From NCBI GenBank assembly GCA_964016885.1, contig OZ024742.1, forward strand, positions 86,304,001 through 86,368,000: 64,000 bases of DNA, written 5' to 3'. This stretch comes from Eledone cirrhosa. Taxonomy: Eukaryota. Positions within the stretch are counted from its first letter, which is position 1. Each line of letters starts with the position of its first letter. Positions 1 to 64,000 of this stretch are shown here, piece after piece. The notes beneath the pieces were generated by a model. That model was given only the letters and a program-made list of their open reading frames with translations, was not told where the DNA came from and did no database searches. The position numbers and the translations under genes are program-made.

Positions 1-1356
1 AAATTCTGGGTAATAAAAAGTAACAGTGAAAGGATGGAAGAGATATTTTATGTTAGTTCTTGCTGTATAATGGTCAAGAATATATGATATCTACACACTA
101 TTGCACGCACAGGATACGCACACGCGCACACAACGACAATATACGATAGCACTGACACCCTCAAAAATAGACATATATATGCGGAAATTACATGTGTATA
201 TAATGAATATCTAGCCATCGTTCCACACATATTTGATGCCTGAAATCTAAACTATAATAAAGTAAGAATAGCGGGATTGCGTACTATTTGTAACTTTTTA
301 TCACCTTAGTAAAATAAGTTGGATTACTTTGAATAAATAATGAACGAATATTACATAATTTATCTACTAACTTTCCTGGCTGTTCATTAAATATATTTTA
401 TTATTTATTTAAAGATTCAATTCTTTATAATTTTCAAATATAAACACTTCCGGCGGTGATCGTTTAAATAAATACTCATATATTTCCGTCACTAATTTGC
501 TCCTAATGCAGTTTATATATAATAACGTCTTTTTAATTCATCATGGATTACATTACTGATTAAATAAGACAGTGTAACACAGTCTTGGTTCAATTTCTGT
601 GTATATTGTCAATTACGATTTTATTTGATGTATCATATCTACATGCATATATACTTGCGTAGAATATCAATATACACACTACACATACTAGCAGAAAACC
701 ACCCGAAAGGTGGTTTTTATGCTAGTTCATATAAAACCGAAATACAGCGGTATTCTAAAAAAAAAAGGGAGGTAACAGAGAGAAATACATGACGAATATT
801 CTCTACTCCTTGAACCGACATGTACTATATGTATAAATGCCACACATACATACAGGCACATACATAGAAGCACTCATACGTATACCTACACATGCAAACA
901 AAATTCGATATAATAGCTTAATTTCAAAAAACGATTCCTCAATAAAATATCAGTCATGATTGTATGATATTTCTAACTATATATAATGAAAGTATTATGA
1001 TACCAGCTCTAGTACAATGAAAGCACTAGGTTAGACGTTTATGGAATTAAACAATGACTTAAAGCCATATTCGGAGTGATTTGAAATAATTCTTAATAGA
1101 AATATATATTAAATATGTTATTGAATTTGAGGCAAACATATCATTTACTGAACATGAGTCTTTCTACTACGATATATGAACTGAAGATTTTTGTGCGTCA
1201 TTTGTTGAACAAACCAAACCACTATTCAGCATGAATCAACAATGCTCATCCCGTTGTGGTGTATATGTCAAGTTATGTGTGCAACGTTTCCTTTTATTGT
1301 ATTCAGTATATTATTTCAGGGAATATGAATTGTTTCGAACATATCAACCGAACATA

Positions 1357-1543
1357 TAATTGTTTCTACTTTTGGCACAAGGCCAGCAATATCCCAGTGT
1401 ATTACTGGTACTTTATTTTATTGACCCCGTAAGGATGAAAGGGAAAGTTAACTTCGGCGGCATTTGAACTCAGTCCGTAAAGGGACGTAACTGTGCTGCA
1501 AAGCATGGCGCCCGACCCTCTACCGATACTGCCAATTCACGCC
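1357..1543 (-). mobile_element. tRNA-derived SINE, Meta-domain-like central region (copy 1 of 3)
   Basis: Minus strand reads A-box-like TGGCAGTATCGG, B-box-like GAGTTCAAATGCC, then CCTTTCATCCTTACGGGGTCAATAAAATAAAGTACCAG. Homologous copies at 54432 and 61621. Confidence 0.8.
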
Positions 1544-1933
1544 ATATAATGAGTATACGTAATTGTACTTACATTCTCAGATTGATTGAGCAGAAATAGA
1601 ATTAATTTCACTCTATCCGTGACCATCTCGTATTTCTCTAAGCATTATTGGTTAGGGTTTGTACTATAATGCAGTTAAATGTGATTTGTGTGCGAGTTAT
1701 CTGTATTTTCTAACATCAGAAACGGCATTGATTCTTGTGTTGTCAAATTTGCAGAACATTTAATTAGTAAAGCTAGTGGAGGATCCGCATAATATTTGGC
1801 ATATTGAAACTATATGAATGTGATATTCCTGGGTTTCGTATGTAATAAATATTCTTAATTATGTGTTTAATATGTATTAAATTCTATTAATTATATTCGG
1901 GCATATCTGAAAAAAAAATCAAATATGTATATT

Positions 1934-1997
1934 TTACGATTGATTAATTCGCACATTACGATTGATTAATTCGCACATTACGATTGATTAATGCGCA
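1934..1997. repeat. 22-bp tandem repeat x3 (TTACGATTGATTAATTCGCACA)
   Basis: Units start at 1934, 1956 and 1978; the third is partial with one mismatch. Confidence 0.9.
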
Positions 1998-4407
1998 TAA
2001 TTCTGCAGGTACACAATTTCCTGTTATTTTGTTCCCGATGGACATATTCTATTTGATTATAGGTTAATTTTCAGTTTGTAACATTGCATACGGTATCTAT
2101 TGAACATACAAATATTTATTTGTCTCCGAAAGAGTCATTCATCCCAGGTTTATTGGAATAAAACTTACCAATAAAAGATGGGTATTTGTTTTATGTTTTA
2201 TGTTATGATTATATATTCATGATTTGTAGCTGTTACATCTGAATATGTTTCGATGTAACTATTGTGTCGTGCTCATGTATTTTAATTGCTTAGAACACGT
2301 GCACAATGCACTCAGATAATCGTTAAATAATTACATGTAAATGGATTACAATGAGTGCTTGCCATGATAACAGTGTTATTTCCTAGGGACAATATATTAG
2401 CTATATTTGTAGGCTTCAAATATTAATTAGCCATCAAGAGAACATATTTTTAAAAAAAAGTGTTGTTGATGCCACTAGAGTATAGGGAATACTTACGTGT
2501 TATTGCCGTTTATCGATTGCAGTATATATGAAGAGCTCAATGAAATCTGCTCCAATACACACTGACAACGTAAAGCGGCATATTTATATGCGGCAGGCAA
2601 GAATATTGACATTGCATTGTTTATCAAATTTGTTATTTAGTTATTAACACTCAGTGAACTTTCGTTTGTAATATGAATTACTGCATGTAGATAAAAAAAA
2701 AGTATCTTTAGAATTCCCTTCCTGAAATATTTCAGCAAAATAAATGAAAAAAAACCACACACATGCATTAATAGACCTTTATTTTCTAAGAGTAATTTCA
2801 GTTTGTATTGAAATAAGTGTGTTAAATATATCTAATTATTATAATGTACGCGTTTGTACAGAAACGCATTTAGACCTATACTGTGTATATCATTTAATTA
2901 CTATTGATTGTTCAAATTATCAATTAAATCTTATCTAAGTTGCTCTTATATTACAAATTTTAAGTAACATCATATGTACCACTAGCAAGATCAATTTTAC
3001 TAGCAATATGTCAATTTCAGTTGTATAACTGTGACGACTCGGAGATTATATTAATATATACTTTCAATTAACTTGTTGGTGAAATATATCCTACAGTTAA
3101 ACATAATATTTATATCATTTAAACCATATTTCATCACAAGGTTATTTGGAGAATGCTTCAATAAACGTCACTATAGATACATTCTTAGCCATTCCAACTA
3201 CACATTGTTCTAAGTACACTTGTCCATTTCAAAAGCTTTTAATTGACTCCGATCAATGTGAATATTACTCTTGCAGCTGAAATATTTACTAATGATTTTT
3301 GTCTCTGAGTTTCTAAAACTGCGTAAGGTAATGTCAAATTCAAACCACGATTCATTTTACATATAACTATTCCAAAGAGTACGAGCACAGTCTGACATTC
3401 CAATTATTTATTGTATAGCTGGCGGTTTTTGTAGAAGCATACGAGAAAGATGAATATTACTGTCGTCTTTACATTCATCAGTTTCATATTTTTCAGGTTA
3501 TTCATATAAATATAAATATTGATTTAATACTACATACACGGTGCAATATCGGGATAAAGGTCTGTCATGTAGTTATGACCACACCAATTGAATTGCTAGA
3601 AATTTTGTATAATCCGCAAATAATTAAAATTCTATTAGATGTGAATACATAGCGTAAACATCATGTAATCTGAAATGTTTTTCTGCAAATTTCAATGTCC
3701 ATATATATATAACCCGTTATTTTATTTGGTCAAAATATTCCGTTCTTAATCAGTACAGAAATGTAACTCCCGATGTGGATTAATATCCAGAATAGAAATA
3801 AGAATGCTGATGAAAATGTTTTTTCGTGTCACATTTTATTGTACCAATTACTAACATCCACTATATTATAATTGAATATTACTTTGCCAAAATATACGCA
3901 CTAAAATAGGGTTTGCAAACATTTAGTATAATTAATTATGCTATTTCAAAATTCCATAATTCGTTCAAACAGTTGATCTAAATGAAAAATATGATACTAT
4001 AGAATAACGTATGAACTTTTCTTAGGTTTATAAATATAATTTGGGTCAAAATAGCCTCGGAATAAGATGGTGTATAACAGTTTTACTCAAAGTCGCAAAA
4101 ATATACGCGAAGATATATAATGTTTAGATAAGATGAATGATGTTTCAACGAATGAATATTTGAAATGAACTCATTTGTTACATTCATTTGCTCTATGAGG
4201 CGATATATTAGATTACCTTTGGGAAACTGTCGTAAGATTTGTTGTGATGTTGATATTATATTGATAAATTTTAAACAATAAATGTCATGAGACACCCGTA
4301 TAATAGAATATGATGAATTGAAGTAGAACAATAATGCGAAATATTTGTATTCTTCATATATAAATCACATGAAAGATATAAAGTCCTAACGGAATAGTAA
4401 TGTGGTA

Positions 4408-4929
4408 CACGTGCAACAAAGCGAATACCCTCCATCAGGCATCTACCATACTCTGAACTCCTTGCTTCCCTGGGCGTGGATACATTGAAGCTCCGACGCC
4501 TGGCAGCTGACTTGGTAAACACTCACAAAATTGTTAACCATCTTGCCAACAACAACCCTGAGTACCTTTTTGATTTCCATATGTCTAACACACGTGGGCA
4601 TGCCCACAAAGTCAGAAAACAGCACAGTTCCCCTGACTTTCGGGAACATTTTTTCATGCTCAGAGTTGGTGAAACATGGAACAAACTACCTGCATCAGTT
4701 GTTAGCTGTCGAGACACTGCATCCTTTAAAACCTCCATGCTTCCCGAGGTTCGCCAACACTACACCTAATGTTCCCCCTCCATACACATACACATATGTA
4801 TATTATGACTCAAATACTATTCACTTCCCTGACATTTGTATATTATTCTATGTACTATACATGCACCTTTGACGAGTTGTAGTGCACCTGAGCACTTTAC
4901 ACAATAATTTCATTATTATTATTATTATT
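4408..4929 (+). mobile_element. 5'-truncated CR1/L2-group LINE, ORF2 C-terminus plus 3' UTR and (ATT)n tail
   Basis: RATKRIP..LPYSE..LG..LKLRRL..TRGH..FF.LRV..WNKLP..SFK is the typical CR1/L2 post-RT C-terminus (ORF 4476-4769); ends in (ATT)n at about 4912-4929. Confidence 0.85.
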
Positions 4930-5147
4930 GAATGCTATGGTTGACGGAGGCTCGGCTCTGTAAGGTATTGTAAATTTTGAACACTATAACAATTGTAAAT
5001 TGTTTAAAACTTTAACGAACTTGTAGACAAAAACACCCTCCTCCTCGTGAGAGGGGTCTTTCTGCCCGTTATTTGGCCCTTCGGGGTTAAATAACTGCTT
5101 ATTGGGGTTTTGTACCCAACATTTATTTTAAACAAAAAAAAAACAAC

Positions 5148-7248
5148 ATGGCTACGAAAAAGAAATTTCATAGGTCACTCCCACTCATTCCGTCTTCTTC
5201 TTCCTCAATCATCACTACAGCAGAGAGAAGATTGTCTCTCTCCCTCCCTTCTTTAAATGTGTCGCTCTCCCTCCCTTCTCTTTCGCAAGCGACGAAAGAA
5301 AAGAAAAGTCTCGTGCAAAGCGTGCAAAGTTTCTCCACGACGACGACGACAGCGACGAAACAAGTGTGCGGGAAATACGAAAACCCAGTTCATTCGTCTG
5401 ACGTCAGGAATAATAGCAGTAGCAGCCGTAATAACAACAGCAACAGTGACAATGAAAACAACAGTAGCAGCCGCAACAGCATCACCAGCAGCATAAACAA
5501 CAACAGCATTAGTAGCAGCAACACCAACAACAACCACAGCAATAGCGGCGGAGGCAGTAGTCGTAGTACCTGCAGCAACAACAAAAGTAACAGCAGCTCT
5601 GACGACAACAACAACAACAGCAGCAAAGAAAAACCAATCTCATTTGCAGGTATTGCGAAAAACTTGGAAACAATCCTCATAACAGGAATTAGAGGAAGCG
5701 AAGAAGATGGTGACAAAGAATGGACACCGAGCAATCTGCAAGGCAGCGGAAAACATTTTCGAAACCCAACAGCACTGTACGGTCACGTACCGTACAGTAA
5801 GTACAAAATCCCGTAGGGTGGAAAGAGCCACAGAGGCCCAAATACAAAAGGCCTTGGGGTCTGTGTGGCAGCGGAAAACGCACATCACCCGAGGCAAAAA
5901 ATATGCCACCGTAGACGTACTTTTTGCCACAACCCAGGAGGCAAAGGCCCAATCCGTAGTGACCCTAAGGAGCGAGGAAATGGTGTTGGTGTCCTCCTAC
6001 TGCGGGCAAAAAATTGTGAGGGTCAAACTGACCCCCCCCCCCCCCCCCGGAATGGCCCCTTCTTGGCTGGCCGCGTCTGTCCTCGTCGGAATCGAGGACA
6101 AAACAACTGTACTACAAGTACAGAAAAAAGTAAGAGAAGATTGGGTCGGCACCTCCATTGAGATGCTAATCCAAACCAACCAGGAGTGCATCGAAGCTAT
6201 CCCGGATGTGATAGACTTCGATAACGGCACTCAACTGCCCATAAGTGTTGATGGAAAACGCCCGAAATGCTTTCGCTGTGGATCGAAGACTCACCTCAGG
6301 GCCTTCTGAAACGAGAAGACCCTGAGAAAGGAGAAAACCCCCCTCCTTCCGAAACCGGCTCCATGGCTACCAGCAACAGGACAAGCGGCAACCAGGAACG
6401 ATAGGTCCGTGGCACCCATACCCACGCCACGGAAATCAAAAACAGCAGCAGCAGTGGAAATATTAACAACAACAACAGCAATACCAAATGCAGCTGCAAC
6501 AGAGACTCCAGTGCAAACATCACCAACAGCAACAAGTGAAAGAGTGGAGCTGGTACCCCTCTCCGACCTCACAGAATCAGACATGGAGTGTGAGGTGGGA
6601 GAGGGATGGCAAAAGGTCGTAAGAAGTCACAAACGCAGAAGCAGCGCATCGTCGCCTTTGAAAAGGGAGGACAGAAATGAGAAAAGGGTAAAGTCTACTG
6701 CAAAGAGACCCACAGCAGCAACACCACCAACACCATCACCACCCACTCTAGCACCACCATCACCACCGGCGACAACCCCACCGCCAACAACACCTTCAAC
6801 ACCACCACCACAAGCACCAAGATCGCAAACACAACAACAAAACACACACACCCAGCAACAACGACAAGAAAATAGCAGAACCACACCCCACCCCCAGAAA
6901 AACAAATGCACGGCAATAAATACACACAACAAGAAACTAATGACTTACATAGTTGAACACACAGACATTTCACAACACGACTACATAATACCAGCACCAA
7001 TCAAAACGCCAACTAACATAAGACTGCTAAAAATAGCACAGAAACAATACACAAACATTAAAACGAAATTCCCCAACGCAGTTGGTGATTTCAGGGACCT
7101 AGGAAGAACTATCAATCGAAGAGTATATTCAGACATTCTCTTAGAAGAGCCGACGACCAGCCGAAGGGACGATTGTAGGGTCCCTTCACCAGACGATCAA
7201 GTGAAAAGGGATGTAAAAACGATCCCTCCTCTACCAAAAGTACGGTAA
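5148..7248 (+). pseudogene. Tx1-A ORF1 (gag-like), disrupted by frameshift and stop
   Basis: ORF pieces 5148-5816, 5707-6309 and 6409-7248. Ser/Asn-rich N-terminus, putative RRM-like region, zinc knuckle CFRCGSKTHLRAF(C>stop), Pro/Thr-rich linker. Confidence 0.8.
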
Positions 7249-7283
7249 GTGGTCTTTCCCATCTTTTCCACTCTATTGTAAAC

Positions 7284-10200
7284 ATGACCTCACTCAGAAT
7301 AGGCAGCATAAATGCGCGTAGCTTGGGGTCGTCATGGAAGCAGGGTCACCTGCTCAACGACCTCAGGTCACTAAACATAGATGTAGTGGCCATCAGCGAG
7401 ACCAGAATCTCCGAAGCACGGGCCTTCGCACCGATCTTCGGCGGCTACGATGTGTACGCATCTCCCAGCCGTCCTGGATCGGGGGGAGGAGTTGCTGTGC
7501 TTTTTCGGAGAGATTTGGATCTCGCCATACGGGCCATCTTCCTGGACCCAGAGGGTAAGCTGGTGGTGCTGGACGTGACCAGCGGAGACGGGCAAGCTTT
7601 CAGGCTAGTGGCCGTCTATGCCCCGACAGGAGCAGGGCAGCCTGATTTCTTCCGGCGTCTGGAGACCTTTCTTGGAACGTCCCGCTCTTTAGTGTTAGTG
7701 GGCGACTGGAACGGGATCTTAGATGCACGCTGGGACTGTGTGGGATTAACGGATAGGGGTGGAGGGTGCAAGAGCCTCACCAACCTGCTCAGGCGTTTTG
7801 AACTGTCTGACAGGTACCGATTGGATTTCCCGAATGTGCCAATGTGGACTTGGAGAAATCGCATAGGGTCATCCAGATCATATCTAGATAGAGTATTTTG
7901 TAGGGAAATAGATAGGTCTAGCATAGGCTGTCCACAATTCAAGATAGTCAGCTACACGGACCACAACTTCGTGATCTGTGTGCTTGACTTAGATAGGCTT
8001 CATAGACGAGGACCCGGCTACTGGAAGCTAAACGCGTCCTTACCAGCGCGCAAGGCCTACAGTGACCAGATTAGCGAACTAGTTAAGCGGGCGTTGACGG
8101 GGGCCATCGTCAACAACAAGTGGTGGTTTGCTCTGAAAAGAGCGATTAGAATAGAATCGATTAGGTTTAGTAAGGCTTTAGCAATAGAGCAAAATAGAGC
8201 AGAGGGAGAACTAGTTAGAAAATTAAACGAGGCGCTTAGCAAAGGCATTGCGACCGACGTGCTTGCGGCGAAATTGGCCCTTGACCAATTCTTCAATGCA
8301 AAGCACGAAGGCTGCGTTGTCAGAGCAAGGGTGCGTGCTCTCAGACACGAGGGGACGAAAGCCGTTCAATGGGCCCGAGTGGCGGAGGCGCGTCGTGGAA
8401 CCAAAGCCACGATCCGGTCTTTGGTGGACCACGACGGGCGCATGCTACTCGATCCCGGGCAAATGTGTGAAGCTTTTCAGCGACACTTCGCTCAGCTGTT
8501 CGGGGGCAGCGGTGCGCCGGGTCGAGGGATGGACTTTAGTGTCTACCTAGACGGACTGCCGCGGCTCTCGGCCACTGAGGCGAAGTGTTGCGAAAAGCCG
8601 ATAACAGCAGCTGAAGTAAGGGAGGCAATGACTGGCTGCACAAGGGGTAAATCGCCTGGTTTGGATGGTCTGCCCTATGAACTTTAGGTACAGATGCCAG
8701 ACTTGTTCGGAGGCCTCTTGGCGGACGTCTACTGCAACTGGCAACAGAACGGGAGAATTCCCAGTTCTGTGAGCCGAGGAGCGGTGGCACTGCTGAGAAA
8801 GGATCCGAACAAGGGGGATAACATAGATAATTTCCGGCCCATAACTCTGCTAAACACAGAGTTCAAGATTTTGGCCAAGGTGCTAGCAAAGAGGTTGGCG
8901 CTTGTCGTTGGTGGTCTGGTGGGAGAGGCGCAGACATGCGCCATTCCCGACAGATCCATCCACGACAACCTCCACCTCATGCGATACATCGTAGAGAGGG
9001 TAGCTAGGGAACCTGGCACGGGTGGGTCCTTGATCAATTTAGATCAGTCAAAAGCTTTCGATAGGGTCGACCATCGTTACCTAGCGGCAGTCCTGATGGC
9101 GGCTGGCTTTGGGCCCGTCTTCAGAGGCTGGATCGCTGCCATGCACAGCGACATCATCTCTGTGGTGAGAGTGAACAGTCACCTGTCGGAACCGTTCAAC
9201 ATCATGCGCTCGGTCCGCCAAGGATGTCCCCTCTCGTCTCTCTTGTACGTATTGACTCTCGAGCCATTACTGCACAAACTGGAGACGTTGAGGGGAGTCC
9301 CGCGCGAACTAGGATGCGGAAGATCCGTGTCATCATATGCGGACGATGTCACCGTAGTGGTGTCGAACGCCAAACACATCGAGGCGATCGGCACTACACT
9401 AAGAGAATACGAAGCGGTGACAGGAGCAATGATCAACCAGGAAAAGTCAGTGGGCCTGCAGATCGGCACCTGGAGAGGCAGGTCCATGCCGTCCAACAGC
9501 GTCGTCGGACGCTGGACGGATGGACCGGTTAAATTGCTAGGTGTCTGGTTCGGTCCAGACCTCCAGGCGGACAAAAACTGGGACGAGGTGACGAGCAGGG
9601 TGGCTTCTCTCACCCAGAAATGGGCGGAGAGGAAGCTATCCCTGAAAGGTCGAGCGGAGGTGGCTAACGCGTACATCGCGTCTGTCATCTGCTACCGCCT
9701 GACCGTCGTACCTTGTCCTAAGCCTCGCCTGACTGCGCTGGAGCGTTTGCTCTTTCGCTTTTTGTGGAAGGGACGCGCTCCGATGGTCAGGCGGTCCATC
9801 TGTTGTCAACACCCGCTACGTGGAGGGCTGGGCATGCCGTGGCTGATGATGCGCAAGCACGCGCTCAGGCTACGACATGTCCACCTCTTCCTCGACGGTG
9901 ATCAGGTGTGGTCGCCGTTTGCTAGACAAGTCTTTCCCCAGCTCGTTTCCTTGACGGAGCTGCAGTCCTGGGTCAAGCGAAGACCGAGAAGGAGCGCCTG
10001 GAGACTGGAATGTCTTCAGGCGCTCACAGCCCTCGACCAATCGGGCAATGTGATCGGTGGAAACTCCACCTCGGCGTTCTATAGAGGATTAGTGGAGGGG
10101 AAGAGCGACGACGTACTTGGGGAAAATCTAGGCGTCGACGAAAATCAACTAGCCAATCTCTTCGGAAGAACTTTCGGGCCAGGGCCTATGGACAACTTCC

Positions 10201-10700
10201 AGAAATCTCTGGCCTGGCAGTGCTACCGAGGAGCCTTGCCAGTTCGGGATAAACTCTACAGGCATGGAGGTGCCGTCAACCGGGCATGTCCTAGATGCGC
10301 GCATGGCGACGAAACCGTCCTGCACGCACTCGTCCAGTGTCCGAAAATTGCTGACTTGTGGGTTTATGTCGAACACCTGCTGTCGCGTTTAGGACGGATC
10401 CGGCTATCATCTGAGTCCATCGTGAGGATTGCCCCGCCCTCCTCCTTTAGCCGGGAAGGGCAGGCAGTTTTTATCTGTCTGGTGGCCAAGAGATAGTATG
10501 GTGGACACGTTTGAAAGGGCTGAAGACGAGCACTTACCTCTTCGGTGATGCTCTGATTGACTTTTTCAAATTTCATTTGAAAAGGAAAATCAGAGTAGAG
10601 AGGGAAGTGCTCTCTTCCCAGCATTTTGTTGAAAGATGGGTGAGAGAAGCAAGAATGGCCCGAGTGAATGGGCCTACTCTGAGTATATATTTGTACATTA
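7284..10700 (+). pseudogene. Tx1-A ORF2: APE endonuclease, reverse transcriptase, C-terminal Cys/His finger
   Basis: SINARSL, ISET, VYAP, GDWN, LDR and TDH endonuclease motifs; PGLDG, FRPITLLN, DQSKAFDRV, VRQGCPLS and YADD RT motifs; CPRC..HALVQC. One in-frame TAG at 8685-8687 and a frameshift near 10490. Confidence 0.93.
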
Positions 10701-11192
10701 AAGGTGGAAAACTGGGAGAGGGTTCTTGCCTTGGTGGTCAGGGTCATTGTGTTTTTTTACTGGGCTTTCTCCACAAATGTCCCTCCGAAGTCTTCCCCCT
10801 ATTGGGGAATTTTTCATTGTTATTTTTTGTTACATCCTCTTTTTGTTTTTTACACGCAGAAATGCCCATTTGTACCGTCCTGTATTGTCCTGTACTGTCC
10901 TTAATGTCTACTTTATGTAAACCCTTGTGGTTAATAAATAAATCATTATTATTATTATTATTATTATATGGCCGCACATGTGTGAAGACAGACAAGTCTG
11001 CGGGGGAAACAGTTCGTAGCTTTAAGCTGTTTTAAAGTGTCTTTTTTTTGTATTTTCTTGTCATTAACGAAACTTAAGGTACACAGAGAGGGATACCTCT
11101 CAATATTCGAGCTTTAAGCCCGAATATTCAGATTTATTTTTAAAATCTTCGAAAAAAAAAAAAAAAAATCGCTTCCCCACCAAAAGAAAATT

Positions 11193-13163
11193 ATGGAAAT
11201 GTTCGACCTTGAAACGGTAAACAACGTTCAGGTCAAAAGTTTAAAGGCAGTCACTGCAGATTTCACCACGACTACGACGGCTACAGTCATGCCTGTCATC
11301 CACTCTACTGAATGTGAAGGCAAAACTAAGAAGCTACCATCACAATATTCTGGCATAGCAGCAGTATCATCTGAAAACGACATCACCACCACCAACACCA
11401 CCACCACAACAACAACAACTCAGAGCAATAACGACAAAAACACCGACAGCTTCAATGTAAACAAGGATGGCGGTGGCAACAGCAAGAATGACAACAACAA
11501 CAATAAGAGCATCAGAAACACCACATTTGCTGCAGCAGCAGCAGCAAAAACAAAGCGCTTATTGAATATCGATATTGATATTAGCGATAAAGACGAACAG
11601 TTAGCCAAAGCGTGGAGGCTAATTAAACGGGAGAAGTCCTGGGCAAACCTGACCATCCCGGACGAGGCAATAGCGGCCATGCAAAGGAGGACGGTGCTCT
11701 TTCGATGTATTTCGGTGCAGACACGAAAAGTGGAACTTGCGAGCCAAGCAGAGGTAGAGGCTGCGTTGGAGTACATCGGAAGTAACATAGAGTACAAAGC
11801 AAGAGGCAAACAGTTCGGTACCATCTCGGTTCTGTTCAAATCCGAGGCCCTCGCTATTAAGCACTCGGTGATCCCCTGCAGAACGGAACGCATTATCATG
11901 CATCCGTCCTATATGGGTAAAAGGACAGTGAAGGTACGCATTCCCAGCATCCTACCAGGAATGAACATATGGTGGCTGCTGGGATGCGTAATCGAGGAGG
12001 GGACAGACACCACCCTCCTGGACATCAAAAGGACAGAGAGAGAAGACTGGTCCGGAATGGATTTGGAGATTCTTCTCCAAATGAAACCGGAGGATATAAA
12101 TAACATCCCAGATTTTGCCCGCCTGCAGGACGGGACAACAATCCAACTCATGATTGACGGAAGAAGGCCACGCTGCTTCGTTTGCGGGGAAGCCACGCAT
12201 CTTCAAGCCTTCTGCCCTCAGCGCAAAAATGCAGGGGGTCGCAAACCTCCTTTGTTGCCAACGCCAGTGTCAGCACGGAAAGCTGCACCACCACCACCAC
12301 CAAAAACAACATCAACAAAAACACGGACACCAACATCAAAAGCAGCCGGATCACCACCAACACCAAAACCAATCCAAGGAGAAAACGAGGAAAGCTCTCC
12401 CACTCCCCCTACCCCCCAACTATATACATAGACAAACAAAAATAAACGCACACACAGACACAGAGACACTCACAGACACAGACCCTTTGTCTTCCAGCAG
12501 CGAAGATGAAGGAAAACCCAAAAGTGCAAAAAAACAGAGAAAACTCACACAAAAAAAAAGCCCCTACAAAACACAAAAACACACACAACAACAAATACAG
12601 ACACCACTAACGCAGACACTTCCCCAATAACATCAGCACCATCAGCAACATCGACACCACCTCCACAATCCCCGAAACGCAAACAACCTAAACAAACACA
12701 AGTACAAATAAACACACAAATACCTGAAATTGCAGACACCACACCTACAACAAACATAGACATACTCGAAACAACACCACCAAAACCATCGCCACCACCT
12801 TCACCAAAACGAAAACAAATAAAACCACACCAACAAAATGTTAAAAACTTCGTGCTTGTCAGAAGGGCCAACGATAAACTGATGGCCCTCTTAGCGCGAA
12901 GCGAGGACATTCAAACAGAGGGGGAGATTTTTGAAATGAGCACATTTTGCGTGCCAGAAGATTTGCTTCTGGTCCGAATGTCACTCAATTCTTTCAAAGA
13001 AATTCGAGAGAGCTTTCCTCAAGACGTGGGAAACCCGAATGTGAAACCCACATCAAGACTTTTAAAGGGGTTCCCAATAGAAACCCCACCAACCATGGAG
13101 GTCGAACCACCCGACCTTCACAAGACCCGGGAGGTAAGTAAACCTTCCCTCTCTCTCTCTTAG
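11193..13163 (+). pseudogene. Tx1-B ORF1 (gag-like), frameshifted
   Basis: ORFs 11193-12431 and 12852-13163. CCHC knuckle CFVCGEATHLQAFC preceded by IPD...DGT.I.L.IDGRRP, aligning with family A IPD...NGT.L.ISVDGKRP. Confidence 0.8.
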
Positions 13164-13172
13164 CTTATCAAT

Positions 13173-16100
13173 ATGGCCATATTAAGAGTAGGAAGTTTAA
13201 ATGTTCGCGGCCTGGGGTCACCCTGGAAGCAGGGTCGCCTGCTCAACGACCTCCGGTCGCTGGAAATGGATGTGATTGCCGTAAGCGAGACCAGAATTTC
13301 CGACACGCGTGCAATAGCCCCCATTTTCGACGACTATCAGATCTTCGCATCTGTTAGCAGGCCGGGAATGGGGGGTGGGGTGGCAGTGCTGTTTAGGAAA
13401 GGACTGGATCTCGAGGTAAGGTCGATCTTCCGGGACCCGGACGGTAAGTTGGTGGTCTTGGATGTGAGCAGTAGCGAAGGTGGTGCCTTTAGACTGCTGG
13501 CCGCCTACGCCCCTACAGGGGGCCGGACGACCTGACTTCTTTAGGCGTCTGGAGACCTTTCTGGGTACGTCTCGCCCTTTACTGTTAGCGGGGGACTGGA
13601 ATGGCATCTTAGACGCACGCTGGGATTGTGTGGGAGTAGCCGATAGGAGCGGGGGGTGCAAAAGCCTCAAGCACCTACTCAGCCAGTTCCAACTGTCTGA
13701 CAGGTATCGACTAGATTTCCCCAATGTGCCAGTATGGACATGGACCAACCGAATTGGGTCATCTAGATCGTATATAGACAGAATCTTCATTAGGAAAATA
13801 GATAGAAATAGTGTGGGCTGTCCACTTTTTAAAACGGTCGCCTATTCAGATCACAAATTTGTGATCTGTACGGTCGACCTAAATAAAACGCGTAGGTTAG
13901 GACCGGGTTACTGGAAGCTGAATATTTCATTTCCGGCAAGTAAGGCTTACAGGGACCGAGTCAATAAGTTAGTTAAGCAAAAGTTGACAGGGGGGATCAT
14001 CAACAACAGATGGTGGGGGGCTCTCAAAAGAGAGATTAGAGTAACTTCGATAGAGTTCAGCAAAGAACTAGCGTTAGAGAAAAATAGAAAGGAGGGGGAG
14101 CTGGTAGATAAGTTAGACGAGGCTATTTGTAGTGGCATCGCAACTGACGTGCTAGCGGCGAGAATGGCATTAGACCATTTCTTCAATGCCAAACACGAAG
14201 GTTGCATTGTCAGAGCTAAGGCGCGTGCGCTGAGAAACGAGGGAACTAAAGCTGTTCGATGGGCCCGCGTGGCGGAGGCGCAGCGTGGTAATGAAACCAC
14301 AATTCGGTCTTTGGCGGACCGAGACGGACACGAGATAAGCGATTCCAAGCGGATGTGTGAGGCCTTTCGCCAGCACTTTGCTCGGTTGTTCGGGGAGAGT
14401 GGCGGGTCAGAGAGAGTAGCGGATTTCAGTCCCTACCTTGACGGCTTGCCGCGCATCTCGACGGTCGCGCTGAGCGCTGCGAAAGGCCGATTACTTCAGC
14501 CGAAATTCAGGACGCCCTTGTCGGCTGCATGAGGCGCAAGTCACCAGGCTTGGATGGCCTGCCCTACGAGCTTTACGTAAATATGCCAGACTTGTTCTCC
14601 GAACTCCTTGAAGCACTCTACTGTAACTGGCAGCAGATGGGAGTATTGCCAGTTCTGTGAGCAGGGGAGTGGTGACACTGATAAGGAAAGACGAGAACAA
14701 GAGGGATACATTAGACAACTTCAGGCCCATAACTCTGCTCAACACAGAGTTTAAGATTTTGGCCAAGGTGTTAGCAAAGAGATTGGCGCTTGTCGTCGAG
14801 GATTTGGTTGGGGAGGCGCAAACTTGCGCAATCCCAGCCAGGTCCATACACGACAATTTCCACCTCATGCGATACATCATAGAGAGGGTAGGGTGTAAAC
14901 CTGGCTTCGGTGGGGCACTGATCAATTTAGATCAATCGAAAGCATTCGATAGGGTCGACCATCGGTATCTGGAGTTTGTCCTCAAAGCAGCTGGCTTCGG
15001 CCCTGTCTTTAGAAGCTGGATCGTTGCAATGCACAGCGGCACACGCTCGGTGGTCAAAGTTAATGGCCACCTCTCGGAACCATTTCGGCTCTCCCGATCG
15101 GTCCGTCAAGGGTGCCCTCTCTCTTCCCTTCTGTACGTATTGACTCTCGAGCCTTTACTGCGGAAGCTGGAGCTGTTGCAGGGCATCCCGCTCGAACCGG
15201 GACGTGGAAAGGCGGTGTCGGCTTATGCGGACGACATCACCGTGATGGTGTCGAACACCACAGAAATCGAGGTGGTCGGCACCTTATTGAAGGAATATGA
15301 AAGGTTGACAGGAGCCAAACTTAACCCGGAAAAGTCGGTGGGCTTGCAGCTCGGAACCTGGAGAGGTAAGCCCATGCCGTCCAACAGCGTCGTGGGTCGC
15401 TGGACGGACGGACCAGTAAAGTTGCTCGGGGTTTGGTTCGGACCAGACCTCCAGGTGGAAAAGAATTGGGACGAGGTAACGAGCAGAGTAGCCAGTCTCA
15501 CCCAAAAATGGGCTGGGAGGAAGCTATCACTGAAAGGTCGCGCGGAGGTGGCGAATGCGTACATCGCGTCCGTCATCTATTACCGCCTAACCGTCGTGCC
15601 TTGCCCCCGTCCGCGCCTCGTTAAGTTGGAACGGCTCCTCTTCAAATTCTTGTGGAGGGGACAAGTTCCGTTGGTGAGGCGGTCCATCTGCTGCCAGCAC
15701 CCTCTACACGGAGGGCTGGGCATGCCGTGGCTAATGATGTGCAGACATGCGTTGAGGCTGCGACAGCTCCAGATATTCTGCCTCAATGGTGAACAGGTGT
15801 GGTCGCCGTTTATCAGACGGGCCTTTCCGCAGCTCATTTCTTTGACTGAGCTGCAGTCCTGGGTCAAGAAGAGACCGAGACTGGGTGACTGGCACCTGGA
15901 ATGTTGCCAGGCACTCACTGCCCTCTACCAAGCGGGCAATGCGATCAGTGGAACTTCCACTCTCGAGTTTTATAGAGGATTAGTGGTGAGCAAGTGCGAT
16001 GACGCACTCGGAGAAGCTTTGGGCCTCGACGAAGTCGAACTGACCAGTCTGTACCGGAGGACTTTTGAACCGGGGACGATGGACAATTTCCAGAAATCCC

Positions 16101-16243
16101 TCGCTTGGCAGTGCTACCGGGGGGCACTGCCGGTTCGGGATAAACTCTAGAGAAGTGCTGCCCCCCAGTACATTTGCTAAAAGGTGGGTGAATGTGGCAA
16201 GAATGGCTCGTGTGAATGGGCCTACTCTGACCATGCGCCTATA
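13173..16243 (+). pseudogene. Tx1-B ORF2 (APE + RT), frameshifted, C-terminal finger deleted
   Basis: ORFs 13173-13535, 13480-14532 and 14657-16150 with YADD. The sequence jumps from ..GATAAACTCTAG to AGAAGTGCTG, skipping the CPRC region present in family A. Confidence 0.92.
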
Positions 16244-16518
16244 GGCTGGCTAACTTGAGGAGAGGGGTGCTCTCCTGGGTGCCCTAGAAGTGCAGGGTGG
16301 TTCAGGATTGGTGGGGTACCCGAATCACCCCAGGGTCGTCCACCCCCTATCGGGGAATTTATTTTGTTATATTTTGTATAGTTTATTTTATATTTTATAT
16401 TTTTATTGTTAAATTAGTCTTGCCATTGTGCACTTTTACTCGACCTTATTGTAAACCCCCACTGTCCCTGTCTTTGTATTGTCCCCTACATGTCGGCCCT
16501 TGTGGCTAATAAATGAAA

Positions 16519-16589
<71 letters not shown>

Positions 16590-17290
16590 GTTGTTCTTTG
16601 AGTCTCAGTCATTTATGTTAGTTAACTGGAAAGTTTGTTGAAATGAATATCAAGCATGCCTTTTGAAGCGTTCCAAAAAGCGTGAAGGGGCCAATTTTCT
16701 TTAACCATCCCTGGAAAAATTTTGAGATAGTCCCTAGTGCGCCTATGATAATCGGGATCACTTTGACTTTATGGCAGTTCCAAATCCTTTTTACCTCCCA
16801 CTTTAAGTCCTGGTATTGGTTAATTTTCTCCCTCTCCTTCTCTTGCACTCTCGTGTCGAATGGGCAGGCCACATCCACAATCAGGCACGATCTTTTTTCT
16901 TTGTCCAAAGCCACCAGGTCAGGTCTATTGTGTTCCAGTTTCTTGTCCGTATATATCCTAAAATCCCACAGCACCTTCACCTGATCATTTTCTATCACCG
17001 CCTCTGGCTTATACTCATACCACTTCTCAGAATGTGGTAAATTGTTTACTTTGCATAGGTGCCAGTGGATCACCCTGCCCATCACATCATGTCTCCAGCC
17101 CTTATAGTGAGTCTGGGCTAGGTGTTTACACTCGGATACAATGTGAGCCACAGTCTCCTCTCTCTCTCCACAGATCCAGCACAGTGGGCTAGCCTCCTCC
17201 TTGTAAATATGGTGTTTCAACCACTTCGTTTTGAGGGCCTGCTCTTGCGCAGCCATTAGCACTCCTTCTGTAGACTTTTTAAGGTCTCCT
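16590..17290 (-). mobile_element. 5'-truncated R4/Dong-clade LINE (family D1), restriction-like endonuclease end
   Basis: CWICGEREETVAHIVSEC knuckle, RHD, and RPDLV..D...IVDVACP motifs (ORF 16618-17262). About 60 bp missing at 16654 relative to the copy at 17579. Confidence 0.9.
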
Positions 17291-17578
17291 GAGTATGTGT
17301 CTGTAAATTAAAGGTGGAAAACTGGAAGAGGGCACTTGCCCTAGTGGTCAGGGTCACTGTGGCCTTTTAATGCGCTTTCTCCACAAATGTCCCTCCGAAG
17401 TCTCCCCCCTATTGGGGAATTTATCATTATTAATTTTATTTAATCCTCTGTTTTTGTTTTTTTACACGCAGGAATGCCCATTTGTACCGTCCTGTATTGT
17501 CCTGTACTGTCCTTAATGTCTACTTTATGTAAACCTTTGTGGTTAATAAAGAAAGCATTATTATTATTATTGTTATTA
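17289..17578 (+). mobile_element. 3' fragment of Tx1 family A with (ATT)n tail
   Basis: Aligns with 10679-10945; AATAAA followed by (ATT)n. Confidence 0.9.
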
Positions 17579-19828
17579 CTCTTTGAGTCTCAGTCATTGA
17601 TGTTAGTTACTGGAAAGTTTGTTGAAATGATTATCAAGTCACTACGTGCAGCCTCAGATATTCAGGACGTATCGGAGGGTTCTTGCTGTTCCCAGCAAGC
17701 ATGCCTTTTGAAGCGTTCCAAAAAGCGTGAAGGGGCCAATTTTCTTTAATCATCCCTGGAAAAATGTTGAGATAGTCCCTAGTGCGCCTATGACAATCGG
17801 GATCACTTTGACTTTATGGCAGTTCCATATCCTTTTTACCTCCCACTTTAAGTCCTGGTATTGGTTAATTTTCTCCCTCTCCTTCTCTTGCACTCTCGTG
17901 TCGAATGAACAGGCCATATCCACAATCAGGCACGACCTTTTTTCTTTGTCCAAAACCACCAGGTCAGGTCTATTGTGTTCCAGTTTCTTGTCCGTCTGTA
18001 TCCTAAAATCCCACAGCACCTTCACCTGATCGTTTTCTATCACGCCTCTGGCTTATACTTATACCACTTCTCAGAATGTGGTAAATTGTTTACTTTGCAT
18101 AGGTGCCAGTGGATCACCCTGCCCATCACATCATGTCTCCAGCCCTTATAGTGAGTCTGGGCTAGGTGTTTACACTCGGATACAATGTGAGCCACAGTCT
18201 CCTCTCTCTCTCCACAGATCCTGCACAGTGGGCTAGCCTCCTCCTTGTAAATGTGGTGTTTCAACTACTTCGTTTTGAGGGCCTGCTCCTGCGCAGCCAT
18301 TAACATTCCGTCATGAGCCTTTTTAAGGTCTCCTCTTTTCAACCAGTTCCATGTCTGTGGATCTCTAAATTCAGTTTTCTCAAAGAAGGTACTATCAAGG
18401 GATTTTTCCTGAAGGCTGCTCTTTCTCCTTGATGTTATTTCCTCCTTGGACATCCCCTGGCCTATTGTCCCCTCCTTAAGTACAGCTCTGAGCATTGGCT
18501 CCTTACTATCAGTCACGTATTTGTGTAGGTTGTTTTTCTCCATCTGAACACAGTCCTCTATGCTGATAAGACCTCTTCCACCCTCAGATCTCCTTAAGTA
18601 GAGTCTATCGACATCACTCCTCTTGTGGAACATATTGTAGATAGTCAATAGATTCCTAGTCTTCCTATCCATTTTTTTTTTGTTCAGCAACATTCCATCT
18701 CAGAATTCCCGCACTGTACCTAATAATAGACACAGCTCGGGAATTTACTGCACTTATGGCATTCCTACTGTTCAGATGTGACTTTAATACGCTCCTTACT
18801 CTCCGAAAGGAATTCAGTTCTTATCAATTCCTTCATTTTTTTGTTCTTGATGTCATCAGCCTCCAGAACGCCCAAATATCTGTATCCTTCTTCAGAGTCA
18901 ATTTCTTTTATCATTTCGCCTGTGGGTATCTGGATTCCGTTACTTCTGCTCAACTTACCCCTCCTCATCACAATGACTTCACACTTACTAATACCAAATT
19001 GCATACATATATCATTGCTGAAAATACGGACAGTGTCAACAAGCACATCCAGCTCCTTCTCACTCTTCCCGAAGAGCTTAAGATCGTCCATGAAGAGGAG
19101 GTGATTGATGGTAAGCCCTCCCTTCCCCAACCTGTATCCTGCTCTCACTTTTCGCAGTACAATGGTCAGGGGCATCAGGGCAAGGACAAACAACAGAGGG
19201 GACAGACTAGAAGATACCCCTCTTGATCTTCACGCTTCCCAAGGATTCTCCAGTTGATGTTAACTCTGTTTCCCAGGACTTCATACTTTTGCCCAACAAC
19301 TGCCTGATGTTATCTGCCACCTTGAAGATCTCCAGGCTTTTGGTGATCCAAGAATGGGGCACCATGTCAAATGCCTTTTTGTAGTCTACCCATCCCATGG
19401 CAAGACCAGTGTGTCTCCTCTTGCAATTCCTCATTACCATCTTATCAATAAGTAACTGGTCCTTTGTACCACGTGACTTCTTTCGGCATCCTTTCAGTTC
19501 GTCCGGTAACAAGTTGTTTGTGTGGAGGTGATGGTAGATTTCCTCAGACATAATGCTTGTCAACAGTTTCCACATTACGGACAGACATGTGATAGGTCTA
19601 TAGTTGGTAACATCATTACCCTTGATTCGGTCTTTCATTTTCAGAACTGTGGTACCTTTTGTCAACCACTCTGGTACCTCACCTGACATCAAGCAGTCAT
19701 TGAACATGGTTGTCAGTTTCGGGTGGAGGGATGTTATGTTTTTAATCCAATACCCCTGCACACCATCTGGGCCAGGTGATTTCCAGTTGGTTAGTTTTTT
19801 GGCCCGCCCCTTAAGAGTTTCAACTGTG
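17579..19828 (-). mobile_element. 5'-truncated R4/Dong-clade LINE (family D1), RT + RLE, disrupted
   Basis: NWKSPGPDG, YRPITCL, DYKKAFDMVPH and HLLFMDDLKLF RT motifs, CCHC knuckle and RPD endonuclease, split over ORFs 19207-19761, 18765-19193, 18265-18693, 18040-18264 and 17750-18043. Confidence 0.92.
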
Positions 19829-19865
<37 letters not shown>

Positions 19866-19866
<1 letters not shown>

Positions 19867-21550
19867 AGTTGCATTTATCTTGCTTTATGTTCATACGAGT
19901 TATCACCAAGTCACAACCAGTGACCTCAAGAGACAACAAGGTCCGCCATGTTCAAGAAAGAACATACATACTCACACATGCATCTTTAGTGTTTAGACTT
20001 GTGAAGTACTTATATTGACAGAATCTTCCTTAGTATATGGCCAGTTCCCATTAGTACTATCTTTTGTATTTCTCCTATACGCGGGTTTCCTGGGATTTGC
20101 GATAAGTAATCATTAGACCCCTTAGGTATCATTCCCAGAGCGCCTACAACCACTGGTATTGTTTTAGGTCTCAATTTCCACATTTTTCCAATTTCTATCT
20201 CCAGTCCTTATACTTGCTCAATTTTTCAAATGTTTTTATAGATACATTCTTGTCTATTGGAACAGACATATCAATCAGCAGGCATAAACTCTTTTTAAAG
20301 TCCTAAAATATTATATCAGGTCTATTTGCATCTATTTTTCGGTCTGTTTGGATGCTAAAGTTCCACAAGATTGAGATGTGATCTTTTTCAAGTATGGGAG
20401 GTGGTTGATGCTCCCACCAATTCTTTTGATGGGGCAGGTCAAAATGCTTACACATTATCCAATGTATGTATTGTGCAGCTCTGTCATGCCTGTTTAGGTA
20501 TTCGGTTGGAGCTATAGGACTGCACATTGAAATTATATGGTCAATGGTCTCTGGTTGTTTTTTGCATACACGGCATAATGGGCTGCATCCATTTTTTATT
20601 ATGTTGGCTTGGTAATTTTTGTTGGCAGACACTGATCTTGTGCTGATATAATCAGTCCTTCAGTCTCCGATTGCAGTCCAGAGGATGCCAACCACTGATG
20701 GGTTAAAGTTTTGTCAACATCAGGATTGTTAGCTCGCTCTGGGTATTTTCCATACAGAGGCTTTTCTTGCCATTTCTTAGCCAGTTTCTGTAGCAGTTCT
20801 TTCTTTGCAGTTACTTTTACCTGCTTTGCTTTTTCTGTGTTTTCCATTGCAGCAGTAAATGGGACTTCTGAAATGTGTAGTCCATTACTGTATCTTTGTG
20901 CATCTTTTGTAATCGAATATGAACTTTTGATGCTTTCGTGTTTCAAAACGAGTTTGATCATCCAATCATGTGATTCCCTTAGATATGTAGATAATCCAAT
21001 TGTTGCAGTTTTCAACGCAATGTCTAACTGGATTGACCCACGTCCTCCTTCTTTCCTAGGGAGATATATTCTATCTATATCTGCCTTAGGGTGATGCATT
21101 CTGTGCATGGTTAAGAATTTTCGTATTTTTGTATCGAGCCTACGGATCTCTGTGCTTGACCAGTTGATGACATTGTAACTGTAGGTTACTACTGGTATGG
21201 CAAGCGTGTTTATGGCATCGATCCTATTCCTTGCATTCAATTCCGTTCTTAAGTTTGCTCTTACTCTGCGGTAACATTCCTTCCTTATCCTTTCCCTCAC
21301 TGTCGAGTGCTTGATTCCGTCCCCTTCACAAACACCTAGATATTTATAAGTTTTTCCTTGATCAAGTTTTCTTATTACGTTCCCCCGATCAAGATTAATG
21401 TCTGAACTCTTCAGCAGCTTTCCTCTGGTGAACGTTGCTTTGGCGCATTTATCTAGTCCAAACTCCATTTTAATGTCATCACTGAAATGCTCCACAGTGG
21501 ATAACAGCCCTTGCAATTGTTCATCATTTTTTACAAATAGTTTCAGGTCA
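19866..21550 (-). mobile_element. 5'-truncated R4/Dong-clade LINE (family D2)
   Basis: MEFGLDKC, YKYLG, RIYLPRKEGGRG, CRVC..ETIDHIISMC, RHD and RPDI motifs (ORFs 20599-21516 and 20303-20632); (ATT)n on both sides. Confidence 0.9.
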
Positions 21551-21575
21551 TATTATTATTATTATTATTATTATT

Positions 21576-22299
21576 TGCATTTATCTTGCTTTATGTTTAT
21601 ACGAGTTATCACCAAGTCACAACCAGTGACCTCAAGAGACAACAAGGTCCGCCATGTTCAAGAAAGAACACACATATTCACACATGCATCCTTAGTGTTT
21701 AGACTTGTGATGTACTTATATTGACAGGATCTTCCTTAGTATATGGGCAGTTCCCATTAGTACTATCTTTTGTATTTCTCCTATACGCGGGTTTCCTGGG
21801 ATTTGCGATAAGTAGTCGTTAGACCCCTTAGGTATCATTCCCAGAGCGCCTACAACCACTGGTATTGTTTTAGTTCTCAATTTCCACATTTTTCCAATTT
21901 CTATCTCCAGGTCCTTATACTTGCTCAATTTTTCAAATGTTTTTTATAGATACATTCTTGTCTATTGGAACAGACATATCAATTAGCAGGCATACCCTCC
22001 TTTGAAAGTCCTTCAATATTATATCAGGTCTATTTGCATCTATTTTTCGGTCTGTTTGGATGCTAAAGTTCCACAAGATTGAGATGTGATCTTTTTCAAG
22101 TATGGGAAGTGGTTGATGCTCCCACCAATTCTTTTGATGGGGCAGGTCAAAATGCTTACACATTATCCAATGTATGTATTGTGCAGCTCTGTCATGCCTG
22201 TTTAGGTATTCGGTTGGAGCTATAGGACTGCACATTGAAATTATATGGTCAATGGTCTCTGGTTGTTTTTTGCATACACGGCATAATGGGCTGCACCCA

Positions 22300-22303
<4 letters not shown>
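21576..22303 (-). mobile_element. Shorter copy of R4/Dong family D2
   Basis: Near-identical to 19870-20597; followed by (ATT)n at 22304-22361. Confidence 0.9.
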
Positions 22304-22362
<59 letters not shown>

Positions 22363-22679
22363 AAACAAACGTGACACATATTGTATTCATGTATATAGTG
22401 TCAAAAAATATAGCGCAGATTTCCTTATAATTTTTCACGTCATATTGACGACTATATCATTAATAACTTATGGAATTAGTTAGCGTCCGAAACGTTAAGC
22501 CACTCTTCCTGCTATTTCAAGCGTTAAAATAAGACGTTCCTTCCATGTACTGTACCGTTTGTTTTGTTATTCCTGTATACCTTTTCCACACACACAAGGG
22601 CTCCTGTGTTAAGGTGTATGTATGTGTGCATCTCTGTTTGTCTATGTTGTTGAATATCTACATCTTACAAATACATATA

Positions 22680-22730
<51 letters not shown>

Positions 22731-22840
22731 TAATATACATATATATATCTGGAGTTGCGACCGATATATAGTACTAGCAACTGGAAAGACCAACGGAAAC
22801 ATTGTTTCCTCGATCCGATTTGACGAAAGTCGAACAATCC

Positions 22841-22883
<43 letters not shown>

Positions 22884-22992
22884 ATAGGATATACGTTCCT
22901 TCACGCACAAGGCGCCAAGGTACGCATGTATTGTCCAACCAAATGCCAGTGTGGTTCAATGGCGGGTTAATAAATTAACGAGCCAGAACAAA

Positions 22993-23248
22993 TATAAACA
23001 AGGTTTAGCAAATAATGAAAAAGTTTCAAAATAAATTTTGATAGCGCTAGTTTGTGATTTAAATTCAGGAATTTTATATTCTTTGAATGAAAAGAACCTT
23101 CTGACGAGAATCTTTCTTTGCAACGAAGGCCGTATGGTCTCCGTTTTATTTTTGGGAGTCGAAACCGATCGGTAAATATAACTATAGTAGGTAAAGTCAA
23201 TTTTTTAAAATTTATTTTGAAACTTTTTCATTATTTGCTAAACCTTGT

Positions 23249-23252
<4 letters not shown>
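22993..23252 (+). mobile_element. Small non-coding PLE pseudo-LTR-like insert with inverted ends and a hammerhead-like motif
   Basis: About 45-bp inverted repeats (22993-23039 / 23207-23252). CTGACGA at 23101, long stem II, GAAA-CCGATCGG-TA at 23161-23174; stem I is decayed. Confidence 0.55.
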
Positions 23253-23342
<90 letters not shown>

Positions 23343-24303
23343 GTGTGTATGTATATATATATATGTGTGTGTGTATGTATGTATGTATTTGTGTGTGTGC
23401 GTATGTGTGCATGCGTATATATACGTATGTATGTGTATATTGTTTACATCCATATCTGTTTATATGGTGAAGGAATGATCCATATATCTGATATACCACT
23501 TGGTATGTAAGATGGCCAGCGCGCGATGGGGGGCCCCACGCTGTTATAGCCGACGCCTAAGACAGTTACTTTACTGGAGTGCTCGGAAATACTAATTTCC
23601 ATTTCTATCGCTAGACGATATTACTCGGAAGAGCTGGCATATGGGGAAGGGGGGGGGGGGGGGCTAGCACGGGCGTATTTTTACTATATATGTATCAGCC
23701 TGACAATTTATCGTGACTATATATATCACACTTAAACTTCTTCATAAAATGTTAATTGTCACCTTATTCTTATGTTAATTATCACCTTCTCTCTATATCA
23801 ATTACACACACTCTCTTTCTCACTCTCTCTGTCAATATCTCTGTTTTTCACTTCCCCACACACACACTCTCTCTCTCTCTGCTTTTCTCTCTCTGTCACT
23901 CTCATTCACAAACACTCTCTCTCTTTTTAATCTCTATGTCTGTCTTCGCGGATGATGTTTGTCCTTGAAAAAACATATTTCGTGGCAATATTGAGCACGC
24001 GTGACCAGCCTGATTGACGCGTGACATCAGCCCTGACACTTCCATCTGACGGGATGTTGGTAGTACATTAAAGGCTTGCGCCCCCACACCAGATGGAAGT
24101 ATCTAGACCCAATAATCAACACTTGAGGGCGGACGACGCAGCTAGAAGCTGATAAAAGACCGGCCGCCCTCCTGTCTCTGATATAAACACCATGGATTTT
24201 TATCTGTTTTATTCCTTCGTTATATTTTGAATTACCTGATGAAGACACCATCTACCCCTACCACCAGAAAATATATAAATACCACCATAACACATTGACA
24301 GTC

Positions 24304-24356
24304 GGCTTCCCTGATCATTTTGTTTCAAATGATACTGTTCTAGTCCTGTAGAAGCC
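24304..24356 (+). ncRNA. Decayed hammerhead of a diverged Naiad pseudo-LTR
   Basis: GGCTTC..GAAGCC stem I, shared loop TTCTAGTCCTGTA and upstream TATAAATACC match the pLTR at 45562-45642. Core mutated (CTGATCA, GATA). Confidence 0.6.
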
Positions 24357-24359
24357 ATG

Positions 24360-24428
<69 letters not shown>

Positions 24429-24444
24429 TATATATATATATATA

Positions 24445-24870
24445 GTTATGTAATAAACAACATAAGACAATTATTTCATTTACCAGTGGTTTCTTGAAGG
24501 CAGATATTTATGTCTGTCTTCGTTCATCAGAAAAATAAAATGAAATATTTATTTAATATGGATTTGAAAACAGAATTTAGGATAAATGAAAGTGAGGCTG
24601 AAATAAAATAACATGCTAAAAAATTGAGGGGAAATAATATATAAATAGATATCCAAAACATAAACCTTCACCTACTCAAACTCACACATATACGTAATAG
24701 TACGTAAACATATGCACACGTAAGTATAAGTGCGTCTACATGGAAATACAAATACACACATATAGACGTGTGATATTATGCTCACGTATGCGCCCACACA
24801 GGCGCACATTCACACAGGTACTCAGTAATAACGTATAAATATATATACACATGCACATATCTCCATGCAC

Positions 24871-24875
<5 letters not shown>
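24445..24875 (-). mobile_element. Non-coding repeat with hammerhead-like motif (family H2)
   Basis: Reverse-complement homologue of 53430-53860. Motif at 24474-24540: CTGATGA-AC-stem-AA-GAAA-CCACTGG-TA. Confidence 0.65.
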
Positions 24876-24943
<68 letters not shown>

Positions 24944-25283
24944 GATAAATCTACCAAGAGTTTACGGTAGTGTCCAATCCGTATGAAGAACTCAATATAA
25001 TCCGGATATCATGGAAAGAAGAGATGCATTCAAAAATCACTTTCGGTGAAAGATAAACGGAATACAGAGTCAAATTATGATTATTTCTGAAGACGGCATA
25101 TGTATGTGTTCGTATGTATATTATATTTGATAATTTGTATAATTTTGTATAATTTTGTACATAGATCTGTTGAATATGCATACCAATTCTAACACATATA
25201 TGTCCTAGAAACGATCGTTAAATAATGAACTTTTTTTGTTTAATATAAGGAACTGTTTCATTGTTTTATTCATTATTTTTTTA

Positions 25284-25382
<99 letters not shown>

Positions 25383-25627
25383 GTAGGAGGTGAGTTTTAT
25401 TGTAGTACAATAAAGCAATGCAGATATCGGATAAGAAGCACTCTACAGTTGTAGGAGTGGAGTATACATAATATATAAGATCAAAAGATGGTTACATGAG
25501 TTCCATGCATTTTATTATGCGCATTTCAAAACCAAATAGCATCAAGCAATAACATTTGTGTTTTCATCAGATAAAATAGGATATGATATGAAGGTTAAAA
25601 AACACTTGTGGATATATATACATATCT

Positions 25628-25715
<88 letters not shown>

Positions 25716-26691
25716 ATGTATATATATATATATATAGAAAGGATAAAAAGGACGATTGATTATTTCTTCATTGCATTTATTGATAGGTGACGCGCGTTTT
25801 GCCACTGATCAGCTCAAGGTTCGATCTATATCTATCCTCTCTTAAAATGCTATAAGAAAACGAAATACATACTATGCGGTAAAGTCAGATTTTCAAGAGT
25901 TTGACAAAATGAGTTGTTTTGATTGGTGAGAAGGATCAAGGCGATGTACTGCCTGTAGTGTATATGGGGTGTGTGTGATGGTGAGATGTTGGTGACGGTC
26001 TGTGGATGAGGTGGGCTGTGGTGTGGTGGTGGTGGTTTGGCCTTGGCGTGTAGTGTATATGGGGTGGATGTGATGATATGGTGGTGGTTAAGGTTATTTA
26101 GTGGGATGGGCTGTGGTATGAGGTTAGTGAATTGTCAGTAGACGGGTTGGCGTGTGGGTAGGGGTGGGGTAGTGGTGCCTTTGTCTATGGTAGCGGCGTT
26201 TGTGGTGGTGTGGTGGATGTATTGGTGTCGTCACGTCCTTACATAGATACAAAGTTAGACGCTCTTCAATGACAGATACCTTGTATATACGTATACGTAC
26301 ACAAACATATGTATATATGTGCACATATATTGTTGTATAAACACACACAACATAAAACACATACGCACATCCTTGCCCACACATATCGGCATACGCTCAT
26401 ACATATCGGCATACGCTCACACACAGCCATATGTATATGTACACACATGTATGTGCATGCGCGCATGCGGTCACGAATATGGAGAGTGGGGGAGTATCAG
26501 TGGGGGTGGCGAACGACAGAGATGGGAGGAAGGTGAGAGGCGATGTAGAAGGTGTTTTACATATATACATACACATACACATACATACACATACACATAC
26601 ACATACATACACATACATACACATGGGTATGGGCACATGGACTCACACTCATGTATGCAAGATATACGCATACACACACGTATACTCACAC

Positions 26692-26730
<39 letters not shown>

Positions 26731-28007
26731 CACATGTACCGACAACACACACATACACGCACATATACACATACATGCACACATATGAGCTCACCTACAC
26801 ATACAGTCAGATTTACCCATATACATATATGTAGACGTACACATACACACACATACATATATACACACACATACACATATGCATACACATACACATATAT
26901 ATATTCATATATATACATACACACACATAGACATATGTATACACATGTGTTCACATACACACACACAAACATACACATAAATTTGCGTACACGCACGCAC
27001 ACTTAAAACGCCCGTATGAGTAAAATACTTACACACAGACACACACACACTATTGTTGGCTGGGGAGTGGAGGTATGTGTCGTCGGTGTTGATGAAGTAT
27101 GGAGTTGTGTTTTGTGGTGGGGGTGGTGGAGTTGTGAGGGACAAAAATATATATACCGGATCGAATACCGCTTAAAAGTTGACATAGGGAACGCGGGGGA
27201 AAAGCGTTTATGGACGTACGGCGATGTGTGTTGTGGACATGGTGATGGTGGTGGTGCTGGGGTGATATGTTCGGCAAGATGATTACATGAGCAGAGGTTA
27301 CGGTGTGTTATATGGTAGTCAAATGGGGGTGGGGGATATATAATACAGTCGATTTGGGAGCGAGGGATGATATGTGTTGATGATGTAATGATAATGATTG
27401 TTGAAGTATGTGGATGTATTTAGTGGTGGCGGTGGTTGTGCGTGCGACAGTACAGTTACAGTGTCGAATTTAGCGTGGGGTTGTAGGTTAGGGTAGATAG
27501 AGGGAACATGGGGGGATGAGGTTGTAGGCGTGTATGGTATGCACATGACGATGTGTGGTGTGGTGGTGGTGGCGATGGTGTGATATGATCGACATTGTAT
27601 TTACAAGGTCCCTTGTCATTGTGGATTGCAAAGTAGGACGTATCATATGGTACCGATTTAATACGATGTTGCAACTATCAGGTGTGTATGTTGATGTGAA
27701 TTTTGGTGGTGGTGATGGTGATGTGTGCGGCATGATATACAAATGGGGGCTTAGAGATGGTAACATGGAGTACAATACAATAAGTTCATTGAGGTGGGCG
27801 ATGTTGAGACGGGGTATAGGTGGTTATTAATATGGTGTGTCATGGTTAGTGTGATTTTTGGTGTGGGTTATGTATGCGGCATGATATACAAAATACGGGC
27901 TTTCATATGGTTAAATTCAATGCAATGAAATAAGATAAAGTGAAATTAGATTAGAATTAAAGTTCGTTGAGATGGGCGATGGTGATACGGGGCAGGTGTG
28001 GTTATCA

Positions 28008-28460
28008 TTATGGTGGGTCATGGTTAGTGCGTGGTCTTCCCGCGAAAGTTTGTGCAGATAAGGTGTGCATCCTAGTGTGTCTGCAATTGACAATTATGTC
28101 TGACCTATAGTTTATGGCGGAATCAAGTTTAATTATTTCCGCCGCCTCAGCTAGGCACAATCTGCAGTGGTTTCTGTTACTGGGGATGTATGCCACACGT
28201 CTTTTTACTGACCACGAGATCTGGGGTTCAATATTCCTGTCCTTGAGGTCCCAGATCAGATCGGCCAGTTTTGTTTGGGGTCGTTTCGATCTATGTTTGA
28301 AGGAGCTTTTGTGGTTATACCAGCGCTCCTTAAACGTAGTGGATGTCGCACCTATATATGAGTACTCCTTATTGCCGGCAGTGACATCGCACCGGTAAAC
28401 AATATTCTTAACGTTTAGTGGGCATTCGTCTCGTTTTTTGCAGTTGCATTTGGGAGTAAC
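28008..28460 (-). mobile_element. Naiad-type PLE GIY-YIG endonuclease fragment
   Basis: Translates as CNCKKRDECPL..NIVYRC..YSYIGATSTTFKERWYNHKSSF..CRLCLAE..CRH. Confidence 0.8.
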
Positions 28461-28499
28461 CGGTGCGGTGCAACGTTGGCGGTTGGTGTCGTGTGGTCA

Positions 28500-31400
28500 T
28501 TTATTTATCTATTTATATCTTTAATTATTGTCTATTACCGGATTTCTGCATGTATATGCATTATCAAATGATAGTGAAATGTATTAGTGTGGTGTCGCAC
28601 ATGTTAAACAGAAGGTGCAGAAAGAATAATGTTATATATAAACAAGATTTAAGAAGTGAAAAGAAAAAAGAAAAAGGAAAAAAAAACAAACAAAAAAAAC
28701 GGAAAAAAACCCTGCATAATGTGGAACGTAAAAAGTCAATGTGCAAGAAAAGTTAATGTTATTTACAAGCACAGTCATTGAAGTTAAGTAGTTCAAAATG
28801 TGTTAATATCGCAAGAGTGCTTAGTTGAACCATGGTTCCGTGAAGGAGGCAAATGGTGGACTGTGGTTTGATATGATTTCCATTTTTAGAGAGTTAATAT
28901 GCTGGGGCAAGCAATTCTTGATGGGTGATATTTAATTTATTTAAGAAAAAGGATTAGGTGGGGTGTGAGGGAGGTAAATATTGTAAATGTTTGATGGTTT
29001 GTTGCAGTTTTAGATTGGTCTGATTCTTAGGGCATTGAGTACTGGTTGAAATTTATTAATGAAATGTGTGTCCTTATTGGTGCGTTGGATGAAAGTAGCG
29101 TTGTCTATACATTTGTAAATGGGGAAAATGTTAAAGTTTGGAAGTTGGTTGAGAGCACAATTGGCGGTATGTTCACTAAATGCAATCTTTCTGTATTCCT
29201 GTATTTTAATTTGTGATTTAGGGACGGTCATACGTTGACGGAGGCTGTTTTTTGTCTGTTCTATGTAGTGCAATTGGCAACATGAGCAAGTCATAGATAA
29301 ATTTTTCAGATGCACATGTAAAGTTGTGTTTAACTGTGAAACGTTGTCCTTGTTTAAAATAGAATGTTGAACCTTCTATTAGATTTATGCATATGCCACA
29401 GTTGGGCCTTCCGCATTTTGTTACTGTAGGGTTTATTGTGAGGGTTTGTTGGATTTTGGCTTGTGTGAGGAAGTGTTTTTATGGATTTGGGTTGTCTTTT
29501 GCTCTTTATGATGTTGTGTGTTTGGAGGTTATTGTTCATTCTTGGGTCTCTTTTTAGTAAAGGAATGTTCTGGAGGATGGTGTCGAATGCCTATTTGTTG
29601 AGTGGGTTGTGTGTGGAGATGAATGGTAGAGTTTTTTGTTGCGGTTCACTCCTGAGTTTGGGGTCTCTGAATTCCTGGATGTCTATTTTTAGGGTACGTT
29701 GGAATCCATTGGTGATTAGGGATGGTGGGTAGTTTCTACTGATAAGTATCTTCTAGTAGTCTGTAGCATGTGTATTTATCTGAAACTATTGTGCAAATCC
29801 TTCTGGCTAGGTTATAAGGAATTGCCATGTTGGTGTGTCTAGGGTGGCACGAGTTCAATGGACGGTATTGTCTGGAGTCTGTGGGTTTGTAGTATATGTC
29901 TGTTTCCATTTTGTTGCTTGTTTTCTTGATGCGGATGTCGAGGAAAGGGAGTTGTTCATGGCTGTAATCCATTGTGAATTGTAAGTTAGTATTGAGCTCA
30001 TTCCGAAGGCTTTTCATGCCAGAGGATGAAGCAGTCGTCCAGATATCTCTTCCAGTTCTTCTCTATGTGTTGGTAGAAGTGGTTGCCGTATTTGTCTACA
30101 ACTTTGCGGTAGAGAATGGTTTCCAAATATCCCATGACAAGGTTGGCGTATGAGGGGGCCACTTTCGTGCCCATGGCAGTCCCAGATTTCCGTCTGTAGT
30201 ATTTGGCATTGAATTCGAAGATGTTTTCCAAGATGAATTTGAGTCCCTCCAACACAAATTCTTTGGGGATGCGCTGTGGAAGTTCACTAGGGAAATTTTC
30301 CATCCAGATTTGTATTGCCTATATACCTAAGTTGTGTGGGATATTGGAATATAAATTGATGACATCAAAGGTTAATAGTAGGGTATGTTCGTTATTGAGT
30401 GTTGTTGGGAGGTGGTTGAGCATGTCAAGGTCGTCCCTTATGAAGCTTTTTATATGTTTTAGGAAAGGTTTAAGCAGAATATCTCGGAAGTTGCTTTGGC
30501 GATGGGTTTCACATGTGGTGCCTGCTATTATGGGTCTTAATTTAAGGTCACCAGGAGGGGCTATATTGACGAAAACATCTGTGGCTTGCTTGCAGTCCCT
30601 GCCTATTACTTCGCTTTTGTGTGTCTTGGGATACCGTAGAAGAGGCTGGTTCTGCTTTTGAAATTGGTGATGTAGTTGTATTCCTTGTCTGTAAGGCCTT
30701 CTTTGTAAAGGGTTGTTAGGGATTTTAGGTTTCTCATTATTTTCTGTTGTGTGTAGTATTGGGCCTTTTCATAATATGTTAGGTTTTCTAGAGTTCGGAG
30801 TACTAGAGTTGTGTAATAATCTGTCTCCATAAGGACTACTGCACACCCTTTATCTGCCTCTTTGATTGTTAGGGTGTTGTCGTTTTTTAGACTAAGACCA
30901 TTCCATACTTTTTTGCTTAGGTTTGGTTTTTGTTTATGTCTCTGTAGTTGGTGGTATGGGTAATTAGTAATCTGTTCGCAGAATTGATCGAGGAATGTAT
31001 TCTTGCCTTTTGGTGGGGTGTAGTTGCTTCTATTTCTGGCTATTGAGTCATCCTCATTGTATTTGTTGTATAGTTGTTCGCTGAGTCTTAGTTTTCTATA
31101 GAATTCTGCAATAACTTCCTTCATTTCGGGGTAGTTTGGTTGTTGGGGAGTTGGTGTACATTTTAGACCTTTGGAGAGTACGTTGATTTGGTCTGTTGTT
31201 AATTCTTTTTAGGTTAAATTGACAATTTTTATTGCATTTTGTGTCTCCTGTGTGTTATGTGTTATCTTGTGATCCTGTGTCTATGTGCTGTGTCTAAAAA
31301 ATGATTACGGAAGTTGTGATGGCTGTTGAAGTTTGGATGTCTCTTATAGTTGTATTGGCTCCTGCTGTTGTTGTAAGATGGTGTGTAGTTGTGGTGGTTG

Positions 31401-31800
31401 TTGAGTCTAGGTTGTATCGTGTGGTTGTATTGAGCCATGCTGATGTTGGTGTAAGGTGTGTAGATTTGCTGGACGTGGTTATAGGGTGTGAGGTTGTGGT
31501 GGTTGTTGAAGTTGGGTTGTAACGTGTGGTTGTGTTGAGCACTGCTGTTGTTGTAGGGTGTGTAGACTTGGTGGTAATTGTAGTAGAGTTGTATTGTGTG
31601 TTCATATTGAATCCTGTTGTTGCTGTTATATGGTGTGTAGCTATGGTGGTTGAAGTTGTTAGGGTGTCTGGTGTGGTTGTATTGTCCCCTGCTGGTGTTG
31701 TTGTAGTAGGGTGTGGTAAGTGGGGGAGTGTAGATTAGGGTTTCCTTATAGCTGGTGTGTGGTTGTGAGGCCCTGTGTGACATGTGTCGTAGTTGTGTAT
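28500..31800 (-). mobile_element. Decayed Neptune-type Penelope-like element (RT + Cys-rich linker + GIY-YIG) with 3' UTR
   Basis: LSKGLKCTPTP, IKEADKG..VV, GTAMGTKVAPSYANL, WKRYLDDCF, LPFLD, YYKPTD, SCHP and C..C..YI motifs across frameshifted ORFs between 29010 and 31124. The 3' UTR recurs at 60113-60628. Confidence 0.88.
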
Positions 31801-31965
31801 TTTGGGTTCTATGTTGGAAGTAATGATGGTTGTGGGTTTGTTGTGTGGGGATCTTAGGGGGGTTGTAAGTGTGGGGGTGTTATGGTTTCTCCTGGTAGGA
31901 GAGAAGTTGTAGTGTCTATATTGTAACTGATGTTACGCTATTACTATATTAGTTGCTTGGGAAAG

Positions 31966-32027
<62 letters not shown>

Positions 32028-32031
<4 letters not shown>

Positions 32032-33461
32032 GACTTTGATAACTTTGATAGGTTTCGGCCAGTATTGGCCCAGGCCATGTCTAACTTAATAGCACCACCT
32101 GGCGAAGTCTTACAAATCAGTGTTTGGGCGCCATGGCCCTCTCGAGAGAGAGTTATTGTTTACGGAGGCATATCCGGGTGTAGAAGGCTTATCTGGGATT
32201 TCTTGAAGTAATTTATCCAAAGACTTCTTGAATTTGATCGGGTCTGACTCTGCTTTGATGTGTTTTGGAGTAATGTTAAAGAGTGCAGGGCCAACTGAGG
32301 TGAAATAACTGTACCGTATTGTTGTTATGTGATGCGAGTGGGATATTCGTCGTGGGCGGATAGCCTTGGATGTACACTAAAGGTGATGCCAAAATCATTT
32401 GGGCTAATCTGATGGAATATGTTCCACATCAAACAGATAATGTAGCGCTTACGGCGACGTTGAAAAGAATAAAGTTTGAGCTTTTCTAATCGACCCCAAT
32501 ATTCAAGGCCTGTCAGGCCAACTCTCTTTTTTGTAATTGACCACTGGGGTGCTTCAATTTTCATGATACTTTGTTTCGTGAGTGGTGACCACAGTGGACA
32601 ACAGTATTCAAGGTGGGGTCGGGCAAATGTGGAGAAGTTAAGGACAACAGTGTGGAAACTCTAGACTGGAAAGTTCTGATAATCCGCGAAGCACCGTCTG
32701 CGGGCCATATCGAATTTGCTGTTTATATGAGTGGCCCAGCTTATCTTGTTGTCCACAATTACTCCCAGGTCTCTGTTGTTATTGGATGCCACTAGAGTTT
32801 CAACCGAAGGAAGAGAGTATGGTAGTTTCAGGGCATCCTTTTTTCTAAAGTGGATTAGTTCAAATTTATCCTCATTCAACAGCATGTTATTTATCTCTGC
32901 CCATTGGATAACAGCCAGTAGGTTTGACTGAAGGCAAGTCCGGTCACCCACCTCATTGACGATCCTTTGGAGCTTTGAATCATCTGCAAAGATTCTGATG
33001 TTGCTGTGTTTGATGATGTCAGTAATGTCATTAATGTAGATGATGAGAAGAAGTGGGCCCAACACAATGCCTTGTGGGACGACACTGCTGACTTTGGCAG
33101 AGCTTGATTTTACACCTTCCACTACAACATGCTGGGTTCAGCCTGTCAGGAAACATTTGATCAATCCTTTATTGAATAGTTTTTTTCAGTAGAATCTTAT
33201 GATCAACCCTGTCGAAAGCCTTGCTGAAATCAAGGTAGATGACATCAGTGTCGGAGCCCTCTCCCAAGTCTCTCAAAACATCAGCAAAGTGATGCAGGAG
33301 CTGCGTTAGGCAGTCCCTTCCATTACGGAACCCATGTTGCTTGGAGTTCAGCAGGCCATTGCCTTCAAGAAAGTGGGTTATTCGTGATCTCACCATCCTC
33401 TCAAATACCGTGAAATCGGATAGTTGTTCACTGCAAGGGACTTATTTCCCTTTTTGAATGT

Positions 33462-33556
<95 letters not shown>

Positions 33557-33703
33557 CATATACATTCAAAAAGGGAAATAAGTCCCTTGCAGTGAACAAC
33601 CATCCGATTTCACTCACCTCTCATATTATCAAGGTATTGGAGAGGGTGGTGAGATCACGAATAACCCACTTTCTTGAAGGCAACGGCCTGCTGAACTCCA
33701 ACC
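32028..33703 (-). mobile_element. 5'-truncated CR1-group LINE with an inverted 5' segment
   Basis: QHGFRNGRDC, YLDFSKAFDRV, PQG.VLGPLL and FADD motifs; same family as 47450-49640. Segment 33560-33703 is an inverted duplicate of 33337-33460 around a (TA)n tract. Confidence 0.88.
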
Positions 33704-33751
33704 AATATATACATATATATACATATGTATGTATATATATGTATATATGTA

Positions 33752-33842
<91 letters not shown>

Positions 33843-33943
33843 GTATATATATATGTATATATGTATATATATATGTATATAAGTATATATGTGTATATAT
33901 GTATATATGTATATATATATGTATATATATATATGTATATATG

Positions 33944-34016
<73 letters not shown>

Positions 34017-34017
<1 letters not shown>

Positions 34018-34556
34018 TGATGGATCTTACTGGATCAACAAGAAGTCTCAGACCCCATTTGACGTTAGCATGGGAGCGAGTGACTCGGCTGAAATTAGCG
34101 ACCTCGTGGGCTTGTACATCCTACATCACCTGAAGAACCTCTTTACCGGCCTAACCGGAGCTTTATACCGAGACGACGGTCTCTTCGCCCTGCACAAGGT
34201 TAACCTCAGAACCACCGATGGGTTTCGGAGAAATTTAAGCTCGTTCTTCTCTAATCTATGATTTAGTATAACTATAGAATCTAATATGACTAGGGCCAAA
34301 TTCTTAGATGTCACTCTCGACCTAGATACTTCCCTCTATTGCCCGTACCACAAACCTAACGAGTCCCTTAGATATATTAATGTTAATTCCAACCACCCCC
34401 AAAACATCACTGTCAACTTAGTAAAAAGCGTCTCTATTAGAATCTCTGGCCTCTCTGCCAACAAAGATATGTTTAACGCCTCTGCCTCCTACTACAATGA
34501 CGCCCTAGCCCGCAGCGGATTTAAAGAAAAGATAACCTACCTAGAAACCACCGCAA
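34017..34556 (+). mobile_element. Internal RT fragment of the Naiad family at 43041-45182
   Basis: [35 protein letters not shown], nearly identical to the reverse complement of about 43754-44293. Confidence 0.9.
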
Positions 34557-34950
34557 GTCGAGCCAAAATTGGCCCAAACTGCTACTATAGTTCATAGTAA
34601 CGGTTCGGCTGCTGTCTTCTTAACAAAACACTCCTCACTGATTAACCTCGATGTCATGTGATTGATTCTTTTGAATTTGCCACCGACGCAGTAGGCATTT
34701 ATTTATTGAATAGCTTGGAACTTACTCCACGCTTTGATTTTTACCATCCACTGAATTATTTTTGTATAAGTTCCATGTGTCCTCGCATTGCCTGGAAACT
34801 TAGCTGAGAATAGACTTCCCTGATGACGAAAGGCTTCTCCGTACGTTTCTTCGGAAACTATGTTTATTCCCTTTCAGAAACTAATTAGTTGGAGTGAAAT
34901 TTTAGTAAGTAAGTTAATTTTTATAATTTTCTTAATTTACGTCTTTCATA
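34557..34950 (+). mobile_element. Non-coding repeat with hammerhead-like motif (family H3)
   Basis: Diverged homologue on the minus strand at 45755-46160. Motif at 34814-34895. Confidence 0.65.
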
Positions 34951-35414
34951 TATATATATATATATATATATGTAGTATATATATATATGTATATATATAT
35001 ATCCGAGAGAGATGAACCCTTAGCCCTTGTCAAGGCAGAATTCTAGGAGAAGGAAAACTCTGATATAACACCTGCAACTCTGATAGTATCCAATGATGTT
35101 GACTTGTTCTACTTTTTGTGTAAATATCATCTTGGTTAAGAGAGTGGGACAGGCTTATTGCAGTGCCTTTGCTCACTATAAAAGCTTCACGGCACAGGCA
35201 TTGCTTTATATCTGGAGATCTCTCTGCACTTATCGTCACATGGTACCATGGGCCCAGCACTATGTGTCAATAATTGTCAAAAGTGTAGTGTTTCTACCAG
35301 AGTTTTCAAGTCACTGGCTGGACTAAAAAGTTACAATCGTTCAGCGCATCGGTAGGGGTTCTCCTACATGGATATAAAGTAGTGGCCGTACTCGAAAACC
35401 AATTGGCAGCCACC

Positions 35415-35569
<155 letters not shown>

Positions 35570-35596
35570 TAACCATATATATATATATTGGTAAAC

Positions 35597-35630
<34 letters not shown>

Positions 35631-35718
35631 CTGGAAAGTTATATTTAAATTGTTGGATTACAACTAGTAAATATTTATAACTGATATAAAAGCACTCGAC
35701 AAGTATTTGGAGTATATT

Positions 35719-36057
35719 TACAATATTAAATAAATGGAAACTATATTTATAAAACCATATTTATTTCATTATATATATTTCAGGGATATCATATTAACAA
35801 TATGCTATGCCTTCCTCAGACAAAATACAATATAAACAGTTTTATAGACAAATAGATTCGACATACCGTAATAATTCAACTTTTTCAAATACAAATCGAT
35901 GTTATTACGGTATGTCGAATCTATTTGTCTATAAAACTGTTTATATTGTATTTTGTCTGAGGAAGGCATAGCATATTGTTAATATGATATCCCTGAAATA
36001 TATATAATGAAATAAATATGGTTTTATAAATATAGTTTCCATTTATTTAATATTGTA
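35719..36057. repeat. 156-bp perfect inverted repeat (27-bp spacer), each arm carrying a hammerhead
   Basis: Arms 35719-35874 and 35902-36057 are reverse complements. Confidence 0.92.
35949..36014 (+). ncRNA. Type I hammerhead ribozyme candidate (mirror copy at 35762-35827, minus strand)
   Basis: Stem I TATTTTGT/ATGAAATA, CTGAGGA, stem II AGG..CATATT-GTT-AATATG..CCT, GAAA, palindromic TATATA stem III, UA cleavage site, then AATAAA. Confidence 0.75.
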
Positions 36058-36090
36058 TATGTATATATCTGTATATATATGAAATGAAGT

Positions 36091-36680
36091 ATGTGTGTGT
36101 GTGTGTGTGTGCCTGTGTGTCTGTGTATTACCTATAGGGGCCTACATCTTACGACCGATATTCATGAAACTTTACCGGCTAATCATCGGGGAGTGTTTTC
36201 TATATATATCAGCGTATCTGTTTCTGTTAATTCCGGGGTCATTCTGCAGATAAAAATCGATAGGGGTGTCACCTTTTTTTAGGTATCGACAAATAAGATC
36301 TTTGGCTCTAGAAACCACATTTTGACACCGATTTCGTTACAAATTTTACAACAAAATGGAATTTTTCTTTGCTCATCCTGTAATGACTTTATATTTTGAA
36401 TATTTTTTTGTTCAGAGCGACGTGGCAGACGCATTAATATTCGAAAATACCACGTTTTCTCTCAAATTTCCGCGTTTTCGGCTCTAGCTGTAACAATTTT
36501 CAACCGATCTCGTTCAAATTCGAGACTCCCTCCCCCATCATGAGGGTCATAGGCACCCTCTCCCGCAAGGGCTGTATGTAGCCGTAATTGAGTCATCGAG
36601 AAGCAGTCGCTAAGATCAACACTTTTTCATCAAAGCAGATATTATTTTACTTACCCAGGCAACGCTAGGTTCTGCTGATA
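36091..36680 (+). mobile_element. Helentron-associated (HINE/DINE-1-like) non-autonomous element
   Basis: GT/GTCT microsatellite near the start, three CCGAT(t/c)TC.T..AAA(t/c)T core repeats (about 36155, 36328, 36505) and a terminal hairpin CCCAGGCAACGCTAGG followed by TCTGCTGATAG. Confidence 0.55.
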
Positions 36681-36698
36681 GGACATATATATGTATAA

Positions 36699-36739
<41 letters not shown>

Positions 36740-36742
<3 letters not shown>

Positions 36743-36870
36743 GTTATTCCGGGTTGAATTGGAGGTAATCACAGTAAGTAAGGTACTCAATACATTGCAG
36801 AGTATAACAGTTTTAATATAGATGAGATTCTACAGGATTAGAACTGTAGAATCTCATCTATATTAAAACT
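36740..36870 (-). mobile_element. Solo 3' end of the Naiad pseudo-LTR with a 27-bp snap-back hairpin, inside (TA)n
   Basis: Matches 38962-39068. Arms 36809-36835 and 36844-36870. Confidence 0.9.
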
Positions 36871-36886
36871 ATATATATAAATATAA

Positions 36887-37013
<127 letters not shown>

Positions 37014-37392
37014 AATGGAATAGAATGAAACGAAATTTCATTTCTCACTCTTAGTACGGCACTTACTTAAATGTATACATATATATATGTATACGTATAT
37101 ATGTGTACGTATATCTATATGTATACGTATATGTATATGTATACGTATACATATATATATATGTATACGTCTGTATACATATATGTATGTACGTATGCAT
37201 ACATACGTACATTGCAGTAAGTGCCGTACTAAGAGTGAGAAATGAAATTTCGTTTCATTCTATTCCATTTATCGGCTTCAGTGCGCCCGGCCGACTGACC
37301 TCACTCGATATGCAAATTAGGCTGCTCAACCGTTAATATGCATAAGGAAAGTATATACTTTCAGACGTTCAACCATCTGGAAGGAAGGTATA

Positions 37393-37433
37393 CAATGCTG
37401 ACGATAGCTAATCAGCTTGAAACTAGTACATCG
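37393..37433 (+). ncRNA. Minimal type I hammerhead candidate with U.U at 10.1-11.1
   Basis: CAATG-CTGACGA-T-AGCT-AATC-AGCT-T-GAAA-CTAG-TA-CATCG. Confidence 0.7.
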
Positions 37434-37630
37434 TTACTGTGTCAGTGTTGGACAAAAAGGTGACGTGGTTGCCTAAACAAACCGAGCATTATAATAAATG
37501 TTCGGTAAACCGATACGTGCATATATATATGTGTGCATGTAAGTATATATATACATACTACTGTACGTCTGTATACATATATGTATGTACGTATACATAC
37601 ATACTTACATATATATATGTATATACATAT

Positions 37631-37665
<35 letters not shown>

Positions 37666-37703
37666 GGAAATGTGATAAGGAACCAGATGGACCATAATAT
37701 GGA

Positions 37704-37792
<89 letters not shown>

Positions 37793-38245
37793 TATATGGT
37801 CCATATTATGGTCTATCTGGTTCCTTACCACATTTCGTTTGTTATATATATATATATGTATATATACATATATATATATATGTATATATATATGTATACA
37901 TATATATATGTATATATATATATATGTTTATATATGTATATATATATATATGTATATATATATATGTATATATATATGTATATATATGTATGTATATATA
38001 TATGTATACACATTTATATATCTATATATAAGTATATATATATATGTATATATATATGTATATATATGTATATATATAGATGTACATATAAATATATATA
38101 TGTATATATATATGTATATATATATATGTATATATATATGCATATTTATATACATATATGTATATATATATGTGTATATATATGTATATATATATATGCA
38201 TATATATATATGTATATATATGTATATATATATATGTATAAGAGA

Positions 38246-38316
<71 letters not shown>

Positions 38317-38319
<3 letters not shown>

Positions 38320-52108: not shown

Positions 52109-52522
52109 TATATGTGTGTGTGTGTGCGTATATGTGTGTGTGTATGTATATGTTATATCTATGTATGTGGTTGTGTATATGTGTGTATTGCTTACCAGTG
52201 TGTTTGTCCATTTATTTATGTGTGTCCTTTCCTGTATCGCTGTCAACTTAATAATATTTTTTTATTTCCTAAGTCTCATTTTTTATTTTTTTCATTTGTA
52301 TGTGACGGTCTATTGCATTATGTTTTTTATTTTTATTTTTTCTTATAATTAATTGTGTGTGCGCGTATGTAGGTGTGTATATATATCTATATATGTGTGT
52401 GCGTACGTATGTGTGTATATATGTGTGTATGTATGTGTGTGTGTGTATGTGTGTATATATATATATATAAATATATATATATGTTTATACGTGTTTGTGT
52501 ATTTATGTGTAAGTGCATGTAT

Positions 52523-52568
<46 letters not shown>

Positions 52569-52583
52569 CTGTATATATGTGTG

Positions 52584-52621
<38 letters not shown>

Positions 52622-52679
52622 TATGTGTGCATGTATATGTGCGTGTGTGTGTGTGTGTGTGCGTATGTGTGTTTATCTA

Positions 52680-52960
52680 CTATCATATTTATTATTTTTC
52701 CATTTTTTTTTCCTTTCCTTCTTCCTTTTCCAGTCTCACTTTCATATATATTATATTTTTGTTTTTAAAATCCACCGTCAATAAATACCCCAGGATTTTT
52801 TCATTCTCCTGACTGAAAGCAAATTTTGTTTGCTTTCAAGAAACCATTGGCAAATGAAATAATTATCTTATGTTGTTTATTACATAACTATTAAGCTCTG
52901 TAACCTACATAGAGCACTCTTTTTTCCTGGACATTTCCGACGGAATTACTTCACATATAT
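52680..52960 (+). mobile_element. Diverged partial copy of repeat family H2
   Basis: Aligns with 53660-53925. Motif at 52799-52859 has a different but fully paired stem II. Confidence 0.65.
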
Positions 52961-53383
52961 ATATTTTTATACATTTATCTATTTCCCCCCCGCCAACTTT
53001 CGTTGTGAACACGTCCTTTTAAGCTTTTATTTATATATTTATATTTTTTTATATTTTTATTTTATCTATTTATATCTGTTGCCCTATTACCTCCTAATGT
53101 AACTTGTAGTATCATGCCTTTCGTGTGATTAAGCGTAAGTGTGCGTGGGTGTGTCTGTACTTTTGTATGTCTGGGTGTACGTGTGTATGTATGTATATAC
53201 ATGTTTGTATGTGGATGAGTCGATATATGTATGTGTGTATGTATGGATATATATATATTCACACACATATATGTTTATATGTATATGTGTGTGCAGATAT
53301 GTAGAGGATTATGTATATGTGTCTGTATGTGCGTGTGTATATATATGTATGTATATAGGTATGCATGTATACATAAATATATA

Positions 53384-53417
<34 letters not shown>

Positions 53418-53429
53418 TATATATTTATG

Positions 53430-54058
<629 letters not shown>

Positions 54059-54431
54059 ATGTGCTGTGAGCCGGATGAAAAGTAGATGGATAGAAATTCA
54101 GAGAGAGAAGCCTGTTTGTAATTTATAATAGGCTCTTGATGCGAATGTGATATTTCTCTTTTACATCTTTTTAATATTGGAGAATGATTATAGCAGATAC
54201 ATATAAGAAGCCAAACTTTTCTGATGAGAGTAACGAGAATCGTACATTTTCGAAATTATATTTACCTTAGACAGATGGACGCCATACCACCTTTAGATTA
54301 ACTTGTCTGTCTTTACATAAAATTATAACTTCTATACCAATCCATCTTTTTCGATAATCAATTTTGGGTTTTCTTCTAATAATGTTAGGTATAAATTATA
54401 TGACGTATAGGCGATATTTATTTCTTCTAAA

Positions 54432-54621
54432 TAATTGTTTCTACCTTTGGCACAAGGCCAGCAATTATTTCAGTGTATTACTGGTACTTTATTTTATCGA
54501 CCCCGTAAGGATGAAAGGCAAAGTTAACCTTGGCGGGATTTGAACTCAGATCATAAAGGGCCGTAACTCTTTGCTGCAAAGCATGTCGTCCGCCCCTCTA
54601 CCGATACTGCCAACCCCCGCC
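54432..54621 (-). mobile_element. tRNA-derived SINE (copy 2)
   Basis: Aligns with 1357-1543. Confidence 0.8.
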
Positions 54622-55150
54622 CTTATTTTCTCTAAATAGTGTGCATGTATAACAAGAGCAAACTGCATAAGTTTTCAGTGAATCTAGCTCTGAAAATAAG
54701 AGAAGAGCACATAGCTGACATTCTAATATATAATGATCAACATTCCTGCAAAATATTACTTGTGAATTTTACATTAAAAGACAGCTTTCTTTGTAGGGTT
54801 CCTTCTTGCATCTAGTAATTTCCCCTCCTAGATACAAGGCTTGATACAGTGTGTTTGTGGAGGACAATTAGTTGCCCATGCACGCCACTCTCTACTCCCT
54901 AACATTATCGAAGCAAAATGCAATGCACGATACATCTTGTAAACAGTGATGTCGTAATTCATTTCTACATATGAGTAAAATGGAGCAACGTCAAATAAAG
55001 TCATTTGCTCAAGTACATAATACTCCACCCGGTCCTGAACTCGAACTCACTAATTATAATAATTTGTAAAATATAAGTGTAAAGTGTATATTAATTAGGT
55101 TTATAATATTTGAAACTTCTTCTAATTCTATGATTGCACGATATAATTAA

Positions 55151-55830
55151 TTATTGTCGCTTATTTAATAGGATATTCTTAGATGTCATTATTTCAAAAA
55201 CTTCCTGGGAACGTAATCTACACTCATATCTATTATTTTGATAAGGGGTGGCCCTTTTGAGCACACTCCAGGTCAGGTTATAATCGATATTCTTTTTTCT
55301 ATAATTATTAATTATTTCTGCCAAGGATGTTGTATTAGCTAATGCGGCATTTTTAAAACTATGTTTATGGGTATTAAATCTTACTTTAAATTGGTTAGAA
55401 GTAGCTCCTATATATGAATAAGTTGAGTCATTAGTGCTAATTTTACATTTATATACTATGTTACTTATAAGACAATTTCCTTTTAATGGGCAATTTCCTT
55501 TGTTCCTACAGTTACAACCATTCGTGAATATTATATCAGGGGAGTTAGTGAAAGTTGGTGTGGAATTTACTCGACTTTTTATATGTGAAGGAGATGGTTG
55601 TTTGTTGCGGTTTATTTTAGTATTATGGTTAGTTTGATGTGTTGGTGGTATATTCATGATTTTCTTTTACATTTATATGCATTGTAAGCACTGATATTTT
55701 GTTCTATATTTTTGGTAGTGGAGTATGAACATTTGAACGTTGATCTATTTAAAATTTGATGGTATTTATAGTTTGGCGGGAAGTTTTTCTCTAGGATAGT
55801 AACACATTTTTTAGGGATATTATCTTTAAT
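55151..55830 (-). mobile_element. Naiad-type PLE 3' fragment (third family)
   Basis: FP..YKY..ILNRST.KCSYSTT.N, then CNCRNKGNCPLKGNCL..NIVYKC..YSYIGATSN.FK.R...HK.SF..LLNKR. Confidence 0.8.
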
Positions 55831-56081
55831 TTGTAGATAGCCAGTTTTGCCGGTTGAGCACTCTATGCCCCTTCGGAGCAGAGTATGATAAAACGGAAAA
55901 CGAAAATCAGTGATGCATCGGAACACAATTTATTACGTTTTACAATTGTTTCTCCGGCGAACAGCTTCAGGTGCGATCTGTTTATGGATCAAACCTCAAT
56001 TTGGAAGTTCCTCTGATACGTCTAGTGGTTTCGAAGCAAATTATCTTTCTGCTGGACTTCTACCCTTAATACACACATATG

Positions 56082-56114
<33 letters not shown>

Positions 56115-56249
56115 TTGTTTGTTTGTTTGTTTGTGTGTGTGTGTTTGTATAACAGAGTTCTCTAGCTTGCTTGAATGATTATTTAATAGGAGACACAGAT
56201 TAAATTTTGAAGACCAATAAAATGCGTATGGAGAATGTTAAATTGCCAA

Positions 56250-57410
56250 GATAACAAAATAATCTTATATTTAGCAAACTTAATGATTCAAATATTTTCG
56301 AGTTTAATGTTCTCCACCCACTACAAAACCTAAAACACAGAGACTGGACTAAGAGAAACAACAGTTACTTTTTCAAGATTCCACATTTCAACGATGAAAC
56401 CACCAACACCATGAGCAAAGCCATCAGAAGAGCGGGCTTCAATATCAAACTACGTCCCTCTGGACCTTCCCTGCACGGATGCCTCTCTACAGGAAAACCC
56501 CACCAATGGGAATAACGGATGCACCCTGCCTATCCCTAACACTAATTGTTGCCTACGTACCTACGCAGTATACATATTAGAATGTAATAAGTGCAATCTC
56601 TTTTACTTAGGCAGCATTATTCGACTGTTACATTATTCGACAGTTAACACCAACCCCTCTTCCTTCCGCAAACACATCATAAAATGTGGATAACATTACC
56701 ACTCCAATCGTAGCTACTGAAGGCAGTATAGGCACGCTATAGGCACGCTAAGAATTAAGGAAACCCTCTTAATCAAGCAATTCAAATCTAAGATCTATAA
56801 TCGAATGGAAAGAAATGCACCAGAATGCTTTCCAGCCTCATAACGACTAGTTTCATTATTTCTTTCTTTCAAATTAAACCTACGTCCTCACTAGGTAAAC
56901 ACACTTAGGCTTACATACACACATACATATATCGCACACATTTTTCCCGTTTTATTATATACTTATTCGCACACATCTTTCACTACATAAGCTTATACTC
57001 ATGCACACGCATACAAACCATCACGCACACACAAGCATACATCATACATGTATCATAACATACATCTGTGTTCCATATATATATATATACAATAAAGTAC
57101 GTCGATATAATCATTTGATAAAATATATACACCATCTCCTCTCCCAATCAGCATAATCAACCACACAAAAAAACAATTAAACCAGGCTATAAGATTAAAA
57201 GGCCCTTATGAAGAAATAATAGATAAATAAACGACAGCCATCTATTCGCGATCAACAGCTATAGAATATTTACCCAGCATTTCAATACCAAGTGGATATC
57301 GATTAAATATATCGTCAACCATACACAATTAAGAATAAAATCAAAGTTAGAAGAAAACATGTATATAAACATACCAAGATTACGTTTCTACCCCATGGGG
57401 TTTCATTCGC

Positions 57411-57495
<85 letters not shown>

Positions 57496-57665
57496 TATGA
57501 TATACAGATATGTCCCAAGGCTCTGATACCATCAACACTATACACACAGAGCTGGCATATCTAAGAACTGACTAACTACCTGATGAGGTCATAGCCATTC
57601 AATGGCTATCATCGAAATATATATAGCAGTAAATAAAGGATTATGAGTTCATGCAATTGACTTAT
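56250..57665 (+). mobile_element. Old PLE 3' relic (GIY-YIG remnant) with a hammerhead-bearing end
   Basis: Decayed frame reads FFKIPHFNDE..AVYILECNKCNLFYLGS..LRIKETLLIKQ; HHR and AATAAA just before (TA)n. Confidence 0.55.
57575..57630 (+). ncRNA. Minimal type I hammerhead candidate
   Basis: ACTAC-CTGATGA-GGTC-ATAGCCAT-TCA-ATGGCTAT-CATC-GAAA-TATATA-TA-GCAGT; one mismatch in stem I. Confidence 0.7.
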
Positions 57666-57671
57666 GTTTCG

Positions 57672-57773
<102 letters not shown>

Positions 57774-58679
57774 TAATTATATAATTATTCAAAATAATCT
57801 GTTGACTTTCCGTTATCAACTAACTGACGCTGAAAAGTACATCAAATAACTCTTTCAAAGTGTGTAGTAATTCACATTACTCAAATAGTCAGTTTACATC
57901 TCAATGGAAAATTAGATAGGCGTACGTCAAATAACATTCACCTTTGAGAAATAAAACACAAGAATTTTCTGTTATATATATGTCAACTTTTGAAGTTCTT
58001 TGAACAAGTGCATTACGATTCTCTCTTCGCTGTTGATGTGCTGATATCTTTAGTTTCTAAAAACATCATACCTGCCAAATTGTTAAGATACTATTCTAGT
58101 GGAACATATTTATGTTAAGTATTTCGGGTTGTTTTGTTAAGTTATTTACAAAAATATATACCTCCTCTTAATGTATATAAATATATTTGATAAGGTGTGA
58201 AATACGTATAGAGCGTTGACCTAATCATATTAAATGATATAGCGGTAGTAACAAGCAACTCACATCTAAATAGTCTAAAATAACATTAAACATATATAAA
58301 AATTATTCTGCCAATATTGTTTTCAAGATAAATGATCTTGAGAGGTAGAAGTATAAAGATAGCTGAATATTATCAGATATCAAACACGTGTGGCCCAATT
58401 CAATCTATATTCTAAAATGACAATATCACCTGGCAATTAATAAATTATATGAAGAAACCGGTTTGAATATAGAAGGATCAATATCTATTTTGTAACTAAC
58501 ACATGTTTCATTAATATGTTGGTGATTACATCTAGAATGGTTACTCCGATGTGTGTTTCACGACCATTCGATTTCCAATATGCAGTAACTACAGTTTTAC
58601 ATATCGGGCTTGCAAAAGTTGAACGATGTTTTTATTCATACAGGAAATGTTTACACACACACACATACATATATGTTTG

Positions 58680-58766
<87 letters not shown>

Positions 58767-58993
58767 GCATATTCATACATTTACATACACAATCATACTC
58801 AGATATATGTACTTAGAAAGAGAAGTCGTGTCGCTAAGAAGGTATGTATGTTATATAAAGTTATGGAAGTATCGATATATTGGCAACTATATTGAGAGAC
58901 AAATTTATGTACGATTTTCTAAGCAGTACAAACAATAATGACTGTATTATTTGTATTGATACTAATGTCCTCTCGATCGTTCCTTCTTAATTT

Positions 58994-59039
<46 letters not shown>

Positions 59040-59041
<2 letters not shown>

Positions 59042-59453
59042 GTAGGATGGGCGGCTAAAAATCGCAGGCCCAAACCACTCATATAAGGGTGCTGTAACAA
59101 ACAGAGAAAGAGAGAAGACTGTTATTAGGAGCAATATATCAAAATAAATTAACGGAGTCATAAATTCGCGTTAGTACCTGTAATTGATGAGCTCAAACAC
59201 CCATTCTCTCTTGTGTGTTATCCTTTTTACATATTAGTCCCTCTAATTTATGAGGTCAAAGGAAAAAGAATCCTGGATACTTCAAATATAATATGTAGAA
59301 AGGATAACACACAAGAGTGGGTGTTTCAGCTTATGAATTACAGGGACTAAGTAGAGTTTATGACTCCGTTAATTTCTTCTCTCTCTCTCTATTTGGTACA
59401 GCACCCTTATTTGAGTGGTTTGGAGCTGCAATATCTAGCCGCTCATCCCACCC
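59040..59453. repeat. Imperfect inverted repeat (arms of about 160-195 bp)
   Basis: 59040-59235 is the reverse complement of 59290-59453, with indels. Confidence 0.85.
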
Positions 59454-59559
59454 AGGCCACTAGTGTACTGTCACAAGCACACATTTCCTTCTCTCTACCA
59501 CGTGTTTCAAGGCAGTTATCTTAAATTCCCTTACGGTTGTCTGGAATGTATTCACGTAC

Positions 59560-59638
59560 CACACGCTGATGAACGTGGGTGTTTCATACCATACACTAAT
59601 CTTTTAGCGAAACAAATCTCTTTGGGTTTGTACATGTG
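59560..59638 (+). ncRNA. Type I hammerhead candidate with a branched stem II region
   Basis: CACACG-CTGATGA-(two hairpins)-GAAA-CAAATC-loop-GGTTTG-TA-CATGTG. Confidence 0.6.
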
Positions 59639-59802
59639 TGATATATAGTTATAAAGAAGGGTAAATTCATTCTGATATATATTTTTAAGTATTTTGCGTC
59701 TACATCACCTTTCCTAGTTTATAGATTCGATACACTGGTGGATTTCCTTGAACAGTGATAAACACACTATCTCTCGTGTTTTATGCTTTCTACATATTAA
59801 TC

Positions 59803-59916
<114 letters not shown>

Positions 59917-60112
59917 AATGTGGAGAGGAAGCACACGAGTTAGGATATATATATATATGTATATATATGAAAATAGGGAGAAAGAGACGATTATGAGGAA
60001 GACAAATATATTTTTTTTCCTTTTTTTGTGTCATTCTCTCTCTTTTTTCTGGGTTAGAACATGATTAAAACGAAATGTTTTACTTTGTGTGAAGTGTTAA
60101 GGTATTAGTTGA

Positions 60113-60628
60113 TTTATTTATTAATTAACAATGGCATTTATTTATGTATTTATATATTTAATAATAATCTATTACCGGTTTCAGCATTTGTATGCATTAT
60201 CAAATGATAGTGAAATGTATTGGCGTATAATGGTGATGTTGCATATTTTAAAGAAATGGTGCCGAAAGAATAATGTTATTTACAAACATGGTTTATGAAG
60301 TGAAAAGAAAAAAGGAAAACGAAAAAAGATGTGTAATATAGAGCATAAAAAGTCAATGTGAAAGACAATATAATGTACTTACAGGCATAGTTCTTGAATT
60401 TAAGCAGATGAAAATGTGTTAATATAGCAAGGGTCCTTAGTTGATCCATGATTCCATGATGGAGGCAAATGGTGGACTGGAGTTTGATATGATTTCCCTT
60501 TTTAGAGAGTTAATATGCAGGGGGAGGCAATTCATGCTGGATAATATTTCATTTATTTGGAAAAAGGATTAGCAAGGGTGTGAGGGAGGTAACTCTTGTA
60601 AATATTTGATTGTTTGTTCCAGTTTTAG
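60113..60628 (-). mobile_element. Solo 3' UTR/pLTR of the Neptune-type family, with a U3-A8 hammerhead at 60169-60210
   Basis: Aligns with 28500-29012. Confidence 0.8.
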
Positions 60629-61620
60629 CAACTGCAAAAAGGAAAGAATGAAAGACAGAAAGGAAGAGGAAAGGGACATGATGCATGACCGTTGTTTTCA
60701 AATATTAAGTCATATATAATGTTTAAACATTATATAAAATGCATATACTGATGGTTATATGCGAATATGTTGTGGTAAATATCCTTATACATATTGAATA
60801 TGTTATGATGCTTAATGATTTTGAATTTTGTAACAAAATATTGTAATTTTTATTAATTGAACTATGCTTCTGATTATTATAGAAAATGTGTTTATATTGT
60901 TTAAATTTGATATAATATATTAGTATAATTAGCTCAAACATAACAAAATACAAAAGATATTACAAATTTCACAGAATTTAATTGGTCACTTCTATTTGAC
61001 TTAATATTTCAAAACAGCGGTCACGCATCATGTCCCTTTCTTCTTTCTTTCTTAAAAAATCCTGTATGTACATAACATAAAATAATGAAATAATATACAA
61101 TAATAAAATAAAATACAACAAAATAAAATGCTGGAAAAAGAGAATGCATACATGACAAGGATGCAGAGTCGGACCGGGCATTATCGAGGTGTGCTTAAAG
61201 TTTCATACAATAGTTGGGGGCTGTGGTGCAAATGTTTATATGATATACATGGGGGCTGGTGGGCTTAGGCACTGGGTTGGAGCATGGGCATGATGCAGGT
61301 CTCGTAGCTTGTGGATATATGTGGGCCGTGCGTGCACAAACAAGTTATATATTATTTGGTTATGTGTAACATCCATTTCATAAAAGTATATATGAGATGT
61401 GCATGGGTTTTAGGTATACATGGAATATAAAGGGTATGTGCTTCATAACAATATATATGGAACACACGTGGAGTGCATGTATGATGAAATGTGCCAGCGA
61501 CATGCGTTGTGTGTGTGTGTATACCAGCGGCATGGTGCGACAAAATTAAGACTTGAAATCAAAATCAAAATTAAAATTAAAATTAATATGTATATATTAA
61601 TTTTAATTTTAATATATATA

Positions 61621-61808
61621 TAATTGTTTCTACTTTTGCCACAAGGCCAGCAATTACACAGTGCATTACTGGTACTTTATTTTATCGACCCCGTAAGGAT
61701 GAAAGGCAAAGTTAACCTCGGCCGGATTTGAATTCAGAATCGCAATGGCCGTATCTCTATGCGTCAAAGCATGGCGTCCGATCTCTACCGATACTGCCAA
61801 TTCACCTC
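61621..61808 (-). mobile_element. tRNA-derived SINE (copy 3)
   Basis: Aligns with 1357-1543. Confidence 0.8.
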
Positions 61809-61831
61809 CCTCATATATATATATATATATT

Positions 61832-62530
61832 CACTAATTCACAATGGAATCCAACGGCACCCTAAAACTCAGTACCCAGGACCTTAGACACCCTAAAGTA
61901 AATCAACCGAAACTAAAAGCTCTTCCATACATCTCCACACACTACCCCCTCAACAACGAGGCCTTTGACACCATCCTCCAGAACATCCCTGTGTTGAAAA
62001 AGGACCATAGAATGAACCAAATCCTACGAACACACGATATCATAAAGAGCAAAAGACAATCTAAGTCAATGAAAAACATCCTAACACATTCCAAAGTACT
62101 GCCAACCACATCAACGAAACCCACAGTAAAAAAATGCGATAGACCCAACTCTGGCATTTGCATCAACCTAATAGTGGGTTCGGAATTCTATTTCAAAGAA
62201 GGACAACGTTTTATAGTAAAACACAATTTCACATGCGCATCAGAAAATCTAATATAAGTATTAACTTGCTCAGGTTGTCGAGAACAATACATAGGCCAGA
62301 GTAAAAACAGCCTCCGCTAACGCATGACTGTGCATAGATCCCAAATTAAAATACGGGAATACAGGAAAATACCACTGAGTGAACACATTGATACCTGTGC
62401 CGCTCAAAATCATCCCAACTTCAGAATCTTTCCCCTCTACAAATTTAAAGATAATGCCACCCACACCCAGCGTATCAGCAAGGAATCTTACTTTATTAAC
62501 AAATACGGACCCCGTCTAAACACTTCTCCC
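61832..62530 (+). mobile_element. Neptune-type PLE fragment (linker + GIY-YIG)
   Basis: KCDRPNSGIC..FTCASENLI*VLTCSGCREQYIGQ..RMTVHRSQI; homologous to 29010-29730. Confidence 0.85.
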
Positions 62531-62671
62531 TGCGACGAATCCACAACATACACACGTCAACATACATACCTACATCAGCATACATCTCTACACACATATA
62601 AACACAATGACATACGTAAACACACATGTTCTATGGTGCAACACAAATATACACAAATTTGCATAACTTTT

Positions 62672-62935
62672 GATGTCTATAGATATAAACGTGCCGATAT
62701 ATGTCTATAGATATAAACGTGCCGATGTCTATAGATATGAACGCACACATGCATTGCACACTGATGGGCACATACATATTTGTGCACAGGTATTCCTGTA
62801 CGGCCAGGTCTAATGAATTCCCCTTGCAGTACGTACAATCTGGACACACTCCAGATACATATTTGTGCACAGGTATTCCAATACGGCAAGGCCTAATGGA
62901 CCCCCCTTGCAGTACGTACAATCTGGACACACTCA
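62672..62935. repeat. Short tandem repeats (about 24-28 bp x3; about 84 bp x2)
   Basis: ATGTCTATAGATATAAACGTGCCG repeated; ATACATATTTGTGCACAGGTATTCC..CTGGACACACTC duplicated. Confidence 0.8.
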
Positions 62936-63162
62936 CACACACCTTGGTATTATGCCAATACTATATATCATTTCACACATTTTATTATTAAGTTTTTTGA
63001 TGTTCTACTGAGAGAATCGTTTTTACTGAAAAATATCGAATAATGTACACCATTTTAACAGAAATAAATACTGATCCACCCACACACACACACATTATCT
63101 CACACACACACACAGACACATATATACACACACACATACAGACGCGTACATTAACATACAAA

Positions 63163-63211
<49 letters not shown>

Positions 63212-63238
63212 GCGCGCGCACGCGCGCACACGCGCGCG

Positions 63239-63324
<86 letters not shown>

Positions 63325-63327
<3 letters not shown>

Positions 63328-63512
63328 CTCCGTATGAGACAAGAGCTGAAAAAATATCTTTTAACATGTTAAAATATCCCCCACACACTTACAGACACAC
63401 TAACATACAAAGAGACACACACATACACACACACACACTTCTCCGTATAAGACAAGAGCTGAAAAATTATCTTTTAACATGTTAAAATATCCCCCACACA
63501 CTTAGAGACACA
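63325..63512. repeat. About 113-bp tandem duplication among (CA)n tracts
   Basis: CTTCTCCGTAT.AGACAAGAGCTGAAAAA..TATCCCCCACACACTTA occurs twice. Confidence 0.8.
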
Positions 63513-63563
63513 TTCCTTCTGACCATCCCTCTACTACGAATTACTCTGCTAAACACACACACA

Positions 63564-63613
<50 letters not shown>

Positions 63614-64000
63614 TCTTAATAGGCATTTGAACTGTCAACAGGCTGCGGTTCGCGCGCACACATCCCTGCTGACCATTATCACAACAACGAACCTCTTTAC
63701 TACTACTACTACACACACACACACATACTTGTTGTGAAAGACTTATTTCTCAGTCAGCCGACACAAACCTACATTTGGTGCAAAATCAATTTTTTACATT
63801 CACATGACCTCTACCGACAAATCAAAATTGTTTTGACCACAAGAATTTTTGCAACACGAATTGGCGCAAAACTTATTTTAATACCGCTGGAGCCACTTTT
63901 TTAACATAAAAACAGGTAGAATTCCCAAAACTAATCAGATCAGAGCAAACATCACGGACGCTCTATCTCAAAATTATTTTTGAAAAGCATTAGAAATGCG

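Follow-up and report, generated by a model that had tools for sequence, protein, structure and literature searches.

Lying at 4930..10944 on the forward strand of the window, a 64,000-nucleotide stretch of the Eledone cirrhosa genome, a full-length LINE raises the question of whether the whole of its ORF2 may be a spliceosomal intron, as a sequence-only reading of this DNA had proposed for positions 7245-10859. The element belongs to family 1 and is 96.8% identical to the intact copy L111. ORF1 (5148..7248, +; 698 aa if intact) is frameshifted by a 5-nt deletion near 5685 and carries a TGA at 6307-6309, and ORF2 (7284..10696, +; 1139 aa if intact), which falls within the proposed intron, is broken by a TAG at 8685-8687 and a 7-nt deletion near 10488. 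This copy being coding-dead, the intron claim can apply only to the LINE family. ORF2 presents an N-terminal APE endonuclease, a reverse transcriptase and a C-terminal cysteine-rich zf-RVT domain (Pfam PF03372, PF00078 and PF13966), and its nearest relative is L1 ORF2p, the human protein being the best solved-structure match (E 3e-52, versus 1e-21 for R2). A C-x2-C-x4-H-x4-C knuckle is visible in ORF1, whose Atlas look-alikes are RNA-binding CCHC/ZCCHC3-like proteins at 0.90-0.93; there was no significant Pfam hit to ORF1, zf-CCHC appearing weakly and in homologs only.

The element is an L1-clade, Tx1-type LINE, the Tx1 label coming from its architecture and target preference: it lies inside (ATT)n, a repeat found upstream of all 16 family-1 5' ends listed, roughly half of which do not belong to tandem arrays. 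Such arrays are another feature of these LINEs; in the window, a family-2 element follows directly (about 10970-16522, +, ORF2 ATG at 13173), and a 5'-truncated family-1 3' end, 89.7% identical to 10679-10966, lies at 17289..17578 (+). ORF1 modules have been exchanged on a common ORF2 near the point where the proposed intron begins. No relative was found in viral contigs.

The consensus donor proposed to overlap the ORF1 stop is present at 7245-7250, and its support exceeds what had been claimed. The U1-complementary motif ACG/GTAAGT (7242..7250, +) lies in phase 2 over the TAA at 7246-7248, and its GT is kept in 1947 of 1979 genomic copies of family 1. The neighbouring family-2 element has an equivalent GAG/GTAAGT at 13131..13139 (+), in phase 0 and, as in family 1, 39 nt before the ORF2 ATG, with the GT present in 217 genomic copies. 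Such a site occurs 25-53 nt upstream of the ORF2 ATG in 9/9 lineages, always at the ORF1 stop or just upstream of it, and its phase is 2, 1 or 0 depending on the lineage, so that neither the encoded peptide nor the stop codon explains its conservation. Donor positions -1, +1, +2, +3 and +6 are invariant in all nine lineages; 4-fold synonymous sites are 52-67% identical between the deep lineages and invariant at 81/271 only, a rate at which five invariant columns would be expected with a probability of about 0.002. Lineages that depart from the consensus at +4 or +5 have a perfect CAG at -3..-1, in line with the known compensation by which upstream pairing to U1 offsets mismatches at these positions.

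When ORF2 starts were retrieved by a pattern confined to ORF2, the donor was found in 25 of the 26 distinct starts sampled by genome position and in 52/61 overall; it was found in 0/28 distant L1-clade relatives. The donor is more than chance would give: sites reaching a U1-complementarity score of at least 7.5 out of 9 occur at 0.26 per kb in ORF2 and the 3' UTR, or with P about 0.017 per 65 nt. Directly 3' of the donor, the ORF1-ORF2 spacer (7251..7283, +) is pyrimidine-rich, with 78-89% pyrimidine at +7..+24 in 9/9 lineages, and no other donor is consistent across lineages in the 5' UTR or ORF1. Comparison across lineages thus gives good support to selection for a 5' splice site where ORF1 ends, and we infer that this site is bound by U1. 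A profile search with ORF1 returned 20 protein relatives, eight of which end in or run through GK, GR, GE or a terminal R; these protein endings fit a donor in other octopods and offer a hint of one.

The acceptor side is less constant. The T-rich tract ending ACACGCAG at 10859 had been read correctly: a U-rich tract (10810..10859, +) ends in a candidate CAG at 10857-10859, which a heuristic score places first among 265 AGs and whose AG is present in 64/69 copies, its score in the T-rich UTR of L111 being not clearly above chance (local shuffle P 0.136). Young family 2 and family A likewise carry the best-scoring of about 260 AGs where ORF2 ends or within the 3' UTR; the terminal AG ranks second or third in family D and most of family B, and only 6th and 22nd in old family 2. 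For A, B, D and old family 2, 71-93% of shuffle trials yield a site as good as or better than the real best one, in a comparison leaving out L208, and L247, a relative without the donor, has a UTR site just as good. The family-1 acceptor is limited to family-1-type 3' ends, no homologous acceptor existing in sister lineages: family D has CAC in its place in 3/3 copies, A and B have no fixed AG between a 3' UTR hairpin and AATAAA, and the candidates in the U-rich tract of family 2 (16380..16417, +; TAG ending at 16381 and 16417) are not homologous. The separate copy cited as retaining the acceptor does have a CAG at 17469-17471, but it belongs to the same subfamily (90% identical) and so lends no independent support; its G at +1 is private, with A in 69/69 other 3' ends. 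Inspection by eye of 10810-10850 found no canonical branch point, only weak candidates at A10816, A10822 and A10832, and no strongly conserved acceptor was found inside ORF2. The depletion of AG in the 3' UTR is uninformative, because GA is equally depleted.

The predicted terminal exon (10860..10944, +) reads as had been described, a 20-residue in-frame tail reaching a TAA at 10918-10920 ahead of AATAAA at 10933-10938 and then (ATT)n. Across lineages the added tail would measure 1-71 residues, its peptide is not conserved, and in 3/8 cases it meets no stop before AATAAA. Splicing had been expected to keep the 3' end of the element; this holds for the last 85 nt, but the U-rich tract would be removed together with a small conserved hairpin motif (10793..10809, +), present in 9/9 representatives with, by eye, a single C-G pair replaced by T-A in families A and B. 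Folding of the whole UTR is not above that of shuffled sequences (z 0.41). The proposal that ORF2 is an intron is therefore partly supported: it keeps its conserved donor, but its acceptor, not conserved across lineages, is lineage-restricted and weaker than had been thought, and the tail peptide is unconserved.

Precisely spliced genomic copies, which had been suggested as a trace of the process and whose lack counts against it, were absent from the 1,979 copies of family 1 and from the 49 non-G copies inspected among 2,537 of the sister family 1b, and narrower searches in families 2, A, B and D found none. These searches used exact exon-end patterns, which copies mutated in the exon ends escape; G-first junctions were covered completely in family 1 alone and partially, as GTG, in families A and B. 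The predicted spliced tails had no match in protein databases, and the tails of 13 ORF1 relatives gave no convincing match to the 3' UTR frames. Neutral as to splicing are a contig of uncertain type (X5) that crosses the family-1 donor unspliced, and the finding of no splice joint from either donor among the best 15 of 52 contig matches to the family-1 element (contigs of X1, X5, X6 and X7) and 11/11 to the family-2 copy (X1, X5 and X7). X1, the one set presumed to be RNA, covered neither donor. A 1339-aa open frame considered as a spliced ORF1-ORF2 fusion was rejected as such.

LINEs require ORF1p in large excess over ORF2p, a ratio thought to be set by inefficient translation of ORF2 from a bicistronic RNA. 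The explanation that we favour, tentatively and at somewhat under an even chance, is that the donor at the end of ORF1 opens a weak, copia-like alternative intron whose terminal acceptor shifts between lineages and which is predicted to yield an ORF1-only mRNA. U1 would pair with the donor, which would be joined to whichever 3'-terminal acceptor the lineage has (predicted at 10859 in family 1); ORF2 would thereby be removed, giving an ORF1-only mRNA beside unspliced RNA competent to transpose. The product is predicted to raise the ORF1p:ORF2p ratio, and the spliced RNA, devoid of the 3' UTR hairpin, to be kept from being copied back. With more reserve, one may envisage a hard-wired copia-like switch across an octopod L1/Tx1 branch, in which all of ORF2 would be an alternative intron, acceptors would turn over (some lineages would use the very TAG that stops ORF2, others AGs of the 3' UTR) and the ORF1-only mRNA would never be copied back because the 3' hairpin is missing.

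The closest likeness is with the Ty1/copia element EVD and its shGAG RNA (Oberlin et al. 2017, PMC5580714), for which the available text describes a conserved donor ending the structural gene, a splice that supplies the stop, a proposed role of U1 in both splicing and blocking premature termination, and surplus structural protein as the aim; plant copia elements also conserve the donor, which is a better predictor of their splicing than the acceptor is (PMC5580714). EVD differs in being an LTR element whose gag and pol share one frame; its intron centres on the protease region, it has a premature poly(A) site, and its splicing was demonstrated experimentally (as given in the same text). The present LINE has two ORFs, a predicted intron of 3.6 kb and its own terminal poly(A) signal. 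It may work like a copia spliced structural-protein mRNA system but is not a member of it, being non-LTR and having no AATAAA or ATTAAA in the family-1 ORF2. Human L1 likewise is an L1-clade element with functional splice sites, used in its SpIREs and SpORF2, and some of its spliced RNAs are re-inserted, SpIRE97/622 making up about 1.8% of full-length insertions; its donors, however, lie in the 5' UTR, and its products lose the 5' UTR or ORF1 and retain ORF2 (PMC5860796 and PMC2896524, in their accessible parts), splicing being described as harmful to the element (PMC5860796). In the present LINE, the conserved donor ends ORF1, splicing would remove ORF2, and re-inserted spliced copies were not found. 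Drosophila TART, a non-LTR element, has spliceosomal introns at similar spacing in divergent subfamilies, but they lie in antisense transcripts and ORF2 stays in the sense RNA; intron-containing Tad transcripts are also cited there (PMC1636488, available text). The Tx1 elements Kibi and Koshi are, like the present element, APE-RT LINEs targeting a simple repeat, which here is (ATT)n, and the available text mentions no splice signal for them (PMC4494074), nor does that on the active L1-Tx1 families of Octopus vulgaris (PMC13282606).

The main rival to the ORF1-only intron, somewhat less likely in our judgement, is that U1 binds the donor while splicing is rare or incidental. The bound U1 would then probably protect the A-rich ORF1 against being cleaved and polyadenylated prematurely, help elongation into ORF2 or retain full-length RNA in the nucleus. 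In HIV-1, a downstream donor occludes an upstream poly(A) site. The EVD donor offers a parallel, since U1 there is proposed to stop premature termination (PMC5580714, available text). Such a role would account both for a conserved donor lacking a conserved acceptor and for the failure to find spliced copies, and AATAAA or ATTAAA hexamers do lie 5' of the donor in 5/5 representatives (at -330 and -188 nt in family 1). It fits poorly with the few hexamers in the ORF1 of family D and with the ORF2 of families 1, A and B, which hold no canonical hexamer needing suppression, and it leaves unexplained why the donor sits at or before the ORF1 stop. Six dispersed donor-dead copies on five contigs also speak against it: they have a near-private variant in common (with weak tree support) and apparently come from one source, so full-length RNA was apparently made and copied without the donor.

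It is improbable that the motif is not a U1 site and acts instead as a stop-restart signal for ORF2 translation, or marks through descent or chance the fixed end of an exchangeable ORF1 module. The lineages, sharing ancestry, are not independent trials, G-TAA-G is partly dictated by the Arg-stop ending in the phase-2 lineages, and ORF1 modules have been swapped close to the motif; yet it persists through at least three phase shifts and over its whole range of spacings, its variants track the donor consensus, and its invariant columns are far from expected at the 4-fold-site rate. More improbable again is that the donor splices elsewhere, through a mini-intron of 30-66 nt fusing ORF1 to ORF2 or by read-through to host exons or to the tandem unit that follows. 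A CAG at 7297 would give an in-frame fusion in family 1, a branch-like CTCTAAC is present in the family-C spacer together with a pyrimidine tract and a TAG, the elements form tandem arrays, and the Octopus bimaculoides model P0012 continues, roughly from where the donor would lie, into a tail that is unrelated. Yet no mini-intron product occurs among the 1,979 and 49 copies inspected, although mini-intron RNA retains ORF2 and should be copied in cis; the in-frame AGs come from conserved Arg, Ile or Gly codons anyway, and the intron of families A and B, at 39-42 nt, would probably be shorter than a mollusc can splice.

A literature search, covering mostly freely accessible papers, turned up neither an intron that removes ORF2 nor a conserved donor ending ORF1 as described for any LINE. 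The putative U1 site at the ORF1-ORF2 boundary has been retained through near-saturating synonymous divergence and, borne by thousands of young copies, may give rise to chimeric splicing in host genes. Were the favoured explanation true, a LINE lineage would deliberately exploit host RNA processing, converging on the solution of copia elements and retroviruses.

The window carries a full-length LINE of family 1 (4930-10944) with 96.8% identity to an intact genomic copy, L111, whose ORF1 and ORF2 encode 698 and 1139 aa; the window copy itself is dead in both ORFs. The family-1 ORF2 contains APE endonuclease, RT and zf-RVT domains, human L1 ORF2p being its best relative of solved structure, and named ORF1 homologs come from Octopus sinensis, O. 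bimaculoides and Argonauta hians, which makes an octopod host likely. A second element (about 10970-16522) has an ORF2 76% identical to that of the first. Families 1, 1b, C and D display differing ORF1 modules (C-terminal domain 37-54% identical), whereas their ORF2s are close relatives, with 82-92% nucleotide identity in the pairs measured, pointing to repeated module swaps near the ORF1-ORF2 boundary motif described below. Units of 5.8-6.1 kb, often from different families, are arrayed head to tail at C28:80.92 Mb, C1:4.24-4.26 Mb and C1:55.43-55.45 Mb, as expected if elements insert into one another's repeat tails. The window also holds an intact 758-aa ORF (43041-45317, minus strand) with repeated and inverted flanking pieces, together with 38962-39172 and 34016-34556; it has RT-like and GIY-YIG-like motifs and is likely a Penelope-like element. 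The segments 16600-22300 (minus), 4400-4910 (plus) and 46300-49600 (plus) are presumably RTE-like and CR1-like fragments, labelled from their translations; the RTE-like ones are broken at (ATT)n runs and one holds the family-1 3' end (17289-17578). Positions 50271-52124 form a tandem repeat whose unit measures about 640-645 nt. An (ATT)n repeat precedes 16 of the 16 listed family-1 5' ends, a simple-repeat target that recalls the microsatellite-targeting Tx1 elements in the portion of PMC4494074 consulted.

The sequence-only reading had proposed ORF2 as a spliceosomal intron (7245-10859) running from a consensus donor (7245-7250) that overlaps the ORF1 stop to a CAG in the 3' UTR. Every motif it named is at its place in the window sequence, and its interpretation is supported in part: the conserved donor at the ORF1-ORF2 boundary stood, extending across lineages, whereas conservation of the acceptor at 10859 did not. 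Among exact exon-end matches of family 1, GT is present at the donor in 1,947 of 1,979. A second search relied on an ORF2-start pattern that takes no account of what lies upstream (1,092 matches, of which a subset was fetched), a donor being called where a site no more than 70 nt upstream of the ORF2 start reached a score of 7.5 of 9 or higher against the U1 consensus. Such a site was found at 25 of 26 distinct ORF2 starts in the 30 loci that come first by position, and at 52 of the 61 fetched overall. Of the nine others, three are point mutants, two have a weaker version of the site, two are truncated at the 5' end, and one each is a degraded fragment and an RTE element. Across nine lineage representatives, columns -1, +1, +2, +3 and +6 are invariant, columns -2, +4 and +5 agree in 8/9 and flanking columns in 3-8/9; 4-fold sites are 52-67% identical between deep lineages, and only 81 of 271 stay unchanged in all five lineages compared. 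The donor always lies at the ORF1 stop or just before it, and donor-grade sites occur elsewhere in the element at 0.26 per kb. It was found in none of 28 distant metagenome relatives (23-33% identity, two duplicates), those of 72 whose match reached the ORF2 start. Since the lineages share ancestry, the pattern represents retention rather than nine origins. Selection on the donor is well supported by this comparison across lineages. In family C (L156, L159, L161, L170, L171), the 47-48 nt 3' of the donor resemble a complete mini-intron just before the ORF2 ATG, with a branch-like motif, pyrimidine tract and TAG.

The acceptor, unlike the donor, appears to show no such conservation. The AG at 10859 ranks first of 265 AGs by a heuristic devised for this analysis and is kept in 64 of 69 family-1-type 3' ends, 30 of which were chosen by likeness to the window 3' end; an equal site arose in 13.6% of trials shuffling the UTR in 20-nt blocks, and one of the 20 donor-less relatives scored has a better one. 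The copy at 17471, earlier offered as separate support, belongs to the same subfamily and says nothing further about conservation; the G at its +1 is private. Family D has CAC at this place in 3/3 copies. In families A and B no AG is fixed from the hairpin to AATAAA, the single one there occurring in 7 of 11 family-A copies. Every lineage nevertheless has some terminal acceptor candidate. In A and B it is the TAG that stops ORF2, in young 2 there are TAGs in the UTR, and D has a CAG close to the end; candidates rank 1-5 in the representatives of these four groups, and those of old 2 rank 6 and 22. The predicted added tail ranges from 1 to 71 residues and meets no stop ahead of AATAAA in 3 of 8 cases, so that the peptide is unlikely to matter. 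In families A, B and old 2 (L153, L157, L168), ORF2 stops at a TAG with GT directly after it, and this AG comes first or ranks high among the terminal ones; joining there is predicted to end ORF1 within 1-2 residues in 3/4 cases.

We tentatively favour an alternative splice with a shifting acceptor, in which the donor would be joined to whichever terminal acceptor a lineage carries, removing ORF2; the putative 7245-10859 intron is a plausible use of the donor. This preference is based on where the donor always sits relative to the ORF1 stop, on donor-dead copies and on the copia precedent, in which it is the donor that is conserved and sets the rate, according to PMC5580714. Binding of U1 to the donor without splicing, somewhat unlikely in our estimate, fits the lack of a conserved acceptor, and also the poly(A) hexamers that precede the donor. 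The same text places splicing and U1-binding roles side by side in EVD, a plant Ty1/copia element with a spliced short gag RNA, and the two readings are thus not exclusive. The donor-to-ORF2-ATG spacing varies (25-53 nt), as does the phase: 2 (Arg-stop) in families A, B, C, 1 and 1b, 1 (Gly-Lys-stop) in D and old 2, and 0 in young 2. Protein constraint therefore does not explain the motif. A non-U1 explanation seems improbable.

Spliced retrotransposed copies lacking 7245-10859, anticipated by the sequence-only reading, were not found in family 1: all 32 non-GT copies carry point changes or unrelated deletions, and the direct junction pattern has no match in the genome. None of the 49 non-G copies of family 1b (of 2,537) is spliced, and more limited searches for spliced copies of families 2, A, B and D likewise gave no match. 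The lack of such copies is only moderate evidence against the long intron, because its RNA would depend on ORF2p supplied in trans and would no longer carry the conserved hairpin (10793-10809), for which a recognition role is our guess. It is strong evidence against a mini-intron, since an RNA spliced in that way would retain ORF2 and be copied in cis. Splicing from the donor to other places is the least probable of the readings.

Six young dispersed copies (L064, L067, L075, L078, L079, L081) carry G-to-A at donor +1 with a common near-private variant, which weakly suggests derivation from one donor-dead source element, in a tree including only 27 GT copies; full-length RNA is then apparently not strictly dependent on the donor. 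In young family 2 (13134-13175), ORF1 and ORF2 share a frame split by a single TAG (13161-13163) at 19 of 20 loci read, and read-through would yield an ORF1-ORF2 fusion; in older relatives ORF1 ends earlier, in another phase. An Octopus sinensis host-protein gene model (P0024, XP_036370018.1) ends in an ORF1-like fragment, which suggests exonisation via an acceptor in early ORF1.

No report of a LINE whose ORF1 ends in a conserved donor was found in the literature searched, which included few subscription papers and excluded supplements. In the sections consulted, human L1 splicing removes 5' UTR or ORF1 sequence and is termed detrimental (PMC5860796, PMC2896524), whereas the splice predicted here would remove ORF2; TART introns are antisense (PMC1636488); and a recent annotation of O. 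vulgaris repeats names 13 L1-Tx1 families as recently active, "splic" being absent from its main text (PMC13282606). What is firmly established is the conserved donor motif where ORF1 meets ORF2, which is specific to this lineage. Should the splice prove real, this LINE would work like copia elements with their short gag RNA, yet without being a member of that system.
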